DNA of 64,000 bases. It comes from Octopus vulgaris (Eukaryota). This document shows, piece by piece, positions 1-64,000 of the stretch. Position numbers and translations under genes: made by a program. The stretch covers positions 12,834,001 through 12,898,000 of the forward strand of contig OX597834.1 in NCBI GenBank assembly GCA_951406725.2. Reading direction: 5' to 3'. The first letter of the stretch is position 1, and each line of letters starts with the position of its first letter. The notes under the pieces were generated by a model, which searched no databases, had not been told where the DNA came from, and worked only from the letters and a program-made list of their open reading frames with translations.

Positions 1-101
1 TTTTGCCGAACCGTTAAGTAACGGGGACGTAAACACACCAGCATCGGTTGTCAAGCAATGCTAGCGGCACAAACACAGACACACAAACACACATATATAT
101 A

Positions 102-139
<38 letters not shown>

Positions 140-310
140 CATATATACGACGGGCTTCTTTCAGTTTCCGTCTACCAAATCCACTCACAAGGCTTTGTTC
201 TGTCCGAAGCTATAGTAGAAGACACATGCCCAATGTGGAACGCAGTGGGACTGAACCCGGAACCATGTGGTTGGTAAACAAGATACTTACCACACAGCCA
301 CTCCTGCGCC
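1..310 (-). mobile_element. tRNA-derived SINE family A, 3' end cut by window edge
   Basis: Reverse complement begins GGCGCAGGAGTGGCTGTGTGGTAAG (A-box-like) ... GGTTCAGTCCC (B-box-like), then an internal TA/CA microsatellite. Same sequence recurs about 17 times in the window. Confidence 0.9.
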
Positions 311-1386
311 TATTATTGTAGTCTCTTTATATATGAAAGCCAAACATGTGTAGTTTTATATGACAGTCATCTTAGAAAATTGTAATCCAACTTTTCGATT
401 TCCTAATCTCATGTTTTGAGTTGTGATGATTTACAACGTACAAAAATGACCAATCGCCAGTAAACATGGAAAGCAATAAATTTTATTTATTTAATTAAGT
501 TTGGCTTAAATGTAAACGCAAGGAATAAACAAACTATGTCTAATAGACAAACTGTTTGGCAGCAATATTTGTTGAGCTTGGCTATCTCAGGAAAAATCTC
601 TGGGAAATATACATTTTATGCAAATCCGTAGTTATAATTACAAATCCGTCATTCAAATTCGGAACGTGTTATTAAAATCGGAAATTAGAAAATTCATTTA
701 TAATGAATCTGAAAAATTTAAGTAAGTATCTTGAATATCTTAGTACATGTATGTTAAACTGTTAATAATACTGCTATCAGTTTTCAATCAATTGTACAGC
801 TCTCATCTATAAATATGGATATGGATGTTAGTATTGAATTAAAATACATTCATATTTGAACGATGAGAAGAATACTGATGACTGATATAAGATATGATGC
901 ATAATAAATATGAATATTTGAGGAGATCTTCACTACAGAGAGGCATTAGAAAAATCTTTGTATATAAATTAAGATGTAATTCATGAAAAGCTTTGGACTG
1001 TCAGTTTAGAAATATGAATTCTGGAATAAAATTATGAAAGTAAATGATGGTCGCTTGTGGGGCTATGCACGTTAAGCACCGTTGCGCCGTGCACCATTTG
1101 GCGATATATTCCCGAACCTACTATGACAACTCGAGCCCCAGTCATTCCAAGTATTTACGAGTTACTTCTTGTTATGCCGTCGACAGGGGACATGTGGTTT
1201 ACCAGAAAGAACCATCAGCCCCACCGGAACCTTAGTGATGATAAGCATGGTTTAACAAGAAAAATCGAAATATACAGCTAAGGATGGTTAACAAATTTCT
1301 TTTGTGCTTCTAATTTAACGAGTAATACACACACAAACACACGCACGTACATATATATATATAATTATATGTGACTGCTATGGTGT

Positions 1387-1454
1387 GGTCACTGATGAGA
1401 ATTTCGCCTAGCAAATTATTTTATTTGCTAAAAATTAGAAATCGAGGTATGACC
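1387..1454 (+). ncRNA. Degenerate type-I hammerhead ribozyme motif (PLE-type)
   Basis: GGTCA-CTGATGA-GAATTT..TAGCAAAT/ATTTGCTA..AAATTA-GAAA-TCGAG-GTA-TGACC. Stem I GGTCA/TGACC is perfect and both core boxes are present; stem II and III closing pairs are imperfect. Confidence 0.6.
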
Positions 1455-3302
1455 GTAAAATAATACGGTAAAAGTTTTATTTATCATTTCCTTCGAAATT
1501 ACTCTTAAATGTGGTTTCGGTCGCTTTCACTGCTTCTTCTAGTTTGTAAAGTTGCCTGTTGAAAGCAGTTTCTGTTGTTTTTAAATGTACACTCTCTCTC
1601 TATATATATATATCTATATCTATATCTATATATATCATGATGAGCATATATATCATGATACGCATATATTCAAATGCAATCATACACACAATCACACACT
1701 TGCAGTCACACACACACATGCATTCACTCTCGGAAACACACGTATAAATGTTTGAAGATGCATATATATAGAACCATGCATGCATTTATACATAATTAAA
1801 TAGAGTCGGCTCCAATGTCGGGTTCCTTATATCATCTGTTGAAGTGCTTTGCAGCGAAACATCGTCTTTATTAATTATTTACTGTTGATAATATCGCTTT
1901 CGAGTCACTGACCCGGGAAATATCATTGCGTTCCTGTTGCAATCCCGTATTTATAGCAATGAGGATATCATCTATTCTTAAACCTGAAGCACATGCGGGT
2001 TGTGTGATAATCGTTAAAATGTTGAACTCACATGTCTCTTGCGAGGATACTGCAGCACCACCCCTTCTTCCTCCACTTCTTCTTTAAGTGACGCATGACT
2101 GAACAGTTTATATTTAGATGCCAAGTTCTCCTCGTTTACCTAATTATTAATGTTTTCTTTTCTAGTATTGTAAAACGTAGCCGACGAAACGCAGGGATGT
2201 CTGCGCGTATGCATTTATGCAGTTAGGTAGACATATACTTTTCTATGTAAGTATGTATATGAAAAAAAAAATGTTTCTTGAAACTTGGATGCCATCTCAA
2301 CTACATTTAATGTTCGTAATCAGCTTCTCGAAGTGGTGTTCAATACAGAGATAGAAATTGTACATAATTGAATTTGTATTATATTATATACTCGTTGCAT
2401 GTATCCACTAATAGTGATCTAAATAGCCTCGGGTAGGCGTTGGAAATAAAATGAACGCTGGGTAGGTGAAATGAGATAGCAGATATGATGAATTACAGAG
2501 ACAGAATTTAGTATGGAAAAGCGTATTATTAGAGTTTTTGTACCACCGAGAATAAATAAGTTTAACATGTCGTGAGATGTGGTTATATTCGTGGAAGACC
2601 TCTCTCTCTCGACTTTTACATGCATTGACATAATGAAAGCAAGGTCTGAATAAATTCGCTCTCCAGATCTGAGCGAAAAAGAATTGAGAATGCAGAATGC
2701 AAGTAAATAATAAAAGAATACGACTGAGCTGATGATGGTTACTGGACGATGTTGAGAATTTGATATTCATTGAAACGTGAACTGATGCCAACCACTGCAG
2801 GTACGTACTAGTTGATTACTTTTAAAACTTTCGCTACGTAGAACATTGTACGTGATTATGGAAGCAGTAAACGGTGCTTGAATGTAACACCAGAGAGATA
2901 TGGAACTGAAAACGAAAATATATATATCGAAAATAGATGTTTTCTGCAGATAATTTTTGTGCCAAATAAGCAGGTTACCTCGATTACTGGATAAATTGAA
3001 TACGATGAAAACATTATTTACAATCTCAGCATGTGAGTAAAAATAAACCGTTGGGAATATAAAGCGTTCAGTAAGTTCTGAATCATTCATTAATTTTCGT
3101 GTGAGGGGAATTGATATTTCCATCAAAATTATTTCTCTCTTCTGTGACATTGTACGCAGTCATATGATAAATAGGGAACATTGGAAAGAAAAGTATTTCA
3201 GTTACCACATGTTATGCGGACGGAGTTCGTATTTAAGATGATTATGATTGTGATTCTGCAATCACATAATCACATGCCTTATAAATCATACGATTCGATA
3301 CA

Positions 3303-3353
<51 letters not shown>

Positions 3354-3846
3354 TGTATGTATATATGTGTGTATGCATGTATGTGTATATATATATATAT
3401 ATACATTTGTATATATGTGTGTATGCATGTATGTGTATATATGTATATATATATAAATATATATACATTTGTATATATCTGTGTATGCATGTATGTGTAT
3501 ATATGTATATATATATAAATATATATACATTTGTATATATCTGTGTATGCATGTATGTGTATATATATATATATAAATATATATACATTTGTATATATGT
3601 GTGTATGCATGTATGTGTATATATATATATATAAATATATATACATTTGTATATATGTGTGTATGCATGTATGTGTATATATATATATATAAATATATAT
3701 ACATTTGTATATATGTGTGTATGCATGTATGTATATATATATATAGATATATATACATATGTATGTATATATATATATTATATATATTAATATATATACA
3801 TATGTATGTATATATATAAATATATATATATATATACATATGTATG

Positions 3847-3877
<31 letters not shown>

Positions 3878-4102
3878 GTATGTATATATATAAATATATA
3901 TATATATATATACATATGTATGTATATATATAAATATATATATATATACATATGTATGTATATATATAAATATATATATATATATACATATGTATGTATA
4001 TATATAAATATATATATATATATACATATGTATGTATATATATAAATATATATATATATACATATGTATGTATATATATAAATATATATATATATACATA
4101 TG

Positions 4103-4146
<44 letters not shown>

Positions 4147-4410
4147 TATATATACATATGTATGTATATATATATATATATACATATAAATATATATAAA
4201 TAATATATTTATATATAAATATATATAAATATATGTATATATATATACATATATATGTATGTATGTGTACATGTATGTATGCATATATATGTATATATCT
4301 ATGTGTACATGTATGTATGCATACATATAAATAAGTATATATATATATGAATGTATGTATATATATATATGTACACAGACACACATATATGTAGATATAT
4401 GCACATATAT
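3303..4410. repeat. Compound (TA)n microsatellite with higher-order units of about 58 bp and about 35 bp
   Basis: Repeated ATACATTTGTATATATGTGTGTATGCATGTATGTG unit, then repeated TACATATGTATG units separated by TA runs. Confidence 0.95.
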
Positions 4411-4899
4411 GTGTCATCCTGTATCTTCAATATTTATCTGACTTCATGCTGTTACAGTTCGATGCTTGTTTATTATCTGAGATTATATTTTTTCAAAAGA
4501 ATTTTGGATGGATATGAAATAGAACAGAAATTATTTGCACATATTTTTTTTCGAAGAAGGAGAGACAGAAAAATCAATATTCTGCAAAATATTATTTTCA
4601 CAGAGCAATGCACGAGATACACGTAAATCTTTGCTCCGACAACTCGTTAGTTTTTCCATTCGTATGTTTATCCTACCAGGAACAAGAATTTAGGTATATA
4701 ACGATTATAGTTTGGCATCGTACCAAAGACTATTATTGCATTTGTCTTTTTGTTTCTTTATTCCTTTTCTTTTATTTGCTTCCTTCACAGTACTAGGACC
4801 ATTCTAATGCATTGCAGCCGAATGTATACACGTTAGAATTATATCTTGTACGTATTTCGCATATAACGTTCCGCGCATTGATATCTTCTTGTCAATGAT

Positions 4900-4978
4900 A
4901 TCGCTTGACAATGATGTTATGTTTATGGTCCCCGTAAATTAGCGATTCGTCAAAAATAGATAGAAAGATAGATGTGTG

Positions 4979-5009
<31 letters not shown>

Positions 5010-5200
5010 ATGTGTGTGTGTGTGCTTGTTTTTGTGTCTTGTGTGTACACACCACCGCTTGACAGCAGGTGTTTGTCTGTTTACGTCTCCGTAACTTAGC
5101 GGTTTGCCAAAAAATCAATAGAATAAATACTAGGCTTATGGATTAAAGAATTCTTCGACAAGGAATTCTTCAAGGCGGTGATCCAGCATGGCCGCAATAA
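4900..5200 (+). mobile_element. Old, diverged SINE-A 3' halves
   Basis: CGCTTGACA..GTTTACGTCTCCGTAACTTAGCGG..AAGGCGGTGATCCAGCATGGCCGCA matches the SINE-A tail; a partial duplicate sits at 4900-4960. Confidence 0.7.
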
Positions 5201-5334
5201 ATTACTATATCAGGTTCTAGAATAACATACTAACTAAGACAGTTTCTATTTCACCGAATACTGTGCTGCAAAATTATTTGATTTTTTTTGTTACCTTTTA
5301 TTGGTTTCAAAAACCTTTAGGCGAATGCATCTAC

Positions 5335-5660
5335 CCCAGTACTTATTTTTTAAGCATAATACTTTTTGGATCTGCCTCTTTTGCCGAAACTCAAGCATAC
5401 AGGGACATAAACACTCCAATACCGGTTGTCAGGTGATGATGAGAAAAACATTGACACAACTCACACACAACACACACACACTCATGCAAATACACGACGG
5501 GCTTTGTTCTGTTTCCATCGACAGAACCCACATGAAAGACTTTGGTCAGCCCGTAGCTATAGTAGAAAGCACTTATCCAAGCACCCAGCAGTGGGACTGA
5601 AGCCGGACCTATGTGGTGAGGTACCAGGCTTCTTATCTCAGAACCACGCGTATGCCTATA
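5335..5660 (-). mobile_element. Old, diverged SINE-A
   Basis: CTCTTTTGCCGAA..CGACGGGCTT..GGTCAGCCCGTAGCTATAGTAGAA..CAGTGGGACTGAA matches younger copies. Confidence 0.7.
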
Positions 5661-5759
5661 TACACAGGAAATGGATTTTATTCTTAGGGAATATTAGCCA
5701 GAACCATCACCAACGCGTAAAATATATAAGATATATAAAATGATTGAGCTAAATCGGAA

Positions 5760-7080
5760 GTAAGTAATCATAGAAGATACTTGATAGGATTAGGAGTGTC
5801 TGTTGCCACTGAAGAAGATTGACGCTATAAGTGTGTGTCAGAAAGCAAAGGAAAAATATGAAAGGCCAAAGTAAAACGAAAGGTCAGCAAATGTTAAGAC
5901 AGCGATAGAAGATATTCGCTAAACCTGGAAAGAAAACGCAACAAAAAATACATGAATGCAATTTTCTTTTGGGATAAGATATAGAGAAATTCTCAGAAAT
6001 GGTGTTATTTTAAGAAAGATTATTTGATGAAAGACATAGATGGCATTATGATGGCAGTTCAAAAATAGGTGAGACGCGCGCGCGAGATGTTACAGGGATA
6101 GTGAAGATATATCTGTTTCTTTATTGCCCACAAGGGCCTAAACATAGAGTGGACAAACAAGGACAGACAAACGGATTAAGTCGATTACATCGACCCCAGT
6201 GCGTAACTGGTACTTAATTTATCGACCCCGAAAGGATGAAAGGCAAAGTCGACCTCGGCGGAATTTGAACTCAGAACGCAACGACAGACGCAATACCTAT
6301 TTCTTTATTACCCACAAGGGGCTAAACACAGAGAGGACAAACAAGGGCAGACAAACGGATTAATTCGATTACATCGACCCCAGTGCGTAACTGGTACTTA
6401 ATTTATCGCCCCCGAAAGGATGAAAGGCAAAGTCGACCTCGGCGGAATTTGAACTCAGAACGCAACGACAGACGCAATACCGCTAAGCATTTCGCCCGGT
6501 GTGCTAACGTTTCTGCCAGCTCGCCGCCTTAATAGTGAAGATATATCGTTGCTCTGTCGATTATAAACTGATACATAAGATACTGTAGCGGATTTACAAA
6601 TCAGATAGCAAAAACATGGAAGAAATAATGAAAACCCTGGAGTCACGACGGTGTTATGTGCATTAATCACTGGCTGATAATGGAAAAATATGGAATGTGT
6701 AAAATCTTAAAAGGTGAGATGGAATGGATAAAGACCAAAGAAATTTATCAGAGAAATTATGAGAGAAAACTTTTGTAGTGACGTGATAATCCTGATACGC
6801 AAGGAGCTAAACGCTTGCGATCAGATTTCATTATGGAATCGCAAGAGACTGGAATGTGGTTGATAAGAGCTTTATTAAAGCTTGCTTAATCGCCCTCATG
6901 ATCAAGAGCATGCAATTAGATAATTGATAATTATTAGCGTTTTAATTGCGAGTTAATAGGCTTTGGGATTACAGGAAGTGAGAGACATTCCTATCAAAAC
7001 AGGGACGCTGTATTCAATGTCTGAATGCTTCGTCTTATTCTGTAGCAATGTTGTTAACAGGAAGACTTCTTAGAGTCTTT
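5760..7080 (+). pseudogene. Heavily decayed non-LTR retrotransposon ORF 3' region, R4/Dong-like, interrupted by a SINE-B dimer
   Basis: Broken frames give LMKDIDGIMMAVQK (cf. L.KETEG.IMAAQ), LCRL, HDGVMCINHWLI..KYG (cf. RHD.V...IHW.L...YG) and IPIKTGTL (cf. IPI..G.LG). Many stops and frameshifts. Confidence 0.5.
6114..6530 (-). mobile_element. SINE family B, head-to-tail dimer with a 16-bp TSD
   Basis: Head AAGGCGGCGAGCTGGCAGAAACGTTAGC, B-box GAGTTCAAATTCC; second monomer restarts at GTATTGCGTCTG. Flanking direct repeat ATAGTGAAGATATATC at 6098-6113 and 6532-6547. Confidence 0.9.
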
Positions 7081-7660
7081 TCGTTTGCGCTCAGTTTGAA
7101 AAGAAGTGTTAAGTCGTGAAATTAATCAGATGAATGAGTCTTTATCTTTCATTATCCTCTCTGTTCCATCATATGCTGGAACATTATATGCACTGTGAGA
7201 ACATTAGTAACTTTAACAATAGAAACAAAACACCGACAGGTAAAGCAAGACAAGGTATAATGTTGAAATGGATGTCTCGAAGACTGTAATGAACAGGTAA
7301 AACAGAAACTGGGGCGAGTTTACTGATTAAAAGTAAACGATTCATATTTGTAAAAAGATCAATTGGAAGAATATCTTTACTGTAAGCAAAATTGGGTTAA
7401 GTAGTATTCTTACAAGGTAATACATTTTAGAAAATGGATTAACTTAAATTACACAAGGACGATAGTCTAGAAACTTTATCGGCGATAATCATACTGAACT
7501 GAACTTCTTCCACTACAATTCGTGCAGATTTGGAGAATGTTGATCAGTTAAAATTCGGCACTATGATGGTTAAAGAAGCAGAGTTAAGTCGGTGGAATTT
7601 TTGAAGAAATAATAAAGATGTTAAAGAAATAATGGCATTATAAAGAAATAATAAATAATA

Positions 7661-8088
7661 GGCGCAGGAGTGGCTGTGTGGTAAGTAGCTTGCTAACAAA
7701 CCACATGGTTCCGGGTTCAGTCCCACTGCGTGACATCTTGGGCAAGTGTCTTCTGCTATAGTCCCAGGCCGACCAATGCCTTGTGAGTGGATTTGGTAGA
7801 CGGAAACTGAAAGAAGCCTGTCGTATATATGTATATATATGTATGTATGTGTGTATGCATTTGTATGTCTGTGTTTGTCTCCCTAGCATTGCTTGACAGC
7901 CGATGCTGGTGTGTTTATGTCCCCGTCACTTAGCGGTTCGGCAAAAGAGACCGATAGAATAAGTACTGGGCTTACAAAGAATAAGTCCTGGGGTCGATAT
8001 GCTCGACTAAAGGCGGTGCTCCAGCATGGCCACAGTCAAATGACTGAAACAAGTAAAAGAGAAAGAGAAAGAGAAATAGAGAAAGAGA
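7661..8088 (+). mobile_element. SINE-A, full length
   Basis: tRNA-like head at 7661, internal microsatellite, tail GGCGGTGCTCCAGCATGGCCACAGTCAAATGACTGAAACAAGTAAAAGA followed by (GAAAGA)n. Confidence 0.93.
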
Positions 8089-9663
8089 ATGTTTAATTGA
8101 GATGAATTTTGTCTGCATCAAACAGAAATTTTAGGTTGAAGAATTTGTCCAATTTACATGTGAACGTAGGCCAATACGTTTGGCAACAGCCATTCTAGTC
8201 GAAGTGTAAATGATTCCATTTTTGAGAGGGAAATTACCCATAGGATGAATATGATACGGGAACAGCAGTGGGGAATAATTACACGATAACAAGCAAAACT
8301 ATACGTTTGAATGTTATAGCTGGATATTTCGCCGACGAAACATACAAATACGTCATACCCTTTGACCCGTGGCCTTCCCAACAGACAAGGTACAGCTAAA
8401 TTTTATACAAATCAAATCATCACATAGAAATTTACGAGACACTGCACGTAATTTAAAGAAACGAAACAAAGACTTCAATATGTGAATGATAAATTTTTAG
8501 CAATGCCTTAGTTCTGGTACTTCATTCTGGTTATTCAATTTGGAATAAATGGAAAAAAAAAAAACTTCATCGAAGTGGCATCTACTTCGCTAAAGTTGCA
8601 GACATAACCGTAAAATATGAGATATTTTCTATAGCGATTCCATTTCTCGTTTCCTGTTTCTTTCATTACCACCGTGAATCTTAGATTGCTTACACATATG
8701 GGCAATAAGTCCCAGTTGTAATTCATTTCTCAATGGCAAAAATTCCAATCGATGAATTTTTAGCGAGTAGATGTTTTTGTTGACATGAATTGGGGTTAGG
8801 TCGGTGTTTGAAATCGTATCGTTGTCAGTTAAACTAGAGAGAGGCAATGAGAGAGAATTGCCTATCCTAAAGAACCTGGTTACAAATAGTGGAATTAGCT
8901 AATAATTTATAAAGACGAACTGTAGTTCTAAGAATAGCGTATTTAACATTCGATAACATAGCTCTAAAAACGTATCGGTTATCTAAATATGAATATCCGG
9001 AAATAAATGTGACTAGCACATGGAGGTTGTAAACTGAACAAAAAAAGTATTCTACAAATAGATAAGTGTCAATGCTTCAAATAAAGCACAGAAATTCGTG
9101 GTAATATGCCAGAAGGTAACACACACACACACACACACAGACAGACATGCACAGACATACACAAGCGCATTGACGCACACACAACGCGCAGAAAACGTGA
9201 CTATTCCCCTGTAGATAATGACACGTTGACAATGTGCCACGCAAAATAAAATACAAAACGGAAGCAAAAGCGGGAACATTACGGAAGAACTCTGATCTGA
9301 GCTTACTTGGGCATTGAGTACACAGAAATAACAAGAACAATACACAAAAGTCATTAGAAAAATACAGCTCAGTACAAATGTAAAACTCGAATAATACTGA
9401 CGAATTCTGAATCAAAAAGATTTAAACACAAATACGTGATGCATTCAGATCTTCATAACATACAACTAATATGTACTTTGTTTTCCCTCTAATCTCTTAT
9501 AAGTACGAGATTTGATTGCAAACAATTCCCATCAAATTGGCACCTTACGGAGGGTGTAACTATGGAACGTATACATAAATCAAAACTCATCAGATTTAAA
9601 TAAAACTATGCTACGTATATCACGAGTAGGTCCAATTTTCCTCAAAAATACAATTGCTAATAT

Positions 9664-9704
<41 letters not shown>

Positions 9705-9707
<3 letters not shown>

Positions 9708-9959
9708 AATACAAACTGGGACAAGAACGCAAAGCATTTAGGAGACGGTACAAAAAACACGGACGGGACATTCGAAGCCTTCAATCTTCAGTCAAGAACC
9801 GGATCATCCTCGCAATTTCGACTGATTAATCTTGAAATTGCTCCAATCTGGCCAGCCCCAAGGAAAAACTAAGCTAAGAGCATTAGATTCCTTGGAAGAA
9901 AGCTTCGAATGTATACAAAACAAGGACAGAAAAACGGACGATGTTACACGAATATGAAT

Positions 9960-9965
<6 letters not shown>
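9705..9965. repeat. Unclassified interspersed repeat embedded in (TA)n
   Basis: First about 125 bp recur at 63540-63665 with high similarity. Internal inverted repeat ACATTCGAAGC / GCTTCGAATGT. Confidence 0.7.
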
Positions 9966-10005
<40 letters not shown>

Positions 10006-10064
10006 CAAAATCAGAAATATTAAATTTCTAAATATCTCATAGAGAAACGTGCGGTGGTGGAGCG

Positions 10065-10390
10065 ATAGAGTGGTTGTATACTGTCAACTTAACGTGACAG
10101 TCCCGTAAGGGAATTACACTACCGCTGTTTAGCCCTAGGAAGCATCGACGCTTCCTGTCGGCCTTGACACATTTCCTGTGTCCTTATACATTTAGGAAGG
10201 GGAGAAACATGCATGTCCCTAGATGCAGGCTTAGCTGTTGGGGTGTTTGTCTCCCCTTCGTAAATATATAAGGACACAGGAAATGTCTTAAGGCCGACAG
10301 GAAGCGTCGATGCTTCCTAGGGCTAAATAGCGGTCGTGTAATTCCCTTACGGGACTGTCACGTTAAGTTGACAGTATACAACCACTCTAT
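10065..10390. mobile_element. Fold-back element 1: about 145-bp inverted arms with a loop of about 35 nt
   Basis: ATAGAGTGGTTGTATACTGTCAAC...GGGGAGAAAC (10065-10208) is the near-perfect reverse complement of 10245-10390. Confidence 0.9.
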
Positions 10391-10472
10391 ATACACACCG
10401 TTCAGTTATTAATGTAATAGCGCAAGTTTAAATTTGTCAAGCCACAAAGCGTATTTAACACGTTGTCCTCTC

Positions 10473-10529
<57 letters not shown>

Positions 10530-10705
10530 CTACTACTACTACTACTACTACTAGTAGTAGTAGTAGTAGTAATGCTACTACTACTATCACTAATAATAAT
10601 AATATTAACAATAATAATAATAATAATAACAACGATAAAAGAAATAATAATAAATATAATGATAAATATAATAATAATGATATCAACAAGAACAACAACA
10701 ACAGG
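10473..10705. repeat. Compound trinucleotide microsatellite (CAA)n(CTA)n(GTA)n(TAA)n
   Basis: Read directly from the sequence; explains the poly-Q/T/C/V ORFs. Confidence 0.97.
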
Positions 10706-12286
10706 AATAATATGCCGCAAATGTTAGAGTCCATAAAATAAGACAAAGGTAGAAATGAAAGAGGGCACAAAGAACAATGCTATAAATTGTGATGCTTACA
10801 CTTCAAAGTCAAACATATCCGCACACACAAACGACTTTTGAAATAGCACGAATTATTGAAAATGAAGAGAGAAAATACTAAGAGATGCATCGCAATCACA
10901 CACAAATATTTATCCAGAATACACCAGTTACTATGAGAAAACCAGGATGAAAGGAAACGAAAACCACCTATTGCATATACTAAAATGATAAGCCGCAACT
11001 AAACAATAAAATGTAGCGCTTGTGAAGCCACGAGGCAGGCAATATGGAAATGAAAACATAAGGGAAAAAAAAAAACGCAAGAGTAAGTTATACACGTATC
11101 ACAAAATAATCCTTAAACGACCATAAAAGTAAAATAATAAAAAAATAACGAAAGGAAATGAAATGAAAGGACTTTCCACACATGAAACTCAAAATAGTGG
11201 AATGTAGAAAATGAAGAGAAAAAGAGTAGGAATTCTGATGTTGGCAATGGTGACAATGTTGTCGGTAATGAAAACAAACAGGGTGATATCTAGTGACGAA
11301 AAATGCATAGTGTGAATATACCGTTAATATAAAATATTGATTCAGTTGAAGTTCAGCTAACGACCAAAAAGATCTATTAGTAACATTAAAGAAATCGCAC
11401 GTGACTGTGACAAAATCAGTGAGAATGTATCTGCGGATATACCTGACCAAAGAATTGAAACAAAACCATCTCTAATCAGCAATGGTTAAATGAAAATCGG
11501 TCCTGTTGGATGTGATTTCCACAAAAGGAAACAGCAATATCATCCCATTAAGAAGCTGAAGACGAAAGCGGTTCTGATATTATCAGAGTCAGCTTCTCAT
11601 AATCGGCGAGAAACTGTAGGAAATAAGATATGATTTGCATATTAAAAGCACAATAGAAAATAACATATCCTTACTTTGTAAAATGCAGATAGGTTTGTGT
11701 ATGAACCGAAAATGCAATCAGAGAACAAACACAAAACAAAGAGGAAGGGACATGGAAATAATATACAACATAAATTAGAGACGTATACCGAAACAAAAAA
11801 GAAAATAAGAAACAGGGAAAGAGCTCATCTTATGGAAATGAAGCTGAATAAGATTGCTTCGTATAGCGGAAAAAGCTTTTATATAGCAATAAATTATTTT
11901 AAGGAAATAGTGAACAATTCTAGATATATCGAATTACACTATCAATATGAATTGGACTATTTTGGGAGATATATATATACAACAAAGGCACTAAGCACAA
12001 TCAAAGCGTATAATGGATTATTAAGGCAAGGATTAAAGACGATTGCAATACGCCAAAGAACCAGGTGTTGCATAAACAAAGCAAAATACACGACGTTGGC
12101 AAATAAAAGATGAAACTGGAAAAGCATTTGGTGTTTGCTCTTACTAAGAAATATAGCAAGTGCGCGTGCTTGTGTAGTGTCAACATTCGCTGTGTTGTGA
12201 AACAGAACAGCGTCAAGATTTCACCGGTTATTTGAATGATATAGCTTTCGCAGATAAGAAACTAACTGAAATGAGAATCGTTAGTG

Positions 12287-12571
12287 GCAGATCAGGCCGA
12301 AAATGTCGCTAGAAGCTAGGATTACCAAGCATAGATTGGCATATTTCGGTCATATTATGCGGAGAAAATCCCTGGAGCAGGACATCAAGCTCGGAATGGT
12401 CAGGGGCAAGAGAGGAAGAGGACGACCAAGAACCCGGTGGCTTGACACCATCAAGAGTGATACCGGAATGGACATAGCCAATCTGAAAGAAGCGGCCCAG
12501 GATAGAACTGACTGGAGGACACTCATCCAACGAGTAACCGAGAGTCGACTTCGACTGAGCGGATATATATG

Positions 12572-12623
<52 letters not shown>

Positions 12624-12903
12624 TTCTTAAGCAGATCAGGCCGAAAATGTCGCTAGAAGCTAGGATTACCAAGCATAGATTGGCCTATTTTGGTAATATT
12701 ATGTGGAGAAAATCCCTGGAGAAGGACATCATGCTCGGAATGGTCAGTGGCAAGAGAGGAAGAGACCGACCAAGAACCCGCTGGCTTGACACCATCAAGA
12801 GTGATACCGGAATGGACATAGCCAATCTGAAAGAAGCGGCCCAGGATAGAACTGACTGGAGGACACTGATCCAACGAGTGACCGAGAGTCGACTTCGACT
12901 GAG

Positions 12904-12947
<44 letters not shown>

Positions 12948-13226
12948 CTTAATCAGATAAGGCCGAAAATGTCGCTAGAAGCTAGGATTACCAAGCATAG
13001 ATTGGCATATTTCGGTCATATTATGCGGAGAAAATCCCTGGAGAAGGATATCATGCTCGGAATGGTCAGTGGCAAGAGAGGAAGAGACCGACCAAGAACC
13101 CGGTGGCTTGACACCATCAAGAGTGATACCGGAATGGACATAGCCAATCTGAAAGAAGCGGCCCAGGACAGATCTGTCTGGAGGACACTGATCCAACGAG
13201 TGACCGAGAGTCGACTTCGAGTGAGA

Positions 13227-13268
<42 letters not shown>

Positions 13269-13558
13269 TCTTAAGCAGATAAGGCCGAAAATGTCGCTAG
13301 AAGCTAGGATTACCAAGCATAGATTGGCATATTTCGGTCATATTATGCGGAGAAAATCCCTGGAGAAGGATATCATGCTCGGAATGGTCAGTGGCAAGAG
13401 AGGAAGAGGCCGACCACGAACCTGCTGGCTTGACACCATCAAGCGTGATACCAGAATGGACATAGCCAATCTGAAAGAAGCGGCCAGGATAGAACTGACT
13501 GGAGGACACAGATCCATCGAGTAACCGAGAGTCGACTTCGACTGAGCGAATAGATAGA
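12287..13558 (+). mobile_element. Four tandem 3'-terminal fragments of an RTE-clade LINE
   Basis: Each unit of about 320 bp encodes RLAYFGHIMRR..KRGRGRPRTRWLD..AAQDR.DWR, the typical RTE ORF C-terminus. Units start at about 12287, 12623, 12945 and 13267; TAGTGGCA flanks the whole array. Confidence 0.92.
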
Positions 13559-13659
13559 TAGTGGCATTTCATTGTTGGAATTATCACTGAAATACTTTAA
13601 ATATTTTAAAGATGAGGTGGTTCACCTAGAAAGTAATAACAATTGAGCATTTCAGCAGA

Positions 13660-13900
13660 TGTATCAGAATGGTAGGATAAGCTGTCAAAACGATTACTGG
13701 TGTATAGAGCATATTATTGCAGAGAGCAATTAGAGAACGAATCATTCATATGTGTCATGGATTGAATATCAAATATTTAGAGGCAGCATAGCACAGTCAC
13801 AGATATTGGATATACTAAAGGAAACTGAAGGCAGTATATCAATCATATGGCGTAAAAAGTAATTCGAACAATCAACATGATAATAAAAGTCAGTCACATT
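13660..13900 (+). pseudogene. Possible decayed RT fragment of an R4/Dong-like LINE
   Basis: VSWIEYQIFRGSIAQSQILDILK resembles the AWIDY.KAYDSVPHSWI motif; the match is short and degenerate. Confidence 0.3.
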
Positions 13901-14459
13901 TTCCTTTACAAGAGACTATATTAAAGTATAAGCTGAAAGCAATACGAATCACTGTGCAGTTTGTGCAAAGAAAGTGGTAGGTTTTCACGAAAAAGATATT
14001 ATATAAACTAGAAACTTACGTAACAGCCAGTTGTGAGGAAAATGTAATAACATTACAAATTGTAAATAAGCTAAGAAAAAAACTAATTGAAAATGAGATT
14101 AGAAAACTTTTATTTTTTGGAAAGCAGTGTGAGAGTCTTCATCACTGCCATAACTGACAACATTAAACAAAGCAGAAACAAAAAATTGTAAAAAGTGTAG
14201 CAATTTCGATCTGATCGGTTGGGTACTCAAAGTTGAAACGAAATGAAAAATGTATTGTGGTAAGAAAATGGCTGGGAAGCAATAAGACTTACGTTATTTA
14301 GAACCAGCAACTATACTCGTCACTCGCAACGAAATATGAATTGGTAGAATGTAGCATGCTTTTCCTAACCATTTCAGAAGACTTAGTTGATGCCTGCCGA
14401 TAGCGTCAATGTTTGAGCTAACCAGAGTCACATTACGGAACATGAGAGTTGGAGGGAGG

Positions 14460-14612
14460 AATTATAGTGCCAGCACTTGGTATATATTTCAGCTGATTGA
14501 AATGGAGCGACGAGAACGGATGTCTTTTTGTGAAAGAGCAGGCACGCTGCCTGGTTCAAAATTGAACCCCATTTTAACGATCATGAATTCCTATTTTAAC
14601 CTACTCTGCCTT
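14460..14612 (-). mobile_element. Old tRNA-headed SINE remnant related to the 27004 element
   Basis: Reverse complement has GGCAGAGTAGGTTAA..CATGATCG..GGGTTCAATT..CCATTTCAATCAGCTG, a similar layout to 27004-27135. Confidence 0.35.
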
Positions 14613-16247
14613 CATGCTCATGCAAAATTACTGTATCGCAAACTTGCATGGCAAAGTAAAGATAAAGTTGACCAATTGAATTTCACACAAGAGTTTACGG
14701 CAACAAATGAAATGATTACAAGAATGTAATGGCACAAACATTTTCCAGAAAGAAATGTTTTGGTATAGTACAAGTTAATGATCTTAAAAATTGTATTATG
14801 TCCCGTGTATATTTAAGCGACTGCATGAATTGAAAGGGGACAACAAAGGCAAAAGGCAAAAACATCAGTGTAACAAATTGAGTTTCATTACGGTTATAGA
14901 AGATACGATTTATTCGTTATCCTATTATTATTGGCAACTTAAATTTATATGTTGATAACGGTGTGTGACATCAAGGAAGCCTCGAATTGGAATTGTGTAA
15001 AGTATGAGAATATATCAATTCAGACTGAAAAATAAGGCATATTTTGGAACCTCCAAGAGAATAGGAGATACGGTAGATTTTCTATTGTGTTTTCTATAAA
15101 TCCGTAGTAAGAAATTAAATTAAGAGATATGTGAAAAATGTGCGATATAAAATAATCTATTTTAGTAAAGAAAATTGCATATCTTCTATCTGAATATCGA
15201 GCCATAACATGATAACGATTGGACCAAGATTATATACCACGCTCAGTGGAAAAAAGTTTTGAAAATATCATATGCAATGTTAATAAATATGACATTATGA
15301 GGCATTGTATTCCAAGAAACATATAAAACAGCATTTACTGAACGTACGAAATTTGCGAAAGGTGTCATTTAAGTGTGCGATAGTACAAAAATATGGCAAA
15401 TATATTATTTCTACTGAAACCAAAATATTGCAAAGTAAATTTGCTGTTCATATTCGAAGCAATGCAGCTCAAACTGAATATAGAAGCTGCAATATAATTA
15501 GAACAGGAAAATAACATTAACGCGTAAGACTTCGTATGTAGTTAGAATTTTATTTGAATATTCTGTAGAAATTCATCACATGACATTAGAGAATAATAAT
15601 TTAGACTGTAATTAACGTCAAAATATGTTGTACATCATATTATAGCAACAATGGATAAATGGCTTAAATTATTATTCGTGTAAAGGAGCAAAAATCTTTG
15701 CAGAAAAGGTTATATACTCTCTGACACTGATGATAATATTGATCATGGAAAGACAAAACCTTTTAAAAGGACAGAACCGCTGGTCTGCTATTATACGAAG
15801 ACCATACCTTCTATGCTGTACATAAATAGGTATGTTGTAGTTAATGTCTCTACAGAACTACCATCATTACCATTTTTTCTAACATAAATTTATATCTTAT
15901 TTCTCCGTACATTTCGTGATCAAAAATAATATTGAAGCTACGGTTTTCCCTTCATCTCTCGAAGTAGTGTTAATAAATCAACTTTCCTTCAGTAATTTAC
16001 TTAAATAATTTAACACAGTATTATACATTCTGCGCTTCTAGATTTAAAGTCACATCACGAAACACTTACCCAAATTTTGTACTTAGCTGTTTAAAGTTAT
16101 CTACAAAATTCAGTGAAGCGTTGCCTTATGGACGAAAAGCTACATATCCGACTAAGCTCTGCATCAATTCTCAACGTATAATTTATTTATTCCTTCGTGA
16201 GTGATACCCATATAGATAGATAAGCACACAGACATATGGCATATATA

Positions 16248-16618
16248 TCTCTCTCTATATAAACGGCAGTTTGTCTGTGCGTGTTTCTGTGTGTCTGTTT
16301 TCTCGTACCCTCACTCTGACCACGGCTTTCAACCGATTCTGATGAAACTTGACACACACATAGCCCAATGTCATAATTCAAAACTAACGCAGCGAAAATT
16401 TTGAAAAGTTCCCCCAGTTCTGAAAAAAATCGATAAATTCGACATGGGGTCGAGAATCAGAAACCTAAACCACAGACCGTCTAGGGGACGCAACTCGACC
16501 TTTTTAACTAAGAAAAAATTTACCATCATTTTTTTTCCATTTTTTGGCTATAACTCTCTAAAAATGCTTTATAGTTATTTCCCTTACAAACCCGAGCAAC
16601 GCCGGGCGATACTGCTAG
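16248..16618 (+). mobile_element. Non-autonomous Helitron
   Basis: 5' TC..TATATAAA, 3' hairpin CCCGAGCAACGCCGGG then CTAG followed by T. Near-identical copy at 45840-46203. Confidence 0.85.
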
Positions 16619-16639
16619 TATATATATATATAATAATAA

Positions 16640-16885
16640 TAAATATTAGGGAATAAATCCAAATTTACAGGGAAAAATCAGATTTAGGACTGAATCCAAT
16701 TTTATAGTAAAATATTATATAATATTAATTAGAGACAAAATCACTATTATTCAAATCAAACAAAGAAAGGCTTAATCCAATTACATAAAAAAATTTATAT
16801 AAATTAAATAAAATTAAATTCGCCACTACAATTGTTTCGTGTCTCTTCTAAGGACATTCATCAGGTGGTATTCAGATCTTCTATT
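16640..16885 (-). mobile_element. Probable Penelope-like element terminal fragment carrying a hammerhead
   Basis: Contains the hammerhead at 16823-16868, followed on the minus strand by an AT-rich tail ending in a TA run. PLE assignment is inferred from the ribozyme type. Confidence 0.5.
16823..16868 (-). ncRNA. Minimal type-I hammerhead ribozyme
   Basis: Minus strand reads CCAC-CTGATGA-ATGTC(CTTAGAAGA)GACAC-GAAAC-AATT-GTA-GTGG. Both core boxes are complete, stem I is CCAC/GTGG, and stem III is the palindrome ACAATTGT. Confidence 0.8.
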
Positions 16886-16964
16886 CAATTTTAAGTTATG
16901 AAGTAACACCCAACGAAACAAAATATTGTTGCTGGAGTACTTGATAAAGCAGTATAATTCTGGT

Positions 16965-17070
16965 GTAAAAGTTTGGCACAAGGCAAGTAATTTTGTTGTA
17001 AGGGGTAATTGGATTACGTCGAACCTATTGCTAAAATATTTTTTATTTCAACGAACACCGAAATGATGAA
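16965..17070 (-). mobile_element. Old SINE-B-like 3' fragment (alternative tail)
   Basis: TTTGGCACAAGGCAAGTAATTTTG is the reverse complement of the tail seen at 17670-17700. Confidence 0.5.
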
Positions 17071-17212
17071 ATACAAATATATATGTATATATATATACAC
17101 ACACATATACATTGGCCTGCTCGCTTAGCCAGCGGGGTGGCGTCATTTGAAGGCTAAAACAATGCGAAGCGCATTGTGACCAGCGATGTATAGTATATAC
17201 ATATGTATATAT

Positions 17213-17340
17213 TCGACGGGCTTCTTTAATTTTCCATCTACCAAATCTACTCACAAGGCTTTGGTTAGCCCGAGGCTATAGTAGAACAACCATGACCAAA
17301 TTGCTACGCAGTTGTTCAGAAACAAGATTCTTACCACACT
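17213..17340 (-). mobile_element. SINE-A 5' half, diverged
   Basis: CGACGGGCTTCTTT..CTACCAAATCTACTCACAAGGCTTTGG..CCGAGGCTATAGTAGAA. Confidence 0.75.
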
Positions 17341-17499
17341 GTCATACATAGACACACACACATACATGTAGGCGTGTCTATGTGTCTGTGTGTGAATGTC
17401 TGTTAACCTACATATGTATGTGTGTGTGTTTGTGTCTCTGTGTGTGAGTGCAAATGATAGTAAAACGTGTAACAACGCAATTTATGTTTTATAGTGCCA

Positions 17500-17710
17500 A
17501 GCGGGAAGAGGAAATTAGCACGTCGGGCAAATTGCTTGGCGGATGGCGTCCGGCTTTACGTTCTGATTTCAAATTCCGCGGACGTCGAATTTGTATTTCA
17601 TCATTTCGATGTTCGTTAGAATAAATAATATTTTAGCACTAGGGTCGACATAATCCAGTTCTCCTTACAACAAAATTGCTTGCCTTGTTCCAAACATTTA
17701 CACCAGAATT
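17500..17710 (+). mobile_element. Old SINE-B with alternative tail
   Basis: TTAGCACGTCGGGCAAATTGCTT..TTACGTTCTGATTTCAAATTCCGC..GGGTCGAC..AAAATTGCTTGCCTTGTTCCAAA. Confidence 0.65.
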
Positions 17711-18214
17711 ATATTTTGTATCGTTGGGTACAGTTGAGGGTTAAAAACAAGGTAAATCTTCTTTCTGGATGAAAAACGATGAAAAGACTCACATGACCAT
17801 TTTTATAGTGAGTAAAGACAAATCACATGACGATGACAATGGACGATTTTTATCCAACAGGTTTCGAGACTCGCAAAATGAAGAAAAAAAATATTTTTCA
17901 AATATGGCGAAGATGAGAATTTCTGTTAAATAAATATAAATCACAAACGTTGAGAAGAAAATTTACAAGCAATTATGAATATAGCGCAGCTGCGGCATAT
18001 GTCTCTACAACAGGAAAAACAGTCACCGGAAGAACAAGAAGACATACAATATTGAATAAAATATGAGTGTCTTGCTGAAGATATACTATGTGTGGAGACG
18101 TATTTATACATATTCACAAAAGCATACGGCGCACGCACATACATAGAGACACACTCGTCCACACACTCAAACACCGTCCAACCTATATGGCTGCTTTTGT
18201 GCGTGAGAATGTGT

Positions 18215-18295
18215 TTGTCTATATATGTATATGTATGTCTGTATCTATACATATACGTGTGTGTATGTATATATATATATACGTGTGTGTATGTG

Positions 18296-18329
<34 letters not shown>

Positions 18330-18339
18330 TGCGTGCGTG

Positions 18340-18383
<44 letters not shown>

Positions 18384-18438
18384 TGCGTGTTTGTATATAT
18401 ATATATATACATACATATATATATATGAGTGCTTGTTT

Positions 18439-18497
<59 letters not shown>

Positions 18498-18606
18498 TGC
18501 TTGTTTTATATATATATATATATATATGAGTGCTTGTTTTTATATATATATATATATGAGTGCGTGTTTATATATATATATATATATGTGTGTATGAGTG
18601 CGTGTT

Positions 18607-18637
<31 letters not shown>

Positions 18638-18650
18638 GTGAGTGAGTTTT

Positions 18651-18681
<31 letters not shown>

Positions 18682-18735
18682 TTAGATTTATATATATGTT
18701 TGTGTATGTATGTTTACATGTATGTTTGTGTGTGT
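18215..18735. repeat. (TA)n/(TG)n microsatellite with repeated GAGTGC(T/G)TGTTT interruptions
   Basis: Read directly from the sequence. Confidence 0.95.
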
Positions 18736-19184
18736 TAGTTCATGTTATTGGAGAAGCACATAAATACACAAATGCTTATAAATGGAAATCTATGTTACTG
18801 AACTGTATACAATGTCGTTTATTGTTTATATTCTTCTTTGTTTTTAATTGGACTGAGGCCATGCTGGGGCACTGTGTTGAAGAATCTGAACCGAGTTAAC
18901 CGTTCCCCGCACTTATATAACGTTTGACGAATCTCTTTCGTTTACTATCAGCATCTTCTGCCGAACGACTAAGTTGCTCATTCTAAACACTCAAACGCCG
19001 ATTGTCAACCGGTCTTTACTGGATTCTATTACATGATGCATATTATTATTATTACGGGCAAACATCTCTGTGAACTTTAGAAAATTTCTTTAATATTTTG
19101 TTTACTCCTTGAAATAATTATTATTTCTTTCTTGTATTTCTTTTTTCCATTATTTTGTCAGCACTCACAAATGATGATCCGTTA

Positions 19185-19601
19185 TACTCCTTACCCTTAT
19201 ACTTGTTTCAATCATTTGACTGTGGCCATGCTGGAGCACCGCCTTTAATCGAGCAACTCGACCCTGGGACTTATACTTTGTAAGCCCAGTACTTATTCTA
19301 TCGGTTCTCTTTTGCCGAACCGCTAAGTGACGGGGACGTAAACACACCAGCATTAGTTGTCAAGCAATGCTAGGGGGGGGGACAAACAAAGGCACACAAA
19401 TATACACACGAATATATATATATATATACATATATATACGACGGGGTTCTTTCAGTTTCCGTCTACCAAATCCACTCACAAGGCATTGGTCGGCCCGAGG
19501 CTATAGCAGAAAACACTTGCCCAAGATGCCACGCAGTGGGACTGAACACGGAACCATGTGATTGATAAGCAAGCTACTTACCACATAGCCACTCCTGCGC
19601 C
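19185..19601 (-). mobile_element. SINE-A, full length
   Basis: Complete head, microsatellite and tail. Confidence 0.93.
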
Positions 19602-19834
19602 CATATTTATTAGTTTTGTACTTTAGCCTTTGATTGTTTAAATTAATATTCCCCAACAAACAATAAATTCCAATTTGTGCAGGTTACATCTCATGCCTAC
19701 TACCAAATTCCAGAGAATTTTCCAAGTATTCTAGACGTTTCGACTTTGACGGTGAACGTGTAATTTCTTTGGCACTATTAGAAAGGGCAGTCATTCTTCA
19801 TACATGTATTATGCATGTACATATGTATGTCTAC

Positions 19835-20440
19835 TCACAAACACACACACACACACACACATACATACACACACTCTCTCACACACACACACACGCACAC
19901 ACACACATAATACACACTCTCTCTCACACACACGCACACATACATAATACACACTCACACACACACACGCACACACACATAATACACACTCTCTCTCTCT
20001 CACACACACATAATACACACTCTCTCTCACACACACACACATAATACACACTCTCTCTCACACACACACACATAATACACACTCTCTCTCACACACACAC
20101 ACACATAATACACACTCTCTCTCACACACACACACACATAATACTCTCTCTCTCACACACACACACACACATAATACACACTCTCTCTCACACACACACA
20201 CACACACATAATACACACTCTCTCTCACACACACATACATAATACACACTCTCTCTCACACACACACATAATACACACTCTCTCTCACACACACACACAC
20301 ACATAATACACACTCTCTCACACACACACACACACATAATACACACTCTCTCACACACACACACACACATAATACACACTCTCACACACACACACAATAC
20401 ACACTCTCACACACACACACATAATACACTCTCACACACA
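19835..20440. repeat. Minisatellite, unit of about 30 bp (CA)n-TAATACACA-(CT)n
   Basis: About 18 tandem units of CACACATAATACACACTCTCTCT. Confidence 0.95.
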
Positions 20441-20823
20441 TATATATATATATGTTTGTATCTATGTATGATTGTGTATATATAGACACACACATATATA
20501 TATAGAGAAATATGTGTGTGTGTGTGTGTGTGTGTGTGTATGCACATACGTTTATAAATTGAAAGGTTTAATACGCATTCCAATTTGTCAAAACAACTAT
20601 ATAACATTCCTTTATTATAATAAATCGAACATAAATATATATTAAGACATCACCACATCTTCAGTGGTAAAAGACAATAGAATAAAATATACTCATATAT
20701 ACGAATAAAAGGTGATAAAACCTAAAAGGGTAATACTATTGATGTCGAATGAAGAAAAATAGAATATATGGATTCAATTAATGCACCGGAAAAGCGACTA
20801 AAAATTCAAGTCAATGAAACACA

Positions 20824-20877
<54 letters not shown>

Positions 20878-21083
20878 ATAAAGGCTACAGGTATCCTTGC
20901 GGATAATAATAGCCGAAACTAAATCAGTACATGGATAAGTATTGTATTTCGTATATTTTCACTTGTTTATTGCTTGGGTTTGTGATGAGTTTGATTTGAG
21001 AACATAATCTTTTGTGGAGAATGGCGATTTGTCGTCTATATCTAGCATGTTGACTGTCCACTTTTCGTGTTCAATCCTTAATT

Positions 21084-21124
<41 letters not shown>

Positions 21125-21450
21125 AGATATATAAAAATATAGGGTAAAGTAGTACCTATATAAGACTCCATTCAGACCTTTTTCTACGATTGTGTCAAAA
21201 GATATTGCAACACTTTGTTAATATATAATTCATTCAGAAATTGCAAAGGCAATGTCCTTTTCTTCAGGGCAAAGTTTACAAGTTTCAGATTTCTGGCTGC
21301 CAAATGATGAAGAAAGATCATTGCTACAATTTATTTCTCCTTTCGTCTTGGAGTAACCTGAGCACTTCCATCTCCAGTCCTGTTTTTATGCTTTGTTTTA
21401 ACGACATTAAAAGCATTATCCTGATACACACACACACACACACACACACA

Positions 21451-21847
21451 TACTCTTTACTCGTTTCAGTCATTTGACTGCGGCCATGTTGGAGCACCGC
21501 CTTTAATCGAGCAACTCGACCCCGGGACTTATTCTTTTGTAAGTCCAGTACTTATTCTATCGGCCTCTTTTGCCGAACCGCTAAGTAACGGGGACATAAA
21601 CACACCAGCATCGGCTGTCAAGCAATGCTAGGGGGACAAACACAGACACACAAACACACACATGCATATATATATACATATATACGACGGTCTTCTTTCA
21701 GTTTCCGTCTACCAAATCCACTCACAAGGCTTTGGTCGGCCCGAGGCTATAGTAGAAGACACTTGCCCAAGGTGCCACGCAGTGGGACTGAAACCAGAAC
21801 CATGTGGTTGGTAAACAAGCTACTTACCACACAGCCACTCCTGCGCC
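21451..21847 (-). mobile_element. SINE-A, full length
   Basis: Complete head, microsatellite and tail. Confidence 0.93.
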
Positions 21848-21901
<54 letters not shown>

Positions 21902-21989
21902 CACACACACACACATATATATATATACACATGTGTATATATAAATATATATATGTGTGTGTGTATGTATATATATATCAGGATAATGC

Positions 21990-22022
<33 letters not shown>

Positions 22023-22194
22023 CTCATATATATACACATATACGCATTGTATTGCAAGTGTATTATTATCCAGTATGTATATATATTTGGAAACGATTTA
22101 AGGTGTTTTCTTTTATTTGTAGTATGTGTTAGAATTTTTTACACGTGCAAGAATTTAGTTTGGAAATGCTACGCCTTCCAAACTAAATACTTTG

Positions 22195-22236
<42 letters not shown>

Positions 22237-23681
22237 TATAAACCGATAAACAATTAAATGCAAACATTAGGTGGTTATTGTTTCGGATTAAAATTTTCAA
22301 CCATGCTCTCTATTTTCAAATTACGATGTAATGAATACATCCTTACATCCAACAACAATAATAGAGAGGGTAACAACACTCTACGAAACTTGTAATTTGA
22401 TGGGGAGATTTAATACTTATTCAAGCATTAAATGGAAATTTGTGTAGACAAATGAAACAACACGCTTTTCATTTCGAAGGGAAATAGTTTAGAGAGAATG
22501 AATTGAATTATGGTAAGTAGATTAAATGAATGAAATAATTTTAAAAGGAGTATGTTTTATTTAATGAAATGTAAAGGAGAAAAAGTAATATGTTATAGTT
22601 TTAAAAAAGGTGATTGTAGTTATAAAATGGTAAGTATTTAGTGTGATTTTAGGCAATTAAGTTAATTATCGTAGTAAACACAGGGATTATTTGAACAGTT
22701 AGGGAGGAATTAAAGTGTTCTAAGATTTAAGAGATTAAATTAACGAATAATGTGGTAATTAGAAATCTAAAAAGAAAGAAATTGTTTGGGCTTTTTGTAA
22801 ATGTTTCTGTATTAAGAGGTTATAAATAAAACTAAAATACATAGTGGAATGTTAGAAGCAGAGTAAACCTAAGGCTAAGAAAATATTAACAAATAAGATG
22901 AAATTATATTTAAACACCCTAAATTGCACAATGGGAATGATGTTAACGGTTACACGATTATGTACAACGAATATAACGTATGCGTAAACTAATTTGATAA
23001 ATTCAAGATATGAAATTTTTACTAAGTTCAATGTACATGAGATAAAGTGTTCCAGGATATGAATAATATTTATCGTTCAATGTACGGTTAAATACTAGTT
23101 GCCTAGTTAAATATGTTGCCTATAGAATATTCGGAGTAAAAGTGTGAATCCACTTTATTACTTTACGTTATATTGTGGACATTTTAATTTTCGATATCTC
23201 ACGTTTCCAAGTTGCAATCCTTTTACTGTGTTTATTATTAAGTAAATTGCCCTTAGCGAATAACACATCTAAGTAACTGAATAATTGAAAATGCTTCCCT
23301 CGAATCCTGAAGGCACTTAAGGACATTTTATAAGTTCACACATTTTCATATTATTCATTGTAATCTAAGTTCTCATGAAATTAGGGAATATGTTTAATTA
23401 AGATCTAATATAACATATTTAGCAAGTTTTATCAATTTTAATCATTGGCGGACATGCTAAATCAACATTACTTCAATTGAAAGGCATGAAATAGAACCAA
23501 GGGTACTGTGAGATGAGAGGACATCATCAACTGGGCCTTCGTGGAATATTGCTTGATTTACGCGTCGCATGCTTTCGGAAAGAACCAACAATCTTCGTTA
23601 CCCTGAACAGTCATTTTACAACGGGGTATCGCATGTATAAAATCTGTTTTCATTGGCTCTCTTATGAAAGAGGCTGTTTCT

Positions 23682-23685
<4 letters not shown>

Positions 23686-23713
<28 letters not shown>

Positions 23714-23912
23714 ATTCTTTGGCTCAAAAGCAAAAAGCAAGGCCATGTAGGGGGACATGGAGTTAAATACAGGGTGGTGTTCATGTAAAGGGTTCAGACC
23801 ACTTGAGGTCAAGGTAGACTTTGAACAAAGCGGTCGTCGGCATCATCACCATCTCGTCTGGCAGCTTGTTCCACGGATCCGCAACCCGGACGGAGAAAGC
23901 TCCACTCCTCTC
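23686..23912 (-). mobile_element. 3' end of a CR1-clade LINE with a (TAAC)n tail
   Basis: Minus strand encodes GAFSVRVADPWNKLPDEMVMMPTTALFKVYLDLKW, matching the CR1 ORF2 C-terminal pattern FS.RV..WN.LP...FK..LD. Short UTR and tandem tail follow. Confidence 0.8.
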
Positions 23913-24074
23913 CTTCGATAGCATTCAGGGAAGTAAATGTTTCGGGTATTACTATACTGTATTATTATAATTCATACACTATTTGATGCTTATCGGTCAT
24001 AAAACCTACACGATTTCATAGATAACATGCGACAAGTTTAACTCATGTAAACCATCCTCATTTTTTTTTTCATT

Positions 24075-24807
24075 TCTCATTTACTTGTTTCAGTCATTAG
24101 ACTGTGGCCATGCTGAAGCACAGCTTTTAGTCGAGCAAATCGAGCCCAGGACTTATTCTTTGTAGGCTTGGTACTTATTATATCGGTCTCTTTTGCAGAA
24201 CCGCTAAGTTGCGGGGACGTAAACACACCAGCATCGGTTGTCAAGCAATGCTAGGGGGACAAACACAGACACACAAACACATACACACATACATATATAT
24301 ATATATCACCACTTTGATCTGTTTTTTGTATTGAATACGTATCGCCACCGTGGGCCACTGCATCGAACACTTTGAACATATAGCATGAATGAACTTACTT
24401 CAAACTATATATCAACTATACATGAACTCTAAGATGTCTGGCTCCGTTGTGTATTATAAATGAATTTCTTGTGTTTGACGGCATGAGCTGTCTTTTTTTA
24501 TATATAACTTTTTTTGATAAGGTTCATTTCAGGAACTGAAACATGTTATAATGTATATATAAAAATTAAAAATTGTATAATACAGCAGCATTTTCAAACT
24601 TCATTTTTTACAAATATATATATATATATATATATACATATATACGACGGGCTTCTTTCAGTTTCCGTCTACCAAATCCACTCACAAGGCATTGGTCGGC
24701 CCGGGGTTATAGTAGAAGACACTTGCCCAACGTGCCACGCAATGGGACTGAACCCGGAACCATGTGGTTCGTAAGCAAGCTACTTACCACACAGCCACTC
24801 CTGCGCC
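24075..24807 (-). mobile_element. SINE-A split in its internal microsatellite by an insert of about 310 bp
   Basis: Tail half at 24075-24305 and head half at 24614-24807 are colinear and on the same strand. Confidence 0.8.
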
Positions 24808-25721
24808 TATTTTATTTCGCCTTTCAACGGATGAAAGAACGAAACCACCAGTGGATATTGTTTCTATTCGTTCTATAAATTACAGAAAGTAGTGAAACCT
24901 TTCTTGTTATAATTTCTTCGAATTTTCTTACATGCCGTTCGCGGTTAATTACCCTTGACGATGTTTAACTTCAAACTGAGTCAATACTAGAATTTCACAT
25001 CCAGTGAGATGGTACGATCCCGATATATAAGAAGAATCCACAGCGTTTAGAGGTACAGAACGCTTTTATTGGTTTACAAGAGAATACAACACAACTTTAA
25101 GCATGTTTTCGTACGTCCGCAAATCTTCAGGGAAAATGATTATTGCACTAAAAAATTATAATTCAATTATTTATGGTTACTGTTTATTAATTTTACATTC
25201 TCAAGCAAGATATCTTTGTTGTTTTTGCAGCGGTGCAAAGACAAAAACGGGATGCGTGAAAGAATTATACGGCAGAGTACACAGAGAAATTATAATTAAT
25301 ATACGCTCTTCGTAACAAAAACCTTTGACCGAGGACCAACGTGTGTTCGAATTACGGTAGCAAAACGAAAAGTGACAGTTACAATGAGAGACAATGATGA
25401 ACAAATACATAGAAAAGTCCTGTTAACTGAACAATGAGCTGATTATTGATCTAAAAACGAGTTAGGAAAGATGTTCAAAAAATAAAACAATGTTGAGTGT
25501 CATGATCTTAGTAAGAAACGTTAAAAAATCAATGCATGATGGGCGATTAGGTGCTGTTAACAATGCAACATCGGAACGATCCAAATTATGTCTTATATTC
25601 AAATTCGAAGTATATCTCACTATGATATGTTTTGTCATACATTGTGTGTTAATAAGACAGATAACATAGGCACAAATAAAAAAACATGGAACATGGAATT
25701 GACCTTATACGGTGCTGATAA

Positions 25722-25752
<31 letters not shown>

Positions 25753-25759
<7 letters not shown>

Positions 25760-25823
25760 TCAATATCAGGGTAGCCAAAAATTCAAGAGAAATGTTTTCG
25801 CCACCAGCAAAAATGTTCTAGAA

Positions 25824-25854
<31 letters not shown>

Positions 25855-25939
25855 AAATATATATATATATATATTAATCAATATCAGGGTAGCCAAAAAT
25901 TCAAGAGAAATGTTTTCGCCACCAGCAAAAATGTTCTAG

Positions 25940-25977
<38 letters not shown>

Positions 25978-25988
25978 CTAGAACATTT
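25753..25988. repeat. Duplicated unit of about 70 bp separated by (TA)n, plus a short inverted end
   Basis: ATATTAATCAATATCAGGGTAGCC...AAATGTTCTAGAAAT occurs twice; ATTTCTAGAACATTT follows the last TA run. Confidence 0.9.
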
Positions 25989-26745
25989 GGCACATTAAAT
26001 ACATACGCGTGCATCTACACACACATATATATATATTCATATATTGAGTGTTGTAGCTCTTAACAATCGGGGTGCATGTGTTACTTCATTTCTATGTTTT
26101 GCGTTATATCTGAGGGCTGCTACTTGGATAGCGCGATGGCTGTGCGTGTTTCGGTCGTATAATCATTATTGCACAATGAAAAGATTATATAAGCAGTCAT
26201 TACAGTATCACATATTATTATCCTCCATATCATTTCTAGTGGTATATCATCTGTTAAATCTAGCATCGTCTATATAAAAAAAAAATTCTGTTTCCTTTGG
26301 ATAGGTCCCGGAATTGTGCTGTGTGTTTAACTTGTTCAAGGTCCCAATTTTAGTAGTAATTTTCTGCATCTCGAATTCGTGATAATCTTGCTTAAAGATT
26401 GTTCCCCTTGTTAAGCATTTTCCACGTAATAGATATGTAATTATTCTGTTGAAGCTGCACCATCAAAAGGGAGTAAGCTTGTTCTGGTGCATTTGAAACA
26501 TGTAATGATTATGTACCTGCTCTGATGCAGATTATTCATACTGGAATTGATATGTATATGTTCCGGTCGATTTAAATGCGATTGTTGAAGCTCTCTACAG
26601 TGTAATATGATGCTGAATTTGATTTCTATATGGTGTTTTCTATAATTATTCCTTGTCCATATCTTTTCTGCTCTTCGTGTTTAAAAATTGGGTCAGTTGT
26701 TCTCGGATGAGTAGTATTTAATACGCTATACTAATAAGTTGAGCT

Positions 26746-26965
26746 GGGCGAAACGTTAGCACGCCGGGCGAAATGTGTAGCCGTATTTCGTCTGTCGCTA
26801 CGTTCCGAGTTCAAATTCTGCCGAGGTCGACTTTGCCTTTCATCCTTTCCGTGTCGATAAATTAAGTACCAGTTACGCACTGAGGTCGATGTAATCGACT
26901 TAATCCCTTTGTCTGGCCTTGTTTGTCCCCTCTGTGTTTAGCCCCTTCTGGGTAGTAAAGAAATA
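26746..26965 (+). mobile_element. SINE-B monomer with a 19-bp TSD
   Basis: TATACTAATAAGTTGAGCT at 26727-26745 and 26966-26984; B-box GAGTTCAAATTC. Confidence 0.92.
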
Positions 26966-27003
26966 TATACTAATAAGTTGAGCTCTACTATTGAATCTGT
27001 GAA

Positions 27004-27325
27004 GGCGCATAGCTCAGTAGTTAGAGCATCGAACTTACGATCGCGAGGTTGTGAGTTCGAATCCCAGACCGGTCTGCATGTTGTGTTCTTGAGAAAGACA
27101 CTTTATATCACGTTACTCCAGTTCACTCAGCTTTAGAAATGAGTTGCGACGTCACAGGTGCCAAGATCTATCGGCCTTTGCATTTCTCTTGAAGAATACT
27201 GGTGGCGTGGAGAGACGAGGCCCGTATGCATGGACGACTGCTGGTCTTCCGTAAACCACCTTGCCCGGAGGTGAGCTTTCTAGGTGCAATCCCATGCTTA
27301 TTCATGATCGAAGGGAGTCTCTACA
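27004..27325 (+). mobile_element. tRNA-derived SINE family C with a CORE-like central segment
   Basis: GGCGCATAGCTCAGTAGTTAGAGC (A box) ... GAGTTCGAATCCC (B box), followed by GTGTTCTTGAGAAAGACACTTTAT..CCAGTTCACTCAGC..AAATGAG. No acceptor stem closes, so this is not a tRNA gene. Confidence 0.8.
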
Positions 27326-27946
27326 TGTCTCTACTATTGGATCTAGATTTAGTCCGAAAGACACTCTTATATACTTCACCATATTTTTTTATGAGGTCTT
27401 ACCTATTTGTTGTTGCTTGTGTTGGAATGCACTTACTTTTAGAACTACACAGTTGCAGGTGTTTGTTAAACATTTCTTTTAAGAATTTCTTTATATTTTC
27501 CGGTTTCCGGAACTGGATTCATCATGTTGGTTGTTTGGCATTTAAACGCTAAATAGAAAAATATCACTAAAGATTTCTCATCGAGTAATGTACAATGCTC
27601 CATATTTGAAACGAGGTGATACATTCAGCTGAATATTAAGTATATCTTTATAATTACCAGTCTAAGAACAACATATCAAGCGTAAAATAGCAAAAAAGCA
27701 TATACATGGGTATTTGAAATTAAGGTTGAGATTGGTGCAATGTTGAGAGACGACGAATCACAGCTTTCTATTTTGTAATCTGGCCTGTGTAACTGTAACG
27801 ATCTTTATTCTTTTTTAATGTAAAGTGTTATTGCTTAACAGTTGTCCGTGTTATTAATAGACCACTGTAATGGGAGGATTGTTAGAAGTACAGGAAGGGT
27901 TTTAAAAGTCCAAATATTTGTTAAATAAATGCTGTAAATATGGTGT

Positions 27947-27987
<41 letters not shown>

Positions 27988-28444
27988 CATAAACACATCC
28001 GTGTAGACATAGAGAAACCGTGTATGATGAAAATATGTTTATAAATTTATGCTACTTTGAGACAATGGCTCTTTAAATCATACACTATCTTTCTCCCAGG
28101 AACTCGTGTCCTATTTTTTTGTCAATTCATATTCCGAATAGAATTATGACAATAAATAATACATATTCATATTGTTCCTCATATTTTACGAAGAAAAAGA
28201 ACAATTATCACAAAGACAATCTTTGTAAACAATTGTTATTTAATAATGATTTTCTTTCATTTTAGAGACATCTGGCATTTTCATATTTCATCTACATATT
28301 TTGAAATGTTAAACGTCAAATTCGTGAAATTCCATTTATACTTACACTTAACTTTACATAAATCTTTAAAAATATCTGAGATGAAATTTCGCAAAGAAGT
28401 TGAAAAACCAATCTTTTATCAGCAATTACGACAGCGAATATTCT

Positions 28445-28725
28445 TTTCTTTTTTACTGTGTGCACATAGACCGAAATTCTGGGGGAGGGGGCCAGTCGAT
28501 TAGATCGACCGCAGTACGCAACCGGTATGCAATTTATCGACCCCAAAATGATGAAAGGCAAAGTCGACCTCGGCGAAATTTGAACTCAGAACGTAGCGGC
28601 AAACGAAATACCTATTTCTTTACTACCCACAAGGGGCTAAACACAGAGGGGACAAACAAGGACAGACAAACGGATTAAGTCGATTAGATCGACCCCAGTG
28701 CGTAACTGGTACTTAATTTATCGAC
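28445..28725 (-). mobile_element. 5'-truncated SINE-B dimer with a different terminal tail
   Basis: Same junction AAAGAAATAG|GTATTTCG at about 28611 as the other dimers; the distal monomer ends in the tail type seen at 30890-30935. Confidence 0.85.
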
Positions 28726-28882
28726 GAAGAAAAAGAAGGGATACTGGACAACACGTCGGGAAAAACTAATACTTCTCACTATGTATATTTATATAACGCC
28801 ATGATCTTGATGGACATATTTGGCGGAATATAGGATGGAATGAATAATAACAGTGTAAATTATATAAATATAATTTTATATT

Positions 28883-29642
28883 TAAAGTATAATAGCCATC
28901 TCAATATAGCTAACAACAAAGGGTGGGTGTTACTGTAGCTTTTAGCCCCAGGAATTCATCGTCTCCGGCTGGCTTTAGGCACACTATCTGCGCTCTTATG
29001 GTATTTGCAAAGGGAGGTCATCCCTTTCTCGTAAGCCTACGTGATACGCACGGACTTCAGTTTCGAGGTAGTTGCTTCTTGTCAACGGGCGGTAATCACC
29101 GGTTTACGATGAAAAGGAAGACCTTGTATGCAAATACTTATGTGTTATTCTAGTAATTTTGCAAATACGATAAGGGCACAGATAGTGTGCCTAAAGCCAG
29201 CTGGAGACGATGATCTCCTGGGGCTAAAAGCTACAGTAACACCCACCCTTTTTGGTTAGCCATATTGAAATGGCTATTATACTTTACATTGTCGAGCGGT
29301 TACTGTTTACATCTCGTTCAGAGATTTATTATTGCTTGCAGACAGTTTTTCGAAATCAGTGACGGAAGTTACTAGAAAAACACTTAAGTATTTACATACA
29401 AGGTCTTCCTTTACATCGTAAACCGGTGATTACCGCCCGTTGACAAGAAGCAACAACCTCGAAACTGCGGTACGTGCGTATCACTTAGGCTTACGAGAAA
29501 GGAATGACCTCCCTTTGCAAATACCATAAGGGCACAGATAGTGTGCCTAAAGCCAGCCGGAGACGATGATCTCCTGGGGCTAAAAGCTACAGTAACACCC
29601 ACCCTTTGTGGTTAGCCGTATTGAGATGGCTATTATACTTTA
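28883..29642. mobile_element. Fold-back element 2: about 270-bp inverted arms plus an internal partial third arm
   Basis: 28883-29156 is the reverse complement of 29369-29642; 29158-29286 is a further inverted copy of the outer 128 bp. AATTTTATATTTA flanks both sides. Confidence 0.9.
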
Positions 29643-30326
29643 CAATTTTATATTTATTATCCCTATCTTATTTGTAAATAATCTAATGAATATGTTGCTT
29701 GTCATTACTTTGTTTTACTGCCTGTCTAATATCATTATACTATTTGAATAAATTGCGTCAATCCCAGTTTCATTTGCAATATGTTGCCTGTGTGCAGGTG
29801 TCATGAGCATTTCTTCGTGACCATTAAGAACACTGGAAGATAATTCCTCTTCAAGTATGTTTTGGATTTTGAGTATACTTCCACAACAATTTTGACATAG
29901 ATATGAGTGACGAAACAGGTATGTATAAGACAGATCATTTATAATTCATTTCCTAAACATTATACTTAATTGGAACATTCGAGGTATTAAAATAGGAATT
30001 TCATTGTAAAATCTGTCACGTAGCAATCATTAACAAGGCTGTAGATAACAAAGAAGTCGTTAAATATCCGTATGCACATTGCTATAGATACGCAAATCTT
30101 ATGAAATTAACTATGTATATAAATACAACCAGAAGTACATTCTATTTATCATCCCATATACTTCAATATTTCATATGCTGCATAATTATAGGATACGAAG
30201 TTAATAGAATTAATAAGACATTCGGAGAAAAGCGTTATTAAAACATTCAGAGAAAAGCATTATTAAAACATTCAGAGAAAAGCATGGACACACACAAGCA
30301 CATAAGAATATATAGTTATTAAGATA

Positions 30327-30705
30327 TCGTTATATATAAAAGTAAGGTTGTGTGCTGTCTGTCTCCTACGATTTAAATTCCTAACTACTTCCAGATTTTG
30401 CGGTGCAGTGTATCCAAAAGCGGGTATCTTATAGTCGTGATACATATCGAGCCCTTCTGGGTATTAGCGTGCGTCTACGATGAGTCTACGATTTAAAATC
30501 CATTTTAATGCATTTTTTTCGCTATTATATAAGGGAAGTAACTCTCTAAAAATGTCTACGATGAGTCAACGATTTAAAAAAAAATTACCATCATTTTTTT
30601 CTATTTTTAATGCATTTTTTCCCTATTTTTTGGCTATAACTCTCTAAAAATGCTCATATAGTTATTTCCCTTACAAGCGCGAGCAACGCCGGGCGATACT
30701 GCTAG
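30327..30705 (+). mobile_element. Non-autonomous Helitron, second subfamily
   Basis: 5' TC..TATATATAAAAG and (TGTC)n; internal duplicated GTCTACGATGAGTC block; 3' about 100 bp, hairpin and CTAG shared with 16248-16618. Confidence 0.8.
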
Positions 30706-30717
30706 TTTACATATAAA

Positions 30718-30937
30718 AAGGCAGCGAGTTGGGCAGAATCTCTAACACGCCGAGCGAAATGCTAAGCGGTATTTTGTCTCCCGTTACGTTCTAAGTTCAA
30801 ATTCCGCCGAGGTCAACTCTACCATTCATCCTTTCGGGGTCGATAAATTGAGAACAAGTTACGTATTGCGGTCGATCTGATCGACTGCCCCCTTCCCTAA
30901 AATTCGGGCCTTGTGCCTAGTGTAGAAAAGACTATTT
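30718..30937 (+). mobile_element. SINE-B monomer with alternative tail
   Basis: SINE-B head and body, then CCCCTTCCCTAAAATTCGGGCCTTGTGCCTAGTGTAGAAAAG. Confidence 0.85.
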
Positions 30938-31005
30938 ACATACACATAGCAGGTATATACACACATATATACATACATATGTTGATATATATATATATAT
31001 ATATA

Positions 31006-31374
31006 TACTCTTTTACTTGTTTCAGTCATTTGACTGCGGCCATGCTGGAGTACCGCCTTTAGTCGGGCAAATCGACCCTGGGACTTATTCTTTGTAACCC
31101 CAGTACTTATTCTATCGGTCCCTTTTGCCGAACCGCTAAGTGACGGGGACATAAACACACCAGCATCGGTTGTCAAGCAATGCTAGAGGGACAAACATAT
31201 ACATACACACATATATACGACAGGCTTCTTTCAGTTTCCGTCTACCAAATCCACTCACAAGGCATTGGTCGGCCCGGGGCTATAGCAGAAAACACCTGTC
31301 CAAGATGCCACGCAGTGGGACTGAAACCAGAACCATGTGGTTGGTAGGCAAGCTACTCACCACATAGCCACTCC

Positions 31375-31375
<1 letters not shown>
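31006..31375 (-). mobile_element. SINE-A
   Basis: Near full length, inside TA runs. Confidence 0.92.
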
Positions 31376-31433
<58 letters not shown>

Positions 31434-31712
31434 TCATGATTATGCATCTGCATCTGTATGTATGTATATACAAACTTTTAAAATTATGTGTATAATTATA
31501 ATGAGGTTTCAGCAAAAAATTTTCCCCACCACATACCGAAATTGAGAAATAGCAGTTAAAGCTAGGCATTTCTCAACAACCAACGAAATAAAAGAGAAAA
31601 GATAACGGATCCACCCGGCTTTGATTAATTGTAGACGCGTTTAGTAGTTAGATAGATGTGAAATGTAAACACCACATTTCCACTATCATTCTCACTCTTC
31701 AGTATACTTTTT

Positions 31713-32133
31713 CTCTTTACTCTTTTACTTGTTTCAGTCATTTGACTGCGGCCATGCTGGAGCACCGCCTTTAGTCGAGCAAATCGACCCCGGAACTTAT
31801 CCTTTTGTAAGCCCAGTACTTATTCTATCGGTCGCTTTTGCCGAACCGCTAATGAACGGGGACACAAAAACACACCACCATTGGCTGTCAAGCAATGCTA
31901 AGGGGACAAACACAGAGACACAAACACACACAAGCATATATATATATACATATATATATACATATATATGCGACGGGCTTCTTTCAGTTTCCGTCTACCA
32001 AATCCACTCACAAGGCTTTGGTCGGCCCGAGGTCATAGTAGAAGACACTCGCCCAAGGTGCCACGCAGTGGGACTGAACCCGGAACCTTGTGGTTGGTAA
32101 ACAAGCTACTCACCACACAGCCACTCCTGCGCC
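31713..32133 (-). mobile_element. SINE-A, full length
   Basis: Complete head and tail. Confidence 0.93.
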
Positions 32134-32310
32134 TATAGTAATTAAAGATTTTAAATTTGCGAGCACTGTAAAAAATTAAACGTACTTATCTGATGAAGCA
32201 TTATCAGACAACATACATCTAACAACACTACTTTCGAATTCAAAAAGACGAATGAGACCCCACTTTTCCACGGGTGCTAAGGAGTAAAATTTTACAGATT
32301 TATATATATA

Positions 32311-32710
32311 GGCGCAGGAGTGGCTGTGTGGTAAGTAGCTTGCTTACGAACCACATGGTTCCGGGTTCAGTCCCACTGCGTGGCACCTTGGGCAAGTGTC
32401 TTCTACTATGACCTCGGGCCGACCAAAGCCTTGTGAGTGGATTTGGTAGACGGAAACTGAAAGAAGCCCGTCGTATATATGTATATACATAAATGTGTGT
32501 GCGTGTATGTTTGTGTGTCCCCCTAGCATTGCTTGACAACCGATGCTGGTGTGTTTATGTCCCCGTTACTTAGCAGTTCGTCAAAAGAGACCGATATAAT
32601 AAGTACTGGGCTTACAAAGAATAAGTCCCGGGGTCGAGTTGCACGATTAAAAGGCGGTGCTCCAGCATGGCCGCAGTGAAATGACTGAAACAAGTAAAAG
32701 AGAGAGTAAA
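32311..32710 (+). mobile_element. SINE-A, full length, head-to-head with the previous copy
   Basis: Complete head and tail. Confidence 0.93.
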
Positions 32711-32828
32711 ATATAACACCGCAGTGTATATAATTGTCTTTTCTCCAAGTGGTGTATGAATATTTGATATTGTTTTAGAGTCAAGATTTGACTGCTATAT
32801 CTAGCATGATGGTATATTTTAGAAACCC

Positions 32829-32866
<38 letters not shown>

Positions 32867-33711
32867 CATACAAATACACAAATTTATATTTCTTTGTAAC
32901 ATTGGACATCGTTATACATATGAAAGCATGTGAATGCATATATTTTACTTCTTTTCTTTGATGTTCGTAGACTGAGGGTAAAGTGAGATATAGAAATCAT
33001 TTACTAATTATTTTATGTTGGGAAGCAGGTGTTTCCATTCTATTATTTCACTTAAATCCGCAATATTTCCTCTTTGCAAGCAATAATTTTCGTTTAGCTA
33101 GTGCTTTTCATAGTTTATATAGTTAACACATGTACACTATATACAGGTGTGTGTGAGTGTGTTTGTGTGAGTGTGTGTGTGTGCATGTGTGTGTGTTTGT
33201 TATTCAAGTATACTTAGGAATAAAACCTACTTAAAGAAATATTTTATCAAAAGTATTTCCGAAGTGTACTGCCGAATATATTACTGATGAAGATAAATAG
33301 TGGAGCAGACAGAACAGAATATGTAGCTATGTTACAATCTAAACATTGGGTCTAAAATTATATTGGAAACTAATTGAAATTTCCTACAGATTCTATCGTT
33401 AGATAATTGGAGTTTTCTAGAAATAGTACAAAGAGTTTACACACCTTAAATTAATTTAGATGTGTGCTAAGTACTATATATGATCATTATGCAGATGTAA
33501 TCCAAATGTTGGATTTTGGTTTGTGTCAAAGTGCATGTTGGTAGAACGATCTTCATCAATACAAAGTTGTTATTTGAATGTTCTTCTATACATTGTTACT
33601 ATTTAGGAGTTTTTCTTTTATGGTATTTCATTAGTCGAAATTCATTAGTTTAAAGTTTGTTCCGTACAAAATACTTAGGTACTATTTGAGAAAGTTTGAA
33701 TCAAAAGTGTT

Positions 33712-33940
33712 GCATTTAAAATAAAACTGGATTTCTTCCTGTCAGGTGTCCCAGATGAACCAACTTCATGGCAGGAGGTGCAGATGAGGGCAGCTGCATC
33801 GAACTCTCTGATGCACCAAAGGGCAATTGCTAATAAGCATTCGTGAAGTAAAATCATGTAGCAACAGCAAATGGCGGTGCCCCAGCATGGCCACAGCTCG
33901 TGAGCTGAAACTAGAGAAAATAAAATTAAAAAATAAAATA
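33712..33940 (+). mobile_element. 3' end of a CR1-like LINE (same family as 42140-43140)
   Basis: Encodes FKIKLDFFLSGVPDEPTSWQEVQMRAAASNSLMHQ; UTR GGCGGTGCCCCAGCATGGCCACAGCTCGTGAGCTGAAAC. Confidence 0.88.
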
Positions 33941-34329
33941 ACCGAGGCCAGCGGTTGATTTATCTTTCAAAACTACCAGATGTGCACTTTTGCACTGTTG
34001 TACCCAGTTCATGTTGTAGCCGACCTTTGTCATCGACTCCTTACTCTGGAAGGCTATTTTTTTCAATGAAACAAACAGTATTACAGATCCATGTTCAGAT
34101 CTATGATTACAGATTCACGCTCAGTTCCTTCTTTCTAATTCCTTCTGTAAGCTTTTGAGTGGTTCAATATAATGGCTACTATTCACGGTTCACTTATATT
34201 CGAGAGAATGAAAGATATTAACGTAATTCCAAAAAATTCAGTCAGTTTGTATGCCGAATGTTAAATGTTAATTTCTTAGTAATTAGATATTAATTTCTCA
34301 GAACTTAAAAGTTAATTTATGATATGTCT

Positions 34330-34690
34330 AACTTATCACGGCAGATTTCTCTGAGTCTCTCTTACAAAGTGAGTGTTGAATTCAGGAACACTATGTTGCC
34401 TCAATGTCTAAAAATCCAATATTTTCCCTGGGTCTTCGCGACGACATTCCAGCTGTGTAACAATGGATTGTAATTGGGTGATTCATGTGAATTAAATCAT
34501 ACTCTCCCTGTCGACTGGCATCAGGAATCGTAGATGAAAACCCCAAACCGTTGTTAATCATCAAACTGCTTCTCTTCTTGAAATTCCTTTAACCATTTAT
34601 GCACATTGACATCATCACTGACGCCAAGCATGACATATTCGTAAACAGCTCTGAACCTTCTGAAGATCCCGAGCACTACACTTTGCAGAC
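34330..34690 (-). pseudogene. Possible ancient mariner-type transposase N-terminal fragment
   Basis: Minus strand IFRRFRAVYEY..VHKWLKEF..DD*QRFG resembles the helix-turn-helix region I.RRL.AVYG..V..W...F...D..RSG; very degenerate. Confidence 0.3.
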
Positions 34691-34842
34691 ATCGAGAACA
34701 ACGTCACGGCACATCGATCCAGGTAGATTCTATTATTTGCCTAAAGTGAAGAAGGACGAGAAAGCTTCCTATAGGGGAAATCTCAGTTTAACAACTTTGT
34801 GGAATTGAAACCACCAATGTTGCGAAGCAACAAAGCTATCTC

Positions 34843-35268
34843 ATTCGGTTGTGCAAATTCTTTGCACGGAAAACCTTCCCTGTGTGGCGTGTTTCCCGAT
34901 TTTGTAGAATTTGCTTTCGGGCTTTCTTAGCCATTTTCTGTTTTGGGCATGGCGTCTTCAAGCCATGAAGTCGTCGTTGAAAAGAAGGCTGGTCTCCTTG
35001 ACAACGCTTTACGAAGTTGATTTCCTTACACTCCCTTCCCCACAGCTTCACGAGGGAGGGAAGAAGGGGTAGAAGCAACACAGGTGCAGGTGCGAGCATC
35101 GACGCCAACTCCGCCGCCATCGACACACGAAAAAATTGGAACAACCCAGACGACAGCTTCACAGTCATATACTACTACGGACACCTCTGCCACAAACACC
35201 ACCACCATTACCACGACGACCAACACCAGCACCACTACAACTACCACCGTGACCATCCCTACCACCAT
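34843..35268 (-). repeat. GC-rich module, inverted copy of 38668-39088
   Basis: Reverse-complement match over about 420 bp, including TTCCAATTTTTTCGTGTGTCGATGGCGGCGGAGTTGGCG. Confidence 0.88.
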
Positions 35269-35784
35269 AAATATACCACAATATATACAACGCATGGCCG
35301 TTGAAATGCTTTCTCATATTCCTTCCTACAACAGATATTGTATTAAAAACAAATAAGAATTATTTCAGACATCTTAAGCTTACACGTGGTACATAACCTT
35401 TATAGAAATAGCTGAGCTGAAATCCACAGGAGAAAAAATCACTAAATAATCACAATAAATTGTATATATTGTTTCAAGTAAAGTACAAAGAATGTTATTA
35501 AATGCAATTCATGACAAACGATTTTCCACTTCAGCACCGGAAAATACCACTTACACCACCAAGTATGTTTGTGATGAAAGACTTTTAGTTTGGTTAAGGA
35601 AGAATGAATAATGGTAAGAAGGTAGTAATAATATCTTCGTTTCGAACAGTATTCTACTTCGTATCATCGTTGATGGTATGAGTAGATTGGCTTGTAAATG
35701 TCGATTTGTAACATCCATTGTTGCTCTGCACGATAGATGTCTCCCTCGTAAGATATTATTATCTCGTAAGAGTAAACATCGAAG

Positions 35785-36070
35785 CAGACACGCGCACACA
35801 CACACACACACACAGGCACGCACACACACGTATAGCACACACACACATACTCACTGACGCACACATATGTGTGTATGTTTGTATGTATTTGTGTGTATGT
35901 ATCTATTTACGTATCTATCCCTCTTATCTCTTTCTCTCGCTATATATATATATACATATATATACACACATATACATACACATGAATGTATATTTATATA
36001 TATATATATATATATATACAGATATATTCATGTATATATTCATATATATATATCCATATATACATATATT

Positions 36071-36101
<31 letters not shown>

Positions 36102-36282
36102 ATCCATACATTTATATCCATACATTTATATATATCCATATATACATATATATATATCCATACATATATATATCCATATATATATATCCATATATATTTA
36201 TCCATATATATTTATCCATATATATATCCATACATATATATATCCATATATACATATATTCATACACATATATTCATATATG

Positions 36283-36338
<56 letters not shown>

Positions 36339-36440
36339 TGTTTGTGTGTACACCTATTTGTGTATGCGTATAAACGGAGAGGGGAAGGCAATGAGAGAAT
36401 GAGAGAAAGACAGAAAGAGAGACTGTGTGCGTGTGTGTGT
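35785..36440. repeat. Compound CA / TA(TCCA) / TG / GA microsatellite
   Basis: Read directly from the sequence. Confidence 0.95.
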
Positions 36441-37353
36441 GAGACTGTCCGATACCAAGTAATTACAAAGTTGGCGTATGTTGCTGAGACACTGACTGCG
36501 TGGTCCTGAATACACCGTAATGATAAAAGCAGGTAAAGAACAAAGGACACACGGCTGGCGATCCGGAACTCCATCGTCTCAATCTTATACTGATCTCCGT
36601 GTCCATTTCTTATTCAGAATAGAATAGATATTTATTTCTTACAAGAAACACATTAATCAACTGTGAGATGAATATTCTGTATATTACGTTTGCAGAGATT
36701 ATATTGTAAAGATAACTATGAATATGTAAAAGCAATATAGGGAAAATATATTCAATTTCCGAATGCAATAAATACGATTTAAACATGGTTATAAGCTTGC
36801 TGTAAAGGAATTTCCTGACAAAAATGTGATATACGGGATTTGAGCAAGCTGACATTAAATCATACATCAGTGTAATCAGTGTTAAAGGTACGTAGTAGAG
36901 AAATAGTATTTGCGAATAACGTAAATAGAAAGACAAATAAGTAAAATAAATTATAAAGTAAGAATCATCAAGTACAAATAATATACGGTCATATGTGATG
37001 ACCCCCGTATAGATAAAATTGAATATATATCAGTTGAAACGGCAGAAAAATATAGAATGATTTCCATACGCCAGAAAGATCAATCACCGTTATATACACA
37101 TAACGAACTCGTCTCATTTCATTTATAAGATGTTTGGCAAGACGACAGGGGATAAACAACATCGGGAAAGTGATAAAAATTGCTGAAATCAGAATTCGGT
37201 GCAGAGATACGTGCGAGGATTAATGTATGTCTATATCTAACTCGCTACCTGTCTCTTTTTTGTCAGTCTCTCTGTCTATCCATTTCTTTATTTATGTACC
37301 TACTTATACCTATATATCTACTTATTTACCTGTCTCCTATATATATATATATA

Positions 37354-37745
37354 TACTCTTTTACTTGTTTCAGTCATTTGAATGCGGCCATGCTGGAGCA
37401 CCGCCTTTAATCGAGCAACTCGACCCCGGGACTTATTCTTTTGTAAGCCCAGTACTTATTCTATCGGTCACTTTTGTCGAACCGCTAGGTAACGGGGACA
37501 TAAACACACCAGCATCGGTTGTCAAGCAATGCTAGGAGGACAAACACACACACGCATATATATATATATATATATACATATATACGACGGGCTTCTTTCA
37601 GTTTCCGTCTACCAAATCCACTTACAAGGCTTTGGTCGGCCCGAGGCTATAGTAGAAGACACATGCCCAAGGTGCCACACAGTGGGACTGAACCCGGAAC
37701 CATGTGGTTGTTAAACAAGCTACCTACCACACAGCCTCTCCTGCG

Positions 37746-37747
<2 letters not shown>
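37354..37747 (-). mobile_element. SINE-A, full length
   Basis: Complete head and tail. Confidence 0.93.
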
Positions 37748-37775
<28 letters not shown>

Positions 37776-37783
<8 letters not shown>

Positions 37784-38325
37784 TCAAAATAAAAACATGA
37801 TGCAAAGGATTTAGCGGTACATATGCTTCGGGCCTTTATTAGACGGTTTTATAACAATGCATAATGTGTGTCTATAGACTTTTTCAGCCGCGTACAATTA
37901 CTACTTGAAAAGACATGTATTACGTTTTAAGTTTTACGTTGGGGATGCAAATCCTCATAGTCGCGTACGACAGAGTGGGGCACCAACACAGAATCGAAGC
38001 GTCCATCCCGTTTTTCACTCGATTCTACATCGATGGACTTCGATTTTGTGTTGGTGCCCCACTCTGTCGTATGCGACTATGAGGATTTGCATCCCTAACG
38101 TAAAACTTTTAATGTTGTACATGTCCTTGAAGCAGTAATTGTACGCAGCTGAAGAAGTCTATAGACACACATTATGCATTGTTATAAAACCGTCTAATAA
38201 AGGCCCGAAACATATGTACCGCTAAATCCTTTGCATCATGTTTTTTATTTTGATTAATATACTCTATCACCTACACCACTAAATGGTATATACAGGTGCT
38301 TACAATTATCAAGTATTCACCCTGA

Positions 38326-38330
<5 letters not shown>
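37776..38330. mobile_element. Fold-back element 3, probable Penelope-like inverted terminal repeat pair inserted in (TA)n
   Basis: 37776-38007 is the reverse complement of 38032-38261 (24-nt loop). The right arm continues about 70 bp to a TA run, and each arm holds a hammerhead motif. Confidence 0.85.
38145..38222 (+). ncRNA. Type-I hammerhead motif in the right arm of fold-back 3
   Basis: GCAG-CTGAAGA-[long stem II with TAGAC/GTCTA]-GAAAC-ATAT-GTA-CCGC. The mirror copy at 37814-37891 (-) has a perfect stem I (GCGG/CCGC) but mutated cores (CTGAAAA, GAAGC). Confidence 0.65.
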
Positions 38331-38371
<41 letters not shown>

Positions 38372-38535
38372 GCACACATATATACATATACATATAAGGG
38401 AGTTCACTTTTAGTGGATTCCCTCTCATATGTATCAATAATATTTACTGAATCTCAGTTTTTTATGCGCTAAACCATTGGTGTTAAACTGATATTATTAA
38501 ATTAATATACAATTTTCACCCACATTTTGATTTTA

Positions 38536-38586
<51 letters not shown>

Positions 38587-38587
<1 letters not shown>

Positions 38588-38665
38588 TACGCTTTTACTC
38601 TTACTTGTTTCAGGCATTTGACTGTGGCCATGCTGGAGCACCGCATTTACTCGAGCAAATCGACC
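38587..38665 (-). mobile_element. SINE-A 3' tail fragment
   Basis: TTACTTGTTTCAGGCATTTGACTGTGGCCATGCTGGAGCACCGC. Confidence 0.85.
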
Positions 38666-39964
38666 TTGGTGGTGGTGATGGTCATGGTGGTAGTTGTAGT
38701 CGTGCTGGTGTTGGTCGACGTGGTAATGGTTGTGGTGTTTGTGGCAGAGGTGTCCGTCGTAGTGATTGGATGTGAAGCTGTCGTCTGGCTTCTTCCAATT
38801 TTTTCGTGTGTCGATGGCGGCGGAGTTGGCGTCGATGATCGCACCTGCACCTGTGTTGCTTCCCTCCCCTTCTTCCCTCCCTCGTGAAGCTGTGGTGAAG
38901 GCAGGGTAAGGAAATCAACGTCGTAAAGCGTTGTCAAGGAGACCGGCGTTCTTTTCGACAACGTCTTCAAGGCTTCAAGTCGCTGAAACAGACAATGGCT
39001 AAGAGAGCCCGAAAGCAAATTCTACAAAATCGGGAAACACGCCACACAGGGAAGGTTTTCCGTGCAAAGAATTTGCAAAACCGAATGCTTTAGTTGTTGC
39101 ACAAATTTTACATACGAAATATTATCCGAACACAAACTTTTGAAGGCAATATTGTATGGCGATGGTATTTGTGAAATATGGTAATAGATTTAGTAGCCAA
39201 AAGGAGAGAGCGGAGGCATAGTATGGTGGTGGTGGCGGCGGTGGTAGTGGCAGCGGTGGTGGCGGAGGTGTTGGTAGTGGTGATGGTGGTCGTGGTCGTG
39301 GTGGTCGTCGTGTTTGTGGTGGTGGTGGTGATGGTGGTGGTGGTCGTCGTCGTGTTGTTGTTGTTGGTGGTGGTGGTGATGGTCGTGGTGGTGGTGGTGG
39401 TGGTCGTGATGATGGTGGTGGTAGTGATGTTGGTGGTGGTAGTGATGTTGGTGGTGGTCTTCGTGATGGTGGTGGTGATGGTGGTGGTGGTGGTCATGGT
39501 GGTAGTGGTGATGGTGTTGGTCGTGGTGGTGGTGGTGGCTGAAGCCGTCGTCTGGGTTCTTCCAATTTTTTCGTGTGTCGGTCGCGGCGGAGTTGGCGTC
39601 CATGCTCGCACCTGCACCTGTGTAGCTCCTCCCCCTCTTCAATCCCTCGTGAAGCTGTGGGGAAGGCAGGGTAAGGAAATCAACGTCGTAAAGCGTTGTC
39701 AAGGAGACCAGCCTTCTTTTAGAACAACGACTTCATGGCTTTGAAGTCGCACAAAACAGAAATGGCTAAAAAAGCTGAGACAGATCCACAAAAACGGCAA
39801 AAACCGCCACACAGGACAGGTTTCCCGTGCAAACAATTTGCACAACCGGATGTTTTAGTTGTTGCACAAATTTTACAAAAAATATTATCCGAACACCAAC
39901 TTTTGAAGTTTAGTATTGTCTTTTTTTCATTTTTAACGCTTGTGCAAAATTGGATTTGTTTTTG

Positions 39965-40595
39965 GTGGTAGTGTTGGTGTCACTTGTAGTGGTTGAGGTT
40001 GTAGTAGTAGTGGTGGTGTTGTTGGCAGTTACGGTAAACGGCGAAACGACTATATCGTTGCTGTTGTTGTTGTTGGTGGTGGTGGTGGTAGTGTCGGTGG
40101 TGGTGGTGATGGTGTTGGTAGTGGTGGTAGTGTTGGTGTCACTTGTAGTGGTTGAGGTTGTAGTAGTAGTGGTGGTGGTGTTGTTGGCAGTTACGGTAGA
40201 CGGCGAAACGACGATATCGTTGCTGTTGTTGTTGGTGGTGGTGGTGGTAGTGTCGGTGGTGGTGGTGATGGTGTTGGTAGTGGTGGTAGTGTTGGTGTCA
40301 CTTGTAGTGGTTGAGGTTGTAGTAGTAGTGGTGGTGTTCTTGGCAGTTATGGTAAACGGCAAAACGACGATATCGTTGCTGTTGTTGTTGTCGTTGATGG
40401 TGATAGTGGTGGTCGTGATGGTGGTGGTGGTAGTGATGATGGCGGTGGTGGTGGTCGTCGTGGTGGTGGTAGTGTTGGTGTCACTTGTAGTGGTTTAGGT
40501 TGTAGTAGTAGTGGTGGTGTTGTTGTTGGCAGTTATGGTAGACGGTAAAACGACGATATCGTTGCTGTTGTTGTTGTCGTTGTTGGTGGTGGTGA
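39965..40595. repeat. About 159-bp minisatellite (4 units) built on GGT/GTT triplets
   Basis: Marker CACTTGTAG at 39981, 40140, 40299 and 40482. Confidence 0.9.
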
Positions 40596-40600
40596 CGGTG

Positions 40601-41064
40601 GAATTTCTCAATTCACTGGAGCCTCCTGGACTACTTCCACACATATTAGCACTTACAGTTGGAACTCCTGTAATGCTACTCCGCAATCTGGAACCACCAA
40701 GAGTTTCCAATGGAACACGACTGTTGATAAAGAAAATGATATCACACGTTATCGAGGCGATCATTCTTTCTGGATGTGGAAAAGCTGATGACGTCTTTAT
40801 TCTAAGATTTCCTCTTACTCCATCAGGAGCAGAAATTCCATTTACATTCAGAAGACTGCAAATTCCCCCTTCGTATCAGCTTTGCCATGTCCATTAACAA
40901 ATCTCAGGGTCAAACCCTCTCTGTAGCTGGTCTTCTCTTGGAAGAGCCCTGCTTCTCGCATGAGCGACTGTATTTTGGCTGCTCAAGAGTAGGAACAAAA
41001 GAAACCTTTTTGTATATGCTCCACAAGGAAAAACAAGGAATATTGTTTACAACGAGGTGTTATA
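40601..41064 (+). pseudogene. PIF1-family helicase C-terminal fragment of Helitron RepHel (frameshifted)
   Basis: EFLNSLEPPGLLPH.L.L.VGTPVMLLRNL.PP..NGTRL..FRRLQ.P, frameshift, then FAMSINKSQGQTL..PCFSH..LY..CSRV: SF1 helicase motifs IV-VI as found in Helitrons. Confidence 0.92.
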
Positions 41065-41153
41065 ATCTCAACAGCCAGGAGGTATATACATAATCCCCTT
41101 TTGTTAACAAACTTCATGTACATTCATGACTTTATATTAAAACACACACATAC

Positions 41154-41187
<34 letters not shown>

Positions 41188-41191
41188 ATCC

Positions 41192-41224
<33 letters not shown>

Positions 41225-41273
41225 CGCGTGTATCCATATATATTTGTCTCGAATTATATTATATATATATATA

Positions 41274-41571
41274 TACTCTTTTACTCTTTTGCTTGTTTCA
41301 GTCATTTGACTGCGGCCATGCTGGAGCACCGCCTTTACTCGAGCAACTCGACCCCGGGACTTATTCTTTGTAAGCCCAGTACTTATTCTATCGGTCTCTT
41401 TTGCCGAACCGCTAAGTGACAGGGACATAAACACACCAGCATCGGTTGTCAAGCAATGCCAGGGGGACAGACGCACAGACAAACACAGATACACATACAT
41501 ATATATACATATATACGACGGGCTTCTTTCAGTTTCCGTCTACCAAATCCACTCACAAGGCTTTGGTCGGC
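41274..41571 (-). mobile_element. SINE-A, 5'-truncated
   Basis: Tail and body present, tRNA head missing. Confidence 0.9.
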
Positions 41572-41661
41572 TTTATATATATATAAGGCTTTATATATAT
41601 ATAAAAGAAATGTCTAATACTTCAATTGAATGTAACCGGGCAACGCCGGGTATCTCTGCTA

Positions 41662-41662
<1 letters not shown>

Positions 41663-41729
<67 letters not shown>

Positions 41730-41745
41730 GTGTATATATATATAC

Positions 41746-41778
<33 letters not shown>

Positions 41779-41814
41779 CGTGTATATATATATGTGTGTA
41801 TATATATATGTGTG

Positions 41815-41847
<33 letters not shown>

Positions 41848-41853
41848 GTGTAG

Positions 41854-41885
<32 letters not shown>

Positions 41886-42050
41886 AGATATATATATATA
41901 TGTGTAGATATATATATATATGTGTGTAGATATATATATATATATGCATATATAAGTATGTACATATATATATGTGTGTGTATATGTATATATATATATA
42001 TGTGTGTATATGTATATATATATGTGTGTGTATATGTATATATATATATG

Positions 42051-42081
<31 letters not shown>

Positions 42082-42140
42082 ATGTATATATATATGTGTG
42101 TGTATATGTATATATATATGTATATATATGTGTGTGTATA
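41663..42140. repeat. (TA)n/(TG)n microsatellite
   Basis: Read directly from the sequence; continues at 43141-43398 beyond the LINE. Confidence 0.95.
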
Positions 42141-43140
42141 TGATTGATTGATTGATTGATTGATTCTACTTTCAGCTTATGAGCTGTGGCCATGCTGGGG
42201 CACCGCCATTTGGTGTTGCTACTTGGTTTCACTTCATGGAGGCTTTCTAACAACTGCTATTTGGTGCATGAGAGAGTTCGATGCAGCTGCCCTCATCTGC
42301 CCCTCCTGCCGTGAAGTTGGTTCATCTGGGACACCTGACAGGAAGAGATCCAGCTTCATTTTAAAGACATCTGTATCCACCCCATGCAAGTCTCTCAGGT
42401 TCTTCGGGAGGATATTGAAGAGCTGTGGGCCTCGGAAGCCCAGGCTATCACAGAATCTTGTCCTACATCTTGATGGCAGGTCTGGAGTCCTAGGCACCAC
42501 GCAGTGGCGCCCAGTTCTGGCATTTGCGTAACTCTCGATGCCAAAGTTCAGGACACTTCCATCCAGGATCTTCCAGATGTATATTATGGCATATCTTTCC
42601 CGCCTACGCTCCAGGGAATATAATTTTAATCTCTTGAGTCTTTCCCAGTAGCTTACATTCTTCATAGAGGCTATCTTCTTTGTGTAGCTTCGTTGGATCG
42701 CCTCAAGTTCTGTGATCAACTTGACACTGGATGGTGACCATAGCTGAGAGCAATAGTCAAAGTGGCTTAGGACAAGTGTCTTCCAGAGGACCATCATGGT
42801 TTCTTGTTCTCTTGTTCTAAAGGTTCTAAGAATCCATCCAGCCAGCCGTCTACATTTCATTGTCAGTTTAGCAACATGTACATGAAAGGTCGCGTCATCA
42901 CTCATGTGAATACCCAGGTCACGCACTGATTGTGCCTCTGGGATTGCAATCCCTCCGGGTCCAGTGTATTCATTGGGTATTGCATTCAGTTTTGCATGCT
43001 GATAGTATAAAGCTTGAAACTTTCCAGCATTGAACTGCATGCTATTCTTTTCAGCCCACTTGTATATTTCGTCCAGCTCACATTGCAGGTGTTTTGTGTC
43101 CTCAGGGTTCTGTATTGCCTGTGAAACTTTTGTATCATCA
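42141..43140 (-). mobile_element. 5'-truncated CR1-like LINE; open RT C-terminal ORF of about 300 codons (42234-43140)
   Basis: DDTK (YADD motif)..LQ.ELD..YKWA..N.MQFN..K..RDLGI..DYCSQLWSP..LE.IQR..SYWERLK.LKLYSLERRR..FN.LP; short UTR and (AATC)n tail. Confidence 0.93.
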
Positions 43141-43175
43141 TATATGTATATATGTGTGTGTATATATATATATAC

Positions 43176-43215
<40 letters not shown>

Positions 43216-43310
43216 GTGTATATATATATACGTATATATATATAAATATACATGTATATCTATATATGTGTGTGTATATATGTGTGCGTGCATATATATG
43301 TGTGTATATA

Positions 43311-43356
<46 letters not shown>

Positions 43357-44172
43357 TATGTATATATATATGCGTGTGTATGTATATATATATATATAGG
43401 TGAAAACTTCGAAGAGATTCCACGCAGTGGCAAATACGAAATAAGTTCGAAGTTGAAAATTCACGTGATGTGGTGCTAGATTCAAACGACACCAGCAAGG
43501 TGGAGCGGAGGAGATAAAGGATAAAGAAAATGAGGGTTGAAAATCGGTCTGAAACGATGATTATTTATGCTTAAAATATTGTTTTAAAATGTAAGGTAAC
43601 TTTCGGTGTAAAAGTAAGTATGTGTTAGTACATAATATGTGTAAATTTAATCTGTTAAATGTAGCCGTTTGGAGAAGCAAAAAAAAGTAACAGAATTTTC
43701 TGAGAATTGGAATATTCATAAAATGAATTATCTGGATATATCCACTTTCTACGATCTTCACCGACTTCATTACTAATTTAGTTGCCTGTAATTAAGCTGA
43801 GACCGGCTTTAGGTTCATTAGACCCGATGGCAACTGAACTTTATAAACTGAATAATTAATTTAGATTCAGTGCTTTAAATAATTTAAATATTTCAGGCTA
43901 AAATATGGGGGTAAATTCAATTATCTCGAAAAACGCCACTTTAAAGAAATACATAATCATTGTGAGTAATTATATTTAAAATCAAATTGAATAATTGAAT
44001 ATAGTTAATTAAAATTTAAAATGCAAATCAATAAGCTAAGATTGAAAATTAAAATTATATGTTTAAAACGTAGAATTAAAAGTTCAACGAGGCAAAATTT
44101 ACATTTATGAGGAGCTAAGTAAACAAATATGAGAGAATTTAAAATTATATTTTCAAAAATAATGCAAATAAT

Positions 44173-44348
44173 GCAGGGGTGGCTGTGTGGTAAGTAGCTT
44201 GCTAACCAACCACATGGTTCCGGGTTCAGTCCCACTGCGTGGCATCTTGGGCAAGTGTCTTCTGCTATAGCCCCGGGCCGACCAATGCCTTGTGAGTTGA
44301 TTTGGTAGACGGAAACTGAAAGAAGCCTGTCGTATATATGTGTATATA

Positions 44349-44390
<42 letters not shown>

Positions 44391-44608
44391 TGTGTGTCTT
44401 TGTTTGTTTGTCTGTGTTTGTCCCACTAGCATTGCTTGACAACCGATCCTGGTGTGTTTACGTTCCTGTCACTTAGCGGTTCGGCAAAAGAGACCGATAG
44501 AATAAGTACTGGGCTTACAAAAGAATAAGTCCCGCGGTCGATTTGCTCGACTAAAGGCGGTGCTCCAGCATGGCCGCAGTCAAATGACTGAAACAAGTAA
44601 AAGAGTAA
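44173..44608 (+). mobile_element. SINE-A, near full length
   Basis: Head, microsatellite and tail. Confidence 0.93.
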
Positions 44609-45001
44609 TGCTTTAGATTAAACATTTCTTCACATTGAAATATATTTTTCATTAACACTAGAAGAAACTGAATAACCTCAGGTAGGCTGAGGTTACTCAT
44701 GGAGAAAATTGTTCATATCTGAAAATTTTTACTAACTCCGTGAATCTCAGATAATGAGATTTTCAATAACTGTGTCATGTACAATACAGATTTGCATATA
44801 TGTGTATGTTCTCTTCCCCTTCTCTTCGTTGAGCCAGGAATATATGTATATCTTGGTGAAAGTATATTACAAAAAATTCTCTGCTAATTTCAACAGCAAA
44901 ATCTATATTAGCCTGATAGAGTGAAAATGTTGACAAACATACTAGGTGTGCTTTGTAGATGCAACAGCTACATATATATCGAGGTAGAATACAATATCTT
45001 T

Positions 45002-45420
45002 AAGGCGGCGAGCTGGCAGAAACGTTAGCACGCAGGGCGAAATGCGTAGCCGTATCTCGTCTGCCGTTACGTTCTGAGTTCAAATTCCGCCGAGGTCGAC
45101 TTTGCGTTTCATCCTTTCGAGGTTGATCAATTAAGTACCAGTTACGAATTGGGGTCGATGTAATCGACTTAATCCGTTTGTCTGTCCTTGTTTGTCCCCT
45201 CTGTGTTTAGCCCCTTGTGGGTAATAATTAAATAGGTATATCGTCTGCCATTACGTTCTGAGTTCAAATTCCGCCGAGGTCGACTTTGCCTTTCATCCTT
45301 TCGGGGTCGATAAATTAAGTATCTGGTGCTCACTGGGGTAGATATAATCGACTTAAACCGTTTGTCTGTCCTTGTTTGTCCCCTCTATGTTTAGCCCCTT
45401 GTGGGCAATAAAGAAATAAG
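45002..45420 (+). mobile_element. SINE-B dimer
   Basis: Head at 45002, junction AAATAG|GTATATCGTCTG at about 45236, second tail ends AATAAAGAAATAAG. Confidence 0.9.
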
Positions 45421-45839
45421 TATTCGATATCCTTTCTACAATACCACCCGATATTACCATGTTGAGGTCATAATCATCACCACAGCAGACCTGTAAGAGA
45501 TTTTCAATTAATTTTCTCATAATATAATGCAAATTAGACAATTTTCAATCTGTAAGCATTTTTCACATGAAATGCTTATAAATAAGGTTTATAAATAAAG
45601 TTTATCTACATTATATGTTTGATATATTCTGGACAGCTATGCTATTTATATTTATAAACTATTATATTAAATAATCTACCAAATAGTTATTTGCCATAAA
45701 ATGAGGGCGCCGCTTATTTCACGTAAGAATATGAAACTCAAAATCTAATTTCTGAATTAATTGTTAAATATACTAGGGAGAAATTAGAAAGGTTTGGTGT
45801 CGAATAACGCCCCCACTGCTAAATCTCACGTAAATGGTT

Positions 45840-46203
45840 TCTATATAAACGGCAGTTTGTCTGTGCGTCTGTTTTCTTGTACCCTCACCCTGACCACGGC
45901 TTTCAACCGATTCTGATGAAACTTGACACACACATAGCCCAATGTCATAATTCAAAACTAATGCAGCGAAAATTTTGAAAAGTTCCTCCAGTTCTGAAAA
46001 AAATCGATAAATTCGACATGGGGTCGAGAATCAGAAACACAAACCGCAAACTGTCTAGGAGACGCAACTCCACCTTTTTTAACTAAAAAAAAATTTACTA
46101 TCATTTTTTTCCATCTTTTTGCTGTTTTTTGGCTATAACTCTCTAAAAATGCTTTATAGTTATTTCCCTTACAAACCTGAGCAACGCCGGGCGATACTGC
46201 TAG
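45840..46203 (+). mobile_element. Non-autonomous Helitron (copy of 16248-16618)
   Basis: TC start, near-identical body, hairpin and CTAG|T. Confidence 0.85.
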
Positions 46204-46230
46204 TGGTTTTATATTTCGTTATATGTTATC

Positions 46231-46613
46231 CTCTGTGTGAAAAGTCTGGCTGCATACAAGTTAGCATATGTCACGTGCATACAATTGACAACACAGTTAA
46301 GATTTATTCAGTGAGTTCTATTCAACACGTTTACACGTGGAATTAACAGAATCATTATTAACTTTAGATGGCTCGCAGCCGAGGTGAACAAATAAGTGAG
46401 AGAGATAGACTGACAAAACTTCTACGCCGTCTTGCAGTCTTGGGAAGAGCTATCTGAGCGGGAAATTCGTGGATGTATTCAACATCAAACTCGTGTTCGG
46501 CGTCAAATACTTGACTGTCGTGGTGGTAACAGATTCGTGTAATAAATTTTGTGTTTATTTTTTGTTTCATAATATATATTTTTTTTGGATGCAGCCAGAC
46601 TTTTCACACAGAG
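46231..46613 (+). mobile_element. Tc1-derived internally deleted DNA transposon (MITE-like)
   Basis: 25-bp terminal inverted repeats CTCTGTGTGAAAAGTCTGGCTGCAT / ATGCAGCCAGACTTTTCACACAGAG. Interior encodes QSWEELSEREIRGCIQHQTRVRRQILDCRGGNRFV*, like a Tc1 transposase C-terminus. Confidence 0.75.
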
Positions 46614-46666
46614 ATTCTTTATGCATACTGACAGGCGTAGGTTCTCTATGAATATATGCTAACATA

Positions 46667-46890
46667 TACTCTTTACTCTTTTACTTGTTTCAGTCATTTG
46701 ACTGCAGCCATGCTGGAGCACCGCCTTTAGTCGAGCAAAGCGACCCCGGGACTTATTCTTTGTAAGCCCAGTACTTATTCTATCGGTTTCTTTTGCTGAA
46801 CCGCTAAGTCACGGGGACGTAAACACACCAGCATCGGTTGTCAAGCAATGCTAGGGGGACAAACAAACACACACACAAACACACACACAT

Positions 46891-46921
<31 letters not shown>

Positions 46922-47085
46922 CATATATACAACAGGCTTCTGCAAGTTTCCGTCTACCAAATCCACTCATTGGTCGGCTCGGGGCTATAGCAGAAGACAC
47001 TTGCCCAAGATGCCACGCAGTGGGACTGAACCTGGAACCATGTGGTTGGTAAGCAAGCTACTTACCACACAGCCACTCCTGCGCC
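46667..47085 (-). mobile_element. SINE-A flanked by an about 85-bp direct repeat
   Basis: Flanks 46580-46665 and 47089-47173 are near-identical. Confidence 0.9.
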
Positions 47086-47769
47086 TAATTTTTCGTATGC
47101 AGCCAGGCTTTTCACACAGAGATTCTTCATGCATACTAACAGGCGTAGGTTCTCTATGAATATATGCTAACATGTAAATACACCTAAGATAAATATCAAT
47201 CCGAAAAACAAGAAAGGAATTCAAGATTTATCCTGGTAAGCAACGGCTCTATATAACTCTTCTGAAAGCTAGTTCCTTTCGTAGCTAGAGTACAAGATAA
47301 TATTTCTGCATTAAATATTTGCAAAAGGAATTCCGATCGTGATACACAAACGGTGCAGTCGTGATCTTCATATAAATGTCTATAGAATTTTTTATAATTA
47401 AATGACCAATTAATTATGAATGCCGCCTAACAGTAGACCCTGATAACTGACTGCTAAAGATTCGGTGATTTAGAAAATTAATTCTTTAAGAGAAGCAAAA
47501 ACGCTTAGTGAGAAAAGGCAAGTTCTTTAGGCATTGATCTCAAAGATTGCTTAGATGCTTTCCTCTATTTAGAGAAAAATAGTATGATTTCAATTCGTCT
47601 AAGCTCTCACAATTTAGGGGAGAAACAAAGATCTCCCCGCCCCCCAAATAGAAGTAAAAATGAAAAGAGTGCAGTTTATTGGTTATATAATTATGTTCTC
47701 TCAAGATATTGTCAAATACACTATATTCCGTAACATATATTACATATATGGAGGCGCATATACCTAGGT

Positions 47770-48035
47770 ATGTATATATATATCTATCTATCTATCTATA
47801 TATATATATACACATATATATATCCCTCTATACATATATATAGATATATACATATACATACATATATATACATACATATACATACACACATACATACACA
47901 CACATACACACACATACATACATACACATACACACACACAAACATACACACACACATACATACACATAAGCACACACATACATAAGCACACACATACATA
48001 CACATAAGCACACACATACACACACATACATACAT

Positions 48036-48080
<45 letters not shown>

Positions 48081-48260
48081 GCAGCTAATAACTTTGTGGT
48101 AACTAGTTTTATTTCATTACTTCTCATTCACGTTGCATCTCTCGCATATATACATACATACATATAGGCATAGGCATACATATACATATATATATATATA
48201 TATTTATATATATATTTATATATATGTATATACATAAAAGTACATGTGTGTGTGTGTGTA
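47770..48260. repeat. Compound TA / CA / CATA microsatellite
   Basis: Read directly from the sequence. Confidence 0.95.
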
Positions 48261-49155
48261 GGTAAGTATATGCATGTGCATGAATGTGCGAGTTTCTATG
48301 TCTATTTCTTACTTGAATGCTTTCATGTTCACGTATGTTGTCAATCTCAGCAGATGCTTAGCTCACAAACAGAAAAAAAAAACACTAGTAATTTCCGATC
48401 AGCAAATACTACGAAATGTAAAATTTAGTTTAGCCTAACCAGGAGCGTGGAAATAATTTTGATTAGAACGCGAAATATGTTCAGTACCTGTATTTACGGT
48501 TAGAAATATATTATATTGAACAAAAGATGAACGAATTCACAAAAAAAGAAAAATGGAGTTCAGCAGTACAATTCGGGAAATGAAGCAATTAGCTGTTACG
48601 GTATTTCAATATTCTTCAAAATATTTTTTTTTATCTAGTACACGAGCATTCTGATAATTTAATTTTTCTTTTATCTAGTACATGAGCATTCTGATAATTT
48701 AATTTTTGTTTCTTTCGAGAAAATTTTTGCTTGTAGATCTTTTAATTTACACTTTGCAGCATATAATTTTGCGAAATACGCATTGACCCAAATACATTTT
48801 CAATACCTATCACGTTTCAAAATTGCAGAATAAGCGACTGTCTACATGTACTGCTGTTTGCTATCTTCTTACATCAGCATGGTTGAGTTTATTCTATTGA
48901 ATCTTGGCCTGTAACTATATTTAAACTGAATGATGTGCTTAGTCATCCATCCATCTATCCATTCAAACATCCCCCTATTTATTTATGCTTATATATATCT
49001 AGCTAATAAGCTAGGTACCTATTTGCCAATCTATCACTTCAGCTATCTTTGTCTATCTAAGTATCTATCTATCCCTTCAGCTATCTTTATCTATCTATCT
49101 ATTCAGCTATCGAACAACTGCTGTCTATCTATCTATCTATCTATCTATCCAGCTG

Positions 49156-49906
49156 TCGAACAACTGCTGTCACGTGTGGGACGAGTCGGTTTATCAGCCG
49201 AGTCTATCGTCAATATTGTCACGCCTCCTTCCTTCGAACGGGAAGGAAGAGCTATTTTCATCATCCTTGTGGCTATGGCGAAAGAATGTATCTGGTGGAC
49301 GCGTCTGAAAGGATTGGAGACAAACACTTTCCTCTCTGGTCAATCTCTCAACAACTTCTTCAAGTACCACTTGAAAAGAAAAGTGAGAGTAGAGAGGCAA
49401 GTTTTGTCTAGCGAATGTTTTAAAAAAGATGGGTGAATGTAGCAAGGATGGCACGTATGAATGACGATGCCACCTTGAGCATAATCCTATGAACCCAGAA
49501 ATTGAAAACAGAGGGTTACCCACTTGCAAACAAATGTGGTAACATATAACATTATTGACCAAGGTTACCGTGGTCTTTTTCGTAGGCTTTTCTTCCCATG
49601 GATAAACCTTAGTTGCTATCCCCTTTACACCATATATCATATCACTGTGATACACGATCCCTATTGATCGTATTTTTCCTCTCCCCCTTTTTTCTTTTTT
49701 CATTTCTCTTTTCTTTTGTTCCTTTTCTTTTTTTTTAATTTAATTTTATTTTATCTTTTTTGTTGTTTTTCCCTTTTACGATCCCTTTTGATCGAAAACC
49801 TACGCCACCCTTTTTTTTTCTTTTGTTTTTTTCATCCCCCCAAAGAAAAGCTCTACCTTGTAACTTGTCCAATCTGTGTGCAGCCCTGTGTGGCCAATAA
49901 AGAAAC
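49156..49906 (+). mobile_element. 3' end of an L1/Tx1-clade-like LINE
   Basis: ORF end AIFIILVAMAKECIWWTRLKG..LKRKVRVERQVLSSECFKK(R)W resembles L1/Tx1 ORF2 C-termini (AK..IW..R ... F..RW). T-rich 3' UTR ends in AATAAAGAAA. Confidence 0.7.
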
Positions 49907-51099
49907 TTATCTATTCAGCTATCTTTATCTATCTATCTTTATCTATCTGTCTAATCGGATATCTTTATCTATCTATCTATCTATCTTTATCTATCTGTCT
50001 AATCGGATATCTTTATCTATCTATCTATCTATCTATCTTTATCTATCTGTCTAATCGGATATCTTTATCTATCTATCTTTATCTATCTATCTATCTTTAT
50101 CTATCTATCTATCCCTTCAGCTATCTTTATCTATATATCTATCAATCTATCTATCCCTTCAGCTATCTTTATCTATCTATCTATCAAGCTATCTTTATCT
50201 ATCTATCTATCCCTTCAGCTATCTTTATCTATCTATCTATCAAGCTATCTTTATCTATCTATTTATCTATCTATCTATCTTTATCTATGTATCTATCTCT
50301 TCAGCTATCTTTATCTATGTATCTATCTATCTCTTCAGCTATCTTTATCTATGTATCTATCTATCTCTTCAGCTATCTTTATCTATCTATCTATCTATCT
50401 ATCTCTTCAGCTATCTTTATCTATCTATCTATCTATCTCTTCAGCTATCTTTATCTATCTATCTATCTATCTCTTCAGCTATCTTTATCTATCTATCTAT
50501 CTATCTATCTCTTCAGCTATATCTATCTATCTATCTATCTATCTCTTCAGCTATCTTTATCTATCTATCTATCTATCACTTCAGCTATATCTATCTATCT
50601 TTATCTATCTATCTATATCTATCTATCTTTATCTATGTATCTATCTATCTCTTCAGCTATCTTTATCTATCTATCTATCTATCTCTTCAGCTATCTTTAT
50701 CTATCTATCTATCTATCTCTTCAGCTATATCTACCTATCTATCTATCTCTTCAGCTATCTATCTATATATCTATCTATCTATCTCTTCAGCTATCTATCT
50801 ATCTATCTATCTATCTTTTCAGCTATCTATTTATTTCTATCTATCTATCTATCTATCTTTATCTATCTATCTATTCATCTATCTATTATCTATCTATCTC
50901 TTCAGCTATCTTTATCTATCTATCTATCTATCTCTTCAGCTATCTTTATCTATCTATCTCTTCAGCTATCTTTATCTATCTATCTATCTATCTATCTCTT
51001 CAGCTATCTTTATCTATCTATCTCTTCAGCTATCTTTATCTATCTATCTCTTCAGCTATCTTTATCTATCTATCTATCTATCTATCTCTTCAGCTATCT

Positions 51100-51133
<34 letters not shown>

Positions 51134-51183
51134 CTTCAGCTATCTTTATCTATCTATCTATCTATCTATCTCTTCAGCTATCT

Positions 51184-51227
<44 letters not shown>

Positions 51228-51346
51228 ATCTATCTATCTATCTATCTATCTCTTCAGCTATCTTATCTATCTATCTATCTATCTATCTATCTCTTCAGCT
51301 ATCTTTATCTATCTATCTATCTATCTATCTATCTCTTCAGCTATCT

Positions 51347-51391
<45 letters not shown>

Positions 51392-52249
51392 AGCTATCTT
51401 TATCTATCTATCTATCTATCTCTTCAGCTATCTTTATCTATCTATCCCTTCATCTATCTTTATCTATCTATCAATCTATTCAGCTATCTTTATCTATCTA
51501 TCTATCTATCTATTCAGCTATCTTTATCTATCTATCTATCTATCTATTCAGCTATCTTTATCTATCTATCTATCTATTCAGCTATCTTTATCTATCTATC
51601 TATCTATTCAGCTATCTTTATCTATCTATCTATCTATTCAGCTATCTTTATCTATCTATCTATCTATTAATCTATCTTTATCTATATATCTATCTATCTA
51701 TCTATCTATTCAGCTATCTTTATCTATATATCTATCTATCTATCTATCTATTCAGCTACCTTTATCTATCTATCTATCTATCTATCCAGCTACCTTTATC
51801 TATCTATCTATCTATCTATCTATCCAGCTACCTTTATCTATCTATCGATTCAGCTACCTTTATCTATCTATCTATCTATCTATTCAGCTATCTTTATCTA
51901 TCTATCTATCTATTCAGCTATCTTTATCTATCTATCTATCTATCTATATATCTATTCAGCTATCTTTATCTATCTATCTATCTATCTATATATCTATTCA
52001 GCTATCTTTATCTATCTATCTATCTATCTATTCAGCTATCTTTATCTATCTATCTATCTATCTATTCAGCTATCTTTATCTATCTATCTATCTATCTATT
52101 CAGCTATCTTTATCTATCTATCTATCTATCTATCTATTCAGCTATCTTTATCTATCTATCTATCTATCTATCTCTTCAGCTATCTTTATCTATCTATCTA
52201 TCTATCTATCTTCAGCTATCTTTATCTATCTATCTATCTATCTATCTAG

Positions 52250-52283
<34 letters not shown>

Positions 52284-52569
52284 CTTCAGCTATCTTTATC
52301 TATCTATCTATCTATCTATCTCTTCAGCTATCTTTATCTATCTATCTATCTATCTCTTCAGCTATCTTTATCTATCTATCTATCTATCTATCTTTATCTA
52401 TCTATCTATCCAGCTATCTTTATCTATCTATCTATCAATCTATCTATCTAGCTATCTTTATCTATCTATCTATCTATCTAGCTATCTTTATCTATCTATC
52501 TATCTAGCTATCTTTATCTATCTATCTATTCAGCTATCTTTATCTATCTATCTATCTATTCAGCTATCT

Positions 52570-52602
<33 letters not shown>

Positions 52603-52887
52603 CAGCTATCTTTATCTATATATCTATCTATCTATCTATCTATTCAGCTACCTTTATCTATCTATCTATCTATCTATCTATCCAGCTACCTTTATCTATC
52701 TATCTATCTATCTATCTATCCAGCTACCTTTATCTATCTATCTATCTATCTATCTATCCAGCTACCTTTATCTATCTATCTATTCAGCTACCTTTATCTA
52801 TCTATCTATCTATCTATTCAGCTATCTTTATCTATCTATCTATCTATTCAGCTATCTTTATCTATCTATCTATCTATTCAGCTATCT

Positions 52888-52919
<32 letters not shown>

Positions 52920-53310
52920 TCAGCTATCTTTATCTATCTATCTATCTATCTATTCAGCTATCTTTATCTATCTATCTATCTATCTATTCAGCTATCTTTA
53001 TCTATCTATCTATCTATCTATTCAGCTATCTTTATCTATCTATCTATATATCTATCTATTCAGCTATCTTTATCTATCTATCTATCTATTCAGCTATCTT
53101 TATCTATCTATCTATCTATTCAGCTATCTTTATCTATCTATCTATCTATTCAGCTATCTTTATCTATCTATCTATCGATCAATCTATCTATCAATTCAGC
53201 TATCTTTATCTCTCTATCTATCAATCTATCTATCCCTTCAGCTATCTTTATCTATCTGTCTCAGTATATATCTATCTATCTACCTACTTATCTATCTACC
53301 TATCTATCTC
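49907..53310. repeat. 3.4-kb (TATC)n satellite punctuated by TTCAGCTATCTT
   Basis: Read directly from the sequence; variable unit of about 25-45 bp. Confidence 0.97.
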
Positions 53311-53494
53311 GCCCTCTCTTTTCTTTCTCTCCGTGTCTCACACACTCTCCCTTATGTTGTGAAGCAACCTTGACATTGACCGCAACACGAAGATAAATGT
53401 GTCTAGTGCTGCACAATTCTGTTTTCTGCACTATGTCTCGGAGTGTTTGGCCCTCGACTGCAGGTATATCAAGGCACTGAAGTGAATAAAAGAA

Positions 53495-53665
53495 GATTTA
53501 GTGATTAGGACATTCGGTTAACAATCGTAGAATTTTGAGTACAATTCCCGTTGACGTGTTGTACCCTTCAGCAAGCCACTTTATTTCGAATTGCTGCAGT
53601 CCACTCAGCTGGCAAAAGTGGGTAGTTCCTGTATTTCCAAAGGCCGGCCTTGTGACACTCTGCCA
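53495..53665 (+). mobile_element. Old SINE with a C-like head/core and a D-like tail start
   Basis: CAGCAAGCCACTTTATTTCG..CAGTCCACTCAGCTG (as at 27085-27135), then CCTGTATTTCCAAAGGCCGGCCTTGTGACACTCTG (as in the 58161-58553 SINE). Confidence 0.6.
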
Positions 53666-53757
53666 GATTTAAAATTATACATTTAATTTCAAGAGAATAT
53701 TGTTCCGTTAAATATATCAACTGGAGACCAAGTCCTCGCAAGTGGCAGAGTGCCACT

Positions 53758-53809
<52 letters not shown>

Positions 53810-53837
53810 CATATGTGTGTGTGTGTGTGTGTATATA

Positions 53838-55440
<1,603 letters not shown>

Positions 55441-55739
55441 TAAGAGACAATGGTGTCATTGAGACCCAAAGGTGTCAGGTAATGCAGAATACGTGCTATA
55501 GACAGACCATAGTTAAGTTTCAGATTTGGTAATATTGCGAATAAAGGGCTCAACGTTGTTTCTATGTCAACGTGTGTATATATGAATTGTATGCATAATG
55601 AGATAAAGAAAAACCCAAGGATGTATAGATATTAGAGCATTTATAGATATCTATACAGCCTTGTCTTTTTATCCCATTACGCATAAAATTCATATATATA
55701 TACACATCTTGAATGATGCCTTTGTTACATTGTGGGGTT

Positions 55740-56450
55740 CTTTCTCCTCAAACTACCTTATATACTATTTGGTTTAAGTATATACTATTTGGTTTAAGTT
55801 AGGTGACATGGTAGGCCAAGCAATAACTTTAACTTGTTATCCGATAAAAACTTAGTTGTCATTTTTGAAGAGTCATCATAAGGTTGGAATATGGAACGTC
55901 TTCTTTTCAGCAATATGTCACAATAAAGCCTTGAATCCATTCTTCTCTCAATAAATATGCTTCCTCTCACACTAGCCGCATGTATAACACTTCTGCCGCC
56001 GTGTTTCACGGTAGGTACGGGTTAGTTACCGTTATTATCTTCACCTGGTCATCACCATACTGGGATTTTGTTTAACCAAAGCGTTTAGTATATTATACCG
56101 GATAACGGATTTAGGCCTTCATCTTGGTTTATTTTCAAGGCTATCATCATCTAAATGAGAGCTTTGGAATAATTTCTGAACAGTTCTAATGTCCACAAAA
56201 CCATTACCAAAGACCCGGGTAATCAGGAGAGGCGATCTACGAAGAATGCCTCCTTGAAGAGCACACTGGTTCAAACTTCGGGGAAATCTTTGTTCGGATA
56301 CAATTTTTCCACTGACAGAAGGCACTTCTCGGGCCAAAGATGAAGCGGTACGACGTCTATCATTTGTCACGTAATTCTGTCAGCCATCATGTTCTTCTGA
56401 ATTACTTTGGCAACCGTATTTACGCTAATATGTATTGTTTTGCTAACTAA
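55740..56450 (-). pseudogene. Tc1-family transposase fossil
   Basis: RRTASSLAREV..GKIVS....RSLNQCAL.G..LRRSPLL and VKHGGRSV..I..RMDS.LY.DIL..FQ..D: the Tc1 DNA-binding region and KHGGG motif, with frameshifts. Confidence 0.8.
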
Positions 56451-57189
56451 ATTTTGTCCTAAACCATTTTTGTTCAAATTAAAACTAATTTTCAGCAAAC
56501 CCTTAGACAATTATTGTTATATTTAGGAATGGTCATTTTTGCCAGTTTAACCAATAAAAACACACGCACTATATATTTTTTGTTATTTTGCTTCAGTGTT
56601 ATTAATTGTTTACATTAACCTTAATCTTATTTCGGCCAGAGTTATTTCGTCACACACCTGTGACCGCATCAGTGGTCCTTTGTTTTCTTCTTTCTTCTTT
56701 GTGTCTCTATTTACTAACCGTCAGCCAAATATATAAACGTACCTTAGACAATTCTTTTCCTTTTCCAACCATTGTAATGACAATGAGGAATATTTTCAAA
56801 AGTGTACAAAAATTAGAATTCTTAGCGGTGCAACACCAATGACCAGTGAGAACTGCAGGGAGAAATAATTTATTAGAACTGAAATTATCAGCAATATTTC
56901 AATTTAGTAAAAAAAGTGAATAAGTTATCGAATATAGCAAATTTTGTTTAGGGTGTGCATATTTTTGTAACGTTTGAAAATCAATTCTTCGTTCAAATCT
57001 TTGAAAACATTTATAGTTTTGCGTTCCAATTTTGTATGATATTTGCATGTATAATATATTTTATACAGTATAAATTTCGTTTGATTTCCCTTGATAATAT
57101 CAGAGTAATAGCAATTTTGCTGAATTTTTTAAAGATTGTTCATACTTCTCTGAGATAATATGCGTGTGTGCATGCATATATATCTATAT

Positions 57190-57545
57190 ATTAATATATA
57201 TATATATATATATATGCATGTTTTTATACTCATATATGTATGTATATATGTGTATACATACATATATATATATATATGCATGTTTTTATAAGCATATATG
57301 TATATATATGTATACATATATATATAAATATAAATATGCATATTTTAATATGCATATTTGTATGTATATATATATGTATATATATATATATGTAAATATG
57401 CATGTTTTTATACGCATATATGTATGTATATGTATACATATATATACATATATATATATATATATAAATATAAATATGCATGTTCTATACGCATATATAT
57501 ATGTATATATATATGCATACACACACATACGCATATATAAATATA
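57190..57545. repeat. TA-based microsatellite with repeated GCATGTTTTTATA units
   Basis: Read directly from the sequence. Confidence 0.9.
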
Positions 57546-57879
57546 TACACGAGCTATATTCTGTTAAAAACGTAGTAGAATGAAGCGGAGAAGAGGTTGC
57601 ATATTAAAATACCTGCAGGCCTACAAAGCTACGTTGCGTGGAAACAATTGTAGTAATTAAAAAAAATTGATTGACAAACCACATTTTCAATCATACATGC
57701 ATATATGTGTGTGCATGTGTGTGTGTTTATACATCGTGTCATCCCATACATAATTCCATTTTTATACCCTGCATTTTTTTTTTCAAAATTAGGTATCTGG
57801 TACACTTGCAAGGCACCTCTTCCAAAATTGACGTGTCCCTGGTGAAAAATACTCACCCAATAGTGTTTTGATTTCTACA

Positions 57880-59200
57880 GAATTCATATTTTTGTCCTTC
57901 CGAATGGTTTTGAAGACTGCGTACAAAGTGATAATAAAATGGGACAATGTTCGGCGAATATGATGGGTGGGGCATCGTTCTCCATTTCAACCTTTGGAAT
58001 GTCATGCTCCCAATATGTGGCCGAGCATTGAAGCACTCCGTCGGTTACGACGACGAGGGTTCCGGTTATGCCAAGCTTCGAAGTTACACCAACAAATATT
58101 TAGTAAAATATATCTTCCTCTATACATTATTTCTGTACGTGTAAAAAGCAATATATATTAGTGTGGAATGGAAGCACTCCGTCGGTTACGACGATGAGGG
58201 TTCCGGTTGATCCGAATCAACGGAACAGCCTGCTCGTGAAATTAACGTGTAAGTGGCTGAGCACTCCACAGACACGTGTACCCTTAACGTAGTTCTCGGG
58301 GATATTCAGCGTGACACAGAGAGTGACAAGGCCGGCCCTTTGAAATACAGGTACAACAGAAACAGGAAGTAAGAGTGAGAGAAAGTTGTGGTGAAAGAGT
58401 ACAGCAGGGTTCACCACCACCCCCTGCAGGAACCTCGTGGAGCTTTAGGTGTTTTCGCTCAATAAACACTCACAACGCCCGGTCTGGGAATCGAAACCGC
58501 GATCCTATGACCGCGAGTCCGCTGCCCTAACCACTGGGCCATTGCGCCTCCACGGCCGAGCATTAAACCAATTTGAAGAACAATTTTCATCTTGAAACCA
58601 AATATGCTCTTCATTCATCTAGCGCTGACTTAATCCGCTCAAGTTGATCACAGTAGATCTCTATGTTTGGTTTGGGTCTAAACGTTCAAGATGGACTAAA
58701 TCTTTCATGTCCACCGAAACTGATAACAACACCTTACGTACGTGACGACCTTCTTTAGCCTGGGGGGCCAGTGAGTTTCTATTCCTTACACACTATCTTC
58801 GGTACTTCACATTTTGATAGGGAATCCATTCCCCAGTTATTATTAGGTTCGGTAAATTTTTGAGGAATCTCTAAAACCCAATTGCCTGACTTTTCCGAAT
58901 GGCATGCAGGTATCGGGCAATAGTTAAATGGCCAAAATGAAACTTCTCAACAATTTCAGTGAGATTTTTTCCACCAGGGTTTGCAAAACGTCCTCGTCGA
59001 GCTCTGCAGGTCTTCGAGGACGAGCGCTTGTGTTCTATGATGTAGTTTCCGGCTCAGAATTTCTGGAACCACGGTTGACATTGACTTTCGGTTATTGTCT
59101 GATCCCCAAGTACTGGATTAATATTCATCACACTTTCTCTTGCTGTCTTGCCTTTATTGAACTCATAAAACAATATATTCCGAACTTGCTCGTTTGTCAC
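57880..59200 (-). pseudogene. Mariner-family transposase fossil, interrupted by a SINE composite
   Basis: RPRRPAELDEDVLQTLVEK..TIARYLHAI (HTH/linker) and NARPHIGSMTFQRLKWRTMPHPSYSPNIVPFYYHFVRSLQNH (cf. HDNARPH and HPPYSPDLAP.DY.LFRSLQN). Confidence 0.8.
58161..58553 (-). mobile_element. tRNA-derived SINE family D (tRNA-Arg-like head), full length
   Basis: Minus strand GGAGGCGCAATGGCCCAGTGGTTAGGGCAGCGGACTCGCGGTC..GGTTTCGATTCCC (A and B boxes, TCG at the anticodon position); tail ..CGTAACCGACGGAGTGCTTCCATTCC. Confidence 0.88.
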
Positions 59201-60524
59201 ATCCATTATAGCATTGAAAGATACGATAAATCATTTACCTAGAACTGAATAAAGTACGAAATAATGAATAAATAGCATATCATTAGTAATATATATATAT
59301 ATATATATATATATACTTTGAAAGATACACATAAATATAATTTGTTGAACTCTATGCATGCGGGAAGGCGTTCTGTAACTAGTTCTGGAATTTATGATTC
59401 TAAACGACAGACTATGCTGATGATCTTGCAGATGTTCGCGTGTGCATACACGTAAATATTAACAAGTGAAACTAATTAGTACATAGGTAATCATTTTTAA
59501 TTTCGTATATTTTCATTTGTCTTGCTTATTTTTTACACTTTGGACTTTTGCTGAATTTTTTCTTGAGAACACATTCTTCGTGGAAAATAGCGATTTTGAC
59601 GTCTATATCTAGCATATTGAGTGTCCACTTTTTAGTGATGAGTCCTTTAAATTTTGTATGTAAAAAATATTTTAATCTTCGGATTTTTATAATATGCTGG
59701 GCCACTGGTTTTAATCGATTAATATCAATTTCTACCCATATTCAATTTTATATATATATATATACATATCATATACACATATATGTCTGTGAATGTGTGT
59801 GTGTGTGTGTGTGTGTGTGTGGATGGATGTAAAATATTGCCTTGGTGCAAAGAATGGAAATTTTACCTCCGATTTTGAAGCGTATGATTAAAATGTGTTT
59901 CGTTTGCGTCTAAAAAGATATAGAATTTCTGACACGAAAATATTTAAAATTCTTAAGCATACTTCTATTATAATATATGATATTACACGCAACTTGTTAC
60001 AACACTTCTTTCTCCAACGCCGTTTCCCCATTAAAACGGTTATATATGCTTTCTTAATATATATTTTAAAAGCAATCACAACTAAACTTAATATTTACAG
60101 TGTACTTGTTTAGTAATTAGAACTTTCAGAAAACTTTCAAGAAACAAATATTTATGCAACTGATTTAAGTTATTGTTTTCTCATTAATATCGAGATTGGT
60201 AAAATTATTCAACATTTGTTGTTTACCAAATTAGGATTATGAACTTCTAAAACATTATAGTAGAAAACTGTCTGATCGTTCTAGAAAAAAAAAACAAGAA
60301 AAAAACAAAGAAAATCAAATTGTTTATTTGTCCTCACAGAAATTTGCTTCTATGAGGCTTCAATGACAAACAGAAATAATTATTTTTGTATTTTCGCCAT
60401 CAAAGACAATACGATAGAAAATAAGTGTTTTTTTTTTTATTTTTCTATGTATTTTTGTAGTTTGTTGCGTTGAATGGAGTTTAATTGTTTCCGCCGTAAG
60501 AAATGGTAAGATGATATACTTCCT

Positions 60525-60562
60525 ACACACGCACGCATACATACACACACACACGCATGCAT

Positions 60563-60612
<50 letters not shown>

Positions 60613-60876
60613 TCACACACACTGACAACAATGATTGAACGTGTTGATATTATGTTTGCTTCGATATTTATATATTTATATATATATATAAATCTATACA
60701 TACATATATATATATATATATAAACTTATACATACATAAATATATATATATAACCCTATACATACATATATATATATTTATATATATATAACCTTATACA
60801 TACATATATATATATAAATCTATATATATATATATATATACATACATACATCTCTCTCTTTCTCTGTCTCTCTTTG

Positions 60877-60939
<63 letters not shown>

Positions 60940-61476
60940 CCATGTTGATGTTTAATGTATGTGCACGCACTTCGAAATGTGAAATTACACAAGTGTTTCT
61001 ATATGAATATGAAGTGATACATTTAACAGAAATGCACCAAGGAAAGGAAATATATTTCACACGTTATTACGTACACATATGTATACATAGATAGAACTTA
61101 GAATCAGATATGCATTGTTCAATAAGTGCATACATGTATACATACATGCATATTTATATCAAAATCATATATATATATATATATATATGTAAGTAAATAT
61201 ATATCATGATGAACACATGTATATTCTCCAAAGAATATATTCTACGTTTGTTAGCACAAGAAACACGAACCATAATCTGAATAACTGCATTGATTAATTA
61301 CGAAACATCTGGTATTGTTTAAACCAACAACTACATCTGCACAAATAATACATTTATATAGAAATAGAAAGGTATAAAAGCATGTTTGTGTGCGCTTGTG
61401 TGTGTATATGTGTGTGCGTGTGTCTGTGCATGTGTGTGTGGTTATATGTGTATATATATATGTATATATATATACG

Positions 61477-61520
<44 letters not shown>

Positions 61521-61541
61521 CGTATGTATGTATGTATGTAT

Positions 61542-61590
<49 letters not shown>
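60525..61590. repeat. Cluster of CA, TA and TG microsatellites
   Basis: Read directly from the sequence. Confidence 0.9.
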
Positions 61591-61591
<1 letters not shown>

Positions 61592-62695
61592 ACACAAACG
61601 TATTTAAATATGTGAACATGAATATATGTGTACACGTGTGTATTGAATCTGTATGCATACATTCATATTTATATAGGGTGATATATGAATAGCTGAATGG
61701 CTACGTAGACAGACAGATTGATATATATCTATATGCGTGAGTGGTGCTTGTTTGAGTGTGAGAGAGAAACGGAGAAAGATGCAGAGAGAACGAAAGGAAG
61801 TGAGAAAGAGAGATGATTATATAGAGAGATAGAGACATAAACACATTGTCAGAGGATTTTTGATATAAGGAAACGCACGTAAACATTAAGATGTGTATAT
61901 AAGTGCACGTAAACAACTGTTTCTGTATTTGTATGCATTTAACGACTCTCCCCAGACACTAGAGTATAATATGTGTGTTTGTGTGCGCGTACATGTGTGT
62001 GCGCATCTGTGAGCATATATGTATATGCATATATATATATATATAACACGTATACTTTGAAACATCATTAATTGTATGTAAGTAAAAATAATATATGACA
62101 ATTGCTTTAATTGGTCTCCGGATAGTGCATTATCATTTATAAGAGAATGTTTACATTTTGAATTTTCTAATCTGTTGTCATTATTTGTGTCTGGGAAACA
62201 AGAGAACTGTAGGTGTTAAATTGCCGTGTAAAGGAAATGGCCATTGCGCTTTAGACAAAGATATGAGTGTAAATATGGAAGTCCATATTTAAATGGAAAT
62301 ATGTGTTGCAGTATCACAATTGGTAAATACTTATATAAGTACACGCACGTATATTTGTTTATCTTAATTATATTATCTGCGTTCTTATGTTACACTCCTT
62401 TTAATTAAGTATGTATATATGTTTCTATTTATCTATCTACATATCTATCTAACTATCTGTTTATGTATCTATGTTTGTATGTATGTATGTATCTATCTAT
62501 CTATCTATCGATCTATCTATATTTTCGTGCGTGTGTGTATACACATGTATATATAAATATATTTAGCAGATATTCCTAACCAAATGTATTCCTGAGAGTG
62601 ACTTCGAAGCTACACGTTGTTTAGCTAACATCGGACTTCGAAGAACTTTTTCATAATACACTTACTCAAGATTAATGTATATGTACATATATATA

Positions 62696-62731
<36 letters not shown>

Positions 62732-63539
62732 TGTATGTATGTGTTTGTGTGTGTGTGTGTGTGTCAGTCGCCATGATAGATCGCTAGCCACTACACACAA
62801 TTTTTTCTGTGTCCTTCTCTGTAGAAGAATGTAGTCTCGAAATATGAACGACTTTTTCTATTCATGAGCGTTATACTAATACATCGGTTTGCTTTGTACA
62901 CCACCTGTCTTCGTCTTTTGTTTTTTCGTAGACTCTCCCTATATATATATATATATATATATGTATATACGTACATTGAAATATACGTATCAACTATGTG
63001 ACTACACACATGTGTGTGTGTGTAAATGTATATAAGTACTGCCCCCTTACAGATATATACGACGGAAATAAGAAAATGTTCATTTTGCTATTCTAGCTGA
63101 GTATTTTGTAATCGAATCCTTGACATCCGTATTCATATACAACTTAAATATACTGACAAATGTCTTACGATGTAAATACGCTCTTTTGATATAAACAGGT
63201 TCTGGCATATTTTCCACAAAATAATTATCTTTGATAATATCTTGTACCTATGACAGGAAATAAGCTTCCTATATCCAGTTGACAGTTCATGTAATACGTT
63301 TTTCAATTGCTTATAAAGTATACACGCCAATTTTGATTAAACGAATTACATAGCACAGCTTTATGTATTATTGTAGCTGCATGTAAATTTATCAACATGT
63401 ATAGTTCTGCACGTTAATAGAGTTGGCTCTGGCAACGTGCATGACGTTATATATATACACATATGTGTGGTGCATATGTGTGATGAACTAGAATATATAT
63501 GTTATATATCTGTATATATATATATATATATGTAAAAAA

Positions 63540-63665
63540 AATACAAACTGGGACAAGAACGTAAAACATTTAAAAGATGATACAAAACACACGGACGGGA
63601 CATTCGAAGCCTTCAATCCTCAGTCAAGAACCGGATCATCCTCGCAATTTCGGCTGATAAATCGT
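63540..63665. repeat. Second, truncated copy of the 9705 repeat, also inside (TA)n
   Basis: ATACAAACTGGGACAAGAACG..ACGGACGGGACATTCGAAGCCTTCAATC..CCGGATCATCCTCGCAATTTCG. Confidence 0.85.
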
Positions 63666-64000
63666 ATATATATATGATTAAGGTTATAGAAAATTTTTTC
63701 GCCTATATGCTGAAAATAGACGCTTTAAAGAGAATCACAACGTTACACTCGTGCTGAAATCGTCAGTTGTTAACGAACATACGATGATGGTCATTGGAAA
63801 GGGGATTATGCAGGCATTGCCCAGTAATGTGATTGGCTTGAGACAAAAAACAAATGGATGTGTGAGGTGGTGGTGGTGGTCGTGGGCGTATGTATCTGTT
63901 TCTTTATTTTTATTCACAAATGTGTGTTCATGTGCATATCTATATATATATCTATGTATATCGATATATAAATATATAGAAAGAATATGTAGTTGAAATC

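Follow-up and report, generated by a model that had tools for sequence, protein, structure and literature searches.

Two fold-backs in the window, by which we mean the whole 64,000-nucleotide stretch of Octopus vulgaris DNA analyzed here, are 5'-truncated inverted insertions of homologous tandem monomers of 335 to 360 nt. On their sequence features, these elements are non-LTR retrozymes, a class already established, to which they add a member. The best overall explanation is probably that of retrozyme insertions whose conserved multihairpin module serves as a fold for RT binding, of the type seen in Penelope-like elements (PLEs), with two start sites. Since elements of this class are already known, the result departs less from the familiar than would the new ribozyme that the preliminary description had offered as one option. 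It does, however, delineate a bounded cis element of about 190 nt with two mapped ends and five natural variants, in a genome with young intact PLE ORFs, so that an in vitro assay already available could address how animal retrozymes are copied; further, the insertion anatomy itself bears the PLE signature.

Anatomy of the two fold-backs

Both fold-backs are copies of a repeat of about 350 bases with thousands of copies in the genome. The first, FB1, extends from 10003 to 10390 and has a tail on its left arm only. This arm (10003-10205, reverse strand) is a 5'-truncated copy of family A with the module and the tail, and it extends 8 nt beyond the copy-end site that we term site 2. The right arm (10204-10390, forward strand) is likewise a 5'-truncated family A copy, which begins with half of a type I hammerhead motif (the 3' half) and ends at the other copy-end site, site 1, with no tail. 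The hammerhead 3' half (10204-10222, forward strand) sits at the center of the fold-back and comprises GAAAC, a palindromic stem III, the GUC triplet (10215-10217), and the 3' strand of stem I; the complete motif occurs in other family A copies (e.g., L008 and L011). The second fold-back, FB2, is a composite of an inverted family B arm (28883-29159, reverse strand) and a main copy of 1.37 tandem 356-nt family B monomers (29158-29643, forward strand), each with its outer end at site 1. It is flanked by a 12-bp target-site duplication (left copy, AT rich, 28872-28883; right copy, 29644-29655; both given on the forward strand). The inverted arm carries a hammerhead motif at about 29047-29091 (reverse strand), and the main copy carries a type I motif with a U3-A8 core at 29434-29478 (forward strand), which shows two private changes, A29449 in stem II and a GUA triplet. 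The preliminary description had drawn both fold-backs too short and had missed all three of these hammerhead motifs.

The two long arms of FB2 have two variants in common that are absent from 34 to 40 other copies of the family, and its tandem partial copy lacks one of these two. Read from the sequence, this suggests a linear multimer as the template, or later conversion between the arms, rather than a single circle.

Copy number, families, and the hammerhead motif

A search of the 2.8-Gb genome (227 contigs) with the two arms gave 2,576 and 2,690 first-look candidates, of which the best 40 were scored for each arm; a third family surfaced by chance in locus L022. A pattern of the module, from hairpin H4 to the GGGCUAAA block, had 4,945 exact genome matches, as against none for the reversed pattern. 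From the loci retrieved, a profile search recovered 112 distinct full-length copies, which form 40 clusters at 90% and at least five families, the five main ones (A to E) being 53 to 76% identical. The copies are arranged singly, in head-to-tail arrays with periods of 356 nt (family B), 360 nt (C), 353 to 359 nt (L114), and 354 nt (D), or as inverted pairs, and this combination of tandem and inverted layouts is unlike that of LTRs. The monomers are noncoding, as neither fold-back is covered by an ORF reaching 120 aa, and the GC content of the two fold-back families (0.44 and 0.48) is below 50%. At L049:1220-1324, a family B copy is fused to a module from yet another divergent family. A scan of metagenomes gave 97 pattern matches and no homologues (best E, 0.27).

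Of 235 copies, a set that includes 5'-truncated ones unable to carry the motif, 119 match a type I hammerhead descriptor in the sequence preceding the module, compared with 6 on the reverse strand and none in shuffled sequences. The spacing between hammerhead and module is mostly 30 to 33 nt, with examples from families A to E, and the cores are CUGAUGA, CCGAUGA, and UUGA(C/U)AA, the last of which is the U3-A8 covariation known from PLE hammerheads, according to the available part of PMC4209133. With Rfam 15, the window and single monomers gave only subthreshold hairpin matches, in which neither the hammerhead nor the module was recognized; the hammerhead call therefore rests on the descriptor and on published accounts, and the module is, as had been proposed, not a catalogued motif. 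Because every family has its own hammerhead motif upstream, the earlier suggestion that the module plays the role of a hammerhead is not supported.

Two fixed copy ends and their pairing in inverted insertions

On the hammerhead strand, the 3' ends of copies cluster at two fixed sites, 43 to 57 nt apart. In family B (n = 42), 28 ends lie 168 to 176 nt past the predicted cleavage site (site 1), 10 lie at 204 to 221 nt (site 2), and 4 are elsewhere; in family C (n = 21), 9 are at site 1 and 12 at site 2; and family A has two matching clusters about 56 nt apart, in a count that retains duplicates. As the loci were picked as best matches to an arm, they are biased toward copies that reach site 1, though not toward either pairing of ends. 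The 5' starts are scattered, with no cluster of 5' boundaries inside the module. Copy ends fall within AT-rich runs with microhomology at the junctions, and the flanks are 77 to 86% AT versus a background of 62%. Contigs from four public runs with four organism labels have loose ends at window position 29337, 29644, or both in all four runs, and the depth, taken from contigs only, drops in the 5' direction. The hammerhead, the fixed 3' ends, and this 5'-ward fall in depth make the functional strand assignable, as the one running toward the outer ends; it is opposite to the strand used in the preliminary description, which had held that the strand could not be told.

Among 80 loci (L001 to L080) there are 32 inverted insertions, spanning 247 to 1,133 bp, and 29 of these have both ends at one of the sites: 24 combine site 1 with site 2, 4 have site 1 at both ends, and 1 has site 2 at both ends. 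The excess of mixed pairs (24/29) has a P value of 2.2e-4 against random pairing; the family A reference ended at site 2, and some ends counted there may extend a few bases further, as in FB1. When 17 insertions with microsatellite-like flanks (FB2 among them) were set aside, 11 of the remaining 15 showed a duplication of 12 to 14 bp, compared with 4 of 210 mismatched flank pairs, and all 11 are of the site 1/site 2 type. The insertions in the window are atypical in this regard, FB2 being of the site 1/site 1 type and FB1 overshooting site 2.

Miniature inverted-repeat DNA transposons (MITEs) and foldback transposons are also short and noncoding, with inverted arms and a target duplication. 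The inverted arms and the near-constant duplication of 12 to 14 bp would fit a reading of the fold-backs as MITEs whose arms are terminal inverted repeats. We give this reading hardly any credence: 24 of the 29 insertions have unlike outer ends, at odds with identical terminal repeats; the spans are not uniform; the inner ends are scattered; and a large number of copies exist as lone arms or in head-to-tail arrays. The unequal outer ends, variable centers, tandem monomers, and ribozyme motif all set these elements apart from DNA transposons of that kind. Rather, two ends, a one-sided tail, and inverted truncated copies together make up the Penelope "tail" signature, and we consider it very probable that the retrozyme is copied by the PLE mechanism. 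The pairing of site 1 with site 2 together with the duplication of about 12 bp suggests a possible origin for PLE fold-backs and their one-sided tails. To this extent the preliminary description anticipated the result, in that three of its proposals find support: a conserved fold that terminates a mobile element integrating in inverted pairs, a connection to Penelope-like elements, and the option of an RT-recognition signal.

Fold, conservation, and covariation of the module

Read along the hammerhead strand, the module consists of one strand of a central helix, hairpins H4 and H3, and a helix P enclosing H2, H1, and site 1, followed by a tail hairpin and site 2. In FB1, where all of these lie on the reverse strand, H4 occupies 10166-10182; H3, a two-stem hairpin that ends in a conserved GGGCU block, 10131-10163; helix P, 10052-10124 (10117-10124 pairing with 10052-10059); H1, 10080-10101; and the tail, 10011-10064, between site 1 (10065) and site 2 (about 10011), with its hairpin at about 10033-10047. 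In FB2, on the forward strand, the module of the last monomer (29510-29643) contains the central-helix strand, H4 (29531-29547), H3 (29551-29581), the 5' strand of P (29590-29596), and H1 (29613-29632). The upstream monomer there has a complete helix P (29234-29305; 29234-29240 pairing with 29299-29305) around site 1 (about 29288) and a family B tail (29289-29337), with a hairpin at 29311-29325 and site 2 at about 29337.

H1, H3, and H4 correspond to hairpins 1, 3, and 4 of the preliminary description, which do recur in the same order in both fold-backs; H2, which it had placed alongside them, has differing sequences in families A, B, D, and E (by eye) and is absent from family C and some subfamilies of A. 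Its statement that most stem bases of hairpins 1, 3, and 4 differ was too strong: a count by eye gives differences at about 13 of the 42 paired bases in these three hairpins, and H4 and the lower stem of H3 are nearly invariant. The element that it listed as CTTAT..ATTT..AAGGG corresponds to a single strand of a long-range helix that is predicted for families A to D. The helix that covaries best, P, had escaped it; this helix straddles the end of the arm, and part of it falls beyond the interval that was reported. The FB1 and FB2 arms can be aligned by sequence alone, the representatives of families A and B being 58% identical. The shared order of hairpins hence reflects descent, and compensatory change alone counts as evidence for selection on the fold.

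We aligned 27 of the 40 cluster representatives together with L192, dropping 13 that were chimeric, deleted, or redundant, and tested covariation against a custom, tree-based null in the style of R-scape. In the unedited alignment, 1 of 15,576 column pairs is significant, and it lies in helix P (E = 0.02); RNAalifold recovers H4 and P unaided. After H3 and the tail hairpin had been registered by manual gap shifts, 4 of 34 proposed pairs have E values below 0.05; helix P contributes two of these, and upper H3 and the tail hairpin one each, with two or three independent joint changes per pair. None of the 34 pairs proposed on this hand-registered alignment is significant in H4, lower H3, or H1, so that the covariation predicted earlier is borne out for some of the helices only; H4, in particular, and lower H3 are conserved without it. 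For H4, P, and H1 in the unedited alignment, 73 double-change cells were counted versus 27.8 after shuffling, which ignores relatedness, and pairing stands at 89.8% versus 23 to 53% when the helices are slid. The covariation is real but thin. In addition, a model of the P-tail domain built from families A to D, from which family E was deliberately excluded as a held-out test, detects family E with E values of 8e-5 to 7e-4.

The conserved unpaired bases beside helices (AAGG, the CGAUG loop, and AAA past H3) and the lack of an Rfam match could point to a second, undescribed self-cleaving or ligating ribozyme. We consider this very improbable, given that a hammerhead motif is already present in every family, that no cluster of 5' boundaries lies inside the module, and that the unpaired segments differ in length and sequence among families. 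Comparison by eye with the cores of the pistol, twister, HDV, and hairpin ribozymes gave no match that holds across families. A TATA-like promoter reading of the AUAUAAGG stretch was also rejected, as it is not conserved in families B and C.

The predicted folds of single arms are more stable than those of dinucleotide-shuffled controls (z scores of -1.5 to -4.4). In the four segments scored, the antisense strand has the better values throughout (-3.7, -3.6, -2.3, and -4.4, against -3.2, -2.6, -2.1, and -1.5 for the sense strand), as would be expected if the fold were selected on the cDNA, i.e., on the antisense single strand, for second-strand synthesis or recognition by the GIY-YIG endonuclease; moreover, the available part of PMC11167929 cites earlier work in which tail DNA was needed for recognition by the Penelope endonuclease. 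Nevertheless, we regard selection on the cDNA as improbable. Non-Watson-Crick pairs fixed in subfamilies, if read on the hammerhead strand, include 14 G-U versus 5 A-C pairs (counts that are not independent), and in family A helix P is predicted in 11 of 15 sense strands versus 3 of 15 antisense strands. In single-copy folding, the probability of P on the sense strand exceeds 0.5 in only 11/15 sequences of family A, 13/45 of B and C, and 2/5 of D, giving 26/65 in total.

Autonomous Penelope-like elements

Autonomous PLEs are present in the genome, and three families of them, P1 to P3, were sampled by scoring the best 150 of 6,136 GIY-YIG candidates and 125 of 5,028 RT candidates. In P1 and P2, there are two 3' ends 55 to 60 nt apart, and the inverted copies are asymmetric in 4/4 cases for P1 and 1/1 for P2. 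P2 has a predicted 8-bp helix (probabilities of 0.69 to 1.0) that closes 7 nt past the first end, in a geometry like that of the retrozyme helix P. For P1, 7 bp of a P-like helix can be drawn by eye, with a probability of at most 0.04, and this candidate was rejected; in P3, no P-like helix was seen by eye. P1 and P2 also have a common CACACG block 7 to 9 nt past the first end (L235:1168-1360 and L242:5768-5957), which in P2 forms the predicted helix.

Neither sequence, profile, nor covariance-model searches detected the module in the sampled pLTRs of P1 to P3 and one P2-like copy. An attached parent ORF coding for an RT with a GIY-YIG domain, which the preliminary description had predicted, was likewise not found, the monomers being noncoding. 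An ORF between the inverted arms of L111 and L112 was considered as the parent gene and rejected, as it belongs to an ORF1-like insertion with its own duplication of 14 to 17 bp. The module match beside a PLE in L192 and the PLE fragments beside modules in L058, L165, and L168 are not taken as linked elements; (TA)n or other DNA lies between the neighbors, and we therefore read them as independent insertions. At L169:9061-9725, in one inverted arm, a family C end at site 1 is joined directly to the interior of the P1 RT ORF. One possibility is that this single junction records a template switch between two RNAs in one insertion, and it may serve as a lead.

A proposed role for the module

We judge it reasonably likely that the module acts mainly as a scaffold that binds a Penelope-type RT supplied in trans and positions its start sites. 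Multimeric transcripts would self-cleave and perhaps circularize; the protein of an autonomous PLE, probably as a dimer, would then bind the H4-H3-P domain and nick both target strands about 12 bp apart. Each nicked 3' end would serve as a primer, one at site 1 in the loop of P and the other beyond the tail hairpin, at site 2. Both cDNAs would extend toward the hammerhead, terminate at varying positions, and be joined midway, thereby giving a fold-back with a one-sided tail.

Alternatively, the module might keep a circular RNA compact, stable, or ligatable, or steer the folding of the hammerhead, with the RT simply starting where either of two single-stranded, AU-rich patches can pair with an AT-rich end of the target. 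This is rather unlikely in our estimation, though several observations are compatible with it: retrozyme circles are highly self-paired, according to the available text of PMC7229834; families A to D all have a predicted long central helix despite their different sequences; copies end in AT-rich runs with junction microhomology; and the sampled PLE pLTRs lack the module. Against it, P, the best-covarying helix, brackets site 1, with 5 to 11 nt between that site and its 3' strand in all five families, and the 8-bp helix predicted in P2 has a matching geometry at 7 nt. The scaffold role is the one that we prefer. Weighing against the retrozyme and scaffold explanation are the thin covariation, the better z scores of the antisense strand, the modest share of sense copies in which P is predicted, the lack of the module in the three PLE families sampled, the failure of Rfam to recognize either hammerhead or module, and the atypical ends of both insertions in the window.

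Comparison with known elements

Metazoan non-LTR retrozymes, in the available portions of their descriptions (PMC7229834; bioRxiv 10.64898/2026.07.22.740005), are noncoding tandem monomers of 150 to 450 bp with one type I hammerhead and a GC content below 50%; they have duplications of more than 4 bp and coexist with PLEs, and the monomers of mussel and axolotl measure 330 to 390 nt. The octopus elements resemble them in monomer size, hammerhead, GC content, duplication length, and the presence of PLEs in the genome. Unlike those retrozymes as there described, they have a covarying domain outside the hammerhead, putative fixed RT start sites, tails, and inverted insertions, and their cores include U3-A8 and CCGAUGA variants. 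In the same portions, the copying of animal retrozymes is stated to be open, and the link between retrozymes and PLEs consists of co-occurrence and pLTR similarity.

In PAc of Anolis, as described in the available part of PMC11167929, the tail is delimited by a pair of internal sites at which the RT starts, cleavage and extension take place on both strands, a dimer is predicted, and RNA downstream of the hammerhead is required; an inverted copy and a one-sided tail are features of PLE insertions in the part of PMC8557442 at hand. The elements described here are similar to those in having two internal 3' ends, a tail often at one end only, a hammerhead upstream, an inverted 5'-truncated copy, partial tandems, and AT-rich or (TA)n targets. 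They differ from PAc in having no ORF and a tail of 43 to 57 rather than 30 to 40 nt, and the PAc start sites, unlike those here, lie in an AC-rich stem-loop within the ORF. The pairing of site 1 with site 2 with a duplication of about 12 bp is seen here, and these portions of the PAc and PLE reports contain no mention of such a pairing. With the hammerheads of PLE pLTRs, as far as the available text of PMC4209133 describes them, the octopus motifs share type I topology, a short palindromic stem III, the U3-A8 variant, and pairs of motifs on opposite strands 100 to 700 bp apart; they are distinct in their canonical size (4-bp stem II and 5- to 6-bp stem I) and in belonging to noncoding monomers. 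A search of the literature, whose subscription papers and supplements may hold such accounts, returned none of the module domain, of cephalopod retrozymes, or of the site pairing.

An ORF1-only element inserted near the hammerhead

The ORF1-like insertions mentioned above represent an element of about 1.5 to 1.7 kb with one ORF of about 450 aa and a weak CCHC knuckle, and without an RT. There are 13,345 first-look candidates for it in the genome. Both ends could be resolved at 20 of 30 loci, in 12 of which a hammerhead core lies 25 to 40 nt downstream, a share that is inflated because the query was taken from such a locus. The insertions mostly have duplications of 14 to 17 bp and are found in retrozymes of families A, B, and E (L111:1970-3680, L112:1680-3330, and L131 to L160). 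Copies in family A and B hosts are 95 to 97% identical to each other, while the modules of those hosts are 58% identical, and thus the insertions are independent and position specific, without an obvious common target sequence. The element also occurs in tandem arrays with units of about 1.8 to 2.0 kb (L161, L163, and L165), some with a full retrozyme monomer in each unit. A word-index protein search with the ORF1-like protein gave no matches, and a full HMMER scan gave 411 relatives, none of them named; the nearest atlas clusters are of the CCHC and ZCCHC3 types. The element resembles target-specific Tx1 or half-L1 elements.

A more speculative scheme, which we put forward tentatively and consider doubtful when taken as a whole, is that the H4-H3-P scaffold offers two start sites to the two active sites of a dimeric Penelope RT, a single RNA thereby priming both strands, nicked 12 bp apart; that P, with its predicted counterpart in autonomous family P2, might act as an initiation signal, so far undescribed, used generally by this class of telomerase-related RTs; and that the ORF1-only element might be a LINE derivative specialized on a fixed position in the retrozyme, regardless of sequence, and traveling with it as a 2-kb composite.

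Other repeats in the window

The repeat landscape of the window is rich in (TA)n and appears octopus-like. Fold-back 3 (37776-38261) lacks the module, and the one hammerhead-like motif in it, at 38194, is minimal and degenerate; it is a different PLE-type end. A further short fold-back at 55577-55698 is 77% self-complementary. C-terminal fragments of LINE RTs lie at 42234-43259 (reverse strand) and 12285-13560, the latter repeated in tandem. Two abundant dispersed SINE-like families are also represented, the first at 1-313, 7639-8065, 19183-19612, 21450-21880, 31005-31436, and other positions, and the second at 6103-6532, 28447-28725, and 45000-45424.
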